DNA of 64,000 bases, from NCBI GenBank assembly GCA_000002445.1, contig CH464491.1, positions 3,648,001 through 3,712,000 on the forward strand, read 5' to 3'. How positions within the stretch are numbered: the stretch's first letter is position 1; every line of letters begins with the position of its first letter. Below are positions 1 to 64,000 of the stretch, one piece after another. This stretch comes from Trypanosoma brucei (taxonomy: Eukaryota). The position numbers were made by a program, and so were the translations under genes. The notes beneath the pieces were generated by a model. That model had not been told where the DNA came from. It was given only the letters and a program-made list of their open reading frames with translations, and did no database searches.

Positions 1-500
1 GGGATCTGTAGAGAAGGATCCGTATGTCGGCCGGACGTCACTTAAGATGGGACGCGCCGTAGGTGCCGCCACGTCGCGGTTATGTGGAGACCAGAGCAAA
101 CGCAAGTCACGTAACGGAATTTGGGAGAAGTTTTATTCGTGGGAGAAACGTATAGAGTAAGTACTGACCGGTTGTTCTTTCAGGTCTTAAAGATGTATAA
201 CTGATGCATAGACACGGAGCGCGAGCGGGTGCTTGCGTACTTGCTGGCTTGTTTCCTGAAAAAAAAACACATTTTCACCGCTTTAGGGGGGATGTTTCTG
301 GTGTTTGTCCTCTTTTTTTTTTTGTAGAAAAGTCCCTTCCCATATATTTTTAAAAAAACCTACTTGTCACCCAGCGACCTTCTTCCTATTTCAGTGTTTT
401 GTTTACTTCAATTGTTGTTGTAGTTTTACTTTCCCATACTCTGTACAGTTTTCTTTGTTTTGAGCCCCACTCAATTCACTTGTTGCGATGCTGAGCTTTG

Positions 501-532
501 ATTTTTTTTTCTTCTTGCTCCTTCTTTCCTGT
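501..532 (+). promoter_or_regulatory. Polypyrimidine tract upstream of the first CDS; candidate trans-splicing/polyadenylation signal with AG dinucleotides downstream (~570) before the ATG at 605
   Basis: T/C run (ttttttttcttcttgctccttctttcctg) seen directly. Role as a spliced-leader acceptor signal is inferred from the general trypanosomatid rule (polyY followed by AG). Confidence 0.35.
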
Positions 533-604
533 TTATATTCTATTCGTGATACGTTACACCGCTTTGTGGAGGGGAGCCCGTGTCGGGTTGTGGGCCAGAA
601 GACG

Positions 605-1564
605 ATGTTAGGGTCCCTACCGAGTGTCGTTCTTGTTACCGGTGGAGCAGGCCTTGTTGGACGAGCTGTTGAGGTCGTGACGAAGCGAAACGCGTGCGCA
701 GATGAGCGTTGGGTTTTTCTCTCCCGACATGACGCCGACCTTCGCTCCATGGCGGCCACGAGGTGCGTTTTCGAAAGGCACAAGCCGACGCACGTTCTTC
801 ATTTGGCAGCGAGGGTGGGTGGGCTTTTCAAAAATATGGCTGCTCCTGTCGAAATGTGGATTGACAACGTCTCCATAAACAATAACGTGCTGGAGTGCTG
901 TCGCACGTATGGCGTGCGGAAGGCAGTTTCATGTTTGTCCACTTGCATATTCCCTGAAAGAGCAACATATCCAATAGGAGAAGAAACACTCCATGATGGC
1001 CCACCGCACTACTCAAATGAGCAGTACGCGTATGCCAAGCGTATGATTGATGTATTGAATCGTGCCTACAACAAAGAGTACGGCTGCCGCTTCACCTCAG
1101 TTATACCAACGAATGTTTATGGCCCCCACGACAACTACAATCTGCAGGATTCTCACGTTATCCCTGGGCTCATTCATAAGTTCTATTTGGCGAAACGAGA
1201 AAATAAACCTATGGTTATTATGGGTACTGGAAGGCCGCTGCGGCAATTTGTGTATAGCGAAGACTTGGCCGAGCTTATTGTCTGGGTGCTGCGTCACTAT
1301 GATGAGGTGGAGCCAATTATTCTGTCGGTGGATGAGTGTGATGAGTTATGTATTGCCGACGTTGCGAAACTCATTGCCCAGTCAATAGGGTTTACGGGCA
1401 ATATCGTCTTTGACCCAAGCAAGGCAGACGGTCAGTATCGCAAGACAGCAGACAATGCTAAGCTACGCCGCTATTTGCCAGATTATAGGTTCACCCCAGT
1501 GGCGGAAGGTATCCAACGTTCCGTCGAATGGTTTATCGCTAACTACGATGTCGCACGGAAGTGA
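605..1564 (+). CDS. GMER: GDP-L-fucose synthase (GDP-4-keto-6-deoxy-D-mannose 3,5-epimerase/4-reductase, extended SDR family)
   Basis: The ORF track starts at 488, but the first 39 codons are translated poly-T/low-complexity. The first plausible ATG is at 605, directly preceding the Rossmann motif VLVTGGAGLVGRAV. The catalytic YxxxK of SDRs is present (YAYAK). Overall length (~320 aa) and motif order fit GMER/FX proteins. Confidence 0.85.
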   Translation: MLGSLPSVVLVTGGAGLVGRAVEVVTKRNACADERWVFLSRHDADLRSMAATRCVFERHKPTHVLHLAARVGGLFKNMAAPVEMWIDNVSINNNVLECCRTYGVRKAVSCLSTCIFPERATYPIGEETLHDGPPHYSNEQYAYAKRMIDVLNRAYNKEYGCRFTSVIPTNVYGPHDNYNLQDSHVIPGLIHKFYLAKRENKPMVIMGTGRPLRQFVYSEDLAELIVWVLRHYDEVEPIILSVDECDELCIADVAKLIAQSIGFTGNIVFDPSKADGQYRKTADNAKLRRYLPDYRFTPVAEGIQRSVEWFIANYDVARK

Positions 1565-1870
1565 AGGCCGGTAGGGAGGACGTTTACAGCGCCTCACGAA
1601 ACGCTTATATAACATCGTACTTGCACACTTGCTTCAGTGCGTTGGTTGATACACACAAATCATTTATGCTGCCTCCCTTTCCTTATCGTCTTTTGGTGAG
1701 AAACAACCTACTTGTGTCTAAACTTTCCACGGTGCCTTTTAGTTCACCTCTGGTTCTTTGCATAATGGCATTATAACGCAGCATCTAACGCTTTGACTGA
1801 AAAGTAAGGGTTCCCACCTTTCACCTACCTTTCTGCCCCTCACGCTTTCACATGGGCGCGTACCATATAA

Positions 1871-2714
1871 AAATGAAGCACTTTTACCTCGGACATCGAG
1901 TCATAAAAAATTAAGGAAAAAAGGAATGGCCCCAAAGTCTGCTACAAAGTCTGCTGCCGCTACCAAGGCGTCTGCACCGAAAAATGATCCCAAGAAGAAC
2001 GCCCCGAAAGCTGCAGCACCCAAACCAGCAGCAACTGCGCCGAAGGCTGCTGCCGCAAAGGAGGCGAAGGCACGCCCCGCTGCCGGCACCCACAACGGTG
2101 TGTATGTGAAGAACTGGGGTCAGGGTTCCGTTACTGACGCCACAAGGATCTTCAGTGCTGCTGGCAAGGTTGTCAGTGCTCAGATCCGTCGGCGCCGCTA
2201 CGCCATTATCTTCTTCGAGAACGCCGCAGCCGTGAGGAAGGCGATTGATCTATTCAATGAAAAGGAGGTACTTGGCGCTAAAGTGACCGTAAGCCCTGCC
2301 AAAACCAGCCCGAAGCCTGACCCGCATGAGGGCTCTTCCGTTGTGTTCCTGTCGCCCATCTTCCGTACGTCGACAACGAATGGGCAAATTCGTGAACTCT
2401 TCACCGGTATGAGAGTTTTGCGCATTCGGACGTACCATCAGAACTATGCTTACGTGTACCTTGACTCGGCTGCTGCAGCGCAGAAGTTTGTGAAGGAGAA
2501 GAACGGCACCGAGTTCCGCGGCAAGAAGCTACGTGTGGCTCTTTCAACTCGCTCGCTTCAGAAGGAAAAGGACCGTGCGGAGCGCGCGAACCTCCTCTCG
2601 GATGCCCACAACTTCAAGAAGGATGCCAAGAAGGACATCAAGAGGGATGATAAGAAGGATCCAAAGAAGGATTCAAGGAGGAATGAAAAGAAGGATGCCA
2701 AGAGGAAGCAGTGA
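1871..2714 (+). repeat. Copy 1 of a dispersed/tandem duplicated unit (about 50 nt of 5' flank plus the whole CDS); near-identical to 3957-4842
   Basis: Direct comparison: cacttttacctcggacatcgagtcataaaaa... (1871) versus cactttcacctcggacatcgagtaataaaaa... (3957). From the shared KNDPKK codons to the stop, the coding sequences are identical apart from one substitution (cat/cgt at ~2447 versus ~4567). Similarity ends exactly at the stop codons. Confidence 0.9.
1926..2714 (+). CDS. NRBD1: Nucleolar 5S rRNA-binding RRM protein, p34-like (shorter paralogue)
   Basis: N-terminal Ala/Pro/Lys-rich histone-H1-like segment (APKSA...KAAAPKPAATAPKAAAAKEAK). Two RRM-like cores follow (VYVKNWGQGSV..., VVFLSPIFRTSTTNGQIRELF..AYVYL). 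The C-terminal tail has (KKDx) repeats. This three-part architecture and the presence of a twin copy 2 kb downstream differing by an 18-aa insert match the described T. brucei p34/p37 pair (from memory). Confidence 0.8.
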   Translation: MAPKSATKSAAATKASAPKNDPKKNAPKAAAPKPAATAPKAAAAKEAKARPAAGTHNGVYVKNWGQGSVTDATRIFSAAGKVVSAQIRRRRYAIIFFENAAAVRKAIDLFNEKEVLGAKVTVSPAKTSPKPDPHEGSSVVFLSPIFRTSTTNGQIRELFTGMRVLRIRTYHQNYAYVYLDSAAAAQKFVKEKNGTEFRGKKLRVALSTRSLQKEKDRAERANLLSDAHNFKKDAKKDIKRDDKKDPKKDSRRNEKKDAKRKQ

Positions 2715-3034
2715 GTTCGTCTTCATTTTTTATCGAATGCTCAGGGTAAAACGTTAATATTTGTTTTATTTATTTATTTTCCGTCGTAGCGTTTATCTGG
2801 TTTGTAGTACCTTCGTGACTATTATTCCCGTTTCTGAAGCAACGCAGTTTTGTAATGGGAGTTTCGATGAGCTAGCTGTTTGCGGTACACACTACACTTT
2901 TTTTCGTTTGCCTCAGTCTTGCGGCCAGAGTGCTGAACCGAGAAAGCTCAAGGAAGTTATTCTCGGTCGTGTGAATGTCACTTCCCTTGTCTTTAGGTTA
3001 GTTATTTTTACCCCTTTCCTCATCAAAAAGCCAT

Positions 3035-3793
3035 ATGCTGCTGAAAAAGTTGCCGGTTTTTGTCGGTACGGAGTTTTTGACCGACGCGCATCTGGCCATA
3101 ATGACTTCAGGAGGTGTTTCTATACCGCTAGAAATGGAAAGCAGGTGCAAAGAACTTCATCCTAACCATCGGGTACCGTACGTTCTTTCACGTCTGGCGG
3201 CTTCTTCTGCCCTATCGACTGTTCTGGGAAAACCTATTACCTTTTCCGGTAGTCGTCACGATGCAGAACAGTACGATGCAAATCTCTCCCTTTCTCACGA
3301 AGACTTTGTTGGGGCTGCAGTGGCTTGGCGGAAGGGAACGTCAAATGCCATTGGTATTGACGTGGTTGATGTGCAGCAGCTTGAACGCGTTGTAAAGCGC
3401 TTCCCGCAGTTTGCTGCGCGTTTCATGCCTCGCTGCGATCTCAGCGCTCTGAGTTCCGTTGATGCGTGTAATATTGAGCGAACTTTCCGTGGTCACGCCG
3501 ACCAGGTTACTGTTACGTTGTCTCAGCACTGGGGTTTGCGTGAATGTTGTGTCAAACTTGTTGGCGTTGAGGGCCGCACGTTTCCTTTTGAGTGTTTCCG
3601 TGGTCCTCGTGCTTATTTTCCCGACCGTTTCAAGGCACAAGTGGTGGAGGAAGGCTCTGATGCTTTGCGGGCTGCAGGCTTGAATTCCAGTCTATTTGTC
3701 TCAACTTGGCCCGAGCTTTTGAAACTACCCTCCGGGGATGTTAAACCATATATCGTAGTCGTGGCTGCGTGCCCCCGTAAGAGTGCCGTTTAA
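3035..3793 (+). CDS. 4'-phosphopantetheinyl transferase, Sfp-type (holo-ACP synthase-like)
   Basis: The GIDVVDV motif matches the PPTase G-x-D signature. The downstream WGLRECCVKL resembles the (W/F)(S/C)xKE(S/A)xxK motif of Sfp-type PPTases. Size (~250 aa) is appropriate. The gene lies between the two p34/p37 copies. Start codon choice (3035) is uncertain. Confidence 0.6.
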   Translation: MLLKKLPVFVGTEFLTDAHLAIMTSGGVSIPLEMESRCKELHPNHRVPYVLSRLAASSALSTVLGKPITFSGSRHDAEQYDANLSLSHEDFVGAAVAWRKGTSNAIGIDVVDVQQLERVVKRFPQFAARFMPRCDLSALSSVDACNIERTFRGHADQVTVTLSQHWGLRECCVKLVGVEGRTFPFECFRGPRAYFPDRFKAQVVEEGSDALRAAGLNSSLFVSTWPELLKLPSGDVKPYIVVVAACPRKSAV

Positions 3794-3956
3794 CAGGGAG
3801 TTGTTCCGCTTATATTTGCTTTGTGTTGCGACACCGAAGTGGTGATGTGGCCTGTAAATGGTACAAACATCAGTTTCATAACATTGTCTTTGAGGCGGTA
3901 CGACTTTTTAATTTTCGCCTTATTGTTGTTTCTTGATGCCCTTTAGCAAGTAAGCA

Positions 3957-4842
3957 AAACACTTTCACCTCGGACATCGAGTAATAAAAAGCAAAGGAAA
4001 GAATGGCCCCAAAGTCTGCTGCAAAGCCTGCGGCTTCCGGTAAAAACGCACCCGCTCCAAAATCAGCACCTGCTGCAAAGTCTGCTCCCCCCGCCAAGGC
4101 GTCTGCACCGAAAAATGATCCCAAGAAGAACGCCCCGAAAGCTGCAGCACCCAAACCAGCAGCAACTGCGCCGAAGGCTGCTGCCGCAAAGGAGGCGAAG
4201 GCACGCCCCGCTGCCGGCACCCACAACGGTGTGTATGTGAAGAACTGGGGTCAGGGTTCCGTTACTGACGCCACAAGGATCTTCAGTGCTGCTGGCAAGG
4301 TTGTCAGTGCTCAGATCCGTCGGCGCCGCTACGCCATTATCTTCTTCGAGAACGCCGCAGCCGTGAGGAAGGCGATTGATCTATTCAATGAAAAGGAGGT
4401 ACTTGGCGCTAAAGTGACCGTAAGCCCTGCCAAAACCAGCCCGAAGCCTGACCCGCATGAGGGCTCTTCCGTTGTGTTCCTGTCGCCCATCTTCCGTACG
4501 TCGACAACGAATGGGCAAATTCGTGAACTCTTCACCGGTATGAGAGTTTTGCGCATTCGGACGTACCGTCAGAACTATGCTTACGTGTACCTTGACTCGG
4601 CTGCTGCAGCGCAGAAGTTTGTGAAGGAGAAGAACGGCACCGAGTTCCGCGGCAAGAAGCTACGTGTGGCTCTTTCAACTCGCTCGCTTCAGAAGGAAAA
4701 GGACCGTGCGGAGCGCGCGAACCTCCTCTCGGATGCCCACAACTTCAAGAAGGATGCCAAGAAGGACATCAAGAGGGATGATAAGAAGGATCCAAAGAAG
4801 GATTCAAGGAGGAATGAAAAGAAGGATGCCAAGAGGAAGTAA
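3957..4842 (+). repeat. Copy 2 of the duplicated unit (5' flank plus CDS); contains a 54-nt insertion relative to copy 1
   Basis: See copy 1. The insertion is in the Ala/Pro/Lys-rich region (about 4021-4100). Confidence 0.9.
4003..4842 (+). CDS. NRBD2: Nucleolar 5S rRNA-binding RRM protein, p37-like (longer paralogue carrying the 18-aa N-terminal insert)
   Basis: 279 aa versus 262 aa for the upstream copy. Extra segment ...KPAASGKNAPAPKSAPAAKSAPPAKA... within the APK-rich N-terminus. The rest is identical apart from one His/Arg difference (RTYRQNY versus RTYHQNY). Confidence 0.8.
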   Translation: MAPKSAAKPAASGKNAPAPKSAPAAKSAPPAKASAPKNDPKKNAPKAAAPKPAATAPKAAAAKEAKARPAAGTHNGVYVKNWGQGSVTDATRIFSAAGKVVSAQIRRRRYAIIFFENAAAVRKAIDLFNEKEVLGAKVTVSPAKTSPKPDPHEGSSVVFLSPIFRTSTTNGQIRELFTGMRVLRIRTYRQNYAYVYLDSAAAAQKFVKEKNGTEFRGKKLRVALSTRSLQKEKDRAERANLLSDAHNFKKDAKKDIKRDDKKDPKKDSRRNEKKDAKRK

Positions 4843-5093
4843 AAAAGATATGCTTGCTTTTTCCTTTTTTCTTTTCTGTTCTTAAATATAAAAAAATATT
4901 TGTTAAGTTAATACTTTTTTACGTATTGAAAGCAGCGATGTTTTGTGTTCCCCGTTCATATAGGCTCCTGTGGATGCTGGTTATTTCGGGTTCCGGGACT
5001 TGTACTTCTGTTTTCTTTTTTGTCCTGTTTTCCTTTCTTCCTGCAATGACGCAAACAGCAAAGACAAGTGGTCTTCATCGAAGGTAACGAGTT

Positions 5094-5957
5094 GTGTCCG
5101 ATTGTGGCGTTATGGCAGGTTTCACCGAGACACCCAGTTGGCCTTCGCTGTCGTGTGAGCAATCCAGCGCGGCCGCTGTGTCGGTCTCGTACTCACCTTT
5201 TGTAGTAGAAATGTCGTACTATACCATTGCTATCCAGGCGTATAGCATGACAAGGTATGTTGTTGAGAATTTGAGGCTGGACTCGGCGGTGGTTGGAACT
5301 GCAATGACGTACTGGCACATATTTGTGTCTGTGCATGGTTTGAAGAAGGTTGATGAGATTGTTCTTAGTGCTGCGTGTACTTTTTTGGCGAGCAAGGTAG
5401 AGCACCACAAGGTGCGGCTGAGCGATATCGTTGCCCTTGTTTTCGAGGTAGACCCTGTCGGAGGTGTGATGGAGTCTTGGCGTGATGTGGTTGGTCAAGC
5501 AGAGTTGCTCCTGTGCTACACGCTGAAGTTTAATTTTCAGGTCATACATCCTGTCAATCGTATTAACGAGTTAGTTTTTGATGGTAACAAAGCTGTTTTG
5601 GAGTGTGCACAACGCCTTTTTCTTCTGTCGTTTGTAACCCCTTTGTGCACGAGAGCTTCGGCCGAGGAAATTGTAGAGGCCCTCGTGTATTTGGCGGCAG
5701 ATGGGGCAGAACGCCTGGAGGTTTATGCGAATGGCTTTAACATCACTTCGTCTGAGCGGCGTGATGGCATTATCAGTGTTATGCTTGACGCCCTTGTTGC
5801 CATGCGTAAGACCACCAAGTTACCCAAAATAGATAATGTGATCTCTGCGCGACGTAAAAGACTTCGTGAACAGGAGTCCACTAGGCCGTCGGTTGCCTGC
5901 TCTAGTGTTGGAACGGCAAGTACGGATAATACACCTTGTGCACCATCGGTGGAGTGA
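5094..5957 (+). CDS. Cyclin-domain protein (transcription-type, cyclin C/K/L-like)
   Basis: Cyclin-box-like segment MTYWHIFVSVHGLKKVDEIVLSAACTFLASKVEHHKVRLSDIV, with the conserved A-x-x-LA-(S/A)-K-x-EE pattern. True start may be an internal Met (for example MSYYTIAIQ...). The N-terminal 40 aa of the ORF are of doubtful coding character. Confidence 0.7.
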   Translation: MSDCGVMAGFTETPSWPSLSCEQSSAAAVSVSYSPFVVEMSYYTIAIQAYSMTRYVVENLRLDSAVVGTAMTYWHIFVSVHGLKKVDEIVLSAACTFLASKVEHHKVRLSDIVALVFEVDPVGGVMESWRDVVGQAELLLCYTLKFNFQVIHPVNRINELVFDGNKAVLECAQRLFLLSFVTPLCTRASAEEIVEALVYLAADGAERLEVYANGFNITSSERRDGIISVMLDALVAMRKTTKLPKIDNVISARRKRLREQESTRPSVACSSVGTASTDNTPCAPSVE

Positions 5958-6417
5958 TGTCTCGTCGACTGATTTGTTTTATGTGTAGATCTTTTAGTCA
6001 CTTTACGGTCGCTTTTCTACTTGTTTCTTATTGAGTTTCACGTGTTTCACGTTGTTCGGAGCTATTCAGTTAGGCAGTGACGCTCTCTGTGTTCTTTTCG
6101 TATCCGACACTGCAGAGTGACCACGTGCCCGCAATCCACGTATGTTCTCCAAGTGCTTTCGCCTACGAGTGGTCATGAAGCAAGAAGAAAAGTAGGGTTA
6201 GGGGAGAAGAGTAGGGGATTTTTTTTAAAAATGTTTCTACCGAGCGTTGTTTTTCCCTCCCGTATCTCCTCCCGCTGGTAATGCTCTGAAGTTCCAACGT
6301 GCACATGCACATGTTGACTTCCTCGTCACTTTGTTTGTCCTTTACTTCCTTTCCGCATTATTGCCTCCCTTTGCTTTACTTTGCTTCGGTTGTGAGCATT
6401 CAATTTGCTAGGGTGCT

Positions 6418-9400
6418 ATGCGTTTTCCTAGCGGCTCCTTAGCTGCATACCCATTGGAGACATACATGGTTGTACCCGGTGAGAGGGCGTTAGAAGTATC
6501 AGTCTGTCCCACTGGAAGTTATGCTGCTTTACTGTCTGGAGGGCATCTACATTTTTTAACGTGCAACACCGATGTCGTAGTTATCGGCTCCGTGTCGATT
6601 TGTAATGCGATGGGCGATAAGGACTATGCAACTCACTTCTTATGGCACCCTTTGGGTGAGCAGCTAGTTGTTTCAACTTACCATGGTCGGCTGCTTTATT
6701 TTAACGTGGCTATTGATGTTCACCGTGAGAGGTGCCTGACTCAGGTGTATCGTGTCAACTCTCTTCCCATTGGATGCGCGGCGTCGTGTGTGCCCCTTAC
6801 AAATGAAGTGCATTTGGAGGGTGACGCTGTGGTTTCTTTAGTTTCTGCTGGACATCACTGCTTCTTCGCGTGTACCGCAACTGGCCTTGTTCGCGTGCTC
6901 GGGTGGTTCAAGAAGAACTTACTACATACCTATGATGCTAACTTTCTTAGCGGTGGGTTACATACATTTTCCGGCTTGGATGCTGCCTGTAGAGAACATA
7001 CGAGCAAGGACTTGTGTGCTGGCGGCACGCCAATCACATCTATCGCCATACTTGATATTTGTTATTCCTGCCAACTAGAGTTGACGGGGTTGTTGTTGTC
7101 TAGTGGACAATTTCTGCTTGCGAATTCTTCTGCGGGTGATGACTTTTCGTGCGACAACGTGGTTTTCAATGGCGTGTGTGTTGCGTCAGCGGGCACTAGC
7201 CGCGTGTGCATAAACCCGAGGCATCCGTTGGCAGTACTGGCTACGCCCACGGGTGAGCTCGAATGCAAACGAATAAGTGACGATCTTTCATTGACGGTGT
7301 TTTGGATTGATGTGAAGTGTGTTACAAGCGATGAATACCGAGGTTCCATTCGTTGTATGGTGTGGACAGACGATGGTGAAATGCTGTGCGTTGGCTACAA
7401 CCAGTCTGGCATTATGGTTCTACACTATAGTGGCATCTGTGTTTACTCTTCTCATGTTGCTGAGTACCCGCGACAGCACGGTTTGCGTCCTGCGATTGGT
7501 ATAGAGGGTTGCGCTTCCCTCTCATGGTGTGGAAACCAGCTGCTTATAGTGGATCCACGTGGATTGGCCTTGACGGTACTTGGTTTCAGCAAGGTTGTTT
7601 CATCTCCCTGTGCTGAAGCGACGGCCATGTTCACTCCCGCCTGCACCCTTGACGGCTCTAAATTGCGCTTTATAGAACAACAACATACGGATGGATCGTT
7701 GGCTTTTAGTGACACGGTACTTTTGAATCCGCGGTATGCGGTGGAGAATAACCCCATAACATACGGTGCCATAAGCAGCGACGGCAGCGTTGTAGCCTTG
7801 GCGGGAAGGAATGGTTTTCTACTATTTGACCGGTTAGCGCGGCGGTGGCGAACTATGCGCGATAGAAAAGAAGAACGTGAGTTTACTTGCGTGGCTCAAC
7901 CCGTATGGGTGAAGGATCTGATGGTGGTTTTTCCCGTCCGATTGGAAAGAACGCACGAGTATGAACTGCGCGTATACAACAGGGTTTTATCCAAGGGTGC
8001 TATGCTGGTGCGTATGCCTCTTCAGAATAAACCGTTGCGTCTCAGCGAGTGCCACGATGAGGACGGTGATGTTTTCGTGCATTTATTTGACGACTCAGGC
8101 ACTCTCCTCGTGTGGAGGTGCGTATTGTCATCCACGTATCCACATGCAAAGCACAACCTTGAGGTTTCGCTCAAGTTGGTAAAGCGTGTACCGTTGCCCC
8201 GAATGTTTCGTAACCCAGTTAACATGATGGCGATTCATCCAGCGAGGTTAAGCGCGTACAGGACGACATCTTCCCCATGTAAATTTCGGGGTAATCGTGA
8301 CGAGGCGCTTCTGCCCTATGTATTGTTTGTTGTGAGTGGCTCGAATGCCTTGATCGCTCTCGACCTCAACGCGGTAATGAACAGGGTGAGTGTGCGAGTG
8401 GCATCCGAGCCACTGGTCCCACTCACAACAATTTTTCCATCTGGGCTGTTTCACTTATGGGTCGACTACACGGCGCCTTTGGATGGCGCTGTTCTTCTTG
8501 CAGTGAGTGATCGGGGTGTGAGTATCTTGCACCTGTCGTTAGACACCAGTGGTGGTGTTACCTCTTCGCTGTGTGTAAACGAGTACCGTGTGGGCGATAG
8601 CACCGATCCAATTTTAGCTCCTGTAGGGCTCTCAGCGTACGATGGGTGTCTTCTCACTGCGTTTGCAGATGTGGATGCTTCCCAGCAAACTCTTAGCTCT
8701 GTGTCTCATTTTTCGGTGCGAACAGTTGTTGTGCCCTCTATGTACAACTACCGTGTCCTGGGGGAAGTGATTGCTCTTCGGTCAAAGATATCAAGTTCCA
8801 TTACGAAGGGACCAATCGGAGGGGCATCTGTTCAATCCGTTTCTTTCCCATGGGATGAGCGGGTGTTGTGTTGGATAGAAGGAATGCGGCGCAACTCCAC
8901 ACTTGTCTGCAACGCAGACTATTTGTTATGCACTTTGATTGACAGGGAGACATCAAGTTTAAGTGATTCCGAGGACCCGTGCTCTATGCTGCGGCTCACC
9001 CTATCACTCTTACAGCGCTACCCGGAATACCATCGGATTGTTGTCAACTGTTTGCGCAAACTAGAGCTTCCTTGTTGTCCCGTTGTCGTGGACAATATCG
9101 GCTCTACCAAGAAGTTGTTCGTGAGCTGTCTTGAGGAGAGTCGACTTGAGGAAGCTGCGCATCTGTTGCACCTTATTATGGTTGATGATGGAGAGGGTGG
9201 TAAGAACGGCTCGTTAGACACCCTACGGCAAACTTTGGTTTGCGCGACGCGCATCTTAATGCTTGCTGTGTCCTGCAAGAAGGTTCAGTTAATTTATACC
9301 TTGTTGCCGTTCATGGCTTTGATTTTCAAAGAGTTACTAGTGTCGGACGATGAAGAGCGTCTGCGCGCGTTGTTTTCTGATGCGAAGGGTCAATGCGCTC

Positions 9401-10164
9401 TCGCCGGTTTGAGAAGGAGCACAGCGAATTTATCGCTGCTTCTCGATACGGAGCAGGATTTCACTACCCTTTCGAGCCCATGGAGTTTTTCATATGACAC
9501 TTCTGAGGTTGGAATGAAAGAAATTCGATCTCTTACCACTTTCCTTGTGTCCGGAGACTCCGGCTTAAGTGAAGCACTCGAGTATGTAACAACTGACTGC
9601 TTACGCTCGGGGCGCTTACTGACGCTTTACGAGATAGTGCGCGGATTTTCTCTTTCACCCTACGGGATGATGGAACTCAAGTTAGATGAAGTGAGAGATC
9701 CACATTGTGGCGTTTCTTCGCATGGAGAAGGGAGTAGTGTGAGGGGTCACTTCCCACACCTGCCTACCCATGGTGAGTTGTTCCTCAATCTTTTCACGGG
9801 CATCCACGAGGAGTTCAGTTTAACACGTAGCCCACGTTGTGTGGGGAATGAGCTACGGCGCCATAGGTCCTCAGTTGTTGGTGCGGAGGTAGCGACCACT
9901 GATTTTACGCTGTGGACCCTAGCTCAGAGCATTTTATATTCCACCCCAGGTCTGCCAGAAACGTTGCGGCACCTCCGTGACCACTTCGCGATGTGGGATG
10001 AGTGTGTCTTAGCGATAAACATTATTCTTATGTGTTTTACTGATGTCGTTCATCAGCTGCGGCGACACTCAGAGCTAGTCCAAGCACTTCAGCATTTGCT
10101 GGTTGATGAGAGAAACTGCGGGTATAAGTCCTTTATACGGTATTGCCTTGAAAATGTAAGTTAG
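6418..10164 (+). CDS. Large conserved hypothetical protein (1248 aa); N-terminal half rich in beta-strand-like hydrophobic/aromatic periodicity (possible beta-propeller), C-terminal half helical
   Basis: A 3.7 kb uninterrupted ORF with balanced amino-acid composition and no low-complexity bias. ORFs of this length do not arise by chance. No family recognised with confidence; an RIC1-like or other trafficking scaffold is a guess only. Confidence 0.85.
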   Translation: MRFPSGSLAAYPLETYMVVPGERALEVSVCPTGSYAALLSGGHLHFLTCNTDVVVIGSVSICNAMGDKDYATHFLWHPLGEQLVVSTYHGRLLYFNVAIDVHRERCLTQVYRVNSLPIGCAASCVPLTNEVHLEGDAVVSLVSAGHHCFFACTATGLVRVLGWFKKNLLHTYDANFLSGGLHTFSGLDAACREHTSKDLCAGGTPITSIAILDICYSCQLELTGLLLSSGQFLLANSSAGDDFSCDNVVFNGVCVASAGTSRVCINPRHPLAVLATPTGELECKRISDDLSLTVFWIDVKCVTSDEYRGSIRCMVWTDDGEMLCVGYNQSGIMVLHYSGICVYSSHVAEYPRQHGLRPAIGIEGCASLSWCGNQLLIVDPRGLALTVLGFSKVVSSPCAEATAMFTPACTLDGSKLRFIEQQHTDGSLAFSDTVLLNPRYAVENNPITYGAISSDGSVVALAGRNGFLLFDRLARRWRTMRDRKEEREFTCVAQPVWVKDLMVVFPVRLERTHEYELRVYNRVLSKGAMLVRMPLQNKPLRLSECHDEDGDVFVHLFDDSGTLLVWRCVLSSTYPHAKHNLEVSLKLVKRVPLPRMFRNPVNMMAIHPARLSAYRTTSSPCKFRGNRDEALLPYVLFVVSGSNALIALDLNAVMNRVSVRVASEPLVPLTTIFPSGLFHLWVDYTAPLDGAVLLAVSDRGVSILHLSLDTSGGVTSSLCVNEYRVGDSTDPILAPVGLSAYDGCLLTAFADVDASQQTLSSVSHFSVRTVVVPSMYNYRVLGEVIALRSKISSSITKGPIGGASVQSVSFPWDERVLCWIEGMRRNSTLVCNADYLLCTLIDRETSSLSDSEDPCSMLRLTLSLLQRYPEYHRIVVNCLRKLELPCCPVVVDNIGSTKKLFVSCLEESRLEEAAHLLHLIMVDDGEGGKNGSLDTLRQTLVCATRILMLAVSCKKVQLIYTLLPFMALIFKELLVSDDEERLRALFSDAKGQCALAGLRRSTANLSLLLDTEQDFTTLSSPWSFSYDTSEVGMKEIRSLTTFLVSGDSGLSEALEYVTTDCLRSGRLLTLYEIVRGFSLSPYGMMELKLDEVRDPHCGVSSHGEGSSVRGHFPHLPTHGELFLNLFTGIHEEFSLTRSPRCVGNELRRHRSSVVGAEVATTDFTLWTLAQSILYSTPGLPETLRHLRDHFAMWDECVLAINIILMCFTDVVHQLRRHSELVQALQHLLVDERNCGYKSFIRYCLENVS

Positions 10165-10506
10165 GGGAGCTTTTTTTTGTTTTTTGTTTTGACTTATGAG
10201 GCCGAATCTCACAGTTTGGATTCAGAGCCTTGCCGCATCGTTACCCGTTTCATCTGCTCGTTCGTCTCACGTTTTTATTATAGCTTTGTTCATGTGGTGG
10301 CTGCTAGGTGGGCATATATACTTGTTTTTTCCCCAATATGTGCGCTTTCCCTTTTGGTTGTACGAATATGCGCGTGTATATAAACATACTTACCACTTTG
10401 GTTGGTTGTGAAGGCCGCAAGGAGCGGTTCTTGGTTCATGATTTGACTTATTATTATCATTATTATTACCACTACTTTCTGAACCGTGTGCCAGATGTAG
10501 CTCTAG

Positions 10507-11004
10507 ATGGGTTTAGAAATATTTGAGATTGACACCTCCACACCTCACACAGGGGTTGTAATCGATGGGACAACGGCATGCAGGGAAGCAAATAGCGGGT
10601 GGGTAACTCTTCGTGCTAAAACGCCACTTAGCGCGGGCCAGTGCCAGTGGGCAATGAAGGTCATTGACCAGGGTGAGGGTAATGATGGGTCGGGTCTCAT
10701 GATGGGGTTGCTTCCACGCCTAAATTCACAGCAAGAGGTGGCTATGGGGAGTAAATACATATCTGAGCTTGGTGGCTGGTGTTTGTCCCGTGCTGGAGAC
10801 TCTTACGGTTGCTGGAAGTGTGACAAGATGCCCTTTTCAACCGGCTGCGTCGTGGAGTTCGATTGGGATGCTGCAAGCCGTACTCTGTACATTGTAAGTG
10901 GAAAGAGAAAGGCGAGTGGACATATCCCAAATGTGTCCGAAGCAGACGTTGTATACCCGGCCTTTTCCATGTTCTACCTGAATCAGAAGTTGGCATTTGT
11001 CTGA
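10507..11004 (+). CDS. Small SPRY/B30.2-domain protein
   Basis: WVTLRAK...GQCQWAMKVIDQGEGNDGSGLMMGLL...GWCLSRAGDSYGCWKC...VVEFDWDAASRTLYIVSGKR matches the SPRY signature: W-x-V-x-(L/I), a 'GxxxxxxGL' stretch, and a W-x-xxxG...repeat-like C-terminal strand. 165 aa. Confidence 0.6.
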   Translation: MGLEIFEIDTSTPHTGVVIDGTTACREANSGWVTLRAKTPLSAGQCQWAMKVIDQGEGNDGSGLMMGLLPRLNSQQEVAMGSKYISELGGWCLSRAGDSYGCWKCDKMPFSTGCVVEFDWDAASRTLYIVSGKRKASGHIPNVSEADVVYPAFSMFYLNQKLAFV

Positions 11005-11348
11005 TACCTAAGATACCGCCTCGTATTGGGTGGGGAAATTCTCTTCAGCCGACGGAAACGATTCAGTGGGGTCGGAGTCCTGTCGACTTCCACGATGTGT
11101 GTGTGGTTCGAGTGTTGTTTGTGCTGCGTGCCGTCGATATATCAGAGAAGAGGGAATAATGACATGTTCGTGGTTGCATGAGGTATGGTGCCTGAACGTG
11201 TTATTGGATTCCTTGTATCATTCAACATAATGGTTTAGTTTAATTTCCCGCTGCAGCTGATTCTTCTGGACATTTAGTTCGCCCCTCCTTCTCCTTATTA
11301 CATTTCACAAGCACTTTACACCGAGGCACCTGCTGCGTAGGTGATGCC

Positions 11349-12650
11349 ATGGAACTTGATGAAGAGACGAATGCTCTCATGAGGGCTATCAAAGTAGGTG
11401 GGGCGCTTTTGATTGAGGGTCACAGTGGTAATCGGCTGCGGTATTATTATGATTCATTCCACGACTTGGCTGCGCAAGCCGGTGTACCGCGTGCGCATGC
11501 TCCTGAACCGCTGCTAGTTACCTCTATCGAAAGCCTACTGCGTAAGTTGCGAGGAGTGACCTTCTGCCACCATGTATTCTTTATCAACACGGACCTGTGT
11601 TGCAGCCAACTTGTAGGGAGTGTGTTGCTGCGTCGCGGAATGTCCAAAAATTTGCATGTGCTTACGCTTCACGCGCTGCACCACCCTGACCCCAGTACGC
11701 TGCATCTCTTGAAAGCTATGGAGCGTCGGGACGCGGCAGCTATGGCAGAACTTTCGTCTTTTACGGTTGCTACAGGTGACGCGTCGGCGGCGCCACTTAT
11801 AATCCCGCGGCGTTCCCACGATTGCGAGCGCGCCTTACGTGCACTAAATTTTTCACACGCCGCTCTGGCCGCTCGGACGACTGACGTGCACTGTTTCTGT
11901 CCTCAGTGGGTACCGATGCGGCATAGGCGAAAATGGACGGACATGTTTGTGCTTGAGTGTATATTCCCTAGTGATGATATTGCCGACAATATGCTCTCGC
12001 TTCGTAAGGCCTTAGAGGGGGCTGTTGGAAGGGAGGTGGTACTTCTCAGCGCCAGTGAGATCCGCGAAAAGTTGGAGCGAGCGGCCTTTTGCTTTACCTT
12101 TTCTGCATCGGAACGGAGCGTAGTGAATCACCTCATAGCGTCAGCGATCGACGCAGCGAGGAGAAACGGATGGATATTGATAGTGCAGACGGCACTTCCA
12201 GAGTCGTGGGATTTACGTGAGCGCGTGGTTCATCTTTGGCGTGGTGCCCGCGTCATTTCTGCGAATGGACGTATGGGAACGGTGCAGGCGTTTGATGTTG
12301 CGCAGCCGTTGTCACAGCGGTTGCCCTCTTTCTTCAAGCAGACAATGTGGCCTGTTGTCTGCCTTGACGGTGAAGCCTGTGGATCGGTTCTTTTGCCAAT
12401 TGCTTCCCCTTTTTGTACTTCGCAAGTTTCACATGTATTCGATCTGCCGTTGCGTTACGGCGCTTTTGTGACAGTGGAGGAGTTATACGTCACGACCACG
12501 CCGGAAAAAAGGGACTTCCGCCGTTGGATTGTACGTCCCAGTCTTTTTATCGGGCAGTTCCCTCTCCTCCGCTGCGTGATTGCGTCGGTTTCTTCACTGA
12601 GTCAAGTTGTGCTAACCCGTCCATTCTCGTGGGAACTTCTTTTGCGGTAG
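11349..12650 (+). CDS. Hypothetical protein (433 aa)
   Basis: Uninterrupted ORF of ordinary composition in the sense orientation of the polycistron. No recognisable motif. Confidence 0.6.
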   Translation: MELDEETNALMRAIKVGGALLIEGHSGNRLRYYYDSFHDLAAQAGVPRAHAPEPLLVTSIESLLRKLRGVTFCHHVFFINTDLCCSQLVGSVLLRRGMSKNLHVLTLHALHHPDPSTLHLLKAMERRDAAAMAELSSFTVATGDASAAPLIIPRRSHDCERALRALNFSHAALAARTTDVHCFCPQWVPMRHRRKWTDMFVLECIFPSDDIADNMLSLRKALEGAVGREVVLLSASEIREKLERAAFCFTFSASERSVVNHLIASAIDAARRNGWILIVQTALPESWDLRERVVHLWRGARVISANGRMGTVQAFDVAQPLSQRLPSFFKQTMWPVVCLDGEACGSVLLPIASPFCTSQVSHVFDLPLRYGAFVTVEELYVTTTPEKRDFRRWIVRPSLFIGQFPLLRCVIASVSSLSQVVLTRPFSWELLLR

Positions 12651-13025
12651 CCAATGTTCTGTTTACTACCCCTTCCTTATGTCTCATCATCGTTATTGTT
12701 ATTTGTTATCATCTCTCAGGTTGCTTATGTGTTTTCAAACTTCTAATTGTTATTTATTTATTTCTGTGCGTATGATTGACATATATGCTTCTCGTAAAAT
12801 AGTGGAGGTTATTATCTGGGTCTAGTTGCCAAACTATTGGGGGACCTCTGCGCTCTGTGGTGTTTCTCTGTTTATTTTTTTTTTTGACATGATCGTTGTT
12901 GTTACATGCTTTTTTAAATCTCGACGTGCGCTTTGCTCGCGGTGCTTTTTCGTGATTTCGAAGCATTTGGGCGCTGACACTTTCTCTCTTGTGGAGCTTT
13001 GATGCTCTGCACTAATATTTTCCCC

Positions 13026-13058
13026 CTTGGATTCTCCATTTCTTTTTTTTTTACTTCG
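13026..13058 (+). promoter_or_regulatory. Polypyrimidine tract about 100 nt upstream of the kinase ATG; candidate SL trans-splicing signal
   Basis: tctccatttcttttttttttacttcgc is followed by AG dinucleotides at about 13125-13135. Inferred function. Confidence 0.35.
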
Positions 13059-13153
13059 CTAACTTAACATCAATATTGCTCTCAAAAAAAAAAAATAAAA
13101 ATAAAATTGAAGTATCACTACCAAACAAGGAGTAGCAGGGTGTATGAAAGATT

Positions 13154-16100
13154 ATGACGAAAGAGGATCACGGTGAGGAAATGGTAACCCACACCCCTCA
13201 AGTGCTGAATGTACGGACTACCGGTGAATCGGTTTCAGCAAACCCATTGAGGGGCGTTGGGTTGAAGGATTGTGGCGTTTTCTCGCCAACTTCCTCTACA
13301 TTTTGTGATACAAGCCGTTTGATGGGAAATACCGGACGTAGCGTAGAAAACAGCACTGTCACATTTGTCACAGGGGCACCGGGGAAAGAGGAGGCGGACA
13401 GGCGGCATTGTCGTGTCGGCACAATTGCTGCGGTAGCACTTCTCATGCTAACTGGGGTATTTACACTTAGTTTTACGAGTTTGCTGTCAGCCCACTATAT
13501 TGGGTCTAGTGTCGTTATTGGTACTACAGGGCTTATCGAGAAGGAAGCTGTTAGGAGTGTTGTTAAAATTATGCGGTCCACTGTTCTTCAGCTCCCGGAC
13601 TTTGCGCATATCGTGAATGCGAAGTATATTCGAAATCAAACTTCTTTATATACTGTGAACAGGTTTCCCAGGGACCCTCGAGCACTGTTGTATTCACTTA
13701 TGAGCCTGCTGTCGACGTTTAAAGACACCATCGCATATTTTAAGTTTGTTCACGAGGGTGGTTCGTATGCGTTTGCTGTTAATTATGATGTAGGGGACGG
13801 TGGAAATAATTCTGTGGTGTTAGGTGCGTACAACAATGACTCGTCTCGTGCGAGTTTTGTCGTGTACGATGCGATACGGTTGAAACGTTTGCATGAAGAT
13901 TCCAATCGGAATTGGGATATTTCTCATGATTTGAGCAGGACGCTCAGTCCTTTTGGAGCAGTTGCGCGTCAATGGCATGAAAGTGGAAGCAATAAGCGGT
14001 GGATTCCAAGTGAGATTGAGCACACCGGTGAGTACTTTAATTATGTGATTCCTTTTCATGTTGGTGGCGCCCTTGGTGCATGCATTGTTGGTCTGTCAAC
14101 TGATCGCTTGCTTCTTGAGTCGCGACCCCTTGTGGAAGCCTTGCGTTCCCACGGACGTGCAATGTTGTTTGATGATTCGAGGGATATTGTTATTTTGAAC
14201 AGTTGGGGGCAGCCGCAGTCATGGGATGAAAACCCCTCTGACGGGGAGCTAGTATTCAAGCACTTGACGTTGGAGGGGATAAATGACAGCATTGTGGTTG
14301 ATTTAGTCCGGGAGATGGAAAAGCATCGTGATCCTACTACTGACCGCCTAAGCGATTCGGTTGAGTTAACGTTTCCTAATAGCGGGAGTCATGTGGATGG
14401 CCGACTGGGCCGAATTACCGACGAAAGCGGTCTGGACGTCACGTTGGCTGTGGTGACTATGCGTTCAGATTTTCTTGAAGGAGTCGTACGCACGCGGAAC
14501 GTGACTATTGTTTCCATCTCGGTGATAATATTGTTGTCCGCCGTTTTTTCCCTCGTAAGCACTTATTACTTGGTGAAGCCTCTGATGCTCCTTGTATCGG
14601 CTTTAAAAAGTGCTTCCAATTTAGAAATCCCCGATAATGCTGACATATTCTTGGGCAGATCCCGGATTGTGGAGGTGAGAAAAATACAGGGGCACTATGC
14701 GAAGCTTCGACGCCAGTTGGCGGTTTTACTAAAGTTCATCCCGGAGGCTATCTTAGCCCGCGTTGAATCTAAGAGTGAAGCTGGAGGGCATATTCGTGCA
14801 AATGGATCAGCAACTGAGACCCCTGGCGAGTCGTCCACGGCATTCGTGAGGATTATGGGGGCAAGCATCAGCGTCACTTGGAATGCTGGTGATCAGCAGC
14901 GCGACGTGGCGCTCAACTGCGGAATCTTCAAGGAAAAGCCAAATGTATTCAACCGCAGGCATTGTACCGTTATAGCTATTCAAGTGTACCACCCAGATGT
15001 TTGGAAAAGTTCTACAAAATACCATGCCGCTTTGATCGAAGTGGCTACCGAGCACTCTGGTTGTGTTGAGGCTCTTGATCCTGATAGAGCCCTCATTAGT
15101 TTCGGTGCACATGCAGCGCTTCCGATGCACTGCAGGAGATGCTGCCAGTTTGCCTTTGATTTATTCGCCAAACTTCCTTTAGATCACCGAGACTCCGTTA
15201 CCATGTTGGTGGATACCAATGAGTTTCTAGTTGGAACTTGTGGCGCGTTCTCGCGAAATGCACGAGTCCTCTTCGGCGCAGATCATCTGTTTCAACTCTC
15301 GCACGCAGTTAGGGATGGTCCCTGCCGTATTGCAGCCACATCTGGTGGAGCCTCACATATGCAAGGTTTTTTAGCTTTCCCCGTGGATTGTGTGCTCCTT
15401 CCCTGCTCCACGCTCCCCATTGTATTGTTTGAGTTGAGACCAGGAGAGAGCTCGAGTGAAGTTTCGCTTAGTATTTCCAAGCAGTTTCGCCTGGGTTTTG
15501 CGGCAATGCGCCAGGGGAGGTATGGAGAGGCGATGGCACATTACCTTCCCATGGTGAAGATGGATATGCAGGCGAAGCGCTTGATGAGGTTATGCCGTCA
15601 GCGCTGTCGGCGTAACGACACGGTCCCATATGTGCGGGTGTTGGACAACCATTACTGTGTTAATTCTAGTGATTGTAAACCTGAGGAACAGGATGAAAGC
15701 GATATCAAAGATAGGGTACCCGAGACAATTGACTCTCCACGACGTCCGGATGGGGAGGGTTCTGAAAGTGATTCATCAGACCAAGGCAGTGAATCGCTGT
15801 TCAAAATGTATGCTCCATCTTCCTCATCCTCGTTGGACGGTTCAGGCTGTGCTGAGGGTGCAAATGCTGCAGACGTCGTACCCCTTTTTCTAACCGATTC
15901 CAATCGGAATGTTTGGACACGTTCACTGAAGAAAATTAGTGAAGGAGCTTTCAGCACAATTTTCCTTGGTGTGGCTGAGGATGGGGCTCAGGTCGCCATC
16001 AAGTGCATTCCGCGGTTGCGACGTGATGTTGTGGCTGAATCTTTGGAGAAGGAGATGGAGGTGGCGTCGAAGCTCCATCATCCTAATATTGTCCGGTATG

Positions 16101-16741
16101 TGTCGTGTAGCATTACACCATCGCACCTCTCGATAATTATGGAATACGTGCCTGGTGGCTCTTTGCATTCTGTTATAAAAAATTTTGGGTGCGTCAGCCC
16201 TTATGTTGCGCGGCGCTTCACCGTCGACATTCTACAGGGACTCAATTATCTCCATAACCTTGGTATTGTTCACTGCGATGTGAAACCGCACAACGTCCTA
16301 CTGGGTACTGACGGTGTTTGCAAGTTGTCAGACTTCGGTTCAACAATATCTGAAGCGTCAGTTATGGCCAGAACCTTAGCTGATGGTGTGATGCTTCGCG
16401 GTACAGCACTATATATGGCTCCGGAAGTGGCAGCTGGTGGGCGTTGCACGCCCCAATCCGATATATTTTCCTTCGGTATTTCGTTGTTGGAGATGTTACT
16501 TGGGCGCCCACCATGGCAGTGGAGCAGCACGGCTCCAGCAGGAAGTGATGCGACTCGCCTCCGCAGCCTCTTTAACCGGGATTTGCTTTTTGTTCAGAGT
16601 CTTGCGCTCGGTCATTTAGAGCCTGTCATACCGGCTTCTGTGGATCATGAAGCGGCTGCTTTCGTCCGCGCCTGTTGCCATATGAATCCAAGCATGAGGC
16701 CTTCCGCATCCAGTTTACTTTCATATGCATTTTTGTTGTGA
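13154..16741 (+). CDS. Membrane-associated Ser/Thr protein kinase (STE-like) with two predicted TM helices, an inter-TM (ecto?) domain and a class-III nucleotidyl-cyclase-homology-like middle domain
   Basis: C-terminal kinase motifs: VAIKCI (VAIK), HRD-type catalytic loop IVHCDVKPHNVLL, DFG (LSDFGS), and APE (YMAPEVA). Hydrophobic helices sit at about aa 90-110 (IAAVALLMLTGVFTLSFTSLL) and about aa 455-485 (VTIVSISVIILLSAVFSLVSTYYLV). The region at about aa 590-760 (CTVIAIQVYHPDVW...GCVEALDPDRALISFGAHAALPMH...LVGTCGAFSRNARVLFGADHLFQLSHAV) resembles a cyclase homology domain in spacing but lacks the canonical metal-binding Asp pair (inference). An acidic Ser/Asp/Glu linker precedes the kinase. 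Confidence 0.9.
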   Translation: MTKEDHGEEMVTHTPQVLNVRTTGESVSANPLRGVGLKDCGVFSPTSSTFCDTSRLMGNTGRSVENSTVTFVTGAPGKEEADRRHCRVGTIAAVALLMLTGVFTLSFTSLLSAHYIGSSVVIGTTGLIEKEAVRSVVKIMRSTVLQLPDFAHIVNAKYIRNQTSLYTVNRFPRDPRALLYSLMSLLSTFKDTIAYFKFVHEGGSYAFAVNYDVGDGGNNSVVLGAYNNDSSRASFVVYDAIRLKRLHEDSNRNWDISHDLSRTLSPFGAVARQWHESGSNKRWIPSEIEHTGEYFNYVIPFHVGGALGACIVGLSTDRLLLESRPLVEALRSHGRAMLFDDSRDIVILNSWGQPQSWDENPSDGELVFKHLTLEGINDSIVVDLVREMEKHRDPTTDRLSDSVELTFPNSGSHVDGRLGRITDESGLDVTLAVVTMRSDFLEGVVRTRNVTIVSISVIILLSAVFSLVSTYYLVKPLMLLVSALKSASNLEIPDNADIFLGRSRIVEVRKIQGHYAKLRRQLAVLLKFIPEAILARVESKSEAGGHIRANGSATETPGESSTAFVRIMGASISVTWNAGDQQRDVALNCGIFKEKPNVFNRRHCTVIAIQVYHPDVWKSSTKYHAALIEVATEHSGCVEALDPDRALISFGAHAALPMHCRRCCQFAFDLFAKLPLDHRDSVTMLVDTNEFLVGTCGAFSRNARVLFGADHLFQLSHAVRDGPCRIAATSGGASHMQGFLAFPVDCVLLPCSTLPIVLFELRPGESSSEVSLSISKQFRLGFAAMRQGRYGEAMAHYLPMVKMDMQAKRLMRLCRQRCRRNDTVPYVRVLDNHYCVNSSDCKPEEQDESDIKDRVPETIDSPRRPDGEGSESDSSDQGSESLFKMYAPSSSSSLDGSGCAEGANAADVVPLFLTDSNRNVWTRSLKKISEGAFSTIFLGVAEDGAQVAIKCIPRLRRDVVAESLEKEMEVASKLHHPNIVRYVSCSITPSHLSIIMEYVPGGSLHSVIKNFGCVSPYVARRFTVDILQGLNYLHNLGIVHCDVKPHNVLLGTDGVCKLSDFGSTISEASVMARTLADGVMLRGTALYMAPEVAAGGRCTPQSDIFSFGISLLEMLLGRPPWQWSSTAPAGSDATRLRSLFNRDLLFVQSLALGHLEPVIPASVDHEAAAFVRACCHMNPSMRPSASSLLSYAFLL

Positions 16742-19028
16742 TGGTCAACATTAATAGGAGCTTGCAACATTATTCCCATGTGTAGAACCACTATTTTTTT
16801 CCTTTTTTTTTTTGGACGTTACCTTTTCACTTTAGAGAGTTGTTTTTCCCCTTTTTGGGAAACCGTACTGTTATTTATAATGACGTGTTCGGATATTTCA
16901 TTAGGATGTTACGATGTTATTGTGTGTTGGTTTTTCACGTAGTAATTATGATAATCGGTGGTCTGCTGTTCGTCGGCGGCGTTTGTGAAGGTGACTTTCT
17001 TATCCTTATTCCTCTCTTTTTTTTCTTTTTTTAAAAAACCTTTTTTTACATTCCGACGTTCGTTCGTTTGCTTGGTTGAGTTTTTTTTTTTAAATTGTTA
17101 TTCCCCTCCCCTCCTCTCCACACTTGTTGTTGTTGTTGTTGTTGTTCTTTTAGCGTCAGTGGTGCTTTGGTCCTTTACTTTATGTGAAGACGTTTTCTTT
17201 TCTTTTTTTTTTTTCGTGCTCATATAAATAAACAAATATTTGCTCTGTTTTACGTATTTCATTCCGTAATTGACTGCAACGATTTTTTCTTTTTTTTTTC
17301 TTTTTTACCCTCTCTCCCTCCTTTTACTTCTAAAGTTCAAATGTAGAGATGGAATGTATGCCGCTACGCCCGCTTTCCCTTTTTCTTTTTTTCTCATTTC
17401 TCTCTGCATGGCAAAACTCTTTTCCCACGTTTGTTTTCGTTTTTTTTTTTTCCTGGCCCCATTTGGATTTATACGAAATTAAATAAATAAATGTAAAAGA
17501 TCATGCATTATAACTTATTTTTCTGAGCACTTTTTATGTGGTGTTTTGTTTTGTTTTGTTTTTTTTTTTCAGTTGAAAATAACAAAAGAGGGAAATAAAG
17601 GGAGCCACCGCGCGCGCGGGTTGCGGTATTTTAGGTATTAGTATTGTGTTGTGCGGAGGGGGAGGGGTGAGAGGGAAATAATAACTTTTATCATATGACT
17701 GTACATAAATGCGTGTTTGTATTTTATGTTTTATATTTAAGTTTTCAAATGTTTTATCGTTGCGCCCACTGGTCCTGTACGTGGGCTCACACGCCATAAC
17801 CCTTCCGTTGTTTGTTGTTTGTTTTTTTTTTTTTACATTTTTAGTTGTTTTGTTTGGACCAAATATGTAAATATATTTGTCCTCTATATTTTTCACGGTT
17901 CCTGTCCGCGCCACCAGTTGCTTTTTGTACGGTTAATCCACATTTGTGTAAAAGCACTGCAATCCCTCTCTTTTTGTTTATTATTATTATTATTTTTTTT
18001 TTTTCAAAGAGGAAAAGCGCGCGTGACGGGTTAAATATCGGAACGTCTATTATATATATTTATATATATTCCCGCTTTTTTTTCTTTTCACAATCTTGTT
18101 GTCTCCTTGCATATTGAATAGGTATTTTCCCTCGTGTATAACTGCACTTATATATGCTTTAGAGGGACAGGTACAGGGACAGAAGGGAAAGAAAAAAAAA
18201 AAAGAGAACGAAAGAAAGAATAACTCATTGCTATTTAAAAAAAAAAAAATGTTTCTTTTAATGTTGTCTTCCGTCTGCCTGCATCTCTTTTTCTTTTTCT
18301 TTCTTCTCTTTGTTGGTTTAACCTGTCATACACTTCTTCTCAACCTTTTCCTCTTTTTTGCGTTGTGTGTTGTGACACGACATTTTTTCTTTTTTTTTTT
18401 GTGTATCATTAACATAACATTTGGCCAACAGTAACAAGAAAAAAAAAAGAAAACACAAGCAAAAACAAAACAAAACAGAGCAAAGCAAAAAAAAAAAACA
18501 AATAATAGAAGATTTGTTTTTTTTTCTTTGTTGCATTCATTAGGGCGTATTTTATTCGTTGAGTGACGGTTAGGCCTTTCCTTTCGGCTTTTCATCTCAC
18601 AAATCCCACATTTGTACCAAATATTTGCTGGTAGAGAACTGCGATTGGAGGTTCCGATCTTTTTTTTTTGTCTTTTTTTTTTTTTTTTAAAGAAAAATCA
18701 AAAAAGGGTGCATCTCAGACCATTCCTTTGTAGCAAACATTTGGTTTAAACAAGTGCAGGACTGTGATATAAGGAAAGGAAAATAGTTAAGTGAGCAAGA
18801 GGGAGAAATACAGAAGGGAGCGGAATATCGTCATAAACAGTTGACACGAGAGAAAGAGAGAGAAAAAAAAAGAGAGAGTTTGTGTGTGAGTTTGTGTGTG
18901 AGTGTGTGTAGTTAATATCATTATCAGCGGGTAGTGTCAGCATCTAACAACAATAAGAGGAAGAAAGCTCGTGTCGTGTGTTGGAGGGGAGAAGGTGTGT
19001 GGTATCGCGGATACACAAGCAAGAAAGA

Positions 19029-19059
19029 AAAATAAATAAATAAATAAATAAATAAATAA
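19029..19059 (+). repeat. (TAAA)n microsatellite, ~8 units
   Basis: Seen directly: aaataaataaataaataaataaataaataa. Confidence 0.95.
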
Positions 19060-19211
19060 GGAAAGAAAGCTGGAGGTGGAGGTGGGGAAAAGCGATAGAA
19101 AAGGAAAACAAGAAAAAAAAACAAAAGGAAATAATAATTCAAAAGGGAAAGTACAACGCGTGTGAGGAGAGGGACAAGTGTGTCTGTTTGTCTGTTTGTG
19201 TGTAGGAAAGT

Positions 19212-19892
19212 GTGTCCGAGACACAGCATAATAACGTACATTGGTGTAGTTTGCGTATGACCATTATGATGGACGGCCCAAAATCTTCTACGCGAGCTAC
19301 TGAAACAATTAATCAAAGCGATGGGCAGCATCGACAGCAGTGGTGCGACCGTCAGCAGACGGGGCGTAATTGCAATAGTGCAGGCAGCGATTCCCAATCA
19401 GCGGATCCACAACAATCGGGATTACATGAGTTAGGGCAATTGACAGCAGTGGCAGTAGAGCGTCGGTGCGTGGAACAGCGGCATTTAGAGCACCTTTACC
19501 AATCCGCTTTTCACAGCAGTCATGTTCCTGCAATATCTGTGTGGAATTACATGCGTCGCATAGGCAAATACTCACGGTGCTCACCAGAATGCTTCATCAT
19601 CTGTATCATATTCATTGATCGGTACGTTGCAGCAACGAATTGTCCAATAACTTTTCGGAACATTCACCGGCTTTTGATAACTTCAATGTTGGTGAGTGTA
19701 AAGTTGCGGGATGACTCATTTTATAGCAATTCTTACTTTGCAGGTATTGGTGGCGTTAGTAATGAGGAACTTAATAGATTAGAGATTGAGTTTCTCATGA
19801 CAATTGATTGGCGCACATGGGTGGAACCAAGTGATTTTAACATGTACTGTGAGCAACTGAGATCTCGTTGCTCGGCGAATCAGGAGCAGTAA
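19212..19892 (+). CDS. PHO80-like (PREG/CYC2-family) cyclin
   Basis: YMRRIGKYSRCSPECFIICIIFIDRYV...ITFRNIHRLLITSMLVSVKLRDDSFYSNSYFAGIGGVSNEELNRLEIEFLMTIDWRTWV has the same layout as the Pho80 cyclin fold (D-R-(Y/F) motif, a hydrophobic helix, then L-E-x-x-FL-x-x-(I/L)-(D/N)-(W/F)-x-L). 226 aa. The start could alternatively be the internal MTIMMD. Confidence 0.7.
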   Translation: MSETQHNNVHWCSLRMTIMMDGPKSSTRATETINQSDGQHRQQWCDRQQTGRNCNSAGSDSQSADPQQSGLHELGQLTAVAVERRCVEQRHLEHLYQSAFHSSHVPAISVWNYMRRIGKYSRCSPECFIICIIFIDRYVAATNCPITFRNIHRLLITSMLVSVKLRDDSFYSNSYFAGIGGVSNEELNRLEIEFLMTIDWRTWVEPSDFNMYCEQLRSRCSANQEQ

Positions 19893-20082
19893 AATGCTGG
19901 AGCGGAGAAGCGTTGAGTAAAACAGGAGAAATGGAAGAAGAAGGGAAAATTGTATGAAAGAAAAGAAAAAAAAAAGAGAATTAATTAAGATAGTATAAAA
20001 AATGAAAAAAAATAAGACAAAGCTATCAAGAGTGCTAACAAATAAAAGGAATGATCGACCCTTGACGTTTCTGAAGGGCATG

Positions 20083-20101
20083 CGTGTGTGTGTGTGTGTG
20101 T
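20083..20101 (+). repeat. (GT)9 microsatellite
   Basis: Seen directly. Confidence 0.95.
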
Positions 20102-20288
20102 TCACATATTTGTTTATATTTATTTTTGCTTGTGTATTTATTTATTTATGAAGATGCAAGTGAAAGAAAATGTGTGTGGTTGCTTGGATGGTTGACCGTT
20201 TTTTTTTGTATTTGTTGCCTTGGTGAAGCAATCAAGGCTGAAAACAAAAACAAATAAATAAAATAAACGAAATTCAAAGAAGAATTGG

Positions 20289-20309
20289 TATATATATATA
20301 TATATATAT
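20289..20309 (+). repeat. (TA)10 microsatellite, followed by an imperfect (TGTATA) stretch
   Basis: Seen directly. Confidence 0.95.
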
Positions 20310-23300
20310 GTATGTGTATATATGTTTGTGTATATATGTTTGTGTGCATGTTGGGAGGAGTATTAAGTGGAGCATTGGTAAATAACTGTTCGAATGTCAT
20401 CAAAGTTTTTTAGTAAATATTTTCTTTCCCCCCCTTTTGGGAGGAAATTGATGAGTGTTTGAATGATAAAAAAAAAACATATATAAATGTAGTTCTTTGT
20501 TTATTTTTAAAATATGACTGTTTCATTTCTCTCCTCTTCTTCTTTTTTTTTGTTTTGGTGCTTTTGGGGTCGCTGCTATTCTCCAACTTTATCTGAATAA
20601 GATATTTACACATTTATTATATTTACACAGAATCGCGGCGAGTCGGCGTGCACATCTGCGCGCTATGAGATATGCACCACCAGAAGAAAGGGGTGACTTT
20701 TTTTTTTTTTTCTTGTTTCACTTTACTATTTCCTTTCTCGTTTCAATAGGTTTTGTTTTTTTTTTTTTTAAAAAGTTGTTCTTTATTACTGTAACTACCG
20801 TCATCACTATGACATCCCTGTTTCATTTTGTTACGTTTCTGAGTTGTTTTCTTTGTTTCCGTTTCTCCTTGTTACCGCCTTCACAATCATAAAATTTTTT
20901 TTTAAATGTTTACTTTTGCTGTTGTAATTGTTTTCCTTTGATAATTATGTTCGTTACAATCTCGTTGCCATGCTGGTAGGATCCTTTTCTTTTTTTGTGC
21001 TATGTTTTTTTTTCTTTTCGTTTTGTTTTTTGTCTGTTTTTTTTTTAAAATTTATTTATTTACTTCAGACACCCGTTTAGAGATATTTGGTGCTGCCGCA
21101 AGTAAAAGGGCGAAAAGGAAAATTCCCGAATGAGTGCCATAAGTATGAAGGGGAACCAAGTTAACAAATATTTTATTAATATAAACAGGCTCGGGTACAT
21201 AATGAGGGAGGAAGAAAATAACAAATGAAAAAAAAAAATATAGAATGGTAATAATTAGTAAGAAATACGAGAAATGAGTGAGTGATTCGACGGGATGTGT
21301 TTTCAGACGAAATGAAGTGTAAGGGAAGAAAACAAAAATGATAGCACAAGAAAAAACTTTTAAAACAAAAGATTTATTAATTCCCGCATATAAATGTGTG
21401 AAAAATCAAAATAAAGAAGTCTTACTAGGGAAGAAGATGTATTGGTAGGGAAAAAAAAACAAAATAAAACAAAAAGAAGTAAAGCGAGGTGAGGTTGTGA
21501 GGTGGCTTTGTATTATTTCCTTTCCCCTTCTTTCGGATTGCTTTAAATGGAGGGAAGAAAAAGATAAACAAATATAAAGTATTAAAAAAAGGAATGACAA
21601 TGCAAATCAAAATAGTAAATAAATAATTTAAAAAAAAACAAAATAAAATCTCCGGCCTTCACTCTGATGTTTCTGTAAAGATTTAAAGGAATGTGAAGGT
21701 TCAGCTGCTTCGTACAGTGGTAGAAGCGGTGCGCGGTGTGGCATTTTGCTGTTGTGTTGTTTAGGTGCATTTCTTTGTTGTTTTTTTTGTCGTTGGTTTT
21801 TTTTTTTAATTTGGCCCGTCATTTCGTTTCAAATTTATTGACGCTCGATTGTCTCTTTGCTGTGAGATGGAATTATCTGACAACAAACGAGCGCACGCAC
21901 ATTCATGGGTGTCATTCCATCTTTTTTTTTTTCCCCCTTCTGTTCTTTTATTCTGTCTATGTCTTTATGGTTTTCCTATTTTTCCTTTTTTTTTAAAAAA
22001 AGGAACTCGTACATGCTGCTGAAATGTTTGGATATTTGCCTTTCTTTCTTTTTCTTTTAGTTGTCGTGATTACTTTATTTTGGGTGATGCGAAATAATAA
22101 AAGAGGTGATGTGAAAGGGAAGGCAGTGTGTTTGTTTCGATTTTGTTGACGTGTTAAGTTGTGAATGCGTGTGCGGATGAGGCACAGCTCAAAAGCAGAT
22201 ACAAATACACACACACACATATATATATATATATGTATTTGTGTATTTGTATTCACGACAAAGTTGAATAATAATCGGTGAAAATAAAATATTTAATAAT
22301 GACGGCAAGAAAAAAGAAAGAGTGGTGTGTGTATTTGTGTTACTCACAGTGGTCGCGTCAATTTGTTTTCACATTCTTGCCGTTCTTCCGATGCTTTCTT
22401 TGCTTCATCTCATTTCCTGTATCTCTTACGATTTTATATGGTTTCACTTCTTTCGTTTCGTTTCGTTTTGTTTTGCTTTCCCTCTTCAGCTTCTTTTTCT
22501 CTTCTTTGTTTTTTGTTTTTTTTTGTATTATATTTTTATTATCGCTATTCACGAACAAACGTACGCTTATGTTTTTTCTTTTTTTTTTTTTAACAAAATT
22601 TTATTGCGTTCGTAGTTTCATATTTGTAGTTATGTTCGCCATGTGGGAGTGAGGTAACTTTCCCCCTTCTTATCAGCTTTCACCTTCCAGCTTTTTTTTG
22701 TTTTTCCCTTTCTTTTTTTTCCATTAAGATTTTTAAATATGATACCGAAGCGTTATGTTTCGTTGGGCATGTTGTGAACCCGAAAGGTTTGTACATGATC
22801 TTGTTTTGCTTTCTATTTTTCATGTATATTATCGCACTGCCCTTTTACTCCTTTTTGCGATATTTTTCTTCCCATACAACGCTCCTTGCGCGCATTAGGC
22901 CTTTCTTCATCACTTTCATTCCTTTTCATGTTTCTTTATATATATATATATATTTATTTATTTATTTTCCCTCCCGCAACCTCGCTTCCTTCCTTTTTTT
23001 TTACTCTTCCATGTTCCTGAACAAAATGCAAAGGAGTGCTACCCGTCTGTTTTCAACACTTTTATGCAGGACGCTGCGGTCGAATCTGCTCACTTATTTT
23101 CTTTTTTTTTTACTTTTTTACATTCACTCGTTATTCCGTATGATGTGTTATTATATTTTATTATAATATTTTTTTTTGTTGTTGTTGTTACCGCTGTTGA
23201 TATCTTTATTATGCTATACCGTATGACTCTATCTGTGTGTTTGCCCCCGTGCCTTCCGGTGCTCCATAATATTTCTGTTTGTTACTCCCCCTCTATCCGA

Positions 23301-23311
23301 ATATTAACTTC

Positions 23312-23338
23312 ATTATTATTATTATTATTATTATTATT
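23312..23338 (+). repeat. (ATT)9 microsatellite immediately 5' of a polyT tract and a CAG acceptor-like site (~23360)
   Basis: Seen directly. Confidence 0.95.
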
Positions 23339-23679
23339 GCTTTTTTTTGTCGTTAAATACAGGAAGAATTGTGAAGTAGGCGGATTTCAATTATTACTAA
23401 TATTAATATTATTATTTTTGCTCATTTCAGAGGTGTGCATATAAATAAGGTGAAAGCACAAAACAGACAAAGAAAAATAAATAAATAAAGAATTAGGGAG
23501 AGAGTGGGTGACTCCGGCATTCAAACCTACACAGACAAAGTAAAAGCAAAAAGAATAAAAAGGAGAGAGAAGGAGGAAAAAAAAACAAATCTAAGCAGAA
23601 ACCAAAAGACTACGAAGAATCCATAGGGGAAGAGAAGAAAAGAGCAAATAAAAGGAAAAGAAAATAAAAGAGAAAGATA

Positions 23680-25122
23680 ATGCAAGGCGCATACGGAGGC
23701 CGCGGTCGTGGGATGGCACGTGGTCGTGGGGGAGGCGGTGGCTTTGATTCCTCAAGAGGCGCAGGCCGACACCCTTATATGACAAGTAATGTTCCAACGG
23801 ACACTTTATGTGTACGCATTACGGAGGTCCGCCAACCCGTCACAGAGGATATGATGTTTCGCGTGTTTGCCAGCATTTCAACTAACCCGCGCCGGATACA
23901 AATTGCTCCCTCTTCCGATCCCAATGAAACAGTTGTCATGGCGCAATTCTCTGATACATACGCAACGCAGCGGGTGATGGAGAACTTAAACAACCGTAAC
24001 ATATTCAATGATGGTAACAAGATGATGATGACTTATTCGGCGTGGGAGCCAACGCCTGTGCTGCCGGCGCCGGTACCGCCAGTTCCCGTCTACGGTGGTG
24101 CAGCACCAGTTTACGGTGGTGTTCAGGTGAACCCAGGCGTGGCTTTTCCACAACCTCAGGTACATCAACCGCAACCCGGAGTGTATGCCCAGCCTCGACA
24201 GCAACCGATGCCACAAATGCCCATGGCAGCTTCGGTACCTCCGATGAGACTCGGAAACGATCAACAGGGCGGACGAAACAACCGCGGGCGTGGGCGGAAT
24301 GGATCTCGAGGTGGTGCAGCGGGTGCGGTGCCCCCTGGCATGATGGGTTTTGATCCAATGATGATGGGATACCCGGCAATGGCTTCCATAATGCAAATGC
24401 CTGGTGGGATGATGGCTTTTATGAACCAGCAGAGGCCGCCACAGAATTCCCCAACCGTTTTTCTCAGCGTAACAATAGTTCCAGAGTCCGAACCACTGCA
24501 TTCTATCTTTGTTCTTATTGAAGTGTACGGCGGGGTCGTAACCATCCGCCGCAACCACAACAGGAAGGAAATTCTTACGGTGAAGATGGCTTCCGTGCCC
24601 GAGGCGGACAGCGTCGTACAATTCTTGAGGAAGGTCCCCTTTGCTGGCGGTACTGTCAGTGCTAAACGGTTCCCCACTTACACTGAGCGTACACCATGCA
24701 CAGATGATGGCAACCCTCATGACAGTGCAACAGTTCAGTACGATTTCACAACGGCTCGCCATCGCAGCCCCGGACAGCGCAGCAGATGCCATCCATCAAG
24801 TGTGTTGAAGGTAACTGGATGCGGCGGCTACTCGGAAGCGGACGTGATGACGTATTTTACAAGTGAGAATTTCTACCCGGACCGCATCATCAAAGACGAC
24901 GAGGGATCCTTCACTGTATACATGGCTGATGTCGAAACGGCCGTCGCACTACTACTGAAGTGCCACAACAATGTTTGCGGGGAGGAACGCTCAAACGTTC
25001 TCTTCATTGAGGGGCCGAGGGATACAACAACCTCCGCCACAGCGGCCAACAATGCTTCTGCTTCCGGCAGTGCAGTGGCAGAGAATGTAAATGAAGGTGC
25101 TGGGGAAAATGGTTCAGCATAA
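23680..25122 (+). CDS. PTB/hnRNP-L-like RNA-binding protein with an N-terminal RGG box and a Gln/Pro/Met-rich low-complexity linker; paralogue of the gene at 30018
   Basis: N-terminal GGRGRGMARGRGGGGG. PTB-style RRM segments: LCVRITEVRQPVTEDMMFRVFASI, and TIVPESEPLHSIFVLIEVYGGVVTIRRNHNRKEILTVKMASVPEADSVVQFL. The latter aligns by eye to NSVPETVALHSLWVLLEVYGNVNSLKRQFSSKTSVIAHFQNVHDARLAVQHL in the downstream gene. A purine-rich 5' leader lies immediately upstream. Confidence 0.8.
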   Translation: MQGAYGGRGRGMARGRGGGGGFDSSRGAGRHPYMTSNVPTDTLCVRITEVRQPVTEDMMFRVFASISTNPRRIQIAPSSDPNETVVMAQFSDTYATQRVMENLNNRNIFNDGNKMMMTYSAWEPTPVLPAPVPPVPVYGGAAPVYGGVQVNPGVAFPQPQVHQPQPGVYAQPRQQPMPQMPMAASVPPMRLGNDQQGGRNNRGRGRNGSRGGAAGAVPPGMMGFDPMMMGYPAMASIMQMPGGMMAFMNQQRPPQNSPTVFLSVTIVPESEPLHSIFVLIEVYGGVVTIRRNHNRKEILTVKMASVPEADSVVQFLRKVPFAGGTVSAKRFPTYTERTPCTDDGNPHDSATVQYDFTTARHRSPGQRSRCHPSSVLKVTGCGGYSEADVMTYFTSENFYPDRIIKDDEGSFTVYMADVETAVALLLKCHNNVCGEERSNVLFIEGPRDTTTSATAANNASASGSAVAENVNEGAGENGSA

Positions 25123-26842
25123 AATACCTGAGCATTGGGTATATGCATGTGAAACGGCGGCAGAGGAAGTTGTGAATGAATGCTAATCTGCAGTATTTAT
25201 CAGAAGATTCTTGCGTTATGAAGTTGCGGGTGTGGGAAAGGATAGGGGGAATATGGGTTAAACAACCGAGTAGAAAAGGAAAGGTACCAATCACATGAAG
25301 TCGGCGGTAGTTGTAGTGGCGGTGGCTGTGGCGCGTGCGTGTGTGTTTGTGTGTATGTCTGTTGGAGAGAAATATGTTTGCGCGCGCCCACACATATGCT
25401 TTAAAAAAAAAAAAAATAATAATGATGATAAAAAGTGCCAAAAGGAAACACTGACATTGAATGAAAAGGTACGAAAAAAGGGGGTGATCCCGGGATTTCG
25501 ATGTTCGTGTGGAGGTCAATGTTGCGTTTAAGTGGAAAAGGGGAAGAGGCGGATGGAGTAAAGACCCTAGCATGTGAACGCGCAGAGAGCGTCCGTAGCA
25601 AATATTCAGCATTCCACTGTTGGTATTGAACGCCCTACCGCTGCACGGTGCGGTTTCTTTACGTCTGTACCTCACGGGAGCTGAGAGGTGGCCGTTTACA
25701 ATATCTATAAAAGAAGATGGAGAAGAAGAAGGATGAAGAAAAGAAATTCAAGTTAATTCCAGGTTCTGGGTGAGCTGCACATTTCTTCTCACCGCTCGGG
25801 AAAATGTGAGACGTGTTGTTGCCACGTTATTGTGGGTAATGCGAGGAAGGAACAAAAAGAAAAATATAACATCAATAATATAAGACAATTTTTTTTTTCC
25901 CCTTTGCACATGTATTTCGTTGTTGTTGTTCTTCTTATCTTTCCATTATATATGCCATTGCTTGGACACCCCTCCATCTCACACGTTGTTCGCCCCACTT
26001 GTAGCTCAGCGCGCGTGTGTGTGAGAGGTGGAAGTACATGCGAGATGCTACTGTTTTCATTTTTGATTTTGTTTGTTGATTGCCCCTTGACCCAGTTTTC
26101 ACTCCTTTTTCTTCCTTCTTTAATTCATTTTTCTTTCTTTACATATATGCGCATACACGTATGCTTTTATTCGTTTGGAGCTTTGCATCTTTATGCCTTC
26201 CTGTGCATTTCTCCGTAACCCCAACGCCTGCCTGATGCTGAAAGACCTTGTCATATTTATTTTAGGACAACGTGGAATCGCTCATATATCATCTCCAACA
26301 GTACCTCTCCAAAAACAAAAATATTTGTTTTCTTTGTCTGTGAGGGATGAAGGAGATGGGTGTAAAGGGTGAAGGAGGATATGAGCGTTCCTCTTTTGCG
26401 TGTGGACCTTTTATCTGTAACTTTTACGGATTCGGCGGCGGGGCATCTGAAAGGCTTATTGGATGGAGTTGTTGCAAGGGCTTCGCGCATTTATTTTTAT
26501 TTTTATTTTTTATTTTTTATTTTTATAGGGAATCAACACAAAACCGACGGTTCATTTACTGTTGTTATTATTATTTTTTTGATTGTTTTCTGACTTGAAC
26601 CCTAGCATGAAGTGGAATTTGATTGCACAGATGGGAGTTTGTGAATTCGCATCGTTGATACCTATATATATATATGTGTGTATTATTGTTATTTCGTTTA
26701 CAGTTTGGCCGCCGTCGTGTCTTCGGTTGAGTCAGTCACAGTTACCACTTCTTGTGTGTTATTGACTGTTTGTCCACTCGTACGTGTATCCTCATTTATC
26801 ATATGGAGTTTGGCGGCTACATTACAAACAAACACGCAAGCG

Positions 26843-26865
26843 TATATATATATATATATATATAT
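26843..26865 (+). repeat. (TA)11 microsatellite
   Basis: Seen directly; a shorter (TA)6 lies at ~26665. Confidence 0.95.
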
Positions 26866-28724
26866 GTGGGTATGCACGCATGGTTTTGGTGTGTGTGCAT
26901 TGCTATTGTTTGTTGTTACGTCCCGAGCAATGTGAAAGGAAGGGCGATATGCCCTTTTCTCCCTTTATTAAGCGTATATATTTCAATGAATACCAACATC
27001 CGCAACGAAATAAATAAATAAAGACGAGAAAATGACACCTGCACATACACACAAACGAAACCAGAATTTATGTACTTTCATATTTAGTAGTTCTCTCTTT
27101 CCTTCATGTCTCCTTGGATACCATTGGAGAGTTTGTAAGGTTTTGTGATAGAGGTGTGTGTATGTGTGGGAGAATGGGGAAAGGAGGGAGTTGGGCAGGA
27201 GGTGTCAACTGTTGACGGGGCTTCTGCACGCTCAGAAAGAATAGAAACTCGCGCATTATTCTCTACGCATTTTACTTTAATGATGTTTAACCTGCTGCTG
27301 CCAACTGCTTGTATAACGCTGAGGAGGAGGAGGAGGAGCTGCCCCTTGCGTGTACATAATTACTTCTTGTTTCACTTTCCCCCCTCTGTTACACATATAT
27401 GCTGCATATTGTTACACATATATGTGTATTTACTGTCAGTCTTGCATTTGCGCTTGAATGTTTGTCACTTATGTGACTTCTGTACGTCTGCTCCTTTCCT
27501 GCGCATGTGTTGGTGTCAAAACACACAAACACAGCTTTGACTTGTCACTTCGTTGCGTTTTCCGTGCCGTTATCAATTATTGGCAGTCACCAACGAGAGG
27601 GATATTCGTCGTGATGCGAAGCTGCGTGAGGAGTAAGATTCCTTACATGATGATGATACAATGAACGGGTTACTATTGCCAACTGCTTGGGTATTCGACA
27701 TCTTGGGATCGCATGATTAAGCCCACCATTTATGGGGCATGTTTTTTTTTTCTTGTTATTCTTAATTAAACGGTTGTCTTCATTATGTTGACATGTATGC
27801 GGGGAGGGTTAGGCGGTTGTTTTGGCACCACGCCAACCATCAGTGTTTTAACCAACCTCTTTTCTATTTTTTTGTTTTCTTCCCCGTTTCTTTGGATCCT
27901 TCTACAAAGTGCGGTTGTAATGGACACACGAAATTATCAGTTCTAGTTCTGTCTTTGCTATTGGTTTTGTTCCTTCCTTACTTTCTCTGTTCTCCTGATT
28001 GCTCATGTTGCCCTCTTTTTTTTTTTTGTTTGAGGTGTTGGAACTGCCTTCTTGGGCTTTGCGTAAACAATTGTTCATTCCTGCGACTCTCCCTCTTTAT
28101 GTAGATGCCGACTGCACCTTTCGTGTCTCCTAAGCGCCACTTTCTTGCATTTGTGAGTTGGAGCAATTGAAGGCTGTGAAGGGCATTACTTGGGGGAACT
28201 GTCCACTTAAATTAAGCAAAGGCCTCGATGGGGTTCCGCACATGTACCGTTGGTTTATTTTAATTTTAATTTTTCTCATTGCTGCTGTTTTCGATCATTT
28301 CCCTCTCCTGTCTTCGCCATATGCGCTGCTGTGTTTCTTGCCTGGTCCTTCCCCCGCGCTAAATGCATATTTCTCATCCATTTCTCTTTCCTTCTTATTT
28401 CTTTGACAACCTTGGGCAAAAAGTTTCTTTACTTGGGATGTATTATTTACTTGTTTTTGTCGTTACTCTCATTACTATTAAGTATGGAAATATGGGACAG
28501 GTGAAGCCGTGAGTGGAATAATTGTCACGCGTGCACATCCTTTCAAAAGAAACCCGGGAAAACAAAAAGTCGCAAAGGGCAGATGATTAAGCGGAAACAA
28601 AAATGTTGTGATTGAAGGAATGGCATTGCCAATCATGGTATTACATATTCTTTTTTTTTCTGTTTGCTCTCTCCCCCTTTTTTTATTTCATACATGCGTA
28701 TGCATATTCAAATGTGTATATGTG

Positions 28725-28743
28725 TTTGTGTGTGTGTGTGTGT
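28725..28743 (+). repeat. (TG)9 microsatellite
   Basis: Seen directly. Confidence 0.95.
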
Positions 28744-29647
28744 ACATTTGCTATTATATTTGAATGTGTTATGAATACTTACAATTGCGCCTCTCGGTGG
28801 GGACCCTTAACTTGAAGATTACCTTTTCCGCGTTTATGCCTTACTTTATTTACCCGCGCACGCGAAACAATAACGCAATCAAATCGCTGTCGCGTTTGTT
28901 TAATGCGTTCTTTTTGTTTGCGTTTTTTTTTCATGTTGGTGAACACAACTGCACCAAACTGATGAATACACCAACACCAACAACTAACGACCAACAACAA
29001 ATACAACAAAAATAAGAAAAATTTAATTGCAACAACAATAAGCGATACCAGCAGCAGCAACACAAAATAATAAGAAATTAAAACGAAAGAAGATTAATAA
29101 TAAACCAAGTTCAAACACAAACACACACAAATATATAAGAAGGAAAAAAAAAATCAAATTAAACAGTCAAGAACGAAATATAGGTGGAGAGCAACAGAAC
29201 AAAAACAAGACCAATACAACAGGATAAGAGAGCCGATCAGCAAGTCGTGCTGTTATTAAGGTGGTGAACAGACCGAAATTAAAACAAAAAAAGGGGGAAA
29301 AAGGAGTGCGAGAGAAGCGGGAAAAGAAAAAAAAAGCAACAACTGAATACCTCCTTATTTTTCGTTGGCTCAAATCCCTTAGGCGCAGCGTTGAAACTCT
29401 TCCATTTTTTTTAGTGGGGAGTGAAGGATTTTATACGGGGAACAGGCGGGGCGAAACAAGGCGAAACACTACTGCTGGAGGAATAGTCAGAAGAAAAAAG
29501 GAAGATAAGAACAAACAAACAAAACAAAACAAATCAACACCAAAGAGGAAATCAAGGAAGGAGAGCAGGGAAGAGGTGTGAAGAGGAGTGGACGCGGCAG
29601 GGCAGTGCTACCAACCGCAGCGGAGTGAACAAATAAAGGCTCTTGGG

Positions 29648-29696
29648 GCTTTTTTTTTGTTCCTTTTGTTTGTCTTTGTTCCTTGTATTACTCTGA
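29648..29696 (+). promoter_or_regulatory. Polypyrimidine tract ~320 nt upstream of the DRBD4-like ATG; candidate SL acceptor signal, followed by a purine-rich leader
   Basis: ctttttttttgttccttttgtttgtctttgttccttgtattactctg, then AG-containing purine-rich sequence up to 30017. Confidence 0.35.
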
Positions 29697-30017
29697 ACGG
29701 GTGTGATCTGTGAAGGAAGTAAATAATAAAAAGAACGGTAAAAGGAATACGAGGTAACGAGGAAAAGAGCGATTTAAAGCGGGGTTCTTGGGAACGGCTG
29801 GCATTCATCGAGGAAGTCTAAAGAAAACAAAAGCAAAAAGAAGACAACAGAAGGAAGCATCACCAGCAGACGGTTTCTTTGTGATCTGATACTTTTGTGC
29901 GGGCCCGGAAGAGAGCGCACAATAACCAGTGAGAAAGTTAGGGAGAGGTTTGCTTTTGAGGGTAGAAGAAAGAACAAAAAGCTCGAAAAGAGTTAAATTA
30001 ATAAAGATTTATACAAA

Positions 30018-31535
30018 ATGCAAACCTGTCTTTTGAGTAACATTCCTCCCTGTACCGAGGATGAACTCAAACGTGGTTTGCTTGCGTATGGCACGACTGT
30101 CAGCACAGTGGTTGTTCCTCATATGCGGCAGGCAGCCGTGACGATGCGTACTGCCCAAGAAGCGCAGGCGCTCCTTCAGAGGGGATGCATCAGTTTATTT
30201 GGTCAGACTGTAAAAGTGGAACCAGCGGCAAGTCCTGCTGTTCCATACGGTGCCGGTGGCATTTCTGCTGGCGGAATGAATAACCATTTAGGTGGTGCTC
30301 GGATTAATGTTGTGGTGGAGAAGTGTACCTATCCCGTCACAAAGGAGGTATTGTCACAAGTTTTCAGCATGGTGGCTCCTCCTGCCAACGTCGTGTGCGG
30401 CCCATCAGGCCCCACAACAAATGGGTGGGTTGATTACAACGATATCGCTACTGCCCAGCGAGTTGTGGTACAATTGAATAATAACTCAATCTATCCCGAC
30501 TGTTGCTTCATGACACTAACGCTCGAGCATATGGGGAGCACGCCCCGCGGGATGGGGGAGTATGGCTCACAGGGTCACATGCCTTATCATCCTCAGCAAC
30601 CACAACACCAGAATATTCACCAAAACCAGCAAATGTCCCAACAGCAGTTGCAGGCAATGCCTTTTGGTAACAATGGCTTTAATGCGGCGTCAGCTCGTGG
30701 TGGCCGCGGAATTCGTGGGCGAGCCCGAGGGCGCGGGGCGATGGGTGGTCGGGGTGGACCGGTTTACGGCTCGGGATACCCCATGCAGCATGCGCCGTAC
30801 GCACCAGGGCAATATGGAGCACCTCCTGTGGATTCTGTAGTGATTGTCAACAGTGTCCCTGAAACAGTGGCGTTGCACAGTTTATGGGTTTTGCTTGAGG
30901 TTTACGGCAATGTTAACTCCCTTAAGCGACAATTCAGCTCCAAGACATCCGTGATTGCACACTTCCAAAATGTGCACGATGCCCGCCTTGCCGTGCAGCA
31001 CCTTCAGGGTTGTCCGTTCCACGGTGCCACGTTGACGTTAAGGCACTTTGCAGGTTATGTGGAACGCGGTGGGAAAACTGAGTGGAACAGCGGCCCGGCA
31101 ACGGATCCTGCAACACAGGCAGTGCTCTTCTCCTGTGGGTATCACCACCGTACACGACCAACAGCTTCTTTCAATCCCACAGGACGCGTCCGACCGGGGA
31201 GGTATTTGTTTGTCTCAAACCTTACGGAGGCCATTACAGACGATGACCTAAAGGATGTCTTCACCAACGAGTGTTTTGAGTTGGATGGGTATTACCGAAA
31301 GAGCCCCACTGTCGCAATCGTTAGTCTCAAAGATGTGGAGACTGCCGTGAACGCCCTCATCGCCGTGCATTCTCATCAACTTAAGGAGCGCTTCCTCCGC
31401 GTCACGTTTTCTCACTTCCCCCCGGCTCCACGCAGTGGCACTGAGGAGGAAGTAGAACAAGCACTGGCGGCTACAGAGGCGGAGGCAGCTGAAGTGAGGG
31501 AAGATGTGGAACCACAGGACGAACAGAATGAGTGA
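30018..31535 (+). CDS. DRBD4: PTB-like RRM protein resembling polypyrimidine-tract-binding protein 2 (DRBD4-like)
   Basis: 505 aa. Multiple PTB-type RRMs: LLSNIPPCTEDELKRGLLAYGTTVSTVVV, INVVVEKCTYPVTKEVLSQVFSMVAPP, NSVPETVALHSLWVLLEVYGNVNSL, and YLFVSNLTEAITDDDLKDVFTNE...VAIVSLKDVETAVNALIAVHSHQL. There is a Gln-rich/RGG linker and an acidic C-terminus. The symbol is assigned from recollection of the T. brucei PTB2 size (~55 kDa) and architecture; moderate certainty. Confidence 0.8.
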   Translation: MQTCLLSNIPPCTEDELKRGLLAYGTTVSTVVVPHMRQAAVTMRTAQEAQALLQRGCISLFGQTVKVEPAASPAVPYGAGGISAGGMNNHLGGARINVVVEKCTYPVTKEVLSQVFSMVAPPANVVCGPSGPTTNGWVDYNDIATAQRVVVQLNNNSIYPDCCFMTLTLEHMGSTPRGMGEYGSQGHMPYHPQQPQHQNIHQNQQMSQQQLQAMPFGNNGFNAASARGGRGIRGRARGRGAMGGRGGPVYGSGYPMQHAPYAPGQYGAPPVDSVVIVNSVPETVALHSLWVLLEVYGNVNSLKRQFSSKTSVIAHFQNVHDARLAVQHLQGCPFHGATLTLRHFAGYVERGGKTEWNSGPATDPATQAVLFSCGYHHRTRPTASFNPTGRVRPGRYLFVSNLTEAITDDDLKDVFTNECFELDGYYRKSPTVAIVSLKDVETAVNALIAVHSHQLKERFLRVTFSHFPPAPRSGTEEEVEQALAATEAEAAEVREDVEPQDEQNE

Positions 31536-33109
31536 GATGACTTTTGTGGTGTCGATACTTTTCCCCTTTCTGTTTCTTCTTCTATGTTCTTGTTTTCCCC
31601 CGAGGAGGGGATTTGATTCGTTTCCGGCTGCTTCCCTTCCCTTCCGTTTTGTTTTACTTGCATCTCTGTCTCTGTATGGTTAGCGTTTGGAGAGATGGTT
31701 ATTACAACCCCCCCTTTTTTTTTGGCACACTCCCGTTAGTTTTTTCCCCTCTCATATGTATGACTGCGGTTACATATATTTTTGTAGTTGCGCAGGAAAT
31801 CTGAGGGATCACTACCGTATTTCAGGAGGAGCGTGCTGTGACAGCGGGTCTGTTGTCTCGACCTTTTAACACACTCAAAGGGGTGACAGTACGTGGCAGC
31901 GGACACATCGTTGCTGTTGCGCACCTGACATGTATCCCCCAGGAGTGCAATAAGTGTGTCTTCTTAACATATATATTTTTTCTTTTTCATATGTTGACGA
32001 TAACTGCTTACTACCGTTCTGTTGCCGCGTGACGGAGGGGGAACCACAGGCCTTTTTCCTTTCGTTTTCGTCTTTCCTCTTCATCTGCGTTTTTCCCTCT
32101 TTTTCTTTCTGTCTGTGCGCGCGTATGAGGCCGCGGTGATTGACCTTCTCACCCCTGCATGCGAAGTTCCTTTTTTTTTTTTCATGGAGGCAAATCTGCG
32201 TACCTTTAATCATTGCCATTATTGTTTTCCTTTGCTTCTCTTTTTGGTACCTTCTTCGCACGAGTGATACTAGCGTTTATATTCATATATATATGAATAT
32301 TTTATTCTAACCTCGAAATCCCCTGATGGTGAGAAGGCTAGAGGACATCATGAACTGACGGTAATTTCCTCAGAATAGGGTCTGTAAAAGTCTTGCAAGA
32401 TCAATCATACCCATAAGTTTCAACCGATCTGCTATTTTTCTCAACATCATTGCATGGTGGCGTTTGTGTTTTTGCTTCATTTGCCGGTCATCCACTGGCT
32501 GCCGTGGCGTTAGTAAACCATGAGAATGATGTTTATGGTATTTAATTTGATTTGGACTGGAGAGTTTGTTCCTCAATCAATGGACCAGACGTTAAGGTTA
32601 TGGCACTGAAGTGGAGGCTAATAATTCCGCCACTTAGTACAATGTTAACCACATATGAGTGTGTGTGGCGTATTATTTTCTCGTACATTTTTGTTGTAGA
32701 TGCGACTCAATGATGCCTTGCGTGGGGCCCCGCACTGGTTTGAGGAGAAAAGTAAACACAAGAGAAGGTGCATTTGTGATAGCAGTTTTTTTTTGTTTAA
32801 ACGGTTGGGCGGCTCCACACGCTGTCTTTTGGGATTCATTAGTATGACTCATAATAAAGAGATGCAGAATGTGAATATTTATGTGTCCTTACTAAGGCGC
32901 CGTCGCCAACGGGAGTCCCTAACCGAAATCAGTACAAACTGTATGCGTTGTTATTACGGTTGCGTTGCCTGTAATATTTGTATTATTGTGTTAGGTCATT
33001 TCTGTCCCATTCTGCCGTTCTTATAACCAGCGTACAGTTACTTGTTGGGGTACTTTATATATATATATAATATAGGTCAATAAGTGTATAAATATAGACA
33101 AAGATACAA

Positions 33110-34420
33110 ATGGATGTGTGGGATGCCTCTCTTCCCGGTGCTGGAGCGCGAAGGGCCACGACTATTTTGCAAGTCTATATGAGAATGGGAAACTATAGCC
33201 CGCTTTCCATTCTTGTTGCCGATTCCCTTTGCCTAACTTTTAAATCAGATGGTGCAACAGTGGCTGAACTGGGTGCTTATTTGGGACTTACACAAGATCG
33301 TGTGGAGATCGGCATTAACGGAATGCCAAGGGAGGTGTACTGCACGTCACTTGAGTTTTCCCATGGGGATGAATACGGTGAAAACGAACAGCAGCGGAAA
33401 GATGGAGCAGAAAAGGAATGGGAAGGTACGAGCGGCATCCGGAAAGAGACGCAAGACACCGATGAGGGTGGGGGGATGCGTTACTATATAAATTATGCGA
33501 CGTTTCTCCCATTCGCATACGCCCATGGTTCCCACATGTTGCTAGCTCTCTGCCAGCTACCACTGCCGAAACGCGTGGAAGGTACTGTAAATAGCGGTGA
33601 GCTCAGTAACATAAGCATATCGCCTAATCTCCGCCGTGTGGATTGCCGAAGTGGACTGTGTTGTGTAAATTGCCGGTATTGGATGGGACTTTGGGACCTT
33701 CGCTCAACGATAGTTAAATGCCCATTGTGTCAAGCAGACATACTCGATGGTATTCTTCGTGATATCAGGTCTCGTTACAACAACAAACTTGCTGATGGTC
33801 GGCAGCTGCTGGTTTTTGGTCCCGTGCAACAGCGGCAACCGTGCCCGCAGCAGCGTTCAGGTGAGTCCGCCGAAAACACGAAGGGAAACGCACCGAAAGT
33901 GGGTAGTGATGATACTACAAATTATCCACTCGCACGTGATCCGTTTCTAGTCCAGCAGGCTCTCTTCTTCAAGTTTCTTTACTTGCATCCATTTGTTTGC
34001 GTTAATGTTGGTTCTTTCGCTGTGGATGCTGACGAGGTGATGACTAGGGAAGAGTATGCGCATCGTTCAAAGCACAAGGCAACCGTGCTTGACCAATTCC
34101 GTTTGGTTCACCGGAATCCGTCGGCCATCCGTGTACATTTGGTTGATCAAGTGAAGGTAGACGAGGAAAAATACGCACAGGCTGCAAAAAGGCTGGCGAA
34201 ACGTGTTCAACTTCCTCCGTGGTTGCAATCTGCCGACTTGTCCTCCAGTGCCACCGTTCTCAAGTCACTTTTGGCGCTGCGGCGTACTGAGGAAAGGACA
34301 GGTGGTTCTAAAAGGACTAGAAGGGATCGGGACGTCACTTCCATCGCTTCATACGTTGCAAGGGAGTTTTTCGATGATGACTTCGTGGAAATCCCGCTCC
34401 GCAGGGAATTCTCTATCTGA
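33110..34420 (+). CDS. Hypothetical protein with a Cys-rich putative zinc-binding motif
   Basis: 436-aa ORF. C-x4-CC-x2-C-x14-C-x2-C cluster (DCRSGLCCVNCRYWMGLWDLRSTIVKCPLC). Acidic patch EKEWEGTSGIRKETQDTDEGG. No family assigned. Confidence 0.6.
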   Translation: MDVWDASLPGAGARRATTILQVYMRMGNYSPLSILVADSLCLTFKSDGATVAELGAYLGLTQDRVEIGINGMPREVYCTSLEFSHGDEYGENEQQRKDGAEKEWEGTSGIRKETQDTDEGGGMRYYINYATFLPFAYAHGSHMLLALCQLPLPKRVEGTVNSGELSNISISPNLRRVDCRSGLCCVNCRYWMGLWDLRSTIVKCPLCQADILDGILRDIRSRYNNKLADGRQLLVFGPVQQRQPCPQQRSGESAENTKGNAPKVGSDDTTNYPLARDPFLVQQALFFKFLYLHPFVCVNVGSFAVDADEVMTREEYAHRSKHKATVLDQFRLVHRNPSAIRVHLVDQVKVDEEKYAQAAKRLAKRVQLPPWLQSADLSSSATVLKSLLALRRTEERTGGSKRTRRDRDVTSIASYVAREFFDDDFVEIPLRREFSI

Positions 34421-35171
34421 CACGCTGTTGGTGTTTGTGACATTTCCCTTTCTTGCGCTGACAGTGCTGCATTATTATCGGTAGCGGAAACTGAGTTGAG
34501 AGGTTTCAACCACTTTATTGGCTTCAGTAACCAAATAACAGGCATGTTTGCCACCTTTTTTTTCTCTTCCACCACATTGTTGATCCAACTCCAAAGTTTT
34601 GTGGTGCCGGTGAGCTTCGGCGGGGGCCTCTTGTCGTGTTTTTACATATGGACCCTCACACGCAGTGGAGTGGTGGTGATCCGAACGGAATTCCATTGCG
34701 TTGAAGAATTTGTGAGAGCCGTGTGCCCAGTGGGTTTGACGTTGAAACGATGGAGCAACGAGGACTGGAACCTCGTGAAGTGAATGACCGATATAATGGA
34801 GTGTGCCAACCCTGTTGTGTCATTCTTAAATGCATCAAAACATTGTCTTATGTTCTCGACTGTTCGTGTGCTCAATTTGGGCATGTGGTTGCGTGTCGTT
34901 CATATTAATGAGTGGATAAGAAAAATTGCGTTTCCCCATTTCCTTATTATTATTATGCTCACTCACCTCGCACCCTCTTCCACTTACTGTAACTGAGGCA
35001 TAAAACTCACTCGTTATTTAGTTACATTTCATCCTTTCCTTTCTCTTTCTTTTTTTTGTCGGCCATTCAACCAACTGATTGGACTTCATCTACCGTGTTA
35101 CTGTGACCCTTTTGTAGAGGAAACGAGAGAAAGGAGGAGCACTGCTGGCGTTTACCGTTTAAAGAGGAACC

Positions 35172-36662
35172 ATGAGTACCATGGAGAACACCATTCTGAA
35201 AGCCCTTGTGGGAAGCGAGGTCATTAAATCTGATGTATTGGCTCAGGAACTGGGAGTTGATCACCAGGTGGTCGTTGGTGCCATTAAGTCGCTGGAAGCA
35301 GGTGGTTATGTAACGAGTGAAATAGAGAAGAGACCCACGTGGAAATTAACCGCCGAAGCAATTAAAATTTGTGAGGAGGGAAGCCCCGAGTTCCAACTTT
35401 GGGAACTACTCGCGGCAGGGGAGATGCCTCAGGATGCCGTCGCAGGGAAACTAGGCCGAGATGTCACGGCTGTTGCACTGTCAAATGGTATGAAGACAAA
35501 AACGTTCGTGTTGAGGAAAGAAGATGGAAAGGTAATTATCAACCGCTCTCCAAGCGTGTCATCCTTCCGGGATACAACACGTCTTGTTCTTTCCGACGCA
35601 GCCCGCAACCAACACATTGATCCCAAAGATGGTGACATGCTCAAGAAGCGCAAACTGGCAACACTTGAAGATATAAAAGTGTTTAGTGTTAGACGTGGGC
35701 CCAGTTTCGCTCCAGAGGTTCGTGGAAAGGCCGCCGGGGACCTTACGAAGGAGATGCTACTGGACGGTTCGTGGCGGACGACAGAGTTTAAGGCATATAA
35801 CCTGGCTGCTGCTGGCCGTGAGGTGAGTTGTGGGCAGCTTCATCCTTTACTGAAAGTACGACAGGAATTTCGGGAGATTTTTATGGAGATGGGCTTCCAG
35901 GAGATGGAGACGGACCACTGGGTGGAGTCCTCCTTCTGGAATTTCGACTCTCTCTTCATCCCGCAGAACCATCCTGCCCGTGACATGCAGGATACCTTCT
36001 TCATTTCAAAACCCGCCACAAGCGAACTAAAGCAGCAGGACGTTGTGGAGAACGTGCGGAAGATGCACGAAAAGAACTTTAAGTACACATGGAAGGAGTC
36101 AGAAGCACGACGTAATGTATTGCGTACCCACACAACGAGTTGTTCAGCTTTCTGGTTGCATCACTTGGCGCGCAACTCACCACTTCTACCAGATGGCCGG
36201 CGCGCATTCCGACCAGGGAGGTATTACAGCATTGACCGTGTCTTCCGCAATGAGGAAATGGATCGTACGCACCTGTGTGAGTTTCACCAGATTGAAGGAT
36301 GCGTTATTGATCGCAATATTTCTCTCGCCAACATGATGCACACCTTTGAACTGTTTTTCCGTCGGATAGGTGTGGAGCGCCTACGTTTCAAACCAGTGTT
36401 TAATCCCTACACGGAACCGTCCATGGAAATATTTGGTTGGCACACGCAGCTGAAACGTTGGATCGAGGTTGGAAACAGTGGATTGTTTCGCCCAGAGATG
36501 TTAGTGCCGCTCGGTTTCGACGAAGATGTTACTGTTATGGCGTGGGGGCTTTCACTGGAGCGGCCCACAATGATTAAATACGGCCTCTCAAGTATTCATG
36601 AACTTTTTGGACATAAGGTGGATTTGCGTTTCATCAGGAACTCAAAGCTAATGCGTTTTTAG
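35172..36662 (+). CDS. Phenylalanyl-tRNA synthetase alpha subunit (cytosolic)
   Basis: Class II aaRS core: ...HPARDMQDTFF..., motif 2 FRNEEMDRTHLCEFHQIEG, and motif 3 GWGLSLERPTMIKYGL. The N-terminal winged-helix-like region and the length (496 aa) are typical of eukaryotic PheRS alpha. Confidence 0.9.
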   Translation: MSTMENTILKALVGSEVIKSDVLAQELGVDHQVVVGAIKSLEAGGYVTSEIEKRPTWKLTAEAIKICEEGSPEFQLWELLAAGEMPQDAVAGKLGRDVTAVALSNGMKTKTFVLRKEDGKVIINRSPSVSSFRDTTRLVLSDAARNQHIDPKDGDMLKKRKLATLEDIKVFSVRRGPSFAPEVRGKAAGDLTKEMLLDGSWRTTEFKAYNLAAAGREVSCGQLHPLLKVRQEFREIFMEMGFQEMETDHWVESSFWNFDSLFIPQNHPARDMQDTFFISKPATSELKQQDVVENVRKMHEKNFKYTWKESEARRNVLRTHTTSCSAFWLHHLARNSPLLPDGRRAFRPGRYYSIDRVFRNEEMDRTHLCEFHQIEGCVIDRNISLANMMHTFELFFRRIGVERLRFKPVFNPYTEPSMEIFGWHTQLKRWIEVGNSGLFRPEMLVPLGFDEDVTVMAWGLSLERPTMIKYGLSSIHELFGHKVDLRFIRNSKLMRF

Positions 36663-37396
36663 GTGCAGTACAAGATGTGGAGCATATTGAGGAGGAGAAG
36701 GAGGAAGCGAGGGAGGCGAAAAATGAGTTAAATATGAACAGATGACTACCAGGGGTGGTGTGGAAAGGAAAGAACAAAGGAGGGTGAATATTTGTTGACT
36801 GAATTGGGGAAGAAGTGTGCGATGGGGAACCGGAAGGTGATTGAAGGTTTTATATATTAAAAAAAAAACTCCAAAGGAAAGGTGCTACATGGGCATTTAA
36901 AGTTTTTTTTTTGAGGAGGTGGGAATGCACGAGCAGGGTGATACTTAGAGTGTGGGGCAAATCGATAGAGTAGTGACGGGTCCGATGTGAACGCATCTAA
37001 GGGACAGCACGAGGAAACCAGAATAGCTCGTGTTTTAGTTTGATCAATATGGATGATCGCACGTGACCTGAAAAGGTAAAGAACCCTTATTGACTTGGTG
37101 GCCCATATTATACACGAGGTACGTCGCAGTTTTCTTTCATGTTTGTTGATTCTACTGCGCTTCTCCCAGCTACTCATCAACTTCTTCATAAGGCGGCAAG
37201 TCATTTTGCTTTCTCTTCTCTCTTCGTTACGGTCTTCTTCTGTGCTCATCTGGTTCATCATCCGTCCTCACTCACGGCCAATTTTTCTTTGTTTTTAACG
37301 TTTTAATGGTGTCTGCTGTACTGACGGCGTGCCGTACGGTTCACTTCCCGGATCTCGTTTGTCCGTTTCGAACCATCTGTTGTGCCCCCTGAATTC

Positions 37397-37416
37397 TGTG
37401 TGTGTGTGTGTGTGTG
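37397..37416 (+). repeat. (TG)10 microsatellite in the leader region of RPL18a
   Basis: Seen directly. Confidence 0.95.
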
Positions 37417-37512
37417 TTTTCTTTCGGCATCAACCTTCAATGCCTTTCTTTCATTCCTTCACTTTACAAAATTTGGGACCTTCCCGAAGCATTGGAGTGA
37501 GGAAGTACAAAA

Positions 37513-38052
37513 ATGGTGAGACCGCACCTTCGTCACTACTGCGTGGTTGGGCGCGAGACGCCCTCGGAGAAGAATCCTCAACCCACCGTATACAAATTTG
37601 AGGTTTTCGCACCGAACTTTGTCGTGGCAAAGAGCCGCTTCTGGCGCATGATGCGTGAGAAAAACAAGGTGAAGTCGACTCATGGCGACGTTCTTTCCTG
37701 TAAGGTGGTGAAGGATCGCAAGCTGGCGGCCCGCAACTACAGCGTGGACATTGCATATTACAGCCAACGTTGCGGCTATACGCACATGGTGAAGGAGTTT
37801 CGTGACGTATGCAAGGCTGGGGCTGTAAGTCAGGCTTATAATGACCTCGCCTCTCGCCATCGCGCGCGGTATCACAACATTGAAGTGCTTGGCGTAAAGA
37901 GCATCCCGAACCACGAAGTACGCCGCCTGAACGTGGCACAGTTCCACCCACACAACCTGTCGTTCCCGCTCCTGCAGCGCCGTGTGAAGGCACCACGCAA
38001 GGACCGTGTCATATTTGTGAAGAAGAACTCGAAGCGGGCAGTGGTTGCATAA
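37513..38052 (+). CDS. RPL18A: 60S ribosomal protein L18a (eL20)
   Basis: MVRPHLRHYCVVGRETPSEKNPQPTVYKFEVFAPNFVVAKSRFWRMMREKNKVKSTHGDVLSCKVV matches the characteristic eL20 N-terminus ('HxYxxxGRxxP...xxxxVFAxNxVxAKSRFWYF(L/M)'). 179 aa. Confidence 0.9.
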   Translation: MVRPHLRHYCVVGRETPSEKNPQPTVYKFEVFAPNFVVAKSRFWRMMREKNKVKSTHGDVLSCKVVKDRKLAARNYSVDIAYYSQRCGYTHMVKEFRDVCKAGAVSQAYNDLASRHRARYHNIEVLGVKSIPNHEVRRLNVAQFHPHNLSFPLLQRRVKAPRKDRVIFVKKNSKRAVVA

Positions 38053-39080
38053 AGCTGCTATGCGATTGCACACGCTCAGGAATGCTTGTGTCATTTACTT
38101 GTTACTTCTTTCACCTCATTTCCCATGTCATTTTTGTGTTTTTCTGTTTGATTTGACACTCTAACCACAGGTGGAAGGTCGTGCGACCGAATAATTTCCC
38201 CCTTCTTTAATTCCCTTCTGTACGTATAGTGTGCACTTCTGCGGTGACCATTTGAGGAACTTTTCTCTTCCCTTTTTCTTTTTCTCCTACACCCGCTTCT
38301 TTAGTATTAGTAGCACCACATCCGTTTATTTGCTTATTGTCTTACAAATCCCTCCCTTTATCCCCTGCCCCACGTGAGTGTACTCATTCTTAACTTTAGT
38401 TACGCGTTACACCGGGGTTGAAAGAAAGAGTGTTTTCAGTAAAGGAAGGGAGTAACGTCGAGTGGGGAGGTCCCATTGTAACTGATTTTTGGTAGTATAC
38501 GTCGCCGTTTGATTAGGAGGACAACAACTACACAAATAACAAGAAATTAACTGTCGTGGGTCAAATCAACCTTCAGAAAAAAGTTTTCCCCCCCCCCAAA
38601 TTAAACTGTCGGTTCACTTTGACCGTACCCTTTAACTTCAAGTGAGTCGGGTAGGAGGGTTTATTTTCTCGAAACACCCCTCTTAGCGGGGTATTGGACT
38701 GAAATAAAGGGAGGAAAAAAAAACCGAAACTCAAATCAAGAAGGAAATAAAGAAACAAGAAAGAAAAAGGGAAATATCAAGGAGAAAATAACGGGGAATA
38801 AGCTAAAGGTGTTGGTGAAACTAGCGCAATAATATATAATAGGTATAAAATATCTAAATATATTTAATTTTACCTTTATTGCTTGCGCACACTACGTAAA
38901 AAAAAATAAATAAATAGTGAAGTAAACTAAGGAGCAGTGAAGAACAAAACAAAGCAAAAAAGGGATATATCAAAAACAGCGCGGTTTTGTGGTAGATCTC
39001 AGTGCGTTTTCTCACCCCTTTCACAGGTGCGACGCTATACCGGGAGGCTTCTAGCCGTATCTGTGGGTTTTACCCCTTTG

Positions 39081-40235
39081 ATGAAACGGTCGGTGTCGAA
39101 GGTATGGCTCAATGAGGATACTCCAAATGATCCGTACCCGCTTTATGCGCCTTCTCCTTTGCCTCCGAAGCGGCCGGGGACTATTCGCGTTTGGGTAGAC
39201 GGCTGCTTTGATATGCTGCACTTCGGGCATGCCAATGCACTGCGGCAGGCGCGGTCGATGGGTGATGAACTATTTGTTGGTTGCCATACTGATGAAGAGA
39301 TTATTCGGCATAAGGGGCCTCCGAGTATGCGGCAGGAAGAACGATATGAGGCGTTGCGTGCCTGCAAGTGGGTAGACGCTGTCATCGAGGGATATCCATA
39401 CGTCACGCGTGTGGAGGACATGAAGAGGTTTGAAGTGGATTTTGTTGTTCACGGTGATGACATTTCGGTGGACCTTAATGGTCGCAACTCATACCAAGCG
39501 ATTATAGACGCTGGGATGTTTAAAGCTGTGAGGCGGACGGAGTGTATCTCCACCACAGATCTCGTTGGCCGCATGCTGCTTTGCGTGCCGAGTGAGCTGC
39601 TGAGCGATGCAGATAAGAAACTACTTGACAGTGAGGTCGCTAGAAAGCGGGGTCCGCACTATCTGACAACCTCGAGGAAGATAGCGCAGTTCAGTAACAA
39701 ACTAGCGCCACCCGTTGGTGCAACAGTTGTGTATGTGGATGGCGCCTTTGATCTTTTCCATGCAGGGCACATTCGCTTCCTCCAGAAAGCGCGCGCTCTG
39801 GGTGATTACCTTATTGTTGGTATCCACGATGACCAACTGGTTCGTGAGTCGAAGGGAGAGCATTTCCCAATCATGAGTCTCAACGAGCGGGCGTTGGGCG
39901 TACTTTCGTGTAGGTACGTGGATGATGTTGTATTTGGTGCCCCGAGGGGTGTAACTCAAGAAATGATCAAGATACTCGATATCAAAATTGTCGCATGCGG
40001 TACGAGTTCAGAAACACGCAACTGCAAGGGAGCATTTGATGTTTACGAGGTTCCCAAGAGCCTCAATCTATTTAAGGTTGTGGAATCGGGAAGTGATTTG
40101 TCCACAGATATGATTGTTGAACGTGTCGTAAAGAATCACGTGGTTCTTCTGGAACGTCAGTTTTTGAAACACATGAAAGACTCCGAAGCGGAGCTACGAA
40201 AGCCAGATGTGTACAGAAATGTCAGAGAGGTGTGA
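39081..40235 (+). CDS. ECT: Ethanolamine-phosphate cytidylyltransferase (CTP:phosphoethanolamine cytidylyltransferase)
   Basis: Two tandem cytidylyltransferase folds, each with an HxGH motif (CFDMLHFGHANALRQA and AFDLFHAGHIRFLQKA). The RTECISTTDLVGRM motif lies between them. The ORF track starts at 38937, but its first 48 codons are purine-rich leader-like sequence. The ATG at 39081 (MKRSVSKVW...) is proposed as the start (inference). Confidence 0.88.
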   Translation: MKRSVSKVWLNEDTPNDPYPLYAPSPLPPKRPGTIRVWVDGCFDMLHFGHANALRQARSMGDELFVGCHTDEEIIRHKGPPSMRQEERYEALRACKWVDAVIEGYPYVTRVEDMKRFEVDFVVHGDDISVDLNGRNSYQAIIDAGMFKAVRRTECISTTDLVGRMLLCVPSELLSDADKKLLDSEVARKRGPHYLTTSRKIAQFSNKLAPPVGATVVYVDGAFDLFHAGHIRFLQKARALGDYLIVGIHDDQLVRESKGEHFPIMSLNERALGVLSCRYVDDVVFGAPRGVTQEMIKILDIKIVACGTSSETRNCKGAFDVYEVPKSLNLFKVVESGSDLSTDMIVERVVKNHVVLLERQFLKHMKDSEAELRKPDVYRNVREV

Positions 40236-40884
40236 ACTTTTATCCTTCGTGAGGAATTTGGCGGTTTGGTTGTGGGCCATTACGGGAGAGAAAGGGTAAT
40301 GCCGGTCTTGCAAAATAGTAGTCCCTTCCTCAAACCAAAACAGATGGAGGGAGGTGCTGTAGGAAGGGGGGAGAATGCTTTTTGTTCGCATCTTACGAAT
40401 TTGTTCATTCTCTACTTATCCATGCAAAGCTTCTCCTTCTTTTTTGATGGGGAAATTCTTACTCGTCCCGGCCTTTCCCTCCCTTTTTGTTTGTGATCAT
40501 GCACAGTCACACAACGGAAGAAACTAAAAGGGATGGATGGAAAAATGGGTGTGACAAAAAGTTGCGTTTGTCCTATACCTTGTTATGGCGGGTTGAAAAG
40601 TTGAGGATGCGTTGTACTAACGTTTTGTTTCACCATTTTCCTTGCCACTCGTTAAAAATGTCTTAACCGCCTGCGATCTTGTCGGTTCTCCGTGGTAGGG
40701 CCCGCGGAAATATTTTCCCGGGCGTTTCACCTTTTTTTTTCACCTGTTTGTTTTCAAAAGAAAAAAAACCACTTTGTTGGTTGTTTACTTTTCTTTTGTA
40801 CTGTGTTTTAACATGCTATCCTTTTTAATACCTCTTCCCGCCGTGCCTCCTATTCTGTTGTTAGTGGCACTTTTATTGTCATTG

Positions 40885-40905
40885 TTATTATTATTATTAT
40901 TATTA
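40885..40905 (+). repeat. (TTA)7 microsatellite
   Basis: Seen directly. Confidence 0.95.
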
Positions 40906-40942
40906 CTTCTAACTAGTTGTTCTGTTCTGCTTCCTGTATTTA

Positions 40943-41602
40943 GTGAGAGGATCTCCAATGCAGCCCATGGTGCTTCCTTACGTGGACCGCAAGCCACCGA
41001 TTAGCAAGGTTATGGATGCGCGGGTACTGGTGTGGCGGGAGTCGGAAAGAATGCTGAGGAATGGAGAAGGTGCTGCGGAGTGTAGTTATGCACAAAAACT
41101 TCAAGTTCTGCGCTCTCAGCAACTTGCTGACGCCCGAAAATATATGGATACAAGTGCGGCGATGCGGTCCGTAAAACCGGTCTTAGCAACATCATCAGTG
41201 GATGCAGATGACGATGACGAGTTCTGTCGGAAGCGGTCGCGGGAATCTGAAGGTCCATCTGTTGACGAAATCCGCCGCTTTGAGGGGAAACTTGGGGAGA
41301 CGTTGGCGCTAGAGCTAACATTGTGGTCGCTCCGTCGTGGCTCCCACGGAGGTGTTCGGTCTCAAAGGTACACCACCGCCCTTCACGCGCTGCAAGACAC
41401 ACAAAAGCTGCTGAGGAAAACACTTCAACAAATGGAAGAAATCAACGCTCTCCGGTTTCTGGAGCAGCAGCAGTTCTTGAAGGTCAACTCGGAGAAGGCG
41501 CGGTTACTTCATGTTAGGCTGAGAAACGTTCGGGCGTTGGAAAACATACTACGAGGCAATGGTAAACGGCGTGGTTCGACGCTTCTGGCGACTCTTGAAT
41601 AG
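40943..41602 (+). CDS. Hypothetical protein (about 215 aa), helical/charged
   Basis: Uninterrupted ORF in sense orientation with normal composition (R/E/L-rich, coiled-coil-like C-terminus). No motif recognised. Confidence 0.5.
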   Translation: MRGSPMQPMVLPYVDRKPPISKVMDARVLVWRESERMLRNGEGAAECSYAQKLQVLRSQQLADARKYMDTSAAMRSVKPVLATSSVDADDDDEFCRKRSRESEGPSVDEIRRFEGKLGETLALELTLWSLRRGSHGGVRSQRYTTALHALQDTQKLLRKTLQQMEEINALRFLEQQQFLKVNSEKARLLHVRLRNVRALENILRGNGKRRGSTLLATLE

Positions 41603-42051
41603 TTTATATTGTTATTCTCAATGCCAGCTGGTCGTTTGTTGATGGATGCGTGTTCGCGGGTGGCTCGGCCGGGATGCGGGTCGTTGGGCCTTTGAGTTGA
41701 TACCCAATTATTTGTGTATGTGTGAATATCGTTGGTAATTCTTGTTACCGCTATGATGGATGAGCCAATGCCCTTCTTTACCCCCCGGGTTGTGGGTAAA
41801 TGCATATACTGCCTCTTTCCTTTATTGCACTTTAACTTTGCTACCGTTGTAGGTCACAAAGCATCTTTCCGTAGAGCAGAAAATTTCAAACCATATAAAG
41901 GAGCGCACAATTATAGGCACCTAACCAAGGAAGGACAAGCTTGGGCGAGTAAACAAACAATCTTGATTACGGCCTCTTGCACCCTTTCTTCCTTGTGTAA
42001 TTTTTTTTCTTTGCATCGTTTAGTTCTTTCATTCTTTTTCTTTTGTGAGAC

Positions 42052-43038
42052 ATGCCGCTTGGTCCCATTGTCGTAGCCCCACATGAGGAACACAACATCA
42101 CACTTCCTTCTGGTGATGTATTTCGTCTCATTCTTTTTGGTGGATGTGATGGTGACTTGGTGCGGCGAGGGGAGAAACCGCCTCCGACACTATTTTGTTT
42201 ACATGGCGCTGGAATGAGCTCCTCCAATTTCCACGTATTGGCAACTCATATGACACAACATGCCAAGTCGTCTGCTCATGAGGAGTCACCTTATGCCGTA
42301 CGCGTTGTCACATTTGACATGCGATGCCACGGAGACTCCACGCGACGCGGTGGTGAGGGGTCCCTAACGCTGCAAGTTCTCGTGGACGACTTCAGGGCGT
42401 TGTTAAGAACAGTGAAGGAGTCACTTTTTTCCGCCACACCGCACTTCTATTTCGTCGGCCACTCCCTCGGTGGTTCTGTGCTGGTTCATGGGTTGCGTGG
42501 TGAGGCGGATTTGTTGCAGCTGGCCGCCGGCGTTGTGCTGCTTGACGTTGTGGAGGGTACCGCCCGCATTTCACTTCAGCACATGGATAAGTTTCTGGAG
42601 AACCGACCACGACAGTTCCATGAAGTAGCGGAGGCTACTCAATGGTTTCTTCGGCATGGTGGAATGAATAGCGCTGCATCTGCTGCGGTGACGGTGCCGC
42701 ATTTGCTTCGGAAGGAGGGGGATCATTTTGTGTGGAAATCGAACCTGGAGGCAATGGCACCCGTATGGCCTCAGTGGTTTGACGGACTGGACGAATGTTT
42801 CGTGACACTTCCCTGCCCTAAGATTCTTTGCTTAGCGAGCACAGAGAGGCTTGATACGGCTCTTACTATTGCACAGATGCAAGGGAAATTTCAACTTGAG
42901 GTGCTGGGCAACAGTTGTGGTCACTACGTTATGGATGACCAACCATCGGCTGTGGCTGCGGTGTTGCAACGCTTTATTCGGCGGATAGAGACCCTGACAG
43001 AGAAATTGAAATGCAGCATTCGTAAACCTGTCAAATGA
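42052..43038 (+). CDS. Alpha/beta-hydrolase, protein phosphatase methylesterase-1 (PME-1)-like
   Basis: Nucleophile elbow FVGHSLGGSV (GxSxG). Upstream oxyanion-region LFCLHGAGMSSSNFHVLATHM resembles the PME-1 'HGGGHSALSW' block. C-terminal catalytic His context NSCGHYVMDDQP. 328 aa. Confidence 0.75.
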   Translation: MPLGPIVVAPHEEHNITLPSGDVFRLILFGGCDGDLVRRGEKPPPTLFCLHGAGMSSSNFHVLATHMTQHAKSSAHEESPYAVRVVTFDMRCHGDSTRRGGEGSLTLQVLVDDFRALLRTVKESLFSATPHFYFVGHSLGGSVLVHGLRGEADLLQLAAGVVLLDVVEGTARISLQHMDKFLENRPRQFHEVAEATQWFLRHGGMNSAASAAVTVPHLLRKEGDHFVWKSNLEAMAPVWPQWFDGLDECFVTLPCPKILCLASTERLDTALTIAQMQGKFQLEVLGNSCGHYVMDDQPSAVAAVLQRFIRRIETLTEKLKCSIRKPVK

Positions 43039-43333
43039 GTCGTAGTATTGCAATGACCAAAGCGCTGCTACCGGCGTTACGTTAAATCGTCATCTTTCTT
43101 TCCTGATCTGGCAATGGTTGTTTGGGGGAAACCGTAGTATATGAAGATCAAAGGAAAATAGGAAGATTTCCCCTTCATCTTTAAGGGGCTTCCTTCACCT
43201 TTCTATTTCAGGTATCACATGCGGAGGGTTGAATTTCCCCTGGCTTTGTGTGTATATCTGTGCGCGTGCTGCAAATGTGGAGCCTTGGTGCTGCTGCTCT
43301 CTCGTTCGTTTTCATTGATGCCGTTTACCTGAA

Positions 43334-43364
43334 GGGAGGGGAGGGGAGGGGGGGGGACGGGGGG
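43334..43364 (+). repeat. G-rich tract with multiple G3-G8 runs; potential G-quadruplex former
   Basis: gggaggggaggggagggggggggacgggggg seen directly. Confidence 0.8.
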
Positions 43365-44018
43365 TTTATATCAATCTTTCCCATTCACCAGCTTAAGCCT
43401 CGTGTTGCATGGGAAGAAAATATCTTTTGACACTACCCACTGAAGTAAAGGAATCACGAACTTCTATTTGTATATATATATGCGTATGCGTGCGGGTGTT
43501 TGAATATATTGTATACAAGCAATAATAACTAAAGTTTATCAGTTTCTCTCAAGTGGTTATTTTTGAGGATCCGTGTAGGTTTGTGTTTTCTCTTTCCCTG
43601 CACGCTGCGCTGAGGCGCAGGGTTATGTACAAGGGAATCTGGCGGGTGCTACGGTATAAAACATTGTGGATCAACTCTTTTTTTTTTTTTTTACCGTCGT
43701 TGGTATACATTATTGTACCCGGCATGGTATTTTGCAGTACGAGTTGTATGAAAACATTTCATTTACAAATATATATTTTTTAAATGCAACTTTCCCCTGT
43801 TTTCCTTTTTTTTTAAAAAAAATTCTTTACTTCTTACCCATTAGTTTCCAAGCCGAATACGCGAAACGCAGTGCTTGTGTGCTTGTGTGTGTGTGTGTGT
43901 GATTTATTAGTTGTACAGGCGCCCGTCAGAAGTACTGGTGGTTGTATAGTAGGTATATTATTCTTTTAATACCTCCATAGTGCTAATAAACAAAACAAGT
44001 GGCTCAGTAAACTCTTTA

Positions 44019-44060
44019 ACAAAACAAACAAACAAACAAACAAACACACACACACACATA
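44019..44060 (+). repeat. Compound (CAAA)6-(CA)8 microsatellite
   Basis: Seen directly. Confidence 0.95.
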
Positions 44061-44154
44061 CAGGAAAAAAAAAAGAGAGAGAAGGAGAGGGAAAAGCGGA
44101 AAGGTGAAACAAAGATTTGGGTTTGTTTGTGTGTTTGTGTGTTTGTGTGGGAAC

Positions 44155-44547
44155 ATGTCCATAAGTCAAGTGGATCTCGAGCACTCGCCTCATCCCGCAT
44201 TTCAAGTCGCCACCTTCTCAGCTACGGATGAATCCGCTGAAGGGGCCGCGACATCTCCTGTCGGTGACGGCGAGTGTTTTGGAGGTGTCCGCAACGGCGT
44301 GTCCACCAACTCCATAAAAAGTGCGGCGGAACTTCTGTCAGTGCATCAGAAAACATTGATAGATATTAGTCTAACATTTCCAGCAAGAGCACCAACATTA
44401 GATTTACTGGATATGCATGGTATTACGTTAAGTCGCCGTACGTTGCGAGCCGACTTGCCAGATCCCGATGGAAGGGATGCGGCATTCAGTAAACTTGAGG
44501 AGTTTCGGTTTGGAGATGATCATTCAGATGATCCGTCAAACCTTTGA
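44155..44547 (+). CDS. Possible small protein (about 130 aa), acidic/Ser-rich; uncertain
   Basis: ORF 44104-44547. The first 17 codons are translated TG-repeat sequence, so the start is placed at MSISQVDLEH (44155). Composition is non-repetitive, but no motif is recognised. It could equally be UTR. Confidence 0.3.
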   Translation: MSISQVDLEHSPHPAFQVATFSATDESAEGAATSPVGDGECFGGVRNGVSTNSIKSAAELLSVHQKTLIDISLTFPARAPTLDLLDMHGITLSRRTLRADLPDPDGRDAAFSKLEEFRFGDDHSDDPSNL

Positions 44548-47500
44548 CATGTTTCTCTCTCTCTTTTTTTTTATTTAAACTTTTCCCTTCCCTTCCCTTC
44601 TATTCTGTTTTTTTTTGTAAAATGATAATAGAAGAATAAATTATTATGCATTGTGTCCGTATTCGACTTACTGACGACACCTTTTTTGGTATTCCTTTTC
44701 CTGTTTGTATATTCTGCCTCCACTTTTCATATATATTTAGTTACATCTATGAATAATTTTTTTTTTGTCCAAAAGTTTCTTCTTTTTTTAAAAAAATTTT
44801 ATTTTGATCAAGACGCGTAACGTGATTATATATAAGTGAATTTACTGTTTATTATTATTTTTTTTGCCAGTGTTGTTATTTTTGTTGTTGTCTTACTTAT
44901 TATCTGAGCGGTTACCAGTGTGGCGTAGTTAAAAAGAGTTTTTTTTTTTAATAATTAAAAAAAAAAAAGAAAGACAGCTCCGCAGGTGTGGAGAAAGAAA
45001 TGATATGATGAGAAGATAAAAAGGAGTGGGACAACAAATGTCAACAGATTGACTGTGAGAAAGTGTTGTTATGAAAGGAAGTTTTTTTTTTTAATTATAA
45101 AAAAAAGGAAAAAGTAGAATAATTTGAGTGAAGGAAGTAAAGGATTAATTACATTTTTTGTTTTTTTTGTTCTTTTAATGAGTCGAAGCCACCACAGTCT
45201 TATGCATGTTTTTTGATTCATATAAATAAATAAACATTCCATTATCTACTTATATGTTTGGGAAAACGTCCAGCGATTTATGATGGAGGGAAGTTGAAAA
45301 AGTAAAATAGATGAATAATTAAATAAATTAAATAAGAAGAGAAAGTGATGTTTGGTGGAAGGATTAAAAAAAAAAAGTAAATGCTTCAAATAAAATATAT
45401 ACCAATTAAAGGAGATGCAAACACTCGCGTACCCTACGTAGTTGGGAAGGGGGAGAAGGAAGTAAATAAATAAGTAGAGAGAGCGAGAGAGAGAAAAAGA
45501 AAATGAAGAGAAAAAGTGAAAGTAAAAGTTAAGGAAGAAAAAAAAAAAGAACAGAGAGAAGAGAGGGAGAGAGCAATGGAAGGTGACGCGCCGTTTCCGT
45601 GTTGTTTGTTTTTTTTTTCCCCCTCCTTTTATTTTATTTCATTTTATTTTATTTTCTTTACTTGTGGTTGAGTGGAAGCGTTCTTTCGGCGGCTATAAAT
45701 ATGTTATTGTTTTGTCGTGTGCGAGTCTGTACTTATGCAAATAAGTATAAATATACAATACATAAATATATGTGTGGCACGGTGTGTTAGGGTTAGGGAA
45801 AGGGGGGGGGAAACCAAAAAAAGAGGAAAAAAAGAGGATAATAAATATTATAAACTGTGACATAACGAATTGTTTTTTTTAAAAAATAGTTGTCACAGTT
45901 GTTTTCTTTTCTTTTTCTTTTTTGTTGTTCTACCCCATTTCTACCCATTATTCAGCATGAGGGAACATATATTTATTTTGGTGGTTTGATTCCTCTTTTA
46001 GTTTTTTTGACTTTAATTTTGTATTTGCGAACGTTTGAACACTTTCTTCATCTAATGTTGTTTTTTTTTTCAAATTTTCTACTTTTGTGACTATGTTTAT
46101 ACTTGACGGCACCACATAAGCAAGATTCAGCCGTTACTTCTTTTTTTTTTCGTTATGAACTGTTGTTGTTAAGAATAACATTTTATGTTTATTACTGCTT
46201 TTTTTTTCTTTTTGTTCGATGCCCGTTGCATAATTGTGGTTTTGTGAAGCGTACTGATTTTGTAGTGCTGCTACAACCTCGGGACGTAAATGCGGTGAAA
46301 CATCATTGGGTTAACACCTTTTCTCTTCCATTTTCATTTTTATTTCTCAAATAGTTTCTGTTTCTTTTTTTTTTTGTATTACCACTCACCATTATCTTTT
46401 CCATTTATTTGTTTATTTTCCCTCCCCTCCGTGTGATCCCTCAAATATTATTTCTGCGAACATCAATTTTTGTTTTTATTGTTTATTATTAATTTTGAGG
46501 ATAGGGAGGGGAGGAGGCGGTTGAAATGCCGAATATATGGTAGAGAGGTGAGAGGAAAAAAAAAAACGAATAGGGACTAAAAAAAAAAATAAAGTCTTGA
46601 AAAGATAAGGAAATATTGAATGGGGCGATGGTGACAGGAAAGGAAAAGAAAGGGAAGGGAAACGCCGCTTATTTTTTCCTTTTTTTTCTTTTTTTTCCTT
46701 TTTTAGTTTCGTTATAAATTTTAAATTATGAATGGAGCGATGAGGTGGACCGTATGGTGATGTTACCGCACAAAACGGGGAATGAAAGAAGCACAATAAA
46801 GAAAGAAAAAAAAAGAAGGAAAATGGTTAATATTCATGTGTCTTGCATATCCTGCCTTTTCTTTTTCTTTCCTCTAGAACATCGTAATTCGCATTCTGTT
46901 GAACAAACGAAACTCTTTTTTTCTTCTTTTTTCTCTTTTTTTTTATTCAAAAAATTCTTTTCTCTTCTTTTTAATTTATTTAACGTATTTATATATTGTT
47001 GTTTTCATCTCCTTTTGAGATGGTATCAGTTAGCACACACACACAGAAGTGTCAGCTACAGGTAGTTGGAGATGAACTAAAAGAGAGAGAAAAGAAAAAC
47101 TAACAGCGAAAAGCGATGGGAAAGTTTACAGCGGTCGAAGTAGGTGAGCAGAAAAAAGCAACAATAAAAAGCTTAAAAGAAAAACAAAACAAAACAGAAA
47201 TAACAACAACAACAACAACGAAATATTGAGTAAAAAAAAGAAAAGAGGAATTGTCATCACAATTATAATTATTATTATTGTTGTTGTTTTTTTAAAGAGA
47301 AAAACAAAGGGAAGTAAGTACGATAAATGAATTGAAATACAAGAGAATATGAGGGACCAGAAAAAAGTATTTTAAAAAAAATTTAGTATTAATAGTTGGA
47401 GTGACGTTGAATGGAAAGGGGTGAGGTGTGAAGTTATTTAAGGAAGAAAAAATGTATTACACCAAGTAAAGAAGAGGGGAATGTTTTTGCATTTGTTTGT

Positions 47501-48040
47501 TTTTTTTATTTTTGTGGGTGCAAAACAGAAGGGTAATTCGTTTGTTATTTTGTTTTTTTTAAGTACTCAGCGATAGCTGAAGTGCGGGGTGTATATATAT
47601 ATATATAAGGTGGGTACGATTCGGGGAATGGTAAAAAATTAAGAAAAAGAAAGGATATCATGCAAAATAAACCAATGAGCTTACCGATGACGTTTTTTTT
47701 AAAAATCTAAACAAAAAGAACACTTTTGTTTATTGGGAACTTGTTTTTGTTTTTTTTTATTTTTCCTTTGTTGATTACTGTCAATATCTTCTTCATTTTG
47801 TTGTACCATTGTTATCAGGTAAAGTTAATGGCTGACAAATCAATTGGGTTGCTTATGCTTCCATCCATCGCATTTGATGAACAACACACCAACGAATATC
47901 TGCTCCCTCATCTTCTTTTTTTCTTTCTTTTCTTTTAATGCTGTTATTTCATCAGTGACATCTCATTCCATTCTTTAAAGACTGTTACTTTTTGTTTTGC
48001 ATGTCAATTTATATGCTTATTTCCCCTTCTTTTCTCTTCT

Positions 48041-49951
48041 TTGAAATGCCGTTTTGATTATGTCAGCGCGCGTAGGCACCAATCCGCGTACTTAATGCTT
48101 CTCGTAGCGCTGTTTATCGCTGCTGTTGTGGTGATTATCGTGCACCATTGTGCAACCACTCTCTTTCCACATATTCAGAAGATGTGCGATGCAAGACACA
48201 ACCGAGTTACATGTACCGAAGTGGATTATATTGTCATCGGTGCGGGACCCGGTGGTATCGCCGCTGCTCAACATCTCCTGCAGCATGATCCGCAAGGCCG
48301 CGTGTTAATTGTTGAGCGCGGTGAGGATCCTTCACCAGGTGGTGTTTTTGCATCTCTTCATAACTTTTTCCAACCTTACGATCTTTTATGTCACACTTTA
48401 GACCTTGTGGGGTCGAGGTTCGGCGAGTTGTTTTACATTCGGCATCCCCTGCGGAGGTGTTCTTCCGCATCTTGCAGTATTTGCGATGATGCCTCCATCT
48501 CAGTTTCTCCGAGGCTCTCTAACTTTGTCGAGCATCGTCGCGGATGTGGACTCGGAGGGACTTCTATCATCGACTGGGCCATGTACTTTCCGTCTATCCC
48601 TGTGGAGCCCGCTGCACGGAACCATGCGGGTTTTGAAGACCTTCAGGCGGTGCCGCATCGACTCGCGCGGGGGAGAAATCCGCTTTCATGGGCCTTCGCT
48701 GAAGCGGCTGCGGTTGTAACGGATCGTAGGGGGTCACCCGCAGGGGCGGAATCATCTGTGGACAGAAAATGCGGGGATCAACCTTCTCTGTTGCGTATTG
48801 ATGGGAATGGACGCCGCATCTTTCTTTTTAATCACATGCTGAAGAATGAAGGTGGTCGCTTAACCGTTTTATCGGGCACGGAAGTCGTTGGCATGACAAC
48901 TAGTGATGATGGCGAAGCCATTGTGTGCGTTAAGTGCAAACCAAAAGATCAAGAACCCTTTACTGTGAGTCTTCGGCGCGGTGTTATTCTGTCAGGCGGG
49001 ACTTTTGGGACGCCAAATCTCCTTAAAGGAGTTCTTTCAAAGCCACCTGGACCCTATCTCTCTCGAGATTCTATTGCTGTACCGTTAATTTTCCAAGCAC
49101 TTCCCGGCCTCTCGGACGACAGGGTGAACATACATTCCTTTGTTGCTCATACGGGTTTATGGTTTGGAGGCCGTGGTCCTTTACTGAACCCCTTCTGCGA
49201 CACGCTTGCAACCATTGATGTGCCTTCGTTAGGCCCACGAGCAAAGTTAGTAATATTTTTGCTTCCCTTTGGTGGTCGCGACTCGCTTGCATATGGCCGA
49301 TTGGGGTTTAATTACGTTTTCGGCGCATTCAGGGAAGGTTTCACAATGCTCATAACCCTCAGTGGTGTTGAAGACATTCGGTTTGATGTGAGTGATACTC
49401 AGAAGGAAGGTGCGACGGAAGGAAGCAATGCTCACTTTTCTGTCATTGACGAGAAAATGAGGCACAAAGTGTCAAATGCATTCATAGATGGCATGGAATT
49501 TTGCCGTCAAGTTGTTGCGGAGGCCCCACTTAGGTATCTTACGACAGGTTGTGAGGCGGCCGATGTCATGCTGTTCCGTGACGCGGTACAAATGAAAGAA
49601 TACGTAAGGGTTTTGTGCCCATCTCGGCGTAAACTCACTGAAGGGCAGCGTGCCCATGCGCGCGGCGTCCTCTTATGGGTTAAGGAGATGGTGTCGCGTC
49701 AAGATTACATGGAAGAATATGTTCGACGCCACGCGATGTGGTTGGGGTTTGCAAGTGGTGGTTGTGAGCAGGTGCTCCCGGCTGACGGGGGTCTGCGCGT
49801 CGCATGCATGCGGAATCTTTTTATCGGCGATTGCACAGCGGTAACAGACGCGATGTGGAGAGCTGGCGGTTGCGATACCCTCCGTGCGGGTTCAGTCGCA
49901 ACGGCTGTGGCTGTAGGAAAGGCGGCGGCTGCCGAGCTTCTATCGATTTAG
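48041..49951 (+). CDS. GMC-family FAD-dependent oxidoreductase-like protein with an N-terminal membrane anchor
   Basis: Hydrophobic helix YLMLLVALFIAAVVVIIV. Then a dinucleotide-binding DYIVIGAGPGGIAAAQHLL...RVLIVERGED, which is the GMC N-terminal signature pattern 'DY(I/V)(I/V)(V/I)G(A/G)G..G...A..L'. C-terminal FIGDCTAVTDAM...GSVATAVAVGKAAAAELL resembles the GMC C-terminal FAD-contact helix. 636 aa. Confidence 0.75.
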   Translation: MKCRFDYVSARRHQSAYLMLLVALFIAAVVVIIVHHCATTLFPHIQKMCDARHNRVTCTEVDYIVIGAGPGGIAAAQHLLQHDPQGRVLIVERGEDPSPGGVFASLHNFFQPYDLLCHTLDLVGSRFGELFYIRHPLRRCSSASCSICDDASISVSPRLSNFVEHRRGCGLGGTSIIDWAMYFPSIPVEPAARNHAGFEDLQAVPHRLARGRNPLSWAFAEAAAVVTDRRGSPAGAESSVDRKCGDQPSLLRIDGNGRRIFLFNHMLKNEGGRLTVLSGTEVVGMTTSDDGEAIVCVKCKPKDQEPFTVSLRRGVILSGGTFGTPNLLKGVLSKPPGPYLSRDSIAVPLIFQALPGLSDDRVNIHSFVAHTGLWFGGRGPLLNPFCDTLATIDVPSLGPRAKLVIFLLPFGGRDSLAYGRLGFNYVFGAFREGFTMLITLSGVEDIRFDVSDTQKEGATEGSNAHFSVIDEKMRHKVSNAFIDGMEFCRQVVAEAPLRYLTTGCEAADVMLFRDAVQMKEYVRVLCPSRRKLTEGQRAHARGVLLWVKEMVSRQDYMEEYVRRHAMWLGFASGGCEQVLPADGGLRVACMRNLFIGDCTAVTDAMWRAGGCDTLRAGSVATAVAVGKAAAAELLSI

Positions 49952-50167
49952 ATGGTAAGCACATTACAGAAGGAGTCGTACAGATGTCTTTGAGTATTCA
50001 TAGTGGAGGTATGGTTGTGATCGAACGATGTTGTCGCCGTTTTTGTAACGCATCCGTCGGCACCTATAAGAATGTTTTTGTTGTTGGTTTCAGCACTCCG
50101 TTCCTATATGAATGAGCGTAGTTGAAATATATATATTTTTATTAACTGCTTTCAGCTGAATAATTTC

Positions 50168-53100
50168 GTGTTTGCTTTCTTGTGTTGCTTTCATAGCGTT
50201 GCAGGTCCCAACAGAAACACAAAGTATTGGCACTGTGCTACTGGCCCACGCAGTGTGCGGTGGAAGTGTCGCCGCGCAGTCCCTGGAGTTGCAATAATGA
50301 AGACGGGTGCGTCCTGCGTTGAGCATCCATCGAGCATGCCCGATAAGGTGTTTGCTGCGCAGCTACAGTTAATTTGTGAGGCACTAAACACTTCGGGCGA
50401 AAACTCGGGCAAGTGGGGAGGACGTTTGGAGGCCCTTCGGCAACTTGAAGTCTTTTCCAGAGCTGACATGTCGAATCGTCGCGATTTCATGATGCTTATG
50501 AATACTTTCGTGAAGGTTCCCCTTCAAAAACACATTGAAGAGGATCGTGCTGCGCTAAGCAACGAAGCATGTCGAGTGGTTACATCGCTGGCTAAACACT
50601 GCAGCAACCGCCGCGCGTGGCAGGCTGTCAGTGAGTGGTTTATTCAACCGCTCCTTAGGATTACTGTGCGGAAGAAGAAAGTATTTGTGGATGCTGCTGT
50701 GGAGACACTGTGTAACCTGGCCAGGACAAATAGTTTTGGGCCGAGGGCGTTTGCAGAACTTCTTCGTGGTTGTACCGCCGCTCACGCAGCGACGCGAAGT
50801 TACACTTTCAGCGTACTCCAGCTCTTTATACAACAATGTAAGAACAATGAGGGTGAATTTGCCCTTTCGCCATACCTTGGCGATGTATGCCGAGTGTTGC
50901 GTTCGGGGCTGTCAGATGCTGACGCTCAGACGAGGCGGTGCGCGCGTGACTGCTACTGGAATTTTCGTTCTGCAGAGGCGGAAGCCGCAGAGACATTGTA
51001 TAACGAACTTGAAGCACCTGTAAAACGTATGTTAGGACAGGACCGGAATAGGTTAACTATCGAGAATATGGTTCCTAAGATTGACAGAAACCCCACTACT
51101 GCCGCAACTCCTGCTTCTAAACTTGCCCGCGGGACGGATCGTGCCCTCTCGACACCGCAGGAGGAACCAGGAGCAGTGGAAGCCGCTGCACCTCCGGAGA
51201 ACTCGAAAACTAAGGGAGAACCCGAGGCAGGTGGGAAAGCCACTGAGGAGTGTGGGCCCGATGTACTACTTGAGTCTCTTTCCAGTTCTGCGTGGGAGGA
51301 GCGTTTACGAGGCGTGCGTCGGGTTGTGGAAGACTTCCCGTATCTCCGGCATAAGGAGGAGTGCGTGAAGCTGCTGGTCGTTCGACTGAATGACTCAAAT
51401 GGTCAAGTTGCGCTGGCGGCCCTTGAGGTGTTGCCGCTGGTTTTCCGTCTTGCGCCTTCGTTGTTCAAGGCTCTGCTACCTGAATTAATCACCTCACTAC
51501 TAATCAATGTGAGTGAACGCAAGGGATTCTCAGGGGTGTCAAGGAGACTTCTTGTTAGTACCATTAGAGCTAATTCCATTGACGATGTGATGGATGCAAT
51601 TTACTGCGAACTGCGGAGGATTGTCTCTCCGAGCCTGAAGGTACACGCTTTAGAATACGCCAAATATCTGTATATCGACAACGCTGTACACTTTGCGCAA
51701 CTGACGCCGATGCGACGCGCCGTGGAGGAGCTGCTGCCGATTATACAAACTGAGGGACCCCACAACCTCGTGCGTAAATCAGCTGCTTCAGCACTCACTG
51801 CCCTGTACGTCACTTCTAGGGGTACGTTCATACGCGTTCTGTCACATCATCTTTCGCCTAGTGACTGTGAAAGTATAGTTGACGAGCTTCAATTGGCAAT
51901 TCCGCACCTCGGACAGGAGTGTCGTCGTACTTTGACTGGACAGAAGCCGCTTCCGCACCCAGTGCCGGTTGTGCGATGCGCGTTTGCTGACATTTTGACA
52001 AAAGAGGACAGAACACCACCAAAGGATGCGAATGCGAAGGAGTTAACGGTGTCCAAGTCGACTGACCGTGGAAATGCTACACACAGTACCATTCAAAGAC
52101 CTTCTACAGCTTGTGCGAAGGGAGTTCATGACCGCCCCCCTGAAAGACGAAGTAACAAAAGATACCTCGGAGAACGCAAGGTTGCCAGTCCAGCACCTAT
52201 GGATCGGCGGAGATCCCCCATGGGTAGGACTTCAAATGGTGATGGTGTTTCGCCTCTGCGTGGTAAAGGCGCCACTCACCACGTTCCAATGACTCTGCCG
52301 TATGCACTTCCCATTCACGGTGGGGGCAATGACTACAGCCCAGCGGATTTGTTAGAATGGCTAGACAGGACGAACGTCTCTACCGACACTCGTGATATTT
52401 TGGATGCCATTGCTTTTGCGATTGCGAAAAATCCCTCATCGTGGGGGGAAGTGTTTAACCGCCTTCTCGTTCTGTTAGAGAGGCTCATCCCCGACTCGTG
52501 CGAGCCAAGTCATACGGTACGTTTTCTTGCTCTTAAGGTGCTTCATACAGTGGTGGGAAGTGGAGTCCTCCGTCAGGCTGTGAATCGATCTCTAAAGCGT
52601 ATACTTCTTCTTGTGCGCGCGGGGATTGATGATGTGTTCCCAGAGGTTCATATGGATGCTGCGGCAGTCCTTCATTTGATTATCAACAGCGGGTTGTACT
52701 CAACTGATCATCTCCTCAACGCTGTCGCTATGACTTTGGACACGTGGTTGCGGAGCAATAAGGTGGGTTACAGCAGCAGGGGTTGGTTGACGATGTTAGA
52801 AGCCATTAAACATATTTTCTTTCAACTTGGATGCTCAGCCGTGCTAGTTCCGTGTGCCTTCAAGGAATATGCAGAACTGAAAGATACCACCCCGGGTGTT
52901 GTGAGCGAACCAGTTCTCCACCGCGTTTGCAGTACTGTGGTGTCTGCCGTTCATCATAGCGTCCCTGAAGTGCGTTTAACAGCGGTTGTTGCTTGTGTTG
53001 CTATTTGGATGACATTTGACACTGCTGCATTGCCTTATTTTGTTGATCTCACAGCAAGCCAACGGAAACTTATTTCAATGTACTTCACAAAGTTGGCCGA

Positions 53101-53194
53101 TGTTCCTGTGGATGATTTGAAGATTACAAATACTGAACGCGACATGACGAGTGATATGCGTGCAGCCGGACTGCCATATGCCACTCACCTGTAA
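50168..53194 (+). CDS. HEAT/ARM-repeat protein, possibly TOG-domain (CLASP-like) microtubule regulator
   Basis: 1008-aa ORF with repeated amphipathic helix pairs (LRQLEVFSRAD..., ALAALEVLPLVFRLAPSLFKALLPELITSLL, VRFLALKVLHTVV...). A Pro/Ser/Arg-rich disordered insert lies at aa 600-720. Start could be the internal Met (MKTGAS... or MPDKVF...). Family call is tentative. Confidence 0.85.
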   Translation: MFAFLCCFHSVAGPNRNTKYWHCATGPRSVRWKCRRAVPGVAIMKTGASCVEHPSSMPDKVFAAQLQLICEALNTSGENSGKWGGRLEALRQLEVFSRADMSNRRDFMMLMNTFVKVPLQKHIEEDRAALSNEACRVVTSLAKHCSNRRAWQAVSEWFIQPLLRITVRKKKVFVDAAVETLCNLARTNSFGPRAFAELLRGCTAAHAATRSYTFSVLQLFIQQCKNNEGEFALSPYLGDVCRVLRSGLSDADAQTRRCARDCYWNFRSAEAEAAETLYNELEAPVKRMLGQDRNRLTIENMVPKIDRNPTTAATPASKLARGTDRALSTPQEEPGAVEAAAPPENSKTKGEPEAGGKATEECGPDVLLESLSSSAWEERLRGVRRVVEDFPYLRHKEECVKLLVVRLNDSNGQVALAALEVLPLVFRLAPSLFKALLPELITSLLINVSERKGFSGVSRRLLVSTIRANSIDDVMDAIYCELRRIVSPSLKVHALEYAKYLYIDNAVHFAQLTPMRRAVEELLPIIQTEGPHNLVRKSAASALTALYVTSRGTFIRVLSHHLSPSDCESIVDELQLAIPHLGQECRRTLTGQKPLPHPVPVVRCAFADILTKEDRTPPKDANAKELTVSKSTDRGNATHSTIQRPSTACAKGVHDRPPERRSNKRYLGERKVASPAPMDRRRSPMGRTSNGDGVSPLRGKGATHHVPMTLPYALPIHGGGNDYSPADLLEWLDRTNVSTDTRDILDAIAFAIAKNPSSWGEVFNRLLVLLERLIPDSCEPSHTVRFLALKVLHTVVGSGVLRQAVNRSLKRILLLVRAGIDDVFPEVHMDAAAVLHLIINSGLYSTDHLLNAVAMTLDTWLRSNKVGYSSRGWLTMLEAIKHIFFQLGCSAVLVPCAFKEYAELKDTTPGVVSEPVLHRVCSTVVSAVHHSVPEVRLTAVVACVAIWMTFDTAALPYFVDLTASQRKLISMYFTKLADVPVDDLKITNTERDMTSDMRAAGLPYATHL

Positions 53195-53693
53195 AGTTAC
53201 ACCTTCAACAAACGTACTGCATTTAGATTTATAGAATGGTAAATCCATAGAAGAAAGACAATGCCATGTGGCACTTGCTGCGTCGCGGCTGCTTTGACAG
53301 AAGATGTGACCACATTCATCTAATGCTTTTTCCTGGAACAAAACTCTCCGACTTATCGGCTGCTTTCGCACTAACTGCACGTACAACTGACTGGTATTTT
53401 TCGAAGTCTCTGTTTACTATTTGCATCACTCGTTGTGCTCCCAAGGTGTTGCTTCTTGCTATTCCTCTCCTTTCTATTCTTGTGTGTGTGTGTTTTACGT
53501 GCGTTACCATTTGGCGGTGATGTCCATCTAGAGAGAGAGGAGAGACGCAACGAATAGTGACACCGTAAGCGTTTTTTTTTTTAAAGGAAAGAAAGAAAAA
53601 CTTCATTCTTGATATTTAGATAATATATTAAACCGTTACATTTACGTAAATTGAGGGCGCGAATTCAACAGGGGTAACAGAGGACATACTCAA

Positions 53694-56468
53694 ATGTCTT
53701 TTCTTGTGTATGCCGTTGATGGTGCCGACCGACTGACACTCCTCGGACCTCCAACACCCGAGGGCCCAAATCTTAAGCAAGTGGCATTAAGTTACATTCA
53801 AGCACCGAAGGTGGCGAAGCGGAACGCCACTGGTGAGTTCGGTTCTGAGGATCCCTGTGCGTTTGAGGCGGTGGAGTTGATTCGTAATACATTTATTGGT
53901 AAGCCCGTAAAATTTTCGGAGGACTATGTAATTGACGTATTGCAAAGGCGAGCAGGGAGATTAACACTTGTTGACGGGGAAGATGCATCAATCCTACTGT
54001 TGCGCAATGGCCTTGCCACCGTCCCTGAACGCATTCCCCAACGCATGGACAAGGAACTGTTTGCAAAGTACACCAAACTCATGAGCGAAGCGAAGGCGGC
54101 GAAGAAGGGTATTTTTGCCCCTTCTGCCTCAAGCCGCGTGCGCACGCTCACTGACTTGAGCCCAGAGGAGAAGATAAAACTTGCAGAAAAACTAAAAGGA
54201 AAGGAGGCTCTGGTGCGCCTTGAGCATGTGCTGCTTCCAACTGTCCTTGTTGTATCAGGAGGGGATTTTGGCGATGCACAGGTTACTGTGCACATGCCGG
54301 GCGTTACGGTGAAGGACCCCGACTGTGAAACTGTATCTCGTGAAAGCCGATACCACGTGGAACGATTTTTACTGCACCGGAGAGTGAAAATCCTCTTTGA
54401 GGGTGCCGATGGTTACGGAAACATTCTCGGTTCCGTCACTTCGTCAAAAGGTTGCTTCCAACAGGAACTGCTTTCTCGCGGGTTGGTGAAGCTTAACGGC
54501 AATACGCTGGGGAGCACGAAGTTTGCCGCTGATATGGAAACTGCTGAGAAGGAGGCTCGTGAGAAGTGCGTAGGGATGTGGAAAAATCGTGGTGAATCCG
54601 GTGCTAGAGTCCCTCTCAAAGTGGTTGGTGGGGCCGGTGTTTCTACCGCAGCTGCAACGGGAGGTAGCAGTGCTTTGCCAGTTTCCAACGCCGCCACTGC
54701 AGCTACGGTGGTATATAAAGGGCCCACACAATTTACCGCCTCAATCGTTCAGATTATCACCGGTGACACACTTGGTGTGCGACACGAGGAAAGCGGAGAA
54801 CTGATCCGTGTGTCACTTGCCGGCGTGCGTTCTAGCAAAAATATCACTCGAGAACAAGATGGGCGATCCCCCGAAACTCGTGTCACTTACGGTGATTATG
54901 AGTGGGAGGCCCGTGAGTTCCTGCGGGTGCATTTTGCTGGCAAGCGGGTAACAGTAAAGGTTGAGTACTGCCGCCAAATTGCTGAAACGGGAGAAGTTCG
55001 ACCAGTGGCTCTGATTACCGTTCTCGAAACAGGGGAGAATGTGGGTTCGGCGTTGCTTGAGACTGGTTATGTTAACTTCTTCCTCGGCAGAAATGATATA
55101 TGTTCGGCGGCGGCAGAGTTACAATGCGCCAGCGAAAGGGCGGAAGCAAAAGGTGTTGGTGTACATGGTAAGGCCCCGGCCCCGGTAGTGAAGGTACTCG
55201 AGTTGGTTCACTTAGGGAGTGCGCGTGGAAAGTACTACCTGAGCTTTCTTCAGCGTGGGATGCAAGGAAATCGGCCACCGGTGCTGAAGGGCATCGTCGA
55301 TGTTGTAATTGGTGGCAGCTCCCTTCGCGTGTTTGTCCCGAGGGAACACTTTCAGATACCGGTGAAGGTGGCTGGTATAATCACACCCATGGGAGCAGCT
55401 GGTGGATCATCGGAAGGCGGTGAACCGTTCGCTGAGGAGTCCAAAAGATTTGCCGTAGACAAACTTCAACACATGGAGGTTGGCATTCAGGTGCACGCAG
55501 CGGACAAGGTGGGGAACTTCATTTCGTCAGTGACGCTCCCTGATGGCACTAATTTTGCTGTGGCTATGGTGGAGATGGGTTTTGCAACCGTTGCGAATGC
55601 CGATCGCCTCCCGCACAATCAACAGCTTCTCGAGGCTGAGGCGAAAGCGAAGGCGGAGAAGAGAAACATCTGGTCAAATAACTCATCCGTCCCCCAACGT
55701 GCCGCAAAGCTCGAAGCACAGAAAATTCGGACAGGTCCCATACGTTACACCTCATCGAGTGGTCCCAAGGCCGAGTTCCAGCAGTACATGCTTTCCGAGG
55801 TTGGTGAGAATGGTTATTCCGTTTACTTGCAGGAGGCAACTGAGGATGTTGAGAAGAAATTGTTCACGATGCAGGACCTTCTCGGGCAGATTTCTTCCAG
55901 TAGCACGGAATACAAGCCAAAGAAGGGTGAGCTCGTGGCTGCACTGTACAAGACAGACAAAACATGGAATAGGGCCAAGGTGGTCCAAGTCAGCAAGAAG
56001 GACCCAACTGTCACGGTTTGTTTCGTTGATTTCGGAACAAAGTCAGAGATTCGTTTGAAGGATGTTCGTGCGATACCGCGTGGACCAGAGTTTGCCATCG
56101 CGCGCGATTCAGCCCCACTTGCTCGCCTTGTGAGACTCGCGTTCCTGAAGTCAAAGATTCATACTGAAGCATACATTGACTACGCTTGTGACATCGCTTA
56201 CGAGTACACGGATGGACCTGTTGTTGCTAAGGAGGTTTATCAGGACCCTGAGGGTAATGTTTACTGCATTGTAAGTACAAGTGAGAATTCGAATTCCCTC
56301 AATGAGGTGCTGCTTCAGCGGGGTGCTGCGGTGCTCGATCGGGCTGCGGAAAGTGTTGATCCTGAAGGGCATAAGCGCCACGTTACTGCGCAGAATGTTG
56401 CAAGGAAAGGCCACAAGGGGATGTGGCAATATGGTGATATTGATAACGAAAGCGACGAGGATAACTGA
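53694..56468 (+). CDS. TSN: Tudor-SN (staphylococcal nuclease domain-containing protein 1 homologue)
   Basis: Repeated SNase-like modules, each with the characteristic (L/V)...(V/L)..GxAxx..Y motif (for example VAMVEMGFATVANADR, LLSRGLVKLNGN, ALLETGYVNFFLGRND). A Tudor domain follows near the C-terminus (KKGELVAALYKTDKTWNRAKVVQVSKKDPTVTVCFVDFGTKSEIRLKDVRAIP). 924 aa. Confidence 0.9.
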   Translation: MSFLVYAVDGADRLTLLGPPTPEGPNLKQVALSYIQAPKVAKRNATGEFGSEDPCAFEAVELIRNTFIGKPVKFSEDYVIDVLQRRAGRLTLVDGEDASILLLRNGLATVPERIPQRMDKELFAKYTKLMSEAKAAKKGIFAPSASSRVRTLTDLSPEEKIKLAEKLKGKEALVRLEHVLLPTVLVVSGGDFGDAQVTVHMPGVTVKDPDCETVSRESRYHVERFLLHRRVKILFEGADGYGNILGSVTSSKGCFQQELLSRGLVKLNGNTLGSTKFAADMETAEKEAREKCVGMWKNRGESGARVPLKVVGGAGVSTAAATGGSSALPVSNAATAATVVYKGPTQFTASIVQIITGDTLGVRHEESGELIRVSLAGVRSSKNITREQDGRSPETRVTYGDYEWEAREFLRVHFAGKRVTVKVEYCRQIAETGEVRPVALITVLETGENVGSALLETGYVNFFLGRNDICSAAAELQCASERAEAKGVGVHGKAPAPVVKVLELVHLGSARGKYYLSFLQRGMQGNRPPVLKGIVDVVIGGSSLRVFVPREHFQIPVKVAGIITPMGAAGGSSEGGEPFAEESKRFAVDKLQHMEVGIQVHAADKVGNFISSVTLPDGTNFAVAMVEMGFATVANADRLPHNQQLLEAEAKAKAEKRNIWSNNSSVPQRAAKLEAQKIRTGPIRYTSSSGPKAEFQQYMLSEVGENGYSVYLQEATEDVEKKLFTMQDLLGQISSSSTEYKPKKGELVAALYKTDKTWNRAKVVQVSKKDPTVTVCFVDFGTKSEIRLKDVRAIPRGPEFAIARDSAPLARLVRLAFLKSKIHTEAYIDYACDIAYEYTDGPVVAKEVYQDPEGNVYCIVSTSENSNSLNEVLLQRGAAVLDRAAESVDPEGHKRHVTAQNVARKGHKGMWQYGDIDNESDEDN

Positions 56469-57077
56469 TTTTTTCCCCTCCTCCTCCCCTCTCGTATCTG
56501 GTGGTTTGACAAATTATTGAATGAGACACCAACGAGGGGTGAAGCGTAGGACGTGTTAACGACGGGGAAACTTTATTTGGATTCCTGGGTGTCTTTTTTT
56601 TTTTCTTCTTTTTGTTTCTGTACCCTTGTCACATTTTTTTTCGCATATCTTTGTGAAGGAGTCTGGTCACGCCTTCACAGAAGTTTTCGGATACGTGCAC
56701 GGATAACTCTAATTTGTTTCCCTTCCCTTTTCAATTATTTGTGGAGCTACTATACCTTGAAGTGCGCTCCTATTCTGCGGGGGGGGATTTTTTTTTTTTT
56801 TTGAGGTGAGGTAATTTTTTCGCACATTTTGTGCGCTCGGCCCCTTTCCTATACCTTTGTTAAAAAAAATATGAAGGGGGGATATTGCATGAATTGTATC
56901 AAACGGTGAAGAAAACATATTTTTTGAAATATGCTTTCTTGATTCTTTCTTTGTCTTTATTTATTTTTTTGATTTGCTGTAGCGAAGAGGTATCTTTGTG
57001 AAGGAGAAGGAAACATTGTTGTGCCTTTTTTTTTCGTAGTTGATCGAGCAAAAATCGTTCGAAAAGATAGAAATTAC

Positions 57078-57821
57078 ATGTCTGCAATCCCTTACTTGCA
57101 AAAACAACTTCATGAGCTTACGACGTGCCCGCCAGCAGGGTTTCGTATAGAGTCGGAAGATATTTATGTGTGGACCGTTTGGTTTACTGGACCTCAGGAA
57201 ACTCCTTACGCCCCTGGTGTTTACCGTGCTGAGCTGCGGTTCCCCAAAGACTTCCCGATGGAGCCCCCAACCTTTAAAATGTTGTCAAGCATTTGGCACC
57301 CGAATGTTTATCCCGATGGTCGTGTGTGCATTTCTATTCTTCATCCACCCGGAGAGGATGAGATGAACAAAGAGGAGACTGCCATGATGCGGTGGACGCC
57401 AATTCAGACTATACGGTCCGTACTTCTTTCTGTTGTTTCACTTTTTAGCGACCCCGATCCCAAGGACGCCGGGGCCCCGGCCAATGTTGAAGCCTTAGTG
57501 CAATACCGCAAGAACCGTGAAGAGTTCAATGAGCACTGCCGTCGGCTAGCAAACAAGTCGCTGTCGGAGCTTCCGGAAGATTTTGTGCCCATTCCTCAAG
57601 AGGAACCACCCGAGCGACCTACAAACTACGCTGCCTCCATAGCAATGGGGTATGATGACGACTACGAGGTGGTGGTGTGCGATGCTCAAAATAAGTTTCC
57701 TGACGAATTGAGGCAAGTACGGGAAATGGCTCTTGCACCTGATAAGTCTGATGCTGAACTTATTGATATGCTCATTAAAGTGAAGGGTGACGTGGCAACT
57801 CTAATGGAGGCATTGATGTAG
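57078..57821 (+). CDS. Ubiquitin-conjugating enzyme E2 (UBC7/UBE2G-like, with acidic-loop insertion) carrying a C-terminal UBA-like domain
   Basis: UBC fold: FTGPQETPYAPGVYRAELRFPKDFPMEPPTFKMLSSIWHPNVYPDGRVCISILH (HPN motif and active-site Cys). The insertion PPGEDEMNKEETAMMRWTP lies directly after the active site, typical of the UBC7/CDC34 clade. C-terminal ...RQVREMALAPDKSDAELIDMLIKVKGDVATLMEALM resembles a UBA three-helix bundle. The ORF track begins at 57021 in poly-T-derived codons. The ATG at 57078 (MSAIPYLQKQLHEL...) is proposed as the start. Confidence 0.85.
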   Translation: MSAIPYLQKQLHELTTCPPAGFRIESEDIYVWTVWFTGPQETPYAPGVYRAELRFPKDFPMEPPTFKMLSSIWHPNVYPDGRVCISILHPPGEDEMNKEETAMMRWTPIQTIRSVLLSVVSLFSDPDPKDAGAPANVEALVQYRKNREEFNEHCRRLANKSLSELPEDFVPIPQEEPPERPTNYAASIAMGYDDDYEVVVCDAQNKFPDELRQVREMALAPDKSDAELIDMLIKVKGDVATLMEALM

Positions 57822-57918
57822 CCGTATTTGTTTACGCAGACATGAGCTGCGTGACAGAAGAAGTGTTCGTGCAGAGCAAGGGTACAGAGCGGAAATAAAT
57901 TGTGTATATGTATGAGGA

Positions 57919-57957
57919 TATATATATATATATATATATTTGTGTGTGTGTGTGTGT
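57919..57957 (+). repeat. Compound (TA)11-(TG)9 microsatellite
   Basis: Seen directly. Confidence 0.95.
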
Positions 57958-58482
57958 AACATAATGGTGCAGGGATGTAACAGATAAAAGGGAAAGCAAT
58001 AAGAAGGTAAAAAAGAAAAAAAAATAAAAAAAATAGGTGATGTGGGGAAAGGTGAGAGATGTTGGAGGAAAACAATGTCAAACAGTAGTTTCACTATTGT
58101 GACCAAAGTGCACATAACCTGTTCACTCATCCCTTGTAACCTTCTTCAACTTATTGTTGCAATAGCGCTGAACGGGCGGGAGCTTCTCACGTTTCCGTTT
58201 TTAGGGCTATGACGTTATCTCAACACTCACAACCCTAAAATCACCGGGTACTTCTACCACCTTCTTCCCGTTTCCTCTTTTTTTTGTTTTTACTGATGTG
58301 ACGCCATCATCATTTTTCCTGTTCAAGAAATGAAGACTCTGACAATTGCTGGTTCTTTTTTTGAGGTCTTTTTTTTTTTTTGTGTTTCCTTTTGCGCACA
58401 CGCGGAAGATGACGTCTTTTGAAGCGATGAGCGGAAAGGAGGGGGAAAAAGAAGGCGGGATGCAACGGATGAGATGCGAAAT

Positions 58483-58500
58483 AAATAAATATAAATATAA

Positions 58501-58537
<37 letters not shown>
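58483..58537 (+). repeat. (AAATAT)n minisatellite (~6 units) running into (TA)13
   Basis: aaataaatataaatataaatataaatataaatatatatatatatatatatatata seen directly. Confidence 0.95.
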
Positions 58538-59259
58538 CGACCCTCATATCAGAGGTATTACGTTGACCCAATTGTCAGTACAGAGTGAGGGACAATAAGT
58601 GAAGGTTGCGGTTTTTTTTCTTAAAAGTTTCGTACTCATATTTTACTTTCCCCCCCTCCCCACACCTTTATGTCAATATCTGCACGTGTGTGCTTAAATG
58701 AAACAGAGCGGGCTTGGAAGAAAAGGATAATGTGGAGACAGGGGTAAGGTAGAAATACTGGTATGTGTGAAAGTGCTGGTGCGTAGACTGAGAAAAATGT
58801 GCAAAACATAAAGTAATGAGGGAGTAAAGAGATGATGGATTGTTAGGAAGATCCGGGGAGAACGCAACTTAGAGAACAGGAAAAATAAATATAAATAAAT
58901 ATATGTATTCGATGTGTGAGGAGGTGTGAAATGGTTTCATTCGCCTGTCAAATATAGTTTGAGTTGATTCTTTCCCCCCTCTCCTTCTACTCGTTGCTGA
59001 TTTTGATGACAATTTTTTAAGTTTTAACTTTCTTACTCCGCCTTCTCCCCCTCGTCATTGGTGCCGCTTCCGTTGGAGCGGTGTGCAACACTTTCGTGTA
59101 AGCCAGTTTGCGCGGATGTTAACTATCCCACTACCTTTGTCCCTTGTTTATTTTCGCACTGTACTCCTCATTACTGCGTTTCCTTGCAATTATTTCGCCT
59201 GCGCGAACGACACCGAACGTCTTCCCCCCTTTTTTCTTTGCCTTCGCACAGCTTCACGC

Positions 59260-62200
59260 ATGTCACAAAGATCGAGGAAAGTTCCCACGGAAGGTGGTGT
59301 TTTATCTGTTAACAGCGGAAGCGGTCTTGCAATATGGAACGAATTACAGATACAACAGGAAAATTGGGGCGGTAATTTGGGTTTGCCGGCGAGGGAGCCT
59401 GGTGCCGTAGTGGAACTCGCCAGCACAGAAGGGAAAATTGTAGTGTCGACCGATCCGGAGCAGCGTAACATTTTCAAGGAGTGTATTTTGGGTTTGAGTG
59501 GTTCTGTAGGGGATATCACGTGTACAGATTTCGAGGTGAATTGGAAGCGACCGGTGGAGATATTCGCTCCGTTTCGCCCTCTAGTGCACCGTAATGTGAC
59601 TCCCTTTTTTGATCCGTACGATACGGAGCGGGTGATTGGTAGTAGGGTTCCAGCTATGACGTCTCCTTCACGAAGGGCGGATTCAAAATCAAGTGCGGCA
59701 GCAATTCCTTTGCACATTCAGTTCCCTGAGATTGTGACGACCGCAGAGTTTCCCACTCCTGAAGCCCCTGCCACTGAATCACTGGCTTTCTCTGAGGAGG
59801 GGGTTGTTGGGCAATACCGCAAGGTACAACCTCTAACGCAGGCTTATGATGTCGGCCTTGAATTGGGTTGCGCAGCAACGCCTGCGGAGGCTTGCGGGTC
59901 GCGCTACAGCACGGACCTTCGCCGCCGGCTTAACCAAGCGGATGCTATTTCTCGCTTGTCAGAACCTCCACCGTTTGTGATGGACGCTTTCAACACTGCA
60001 ATCCGATTTGTTGAGAGTGAACAGAACATCTTAACGAAGGGGAACTACTTGTGGGAGCTGATCCACCCACATGCCCCAGGGACGTGCCACCCGGTTTACA
60101 ACCCATATGGAAAATACGTTGTTCGACTTTTCATTGACGGCTACTTTCGTCAAGTGCCGATTGATGACTATCTCCCCGTGGATGCTCTTGGTCGGCCATT
60201 TTTCAGCGTTACGGCGCAAAAAGAAATTTGGCCGGCACTCATCGCGAAGGCTCTCTTCGTGGCTTTGGGCCCAAACAGACATTTACTCTTTACTGACTCG
60301 GAGGCCATCATCGCATGTTTGTTAGGTGAATGGGTGCCGCAGCGTATTAACCCTCGAACTCAACCCGCAACGGCATGTGCACTGTTATTGAATGCCCGAA
60401 AAGATCAGTTGTACAACGACAGTGACGCGACGCACTTCTCGGCGTCCCAGGTGCTCACTCCGGACAAGGATAAGGGTGTTTCAGTGAGCACACAAGAACA
60501 GTGTAACACATCTCCTTGGGTGGATAACCAAATTAATGAGAGACCGGCTAGCCAAAGTAAGCGGGCGTCAAGACTGGAGACATCCTTTGCAAACGGCGCG
60601 AACAGTCCCTTGAGTTACGACATATCGGTTACTAACGTTCCAGCCGTTCCTGAGACTCCGGTTATTTGTGCTGTTGGAGTTCTGCCACATGACATGCGGA
60701 AATTGTACGTAATACACAAAGTAGTTGTTTTTCGGGATACCCTGGCCCTGAAAATTTCGACGAACCCACCATCAAGCATTATAGAACCGAAGGAGCTCAC
60801 ACTAGATAATAAAGACGAGGCAGTGCAGGGCTTGCTGCACCATCCATCTTGCGGTGATTTGGATCAAAGGGGAACCGGTTGGGCGGCATCTCAAGAATCA
60901 GCGGTGGCGTCATCCGCGTTTTGGGTCACCTTTGAGGAATTGGCAGAGTCACTAGACATAATAATTTGGCGGCAACTAGGTCAAGAGAGTCCATTTACAT
61001 TTAATAGTCGAATTACCTATACAGATACTTCAAGTCATCCCAGGAAAAAGGGTGCCGCTTCTGCTGCAGCCGCTGCAACTACTGTGGCACGACAGACTGT
61101 CGTTCGGTGGATGCACATATCATCCAAAGCCCCAGAGCAGATTGCCATTGTTAATCTTGGGGGAAGCGCATCATGTCGTGCTGCAAGTGCTGTAATTGGT
61201 TCTCCCACCCCTTCTTTATTGGCTGCGGCGCACCAAACTCCGGCGCTGTCGATGATGGGGAGCGAATCGAGCCAGCTGAAAGCATTATCGGGAGAAGGGA
61301 GGGAGGTGCATCTCGATTTGTACAGGTGGGATCGAGGTGATGTGTTATGTCGTGCGGCCTCTTTTGCGTGCGAACCGAGTAGGCTAGAATGCATGCTCCA
61401 CACTGTACCGGCCGGTTCACATGTGTTTCGCGTGACGGTTGTTGGACTAGAACCCCAGGAAGTAGTGGGCCTGTTTTCGACACGGAATTTTATACTAGGA
61501 GACGAAAAGGAAGCTCTTCGCTCAGCTAATATATTCAAAATGAGTGATGCAGGTGCTCATCCCGGGGTGGAAAAACCCAATGAAGAAGTTATATGGTTTA
61601 AGCACCGCTTTGCGGTGAAGGAACCAACAATTGTCTCCTTTGTTTTGAGCACGCTCGAAAGCGGTGAAGAGCTTTCGATGTACCGAGATATGCCTGGGGC
61701 TAGCGGGAAAGAGTCGAAGGGAGTTAAAACGCGCAACACAAACGTAAGGTTACATTCAAAGGAGGCTGCCGAGGGTTCCCCCCCGCGGGGGGCGCACGCA
61801 GAAATTATACCGTACTGCAACGTTTTGTTGGTGGATTTGGACGCGGGTACTTCAAAGCGTGGGGCGGTAGGCCATCTCGTGCGGCAGCGTATTGAACCCA
61901 ATCAGAGGGGATATCTTGTTATGGCCTATGCGTTGGTTGAGGCGGACTCCATCTCATTTTCGTTGAAACCGGCAGATTTGTGTGCCGACTCTCCTTTAGA
62001 ATATGGCTCGCCACGTGAGAAGGAAACCAATGGTCTCTCTCCATGCGGCGACAAAGGCCCCTTAACCCCCTTTGGAGTGAGACCGCATCTCTTTTCAAAG
62101 GGATGGTGGCGGCTTGTGGTGCTTTCTAGCGTTCCATTAGATTCATACAGGGCAATACCCAAAGATACGTGGTCGTTTGCCGAAAAGGGGCAACTTAAGC

Positions 62201-63630
62201 AAGGATCTAACGCCCTGCTCTTTTCCTACGCATGCACCGTGTCGGATCGTACGGATATTACTTTACTTCTTGATGTTCACTCACAGAGACCCATTCCGTT
62301 TCGTATCAAAATATTTCGTGCCGGTGTTGAAGGTCCACCAGTGTTTGTCTCCGAGGAGTGTGTTAACCACCTCTTTGTCCCACACGTTGCTGTGGACGTT
62401 CCTGAAAAGGTGAAAAACGTCGCGTATATTATCGAGGCGTGGTTAGATAAGGAGAAGGTGGAGGAGTGGGAGCGTATGCGTCGTCTGTCTCAGGAGTTAA
62501 AGTTTCTGCTTGCGGCTGAAGCAGCCAGAGTGAAGGCGGAAATGAAGCAACAGAAGGAGCTTCAGGAGTATCATGAGGATCCTCGTGCTTTTAAAGAACG
62601 TCTTTTGAATCAAGAGATGGGACCGGTCGAGAACCTTGTTCCGACTCCTTTAAGGGAACAAATGTCAGTGTCGTCTAAAAAAGGTCGACCATCTGTAGAT
62701 AAGCGCAGGACGCTGAGTAACGCTGCGCCCAGTAGGCAAACGATTGTGAGGACCTCTGTAACACCCTCCACGCCAGCCAGTGCCGTCGCCGTCCACATCG
62801 ATTCTATTGATCCCGAGCTTGTGGTAACTTATGACCTCAGGCTCTATTTTTCCGCAAAAACTGATGTCAAGTGTGTGGCCACTGGTAAGGATCCTCTGAC
62901 GACTATGCGGGGCCTTTGGGTTCCACCAATTGATCCTCTTTTTGGGGAAGCCCCTCCGCTCTCCGGTGGTCGCTCGGGAGGGCAGCGTGGGAAGCAGAAG
63001 GATTCTTCTCCATCTCCTGAAGAATTATACAAGGCGGATCAGGGCCGTTTGAGCCGTCAAAATTTTCTTGAAAATCCCAGGAACCTCCTTTTTCCATATC
63101 TTCCACAGGGTGAAAAGATACGAGGGGTTGAGGAGAGCGCGCCGAACGCATTAGCAAGCACCCCTTCCATAGCGTTAGTGGTTGGGGTAGAGGATGAGCC
63201 CAACTTTTTGCATGCCCCTATTTTGGATGAATCAGCCCATCGTGTTCAACATTTCTCTCTGTACGCTACGGAAGTGGTACCACCAACGCACGGTTCACCA
63301 ACGCAGAGCGCTTCCGGTGTTCCTTTTCTGCGAACTCGGTCCCCCAACGGCCGAATTGCACCGCCAACCTTTGGGAACAATCCGCCTCCGACGGATGATG
63401 ACGCTCTTGCAATTGAACTGAAGACGCCGGTAAACGAAGTGTGTTTGTGGCTTGGTGAGGAACTCAGGCGGCAAGAGGAAAGACGTGCGGAATGCAGAAA
63501 TGGAATAAAAACCCTAATGCGCGAATATTGGGAAACTCGAAAACCCGGAGCCGCAGTACTGGCGCTTCCCCATGCGAGGGAAGATGAGGGCAACAAACGA
63601 CCGAGACCACGCTCGAAGATGTCGAGCTAA
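59260..63630 (+). CDS. Large calpain-like protein (degenerate calpain domain II-like core near the N-terminus, long C-terminal extension)
   Basis: The ORF is 4.5 kb. Residues ~300-400 (NYLWELIHPHAPGTCHPVYNPYGKYVVRLFIDGYFRQVPIDDYLPV...FFSVTAQKEIWPALIAKALFVALG) follow the calpain catalytic-domain pattern. That pattern is: the Q...G(D)CW region, then a 'KYxVRLF.DG.W..V.IDD.LP' block, then 'ELW.ALLEKAYAK'. A Cys occupies the nucleophile position (GTCHP), but the remainder of the triad is not obvious. Trypanosomatids encode many such calpain-like proteins, often catalytically inactive. The ORF track start (59083) lies in pyrimidine-rich leader-like codons; the ATG at 59260 (MSQRSRK...) is proposed as the start. 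Confidence 0.8.
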   Translation: MSQRSRKVPTEGGVLSVNSGSGLAIWNELQIQQENWGGNLGLPAREPGAVVELASTEGKIVVSTDPEQRNIFKECILGLSGSVGDITCTDFEVNWKRPVEIFAPFRPLVHRNVTPFFDPYDTERVIGSRVPAMTSPSRRADSKSSAAAIPLHIQFPEIVTTAEFPTPEAPATESLAFSEEGVVGQYRKVQPLTQAYDVGLELGCAATPAEACGSRYSTDLRRRLNQADAISRLSEPPPFVMDAFNTAIRFVESEQNILTKGNYLWELIHPHAPGTCHPVYNPYGKYVVRLFIDGYFRQVPIDDYLPVDALGRPFFSVTAQKEIWPALIAKALFVALGPNRHLLFTDSEAIIACLLGEWVPQRINPRTQPATACALLLNARKDQLYNDSDATHFSASQVLTPDKDKGVSVSTQEQCNTSPWVDNQINERPASQSKRASRLETSFANGANSPLSYDISVTNVPAVPETPVICAVGVLPHDMRKLYVIHKVVVFRDTLALKISTNPPSSIIEPKELTLDNKDEAVQGLLHHPSCGDLDQRGTGWAASQESAVASSAFWVTFEELAESLDIIIWRQLGQESPFTFNSRITYTDTSSHPRKKGAASAAAAATTVARQTVVRWMHISSKAPEQIAIVNLGGSASCRAASAVIGSPTPSLLAAAHQTPALSMMGSESSQLKALSGEGREVHLDLYRWDRGDVLCRAASFACEPSRLECMLHTVPAGSHVFRVTVVGLEPQEVVGLFSTRNFILGDEKEALRSANIFKMSDAGAHPGVEKPNEEVIWFKHRFAVKEPTIVSFVLSTLESGEELSMYRDMPGASGKESKGVKTRNTNVRLHSKEAAEGSPPRGAHAEIIPYCNVLLVDLDAGTSKRGAVGHLVRQRIEPNQRGYLVMAYALVEADSISFSLKPADLCADSPLEYGSPREKETNGLSPCGDKGPLTPFGVRPHLFSKGWWRLVVLSSVPLDSYRAIPKDTWSFAEKGQLKQGSNALLFSYACTVSDRTDITLLLDVHSQRPIPFRIKIFRAGVEGPPVFVSEECVNHLFVPHVAVDVPEKVKNVAYIIEAWLDKEKVEEWERMRRLSQELKFLLAAEAARVKAEMKQQKELQEYHEDPRAFKERLLNQEMGPVENLVPTPLREQMSVSSKKGRPSVDKRRTLSNAAPSRQTIVRTSVTPSTPASAVAVHIDSIDPELVVTYDLRLYFSAKTDVKCVATGKDPLTTMRGLWVPPIDPLFGEAPPLSGGRSGGQRGKQKDSSPSPEELYKADQGRLSRQNFLENPRNLLFPYLPQGEKIRGVEESAPNALASTPSIALVVGVEDEPNFLHAPILDESAHRVQHFSLYATEVVPPTHGSPTQSASGVPFLRTRSPNGRIAPPTFGNNPPPTDDDALAIELKTPVNEVCLWLGEELRRQEERRAECRNGIKTLMREYWETRKPGAAVLALPHAREDEGNKRPRPRSKMSS

Positions 63631-63732
63631 ATGTATGTGGTTGGGAAAAGTTTACCGATTTGTGACACCTTTTTCCCCTTTTCTTTTTATTTTTAGACCG
63701 GTGGAAGCGTGCCATCGTACAACAGCGTCGCT

Positions 63733-63753
63733 ATTATTATTATTATTATTATT
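63733..63753 (+). repeat. (ATT)7 microsatellite followed by (TG)-rich sequence
   Basis: Seen directly. Confidence 0.95.
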
Positions 63754-64000
63754 TGTGTGTATGTGTGTGCGTAGGTGTGTGCCTGCTTGTTTTTGTTATA
63801 TTCTTCCTTTTTCCCTCCCCGCTAATGTGAACAGCAGGTGACTCGTATACAATGTAATTTAGTGACTCGCGTTCGCACGCATTTCAATTGGAGGTATGTG
63901 AACTTTTTTTTTTGTTCAGCCTCCTTTTTTTTTTGTTGCAGTGCACTCGTTGAGATGATTTGCTCGTGCGTTCATTACGTGTCATAAATATACGTGCATC

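What the first reader, a model, noticed from the sequence alone, without database searches (positions are those of the whole stretch)
1871..4842. p34/p37-type twin RRM genes with an 18-aa indel, kept identical by concerted evolution and separated by an unrelated PPTase gene
The two copies (1926-2714, 262 aa; 4003-4842, 279 aa) are identical at the nucleotide level from the shared KNDPKK codons to the stop, apart from one non-synonymous substitution (His/Arg; cat at ~2447 versus cgt at ~4567). An 18-codon insertion sits in the Ala/Pro/Lys-rich N-terminus of the downstream copy (~4021-4100). Similarity begins about 55 nt upstream of the ATG and ends exactly at the stop codons. The 3' flanks are unrelated, consistent with the two mRNAs having independent 3'UTRs. 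A phosphopantetheinyl-transferase gene (3035-3793) is interleaved between the copies, so this is not a simple head-to-tail array. The sharp identity boundaries point to ongoing gene conversion restricted to the CDS plus a short leader. The indel is the only stable difference and matches the p34/p37 (NRBD1/NRBD2) 5S-rRNA-binding pair known from T. brucei. That also pins down the likely species.
Basis: partly seen in the sequence, partly recalled or inferred. Interest (0 to 1): 0.55.

Follow-up and report, generated by a model that had tools for sequence, protein, structure and literature searches.

The report
Trypanosome p34/p37 twin genes, kept identical
These are the well-known Trypanosoma brucei p34/p37 (NRBD1/NRBD2) ribosome-assembly genes: two copies either side of an unrelated gene that keep overwriting each other's coding sequence, so the gene pair is already known and only the depth and sharp limits of the copying go beyond the papers I could search.

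Summary
The 262-aa ORF (1926-2714) and the 279-aa ORF (4003-4842) share a 746-nt block (1963-2708 / 4094-4839) with one mismatch. They also differ by a 54-nt indel and have a roughly 50-nt leader at 86% identity. Their outer flanks are unrelated.

All three ORFs match T. brucei brucei TREU927 proteins exactly: P34/NRBD1, a "hypothetical conserved" protein, and P37/NRBD2. The pair, its 18-aa difference and its 5S rRNA role are published, so this is already known.

Concerted evolution is strongly supported:
- The arrangement RRM gene, PPTase-like gene, RRM gene, cyclin gene is conserved in T. vivax, T. theileri, T. cruzi and Angomonas.
- Within each genome the copies are almost identical (pS 0-0.02); between species pS is 0.51-0.69.
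- In all five lineages identity ends at the stop codon.
- Across three T. brucei-group genomes the block has no fixed paralog-specific site, and three sites show transfer between copies.

Corrections:
- The His codon is at 2436-2438 and is seen only in TREU927.
- The leader has fixed paralog-specific differences in TREU927 and T. b. gambiense, so it appears no longer to be homogenised.
- p34 has an extra C-terminal Gln.
- The indel is flanked by an 11-nt direct repeat.

The parts
1876..1925 (+). p34 leader, the presumed 5'UTR. Similar to the p37 leader but not identical.
   Evidence: 44 aligned nt with 6 mismatches plus a 4-nt indel; z 18 against shuffles; the differences are the same in TREU927 and T. 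b. gambiense, so they are fixed per paralog. From the sequence, the first AG after the polypyrimidine tract 1813-1851 is at 1877-1878. That the similarity starts at the predicted trans-splice acceptor is my inference.
1926..2714 (+). P34 / NRBD1 coding sequence (262 aa, two RRMs, Ala/Pro/Lys-rich N-terminus, KKDX tail)
   Evidence: ORF. Pfam RRM_1, E 1.3e-11, two stretches; exact match to EAN80344.1 / Tb11.01.5570. PMC3257258 names it P34.
1963..2708 (+). Upstream arm of the homogenised block (746 nt)
   Evidence: one mismatch against 4094-4839; no fixed paralog-specific site across three T. brucei-group genomes.
2436..2438 (+). CAT His171 codon, a variant seen only in TREU927 (CGT Arg at 4567-4569 in p37)
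   Evidence: every other p34 and p37 sequence examined has Arg/G at this position.
2715..3034 (+). p34-specific 3' flank (presumed 3'UTR and intergenic region), unrelated to the p37 3' flank
   Evidence: alignment score 21 against a shuffle mean of 20.2 (z 0.3).
3035..3793 (+). Interleaved single-copy gene with a predicted 4'-phosphopantetheinyl-transferase (PPTase) fold
3957..4002 (+). p37 leader, the presumed 5'UTR
   Evidence: From the sequence, AG dinucleotides at 3945-46, 3949-50 and 3953-54 follow the polypyrimidine tract 3905-3944.
4003..4842 (+). P37 / NRBD2 coding sequence (279 aa)
   Evidence: RRM_1, E 1.4e-11; exact match to EAN80346.1 / NRBD2 and 99% to O15759.
4016..4069 (+). 54-nt (18-codon) segment present only in p37. 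It is bounded by the 11-nt direct repeat CTGCTGCAAAG at 4016-4026 and 4070-4080.
   Evidence: the repeats are exactly 54 nt apart. Deleting one repeat plus the spacer from p37 gives the p34 sequence. In T. b. gambiense the result differs from p34 only at two private SNPs and at the C-terminal codon.
4094..4839 (+). Downstream arm of the homogenised block (746 nt)
2611..2708 (+). KKDX tail with 12-nt periodicity (its twin is at 4742-4839). The other species examined lack this C-terminal extension.
   Evidence: repeat family D1; absent from the T. congolense, T. vivax, T. theileri and T. grayi orthologues. PMC4488245 describes the KKDX region.

Best explanation
The window is Trypanosoma brucei brucei TREU927 chromosome 11. 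The two RRM genes are P34/NRBD1 (upstream) and P37/NRBD2 (downstream). These are the published trypanosome-specific proteins that bind 5S rRNA and ribosomal protein L5 and are needed for 60S subunit biogenesis.

The duplication is old. The same arrangement (RRM gene, PPTase-like gene, RRM gene, cyclin gene) occurs in every Trypanosoma genome examined and in Angomonas. Despite that age, repeated non-crossover gene conversion between the two coding sequences keeps them nearly identical within each genome. A crossover between the copies would delete or duplicate the single-copy gene between them, so only conversion products persist. This last step is inferred.

The converted tract is bounded 3' by the stop codon. 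Beyond it each copy has its own unrelated 3' flank. In trypanosomes the 3'UTR is where stage-specific control of expression usually lies. [quoted passage not shown]

In T. brucei the 5' limit of the tract is the 54-nt indel. The p34 form can be derived from a p37-like form by one deletion between 11-nt direct repeats. That heterology sits only 13 nt into the CDS, so little homology is left upstream of it. As a result the indel and the leader now diverge as paralog-specific features. Both the deletion origin and this barrier effect are inferred.
For: Identity:
- Exact protein matches to TREU927 entries, and 98-99% to the original p34/p37 clones.
- Gene names, and the proteins' 5S rRNA association and role in ribosome biogenesis, from PMC3257258. 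L5 association, the 18-aa difference and stage regulation from PMC4488245.

Age of the duplication:
- The split arrangement with the same neighbours is found in T. b. gambiense, T. vivax (two contigs), T. theileri, T. cruzi (two strains) and Angomonas deanei.

Homogenisation:
- Mismatches between copies within a genome: T. vivax 0 in 1046 nt (window limited to -350) and exact identity to 426 nt upstream of the ATG; T. theileri 0 in 765 nt; T. cruzi 2 in 719 nt; Angomonas 1 in 733 nt.
- Proportion of synonymous differences is 0-0.026 among the T. brucei-group sequences and 0-0.013 between the copies in each of the other genomes, against 0.51-0.69 between species, over 214 ungapped codons.

Boundaries:
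- Identity stops within 0-6 nt of the stop codon in all five lineages.
- The T. brucei flanks are indistinguishable from shuffled sequence.

Recent exchange, from three T. brucei-group genomes:
- There are no fixed paralog-specific sites in the 746-nt block.
- p34 positions 105 and 114 carry the same genome-specific base in both copies.
- Position 129 reads C/C, C/T and T/T in the three genomes.
- N-terminal variants (AATK, APPAK, APATK) are shuffled between paralogs in different strains.

Indel: 11-nt direct repeats lie exactly 54 nt apart, and deleting one unit gives p34.

Leader: its differences are identical in TREU927 and T. b. gambiense.
Against: - No conversion event was observed directly. 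The shared polymorphisms could partly reflect sorting of old haplotypes, although those haplotypes would themselves need exchange between copies.
- Outside Trypanosoma the arrangement varies. Leptomonas has both copies downstream of the PPTase-like gene, and Leishmania and Phytomonas have a single copy. The age of the duplication beyond the genus is therefore uncertain, and some independent duplication or loss must have happened.
- The claim that the distinct 3'UTRs cause the stage difference, and that the indel acts as a barrier to conversion, are inferences. T. cruzi keeps identity across a 24-nt indel.
- T. congolense genomic context could not be retrieved.
Confidence: 0.9

Rival explanations
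1. The copies are identical because each lineage duplicated the gene recently and independently. On this view there was no ancient duplication followed by conversion.
For: Leptomonas pyrrhocoris has a different, directly tandem pair that is identical over the CDS plus about 100 nt on each side, which looks like a young duplication. Leishmania and Phytomonas have only one copy.
Against: This would need an independent insertion of a copy into the same intergenic slot, between the epimerase gene and the PPTase-like gene, in T. brucei, T. vivax, T. theileri and T. cruzi, and upstream of the PPTase-like gene in Angomonas. In every lineage the duplicated segment would also have to end at the stop codon. 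The T. brucei leader has diverged 14% while the CDS has not, which does not fit a single recent duplication.
Confidence: 0.04
2. The near-identity is an assembly or annotation artefact, for example reads from one gene collapsed onto two positions.
For: Near-identical repeats are often mis-assembled. One T. brucei-group assembly (L017) did not call the p34 gene at all.
Against: p34 and p37 were cloned independently as separate cDNAs (O15758 and O15759). Two protein bands are reported (PMC4488245). The arrangement recurs in independent assemblies of seven genomes and on two T. vivax contigs. Each copy has unique flanks, and the 54-nt indel distinguishes the two.
Confidence: 0.01
3. Purifying selection alone, including selection on codon usage, keeps the two copies identical without any exchange of sequence.
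For: The proteins are abundant and essential (PMC3257258). The RRM core is conserved, with pN 0.12-0.30 between species.
Against: Synonymous sites are close to saturated between species (pS 0.51-0.69) but are 0-0.02 between the copies in one genome. In T. vivax, 426 nt of non-coding upstream sequence is also identical. Genome-specific substitutions are shared by both copies.
Confidence: 0.01

Closest known systems
T. brucei P34/P37 (NRBD1 Tb11.01.5570 / NRBD2 Tb11.01.5590; Zhang & Williams 1997; Ciganda & Williams 2012, PMC3257258)
   Same: It is this gene pair. The TREU927 proteins match exactly. It has two RRMs, an Ala/Pro/Lys-rich N-terminus, a KKDX tail and the 18-aa N-terminal segment found only in P37.
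   Different: Nothing differs at the protein level. The papers I could read do not discuss the locus structure, the interleaved gene, the conversion boundaries or the repeat-flanked indel.
Concerted evolution of tandem gene arrays in T. brucei (Jackson 2007, PMC1855330)
   Same: Duplicates cluster by species rather than by position. T. brucei and T. b. gambiense copies are interspersed. Gene conversion tracts have breakpoints near start and stop codons.
   Different: p34/p37 is not mentioned in the main text of that survey. The survey notes that duplicates separated from an array by unrelated genes tend to keep orthology, meaning they escape homogenisation. Here two copies separated by an unrelated gene have stayed homogenised across the whole genus.
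T. cruzi TcP37/NRBD and TcNRBD1 (PMC4488245, PMC5070865)
   Same: These are the orthologous pair at the syntenic locus. They also differ only by an N-terminal repeat-number indel (24 nt) and are otherwise identical.
   Different: They lack the KKDX tail. The papers treat them as 'distinct genes' or 'tandem copies' and do not note the intervening gene or concerted evolution.
Sfp-type (two-lobed) and AcpS-type 4'-phosphopantetheinyl transferases
   Different: Sequence scores are below the curated cut-offs, and only 2 of 9 orthologues reach E<0.01 against Pfam ACPS. Arg replaces the usual Lys before the catalytic Glu. No activity data were found.

Membership tests
P34/P37 (NRBD1/NRBD2) 5S-rRNA-binding proteins of T. 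brucei | Sequence identity to the cloned and annotated p34 and p37 | tested here: met
   Exact matches to EAN80344.1 (Tb11.01.5570) and EAN80346.1 (NRBD2), and 98-99% to O15758/O15759. Names are tied to P34/P37 in PMC3257258.
P34/P37 (NRBD1/NRBD2) 5S-rRNA-binding proteins of T. brucei | Two RRM domains between an Ala/Pro/Lys-rich N-terminus and a KKDX C-terminal tail | tested here: met
   Pfam RRM_1 with two stretches, E about 1e-11. The translations are and the 12-nt periodic tail. The architecture is as described in PMC4488245.
P34/P37 (NRBD1/NRBD2) 5S-rRNA-binding proteins of T. brucei | An 18-aa N-terminal segment present in P37 and absent from P34 | tested here: met
   54-nt indel at 4016-4069. 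Published in PMC3257258 and PMC4488245.
P34/P37 (NRBD1/NRBD2) 5S-rRNA-binding proteins of T. brucei | Binding to 5S rRNA and L5, and a requirement for 60S biogenesis | not testable with these tools
   Taken from the literature only (PMC3257258, PMC4488245).
Concerted evolution by gene conversion | The duplication predates speciation (shared synteny) while the paralogs group by species | tested here: met
   The same split arrangement occurs in 5 lineages.
Concerted evolution by gene conversion | Synonymous divergence between paralogs far below that between orthologues | tested here: met
   pS 0-0.02 within a genome against 0.51-0.69 between species.
Concerted evolution by gene conversion | A sharp identity block with unrelated flanks | tested here: met
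   The 3' edge is at the stop codon in five lineages.
Concerted evolution by gene conversion | Lineage-specific substitutions shared by both copies, or mosaic variants between closely related genomes | tested here: met
   Sites 105, 114 and 129 across three T. brucei-group genomes. Shuffled N-terminal variants. This rests on only three informative sites.
Concerted evolution by gene conversion | Direct observation of a conversion event, with a rate and a tract length | not testable with these tools
   Needs marked-copy experiments or population resequencing.
4'-phosphopantetheinyl transferase superfamily (interleaved gene 3035-3793) | Score above the curated family cut-off (Pfam PF01648 ACPS / TIGR00556) | tested here: not met
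   19.2 bits against a cut-off of 25. 24.6 bits against a cut-off of 45.35.
4'-phosphopantetheinyl transferase superfamily (interleaved gene 3035-3793) | The PPTase alpha/beta fold | tested here: met
   [not shown]
4'-phosphopantetheinyl transferase superfamily (interleaved gene 3035-3793) | Conserved metal- and CoA-binding motifs: G-x-D near the start of the catalytic lobe and (W/F)-x-x-(K/R)-E-x-x-x-K | tested here: met
   IGIDVVD (D109, D112) and W166-G-L-R169-E170-C-C-V-K174 are invariant in 9 orthologues. HMMER aligns the first motif to residues 2-33 of H. pylori AcpS. The motif definition comes from my knowledge of the family, not from a tool.
4'-phosphopantetheinyl transferase superfamily (interleaved gene 3035-3793) | Transfer of phosphopantetheine from CoA to a carrier protein | not testable with these tools
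   No experimental paper was found.

The most novel reading that the evidence does not exclude
The most novel reading is about the locus, not the proteins. On this reading the P34/P37 locus is a long-lived 'one protein, two regulatory contexts' design. Two coding sequences separated by an unrelated single-copy gene have been kept identical by non-crossover conversion since before the radiation of Trypanosoma. The tract is pinned at the stop codon in every lineage, so each copy keeps a private 3'UTR.

In T. brucei a single deletion between 11-nt repeats then created an isoform difference. Because it lies at the very edge of the tract, it also sealed the 5' end off from conversion.

This would be a clear counter-example to the view that duplicates separated from an array by unrelated genes tend to escape homogenisation in trypanosomes.
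Probability: 0.55. Interest if true: 0.35.

Novelty: already known. Interest (0 to 1): 0.2.

Why it matters
The gene pair and its 18-aa difference are established. P34 and P37 are studied as parasite-specific, essential ribosome-assembly factors and as possible drug targets.

What this check adds is context. The two proteins are in effect one protein sequence. The only stable differences are the N-terminal 18 residues, one C-terminal Gln and the untranslated regions. Functional differences between P34 and P37 should therefore be sought in those places.

The locus is also a clean natural example of gene conversion working across an intervening gene with boundaries fixed at the stop codon. That is useful for people who study gene dosage and post-transcriptional control in organisms that lack promoters for individual genes.

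Tried and rejected
- A profile of the nine orthologues against PDB sequences gave only a spurious match to a designed DPBB protein. Single-sequence phmmer gave only a weak hit to H. pylori AcpS, E 0.35.
- Bodo saltans as an outgroup for synteny was uninformative. Its RRM gene lies between a DEAD-box helicase gene and an ORF unrelated to the PPTase-like gene, and the contig ends there.
- An exact look-up of the TREU927 p34 gene position returned nothing, so the window could not be aligned to the TREU927 chromosome record. Strain assignment rests on exact protein matches and the private His171.
- No T. congolense contig was available. Only its protein could be compared.
- Searches for Tb927.11.14010 and for a characterised T. 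brucei PPTase found nothing relevant. PMC2620753 is not held.
- Rfam found no RNA family anywhere in the window, so no snoRNA or other known RNA explains the conserved leader.
- I considered unequal crossing-over as the homogenising mechanism and rejected it. It would delete or duplicate the interleaved gene, and no genome with the split arrangement shows that.
Full report
**1. Observation**

The region holds three + strand ORFs: 1926-2714 (262 aa), 3035-3793 (252 aa) and 4003-4842 (279 aa).

A local alignment of 1700-2900 against 3780-5000 gives three blocks:
- Block 1: 1876-1919 against 3957-4000, 44 nt with 6 mismatches.
- Block 2: 1924-1938 against 4001-4015, 15 nt with no mismatches.
- Block 3: 1939-2708 against 4070-4839, 770 nt with 6 mismatches.

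Five of the six mismatches in the last block lie in 1944-1962. From 1963/4094 to 2708/4839 there are 746 nt with a single difference, A at 2437 against G at 4568. This is CAT His171 against CGT Arg189.

The downstream copy carries 54 extra nt (4016-4069). After the last shared Lys codon, p34 reads CAG TGA and p37 reads TAA.

The flanks are unrelated:
- The 3' flanks (2715-3034 against 4843-5093) score 21 against a shuffle mean of 20.2 (z 0.3).
- The sequence upstream of -50 gives z 0.6.
- The 50-nt leader gives z 18.

The His codon is at 2436-2438, not about 2447. The insert is 4016-4069. Similarity starts at -50/-46, not -55. p34 has one extra Gln codon.

**2. Identity**

Both RRM ORFs and the middle ORF are exact matches to T. 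brucei brucei TREU927 proteins:
- EAN80344.1, Tb11.01.5570 (262 aa)
- EAN80345.1, 'hypothetical protein, conserved' (252 aa)
- EAN80346.1, NRBD2 (279 aa)

The best database hit is O15759, the original T. brucei 'RNA binding protein' clone, at 99%. PMC3257258 states that P34 is NRBD1/Tb11.01.5570 and P37 is NRBD2/Tb11.01.5590.

The same laboratory's papers state three things:
- The main difference between the proteins is an 18-aa N-terminal stretch in P37.
- The proteins are otherwise almost identical.

Pfam finds RRM_1 with two stretches in each protein. The gene pair, its indel and its function are therefore already known, and the species inference is right.

Aligning five T. brucei-group p34 and p37 proteins shows that His171 occurs only in TREU927 p34. 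All the others have Arg. It is a strain variant, not a difference between paralogs.

**3. Is it concerted evolution?**

I fetched the orthologous loci.

- The order RRM gene, PPTase-like gene, RRM gene, cyclin gene is present in T. b. gambiense, a third T. brucei-group assembly (GCA_003543875.1), T. vivax (two contigs), T. theileri, T. cruzi (two strains) and Angomonas deanei.
- In the Trypanosoma species the upstream neighbour is the same epimerase gene and the downstream genes are the same (cyclin, then RIC1 in every locus where it was called). In T. vivax the epimerase gene is not called but is detectable by tblastn.
- Leishmania major and Phytomonas have a single RRM copy after the PPTase-like gene. 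The L. major 389-aa ORF matches the PPTase-like profile with 100% hhalign probability.
- Leptomonas pyrrhocoris has two directly adjacent copies after the PPTase-like gene.

Within each genome the two copies are almost identical at the nucleotide level:

| Genome | Mismatches between the two copies |
|---|---|
| T. vivax | 0 in 1046 nt (window limited to -350); exact identity reaches 426 nt upstream of the ATG |
| T. theileri | 0 in 765 nt |
| T. cruzi | 2 in 719 nt, plus a 24-nt indel in the N-terminal repeats |
| Angomonas | 1 in 733 nt |
| Leptomonas | 0 in 705 nt |

Over 214 ungapped codons the proportion of synonymous differences is 0-0.026 among the T. brucei-group sequences and 0-0.013 between the copies in each of the other genomes. 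Between species it is 0.51-0.69.

A duplication shared by synteny across the genus, with paralogs that are identical within species and saturated between species, is the classical signature of concerted evolution. It rules out purifying selection alone and makes independent recent duplication very unparsimonious.

**4. Is conversion still going on in T. brucei?**

I compared both copies from three T. brucei-group genomes.
- The 746-nt block has no site that separates p34 from p37 in all three genomes.
- Two sites carry the same base in both copies of a genome but differ between genomes: A/A and G/G in TREU927 against G/G and A/A in the other two. These are p34 positions 105 and 114 (window 2030/4161 and 2039/4170).
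- One site (position 129; window 2054/4185) reads C/C, C/T and T/T in the three genomes. This is the expected picture of a variant being copied from one paralog to the other.
- The cluster of five differences at 1944-1962 is private to TREU927 p34. T. b. gambiense p34 carries the p37 version there, and the O15759 p37 clone carries a hybrid, APATK. So the 5' end of the tract moves between strains.

This rests on only three informative sites, but it is consistent with continuing exchange.

**5. Boundaries**

At the 3' end, identity stops within 0-6 nt of the stop codon in T. brucei, T. vivax, T. theileri, T. cruzi and Angomonas.

The 5' end varies: about -34 to -57 in T. cruzi, T. theileri and Angomonas, and -426 in T. 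vivax. In T. vivax the identical stretch includes the last 28 nt of the PPTase-like CDS, copied to a position just after the epimerase stop codon.

In T. brucei the leader is only 86% identical. Its six substitutions and 4-nt indel are the same in TREU927 and T. b. gambiense. They are fixed, paralog-specific differences, so the leader is not currently being homogenised.

My reading, which is inferred, is that non-coding homology at the tract edges erodes until it reaches sequence held in place by selection. In T. brucei the 54-nt heterology, only 13 nt into the CDS, leaves too little homology upstream for a conversion tract to resolve there.

Similarity starts close to the first AG after each polypyrimidine tract (1877-78; 3945-54; sequence). 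The similar segment therefore probably corresponds to the 5'UTR, but this was not tested against transcript data.

**6. The indel**

The 54 nt are bounded by an 11-nt direct repeat, CTGCTGCAAAG, at 4016-4026 and 4070-4080. The two copies of the repeat are exactly 54 nt apart.

Removing one repeat plus the spacer from p37 gives the p34 sequence. In T. b. gambiense the result differs from p34 only at two private SNPs and at the last codon. A single deletion or slippage event between short repeats is therefore the simplest origin of the P34 form. This is inferred.

The available orthologue sequences from T. congolense, T. vivax, T. theileri and T. grayi lack both this segment and the KKDX tail. 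Both features look specific to the T. brucei lineage.

**7. Mechanism**

An unequal crossover between the copies would delete or duplicate the single-copy gene between them. No genome with the split arrangement shows either outcome. Homogenisation must therefore come from non-crossover gene conversion, or else crossover products are removed by selection. This is inferred.

The private 3' flanks fit established knowledge that trypanosome gene regulation is mostly post-transcriptional and driven by the 3'UTR, and they fit the published stage bias of P34 and P37. The causal link was not tested.

**8. The interleaved gene**

Sequence evidence for a PPTase is weak:
- Pfam ACPS scores 19.2 bits against a cut-off of 25, and only 2 of 9 orthologues reach E<0.01.
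- TIGR00556 scores 24.6 bits against a cut-off of 45.35.
- Several orthologues are nevertheless named holo-ACP synthase or PPTase by their sources.

Structural evidence is better:
- An AF2 model built from nine orthologues has pLDDT 81.6 and pTM 0.82.
- Foldseek against the PDB found nothing.
- The motifs IGIDVVD and W-G-L-R-E-C-C-V-K are invariant, and the first aligns to the N-terminus of H. pylori AcpS.

I accept 'PPTase-fold protein, probable PPTase', with activity untested. No paper on it was found.

**9. Comparison with what is known, and novelty**

The pair is the published P34/P37. Concerted evolution of T. brucei tandem duplicates is a described general phenomenon (PMC1855330).
- That paper's main text does not mention p34/p37.
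- The T. cruzi papers note only that the copies cluster by species or are 'tandem'.
- PMC1855330 remarks that duplicates separated from an array by unrelated genes tend to retain orthology. This locus does the opposite.

I could not find the following in the searchable library: genus-wide homogenisation across an intervening gene, the stop-codon boundary, and the repeat-flanked indel. They are modest additions to a known system, not a new kind of thing.

**Verdict**

Novelty is 'already known' and interest is low (0.2).

Noticed in passing
L003:7575-8000 vs L003:9808-10233 (T. vivax): In T. vivax the two copies are identical for 426 nt upstream of the ATG. The identical stretch includes the last 28 nt of the PPTase-like CDS, which reappears just after the epimerase stop codon. 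The tract therefore spans the whole upstream intergenic region, unlike in T. brucei.
   Followed up: partly
L014:4734-8705 (Leptomonas pyrrhocoris): The arrangement is different here: PPTase-like gene (391 aa), then two directly adjacent RRM copies. The copies are identical over 705 nt of CDS plus 100 nt upstream and 106 nt downstream. This suggests a separate or rearranged duplication in this lineage.
   Followed up: partly
L006:6152-8708 (L. major) and L015:6726-8747 (Phytomonas): Only one RRM copy is present, directly after an ORF at the PPTase-like position, and no epimerase gene is called upstream. The L. major ORF (389 aa) matches the PPTase-like profile and carries long insertions. The Phytomonas ORF (346 aa) was not tested against the profile.
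   Followed up: partly
L003:6674-7564 (T. vivax): An epimerase orthologue (70% identity by tblastn, E 2e-156) is present but is not among the called genes for this assembly.
   Followed up: no
L017:2419-3207 (GCA_003543875.1, T. brucei group): The p34 ORF is intact (262 aa, with two private substitutions, F to L and A to T) but is not among the called genes. The epimerase gene upstream is called only as a 117-aa fragment.
   Followed up: no
window 2611-2708 and 4742-4839: The C-terminal KKDX tail is built from 12-nt periodic repeats. It is absent from the T. congolense, T. vivax, T. theileri, T. grayi, T. cruzi, Leishmania and Angomonas orthologues examined, so it looks like an extension specific to the T. 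brucei lineage.
   Followed up: partly
window 488-1564, 5094-5957, 6418-10164: The neighbouring genes are an NAD-dependent epimerase/dehydratase (Pfam E 1e-54), a cyclin-like protein (weak Cyclin_N hit, E 4.9e-05) and a 1248-aa RIC1-family protein. Their order is conserved across the Trypanosoma genomes examined where these genes were called.
   Followed up: no
[not shown]
   Followed up: yes
window 1-64000: No Rfam family reaches its gathering score anywhere in the 64-kb window.
   Followed up: yes

What the first reader, a model, noticed from the sequence alone, without database searches (positions are those of the whole stretch)
13154..16741. Receptor-like architecture: two-TM Ser/Thr kinase with an inter-TM domain and a cyclase-homology-like, probably non-catalytic, module
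The 1195-aa protein has a bona fide STE-like kinase domain at the C-terminus (VAIK, HCDVKPHN, DFG, APE all intact). It also carries two strongly hydrophobic helices (~aa 90-110 and ~455-485) bracketing a ~340-aa domain that would be extracytoplasmic if both helices span the membrane. After the second helix lies a ~170-aa region whose spacing resembles class III adenylyl/guanylyl cyclase catalytic domains (…IAIQVYHPDVW…GCVEALDPDRALISFGAHAALPMH…LVGTCGAFSRNARVLFGADHLFQLSHAV…). The two metal-coordinating Asp residues and the substrate-specifying Lys/Asp are not evident. This suggests a degenerate CHD used as a dimerisation or regulatory module. Trypanosomes lack classical receptor kinases, so a TM kinase with an ecto-domain and a pseudo-cyclase is a candidate environmental sensor. 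An acidic, Ser-rich linker (aa ~800-880: EEQDESDIKDR…DGEGSESDSSDQGSES) separates the CHD-like region from the kinase and looks like a phospho-regulatory segment.
Basis: inference. Interest (0 to 1): 0.6.

Follow-up and report, generated by a model that had tools for sequence, protein, structure and literature searches.

The report
RDK1: dCache receptor kinase, dead cyclase

Summary
The ORF at 13154-16741 (+) is real and encodes 1195 aa. It is 99% identical to T. brucei RDK1 (Tb927.11.14070).

All the main observations hold:
- The STE11-type kinase domain is intact (aa 920-1195).
- Two hydrophobic helices (aa 88-110 and 450-473) flank a ~340-aa domain.
- A class III cyclase-homology domain (aa ~586-768) and an acidic, Ser-rich linker follow.

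The inter-TM domain is a double-Cache (dCache) sensor, not a periplasmic-binding-protein fold. The juxtamembrane segment looks like HAMP plus a cyclase-transducer motif. A TPR-like hairpin follows the cyclase domain. The whole 830-aa non-kinase part is collinear with intact bacterial dCache-cyclase-TPR enzymes.

RDK1 keeps one of the six canonical cyclase catalytic residues (D644). None of 46 kinase-linked relatives keeps more than two, so the domain is a pseudo-cyclase.

The architecture was published in 2021 (PMC8519429) and again in two 2026 preprints. One preprint found kinase activity but no adenylyl cyclase activity.

My increment is small. It gives a clade-wide, residue-level reason for the missing cyclase activity, and it argues against the guanylyl cyclase idea that preprint left open. 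The ligand, the topology in vivo and the coupling mechanism remain inferred.

The parts
13154..16741 (+). RDK1 coding sequence (1195 aa plus stop codon)
   Evidence: It is 99% identical over 100% of the query to 'Repressor of differentiation kinase 1 [T. brucei equiperdum]'.
13154..13414 (+). N-terminal cytoplasmic tail (aa 1-87). It is acidic at the start, has a conserved NPL motif near aa 30, and has a basic cluster (KEEADRRHCR) just before TM1.
   Evidence: The cytoplasmic placement follows from the positive-inside rule and is an inference.
13415..13483 (+). TM helix 1 (aa ~88-110)
   Evidence: Kyte-Doolittle peak of 2.04 at aa 88-106. It is part of a continuous helix (aa 81-160) in the AF2 model.
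13484..14500 (+). dCache (double Cache/PDC) sensor domain (aa ~111-449), predicted to be extracytoplasmic
   Evidence: AF2 model with mean pLDDT 81 and pTM 0.69. Nearly all of the 50 listed Foldseek hits in the PDB are dCache ligand-binding domains, e.g. MkcA, PctD, TlpQ, TlpC and HK1S-Z6, with E from 2e-6 to 8e-4. hhalign against Pfam-verified bacterial dCache regions gives 97.5%, E = 8e-12. N-glycosylation sequon density is 1.46 per 100 aa here against 0.41 in the cytoplasmic part.
14501..14572 (+). TM helix 2 (aa ~450-473)
   Evidence: Kyte-Doolittle peak of 2.69, the highest in the protein. It lies in a continuous helix (aa 437-488) in the model.
14573..14731 (+). HAMP-like helix-connector-helix (aa ~474-526), with a conserved Pro (P476) and Glu (E507)
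   Evidence: Alignments A4 and A6. The AF2 model has helices at aa 471-488 and 506-526. The paralogue P0068 gives a sub-threshold Pfam HAMP match at the aligned position (21.7 bits against a cutoff of 25). A profile search of the PDB found nothing. Assignment is inconclusive.
14732..14764 (+). Cyclase-transducer-like motif KFIPEAILARV (aa 527-537). P529 is invariant.
   Evidence: It aligns with RFVPQDLV / KYLPLKLV / RYVPRDLV immediately upstream of the catalytic domain in canonical cyclases. The proline is invariant in A6.
14765..14908 (+). Low-complexity, probably disordered insertion (aa 538-585). It is absent from canonical cyclases.
   Evidence: pLDDT is below 50 for aa 537-592. Canonical cyclases have only gaps across the alignment columns that hold this insertion (about 109-207).
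14909..15457 (+). Class III cyclase-homology domain (aa ~586-768), catalytically degenerate (pseudo-cyclase). The catalytic-position equivalents are Q610, A640, D644, V705, D710 and Q714.
   Evidence: hhalign 99.1%, E = 1e-18. A profile built from kinase-linked members only hits Cya2 at 1.5e-7 in the PDB. All listed Foldseek hits are class III cyclases, with target-normalised TM-scores of 0.62-0.70. Residue mapping is and the census.
15458..15643 (+). TPR-like helical hairpin (aa 769-830), shared with bacterial dCache-cyclases
   Evidence: Three helices with pLDDT above 90. Weak Pfam TPR_2 match at aa 778-797. The family profile hits consensus TPR proteins. TPR is also found after the cyclase domain of P0055 and P0066.
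15644..15910 (+). Acidic, Ser-rich linker (aa 831-919)
   Evidence: 17 Ser, 12 Asp, 8 Glu, net charge -13. The composition is conserved across the family, with net charge from -4 to -27 and length from 88 to 257 aa.
15911..16738 (+). STE11/MAP3K-type Ser/Thr protein kinase domain (aa 920-1195) with all catalytic motifs
   Evidence: Pfam Pkinase E = 8.7e-54. Best PDB relatives are MAP3K2 (3e-30) and ASK1. Kinase activity of immunoprecipitated RDK1 is reported in bioRxiv 10.64898/2026.05.05.722970.

Best explanation
RDK1 is a two-pass receptor Ser/Thr kinase. It was made by fusing a complete bacterial-type receptor cyclase to an STE11/MAP3K-type kinase through an acidic disordered linker. The receptor-cyclase part runs TM1, dCache sensor, TM2, HAMP-like segment, transducer motif, class III cyclase domain, TPR-like hairpin.

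The cyclase domain has lost its chemistry. It most likely persists as the dimeric transducer: a signal sensed by the dCache domain on the far side of the membrane would pass through TM2 and the HAMP-like segment, change the geometry of the pseudo-cyclase dimer, and so set the activity of the two attached kinase domains. The active kinase keeps bloodstream-form trypanosomes from differentiating into procyclic forms.

Shown here: the domain identities, their order, collinearity with intact bacterial enzymes, and loss of catalytic residues across the whole kinase-linked clade.

Shown by others: membrane association, kinase activity, no adenylyl cyclase activity, and the differentiation phenotype.

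Inferred: dimerisation, the direction of signalling, that the dCache domain faces outside and binds a ligand, and what that ligand is.
For: Identity.

Kinase.

dCache:
- Foldseek.
- hhalign 97.5%, with mismatched controls at 0.1% and 0.3%.
- 9 relatives carry Pfam dCache_1.

Cyclase homology:
- 13 relatives retrieved with the non-kinase query carry PF00211.
- Where PF00211 coordinates were obtained, they overlap the stretch aligned to RDK1.
- hhalign 99.1%.
- A profile built from kinase-linked members only hits Cya2 (1.5e-7) and CyaB (1.5e-4) in the PDB.
- Foldseek.

Collinearity: P0055, P0066 and P0078 are dCache_1 + Guanylate_cyc, two of them with a TPR. They keep most of the catalytic residues in the alignment. 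P0078 comes from a Verrucomicrobiales genome.

Loss of catalysis: the alignment with four canonical cyclases maps
- metal Asp1 to Q610,
- substrate Lys to A640,
- metal Asp2 to D644,
- substrate Thr/Asp to V705,
- transition-state Asn to D710,
- transition-state Arg to Q714,
and shows deletions of 10 aa and 2 aa. Among 46 kinase-linked members the maximum is 2 of 6 canonical residues, and none has the substrate Lys.

Literature:
- No adenylyl cyclase activity, unchanged cAMP, active kinase (bioRxiv 10.64898/2026.05.05.722970).
- Membrane fraction and the RNAi differentiation phenotype (PMC3894213).
- HHpred architecture (PMC8519429).
- A dimeric AlphaFold3 model and a low-pH phenotype of the Leishmania orthologue (bioRxiv 10.64898/2026.09.15.751656).
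Against: - No ligand is known, and I did not establish any ligand-binding motif in the dCache domain.
- The localisation data conflict: cell periphery (PMC3894213), ER when overexpressed (PMC8519429), and plasma membrane plus mitochondrial inner membrane by BioID (2026 preprint). Exposure of the sensor to the outside of the cell is therefore unproven.
- A 48-aa disordered insertion sits exactly between the transducer motif and the cyclase fold. In canonical cyclases these are rigidly connected, so the classical coupling route may be broken.
- An 89-aa disordered linker separates the pseudo-cyclase from the kinase, which makes tight conformational coupling less obvious.
- The HAMP assignment is sub-threshold.
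- The AF2 model of aa 470-830 used an alignment that included four canonical cyclases, so its fold is not fully independent evidence.
Confidence: 0.7

Rival explanations
1. RDK1 is bifunctional: the central domain is an active guanylyl cyclase, or a cyclase for another nucleotide, working alongside the kinase. The 2026 T. brucei preprint left this open.
For: The fold is that of a class III cyclase, and the best solved match is the guanylyl cyclase Cya2. D644, the second metal-binding Asp, is retained. Only adenylyl cyclase activity, not guanylyl cyclase activity, has been assayed (bioRxiv 10.64898/2026.05.05.722970).
Against: Five of the six catalytic residues are substituted, including the first metal-binding Asp (Q610) and both transition-state residues (D710, Q714). 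A 2-aa deletion removes part of the GDxVN motif. D644 itself is not conserved in close orthologues, where it is E, M, E or N. No kinase-linked relative has more than 2 of 6.
Confidence: 0.05
2. The pseudo-cyclase is not only a scaffold but a nucleotide- or metal-binding allosteric site, like the degenerate second site of heterodimeric cyclases. It would couple the cell's nucleotide state to kinase output.
For: The position of the second metal-binding Asp is D or E in 26 of 46 kinase-linked members. The position of the first is E in 9 of them, including the closest orthologues. The family has its own invariant residues in the former active-site region (G636, F650, G694, C696). Phosphoproteins that change on RDK1 knock-down are enriched for cyclic-nucleotide signalling (bioRxiv 10.64898/2026.05.05.722970).
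Against: T. brucei itself has Q610. The substrate-binding Lys is absent from all 46 members. There are no binding data. The conserved residues can equally be explained by fold or dimer-interface constraints.
Confidence: 0.15
3. The N-terminal module is an evolutionary relic used only as a membrane anchor. It would place the kinase on an internal membrane (ER or mitochondrion), and no external signal is sensed.
For: Overexpressed tagged RDK1 co-localises with the ER marker BiP (PMC8519429). BioID found mainly mitochondrial neighbours (bioRxiv 10.64898/2026.05.05.722970). No ligand is known.
Against: The ecto-domain is well conserved across trypanosomatids: mean column identity is 35%, with invariant W283 and P300. 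It folds confidently as a complete dCache domain. A mere anchor would not need 340 conserved residues. The N-terminus is acidic (2 K/R against 5 D/E in the first 30 aa) and so does not resemble a mitochondrial presequence. Leishmania mutants show a low-pH phenotype (bioRxiv 10.64898/2026.09.15.751656).
Confidence: 0.1

Closest known systems
T. brucei RDK1 (Tb927.11.14070) as described in PMC3894213, PMC8519429 and bioRxiv 10.64898/2026.05.05.722970
   Same: It is the same gene (99% identity to the T. b. equiperdum copy). The published architecture matches what I found: bacterial sensor-like domain, TM helix, adenylyl/guanylyl cyclase fold, protein kinase.
   Different: Nothing in the sequence differs. 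The analysis adds three points that I did not find in the passages retrieved from those papers:
- residue-level and clade-wide evidence that the cyclase domain is dead;
- the HAMP-like segment, transducer motif and TPR-like elements;
- collinearity with intact bacterial dCache-cyclase-TPR enzymes.
Bacterial receptor-type class III adenylyl/guanylyl cyclases with dCache, HAMP-like and TPR elements (e.g. P0078 from a Verrucomicrobiales genome; P0055, P0066)
   Same: Domain order and homology match over the whole ~750 aa non-kinase part: TM1, dCache, TM2, HAMP-like segment, F.P transducer motif, cyclase domain, TPR-like hairpin.
   Different: The bacterial proteins keep most of the catalytic residues (e.g. 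P0055 keeps all six in alignment A4) and end after the TPR. RDK1 has lost 5 of 6 catalytic residues. It also has a 48-aa insertion before the cyclase fold, deletions of 10 aa and 2 aa inside it, and a C-terminal kinase.
Metazoan receptor guanylyl cyclases (ligand-binding domain, TM, pseudokinase, active cyclase)
   Same: They share the logic of a dimeric single-chain receptor that combines a kinase-like and a cyclase-like domain, one of them catalytically dead and acting as a regulator. This comparison is made in bioRxiv 10.64898/2026.05.05.722970.
   Different: The order is inverted and the roles are swapped: here the cyclase is dead and the kinase is active. RDK1 has two TM helices rather than one. 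Its sensor is a dCache domain rather than an ANF-receptor-type domain (the latter from established knowledge, not tested here).
Leishmania RDK1 and the tandem STE kinases LmxM.30.1830/1840 (bioRxiv 10.64898/2026.09.15.751656), and the T. brucei cyclase-like TM kinases Tb927.3.5650, Tb927.9.12400 and Tb927.10.1910 (PMC8519429)
   Same: They belong to the same family of dCache + cyclase-like + STE kinase proteins. The search of 50%-identity cluster representatives found 46 kinase-linked representative sequences.
   Different: They are paralogues with 20-35% identity. Their linker and insertion lengths differ.
Trypanosome receptor adenylyl cyclases (ESAG4/GRESAG4 family)
   Same: These are membrane proteins of the same organism with an extracellular domain and a cytoplasmic class III cyclase domain (PMC8519429, introduction).
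   Different: They have one TM helix, an active cyclase and no kinase (established knowledge). No entry labelled as a trypanosome cyclase appears among the 43 solved structures hit at E <= 1e-5 by the family profile, whereas cyanobacterial and Pseudomonas enzymes lead the list. This suggests that RDK1's cyclase-like domain is not derived from that family.

Membership tests
Eukaryotic protein kinase, STE group / STE11 (MAP3K)-like | Pfam Pkinase match above the gathering threshold, and nearest relatives in the STE group | tested here: met
   183.1 bits against a cutoff of 31.7. The top solved relatives are MAP3K2, MAP3K5, PAK1 and MST3/4.
Eukaryotic protein kinase, STE group / STE11 (MAP3K)-like | Catalytic residues: VAIK Lys, HRD-type Asp, DFG Asp, APE | tested here: met
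   K950 (VAIK), D1042 (HCD), D1060 (DFG) and APE at 1089. The Gly-rich loop is partly degenerate (SEGAFS). Activity is shown in bioRxiv 10.64898/2026.05.05.722970.
Class III nucleotidyl cyclase catalytic domain (PF00211) | Sequence match to the family model by the protein itself | tested here: not met
   No PF00211 match even at E <= 10 for the whole protein or for aa 476-800.
Class III nucleotidyl cyclase catalytic domain (PF00211) | Homology detectable by profile methods, and the same fold | tested here: met
   hhalign 99.1%, E = 1e-18, against canonical cyclases. The kinase-linked-only profile hits Cya2 at 1.5e-7. All listed Foldseek hits are class III cyclases.
Class III nucleotidyl cyclase catalytic domain (PF00211) | Six catalytic residues: two metal-binding Asp, substrate Lys and Asp/Thr, transition-state Asn and Arg | tested here: not met
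   The equivalents are Q610, A640, D644, V705, D710 and Q714, so 1 of 6 is retained. The maximum among 46 kinase-linked relatives is 2 of 6. RDK1 is therefore a homologue of the domain, not a member of the enzyme class.
dCache_1 sensor domain (PF02743) | Sequence match to the family model by the protein itself | tested here: not met
   No Pfam family is found for aa 101-450 at E <= 10.
dCache_1 sensor domain (PF02743) | Long N-terminal helix followed by two tandem PDC/PAS-like alpha/beta modules, lying between two TM helices | tested here: met
   AF2 secondary structure and topology. Nearly all of the 50 listed Foldseek hits are dCache ligand-binding domains. hhalign gives 97.5% against bacterial regions with Pfam dCache_1 matches.
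dCache_1 sensor domain (PF02743) | A recognisable ligand-binding motif in the membrane-distal module (e.g. the amino-acid or amine motifs) | not tested
   I only inspected this by eye. The family has a conserved PW motif (VV.PW.ENGS..RW) where many dCache domains have RPWY, but no residue-level structural alignment was available.
HAMP domain (PF00672) | A ~50-aa helix-connector-helix immediately after TM2, with a conserved Pro in helix 1 and a conserved Glu at the start of helix 2 | tested here: inconclusive
   The pattern and the predicted helices are present. Pfam HAMP matches only the paralogue P0068 at the aligned position, at 21.7 bits against a cutoff of 25. The family profile finds no HAMP structure in the PDB.
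Metazoan receptor guanylyl cyclase | Domain order: extracellular domain, one TM helix, kinase-homology domain, active cyclase | tested here: not met
   RDK1 has two TM helices, the cyclase-like domain precedes the kinase, the cyclase is dead and the kinase is active. It is an analogue, not a member.

The most novel reading that the evidence does not exclude
The whole kinetoplastid/euglenozoan family of dCache + pseudo-cyclase + STE11 kinases would be a receptor-kinase class built on a prokaryotic sensory chassis. In it the dead cyclase dimer is the obligatory mechanical relay, and possibly a nucleotide-binding allosteric site, that converts ligand or pH sensing by dCache into kinase activation. 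This would be the functional mirror image of animal receptor guanylyl cyclases. If so, recombinant ecto-domains could be screened for the long-sought environmental cues of trypanosome and Leishmania differentiation.
Probability: 0.35. Interest if true: 0.6.

Novelty: already known. Interest (0 to 1): 0.3.

Why it matters
Trypanosomatids lack G-protein-coupled receptors and receptor tyrosine kinases. How they sense host and vector environments is an open question. RDK1 represses the bloodstream-to-procyclic transition and is one of very few candidate sensors.

That idea and the architecture are already in the literature, so this window adds no discovery. Two points remain useful.
- The central domain cannot be a cyclase on sequence grounds, and this holds across the whole kinase-linked clade. 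That explains the negative adenylyl cyclase assay and makes the proposed guanylyl cyclase activity unlikely.
- Intact bacterial proteins with the same collinear layout exist. They could serve as experimental references or as donors for chimeras.

Tried and rejected
- Single-sequence searches of the non-kinase part found nothing meaningful. This covers Pfam at E <= 10 and phmmer against the PDB. The weak Img2 and integrase matches are chance.
- The word-indexed homologue search returned only two proteins. The exhaustive representative search was needed.
- Aligning all 92 hits at once failed, so I split them.
- My first motif print-out used wrong coordinates. I redid it.
- The local HMM alignment put the first strand of the canonical cyclases in the wrong register (RGFTTISE against RHCTVIAI). 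The MAFFT alignment with full canonical sequences fixed it, placing metal Asp1 opposite Q610. As a result, the metal-Asp1 column of the census is reliable for the kinase-linked group but not for the non-kinase group.
- Periplasmic-binding-protein fold for the ecto-domain: rejected.
- Tandem paralogue in this window, as seen in T. grayi and Leishmania: rejected. The upstream 1248-aa ORF is RIC1-like.
- A third TM helix at aa 740-758: rejected, because these are beta strands of the cyclase fold.
- A HAMP family profile against the PDB found no hit.
- A taxonomy look-up for environmental kinase-linked relatives returned no names.
- I searched the literature for a prior 'pseudo-cyclase' analysis of these kinases and found none.

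Full report
**What is there.** The window carries an uninterrupted ORF at 13154-16741 on the + strand, encoding 1195 aa. It lies in a run of same-strand ORFs typical of a trypanosomatid polycistronic unit. Its first 900 aa are 99% identical over their full length to 'Repressor of differentiation kinase 1' of T. brucei equiperdum, and 48% identical to a T. vivax kinase. The gene is therefore RDK1 (Tb927.11.14070). RNAi of this STE11-like kinase drives bloodstream forms towards procyclic forms (PMC3894213).

**Checking the observation.**
- Kinase: the domain is unambiguous. Pfam Pkinase covers aa 925-1193 with E = 8.7e-54, and the best solved relatives are MAP3K2, ASK1, PAK and MST kinases.
- Kinase motifs: VAIK is at 947, HCDVKPHN at 1040, DFG at 1060 and APE at 1089.
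- Hydrophobic helices: two strong segments lie at aa 88-106 and 450-468 (Kyte-Doolittle 2.04 and 2.69).
- Third hydrophobic peak: a peak at aa 740-758 falls on beta strands of the central domain in the structure model. That explains the doubtful 'third TM' noted in PMC3894213.
- Linker: it spans aa 831-919, is acidic (net charge -13) and is Ser-rich (17 Ser). This composition, though not the length, is conserved across the family.

**The non-kinase part is invisible to single-sequence methods.** Pfam at E <= 10 and phmmer against the PDB find nothing credible. An exhaustive search of 1.8 billion cluster representatives with aa 1-900 gave 92 relatives. Their Pfam content was as follows:

| Pfam family | Relatives carrying it |
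|---|---|
| PF00211 Guanylate_cyc | 13 (best E = 3e-28) |
| dCache_1 | 9 |
| MCP-like_PDC_1 | 3 |
| HAMP | 1 |
| Protein kinase domain | 42 |

The named relatives are T. grayi, T. melophagium, Leishmania, Strigomonas and the euglenid Peranema.

**The inter-TM domain is a dCache sensor.** An AF2 model of aa 80-500, built on 14 family sequences, has mean pLDDT 81 and pTM 0.69. It shows one long helix running from TM1, two alpha/beta modules, and a long helix running into TM2. Nearly all of the 50 listed Foldseek hits in the PDB are dCache ligand-binding domains of bacterial chemoreceptors and histidine kinases, including MkcA, PctD, TlpQ, TlpC and HK1S-Z6. A profile of the family's ecto-domain matches the dCache regions of bacterial relatives at 97.5% (E = 8e-12), and those regions carry Pfam dCache_1 matches. 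Mismatched control comparisons give 0.1% and 0.3%. The periplasmic-binding-protein idea is therefore wrong. The dCache assignment agrees with PMC8519429 (similarity to TlpQ by HHpred) and with bioRxiv 10.64898/2026.09.15.751656 (dCACHE by AlphaFold3 and Foldseek).

**The central domain is a class III cyclase-homology domain.** Three tests avoid circularity.
- A profile of 41 kinase-linked family members aligns to a profile of five canonical cyclases with 99.1% probability and E = 1e-18.
- A profile of 19 kinase-linked members only, searched against all PDB sequences, has the guanylyl cyclase Cya2 as its top hit (1.5e-7), with CyaB at 1.5e-4.
- Where I obtained PF00211 coordinates in distant relatives, they overlap the stretch that aligns to RDK1.

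The AF2 model of aa 470-830 has pLDDT 77, rising above 90 through most of the fold. All its listed Foldseek hits are class III cyclases, with target-normalised TM-scores of 0.62-0.70. That alignment contained four canonical cyclases, so I treat the model as supporting evidence only.

**It is a dead cyclase.** MAFFT alignment with four canonical enzymes fixes the register.

| Canonical catalytic residue | RDK1 equivalent |
|---|---|
| Metal Asp 1 (F.D) | Q610 |
| Substrate Lys | A640 |
| Metal Asp 2 (GD) | D644 (retained) |
| Substrate Thr/Asp | V705 |
| Transition-state Asn | D710 |
| Transition-state Arg | Q714 |

There is also a 10-aa deletion after strand 1 and a 2-aa deletion inside GDxVN. 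D644 is not conserved in the closest orthologues, where it is E, M, E or N. Across 46 kinase-linked relatives none has more than two of the six residues, and none has the substrate Lys.

This gives a sequence-level reason for the negative adenylyl cyclase assay and the unchanged cAMP reported in bioRxiv 10.64898/2026.05.05.722970. It also makes the guanylyl cyclase activity suggested there unlikely. I found no discussion of these residues in the passages retrieved from the three papers that describe the domain, and no paper using 'pseudo-cyclase' for these proteins.

**Further anatomy.**
- HAMP-like segment: aa 474-526 form a helix-connector-helix with a conserved Pro and Glu. This resembles a HAMP domain, but the evidence is sub-threshold. 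Pfam HAMP scores 21.7 bits against a cutoff of 25 in the paralogue P0068 at the aligned position, and the family profile hits nothing in the PDB.
- Transducer motif: aa 527-537 (KFIPEAILARV, invariant Pro) align with the F/Y.P motif that directly precedes the catalytic domain of canonical cyclases.
- Insertion: in the kinase-linked family, but not in canonical enzymes, a disordered insertion of 50-100 aa follows this motif (aa 538-585 in RDK1).
- TPR-like hairpin: after the cyclase fold, three confident helices (aa 769-830) form a TPR-like hairpin. The bacterial relatives have the same element.
- Bacterial counterparts: P0055, P0066 and P0078 combine dCache_1 and Guanylate_cyc, two of them with a TPR, and keep most of the catalytic residues. 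P0078 is encoded in a Verrucomicrobiales genome. The whole 830-aa non-kinase part of RDK1 is therefore collinear with a complete bacterial-type receptor cyclase. This fits the bacterial-origin proposal of PMC8519429.

**Mechanism.** The most economical reading is a dimeric receptor. The dCache domain senses something on the far side of the membrane. TM2 and the HAMP-like segment transmit the signal. The pseudo-cyclase dimer acts as the relay or scaffold that sets the activity of the two STE11 kinase domains, and the kinase output holds the parasite in the bloodstream-form state.

| Status | Elements |
|---|---|
| Shown here | Domain identities, domain order, collinearity, loss of catalytic residues |
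| Shown by others | Membrane association, kinase activity, absence of adenylyl cyclase activity, RNAi phenotype |
| Inferred | Dimerisation, direction of coupling, outward orientation, the ligand |

Several points weigh against tight coupling or surface sensing. The disordered insertion sits at the transducer/cyclase junction. A disordered linker of 89 aa precedes the kinase. The published localisations conflict (periphery, ER, plasma membrane plus mitochondrion). The acidic N-terminus does not resemble a mitochondrial presequence. Sequon density is higher in the ecto-domain, which fits lumenal or extracellular exposure, but the numbers are small.

**Verdict.** The finding is correct at its coordinates, and its interpretation is essentially right. 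It rediscovers a named, experimentally studied protein whose architecture is already published, so I rate the novelty 'already known'. The residual value lies in the clade-wide pseudo-cyclase evidence and in the collinear bacterial counterparts.

Noticed in passing
window 16742-19211: A 2.47-kb ORF-free, AT-rich stretch (GC 0.30-0.38) follows the RDK1 stop codon. It is probably a long 3'UTR or intergenic region. That could relate to the strong stage regulation reported in PMC8519429 (7-fold for mRNA and 40-fold for translation, bloodstream over procyclic forms).
   Followed up: no
window 14765-14908 (aa 538-585): All kinase-linked family members have a low-complexity, low-confidence insertion of 50-100 aa exactly between the cyclase-transducer-like F.P motif and strand 1 of the cyclase fold. 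Canonical cyclases have none. It should loosen the classical coupling, and its role is unexplained.
   Followed up: partly
window 15233-15241 (aa 694-696, VGTCG) and aa 636, 650, 743: The pseudo-cyclase has its own invariant residues across 19 kinase-linked members: G636, F650, G694, C696 and P743. The conserved Cys in GTCG stands where the four canonical cyclases have M, L, F or V. The reason is unknown.
   Followed up: no
T. grayi proteins P0003 (KEG11654) and P0005 (KEG11656), same 21.6-kb contig: T. grayi encodes the RDK1 orthologue and a paralogue with 37% identity to RDK1 two genes apart. Leishmania has a tandem pair, LmxM.30.1830/1840 (preprint). The T. brucei window has no second copy, and the upstream 1248-aa ORF is RIC1-like.
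   Followed up: partly
window 13154-13414 (aa 1-87): An NPL motif near aa 30 of the N-terminal tail is conserved in T. brucei, T. vivax, T. grayi and T. melophagium. This supports the start codon at 13154. Its function is unknown.
   Followed up: no
window 15371-15427 (aa 740-758): A third hydrophobic peak (Kyte-Doolittle 1.89) coincides with two beta strands of the cyclase fold. This accounts for the spurious third TM helix that TMHMM reports in the literature.
   Followed up: yes
window 6418-10164, 19212-19892, 23680-25122: The neighbouring genes are a RIC1-like protein (beta-propeller plus RIC1 C-terminal region), a PHO80-type cyclin and an RRM-domain protein, all on the + strand. There is no functional link to RDK1 that I can see.
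   Followed up: partly
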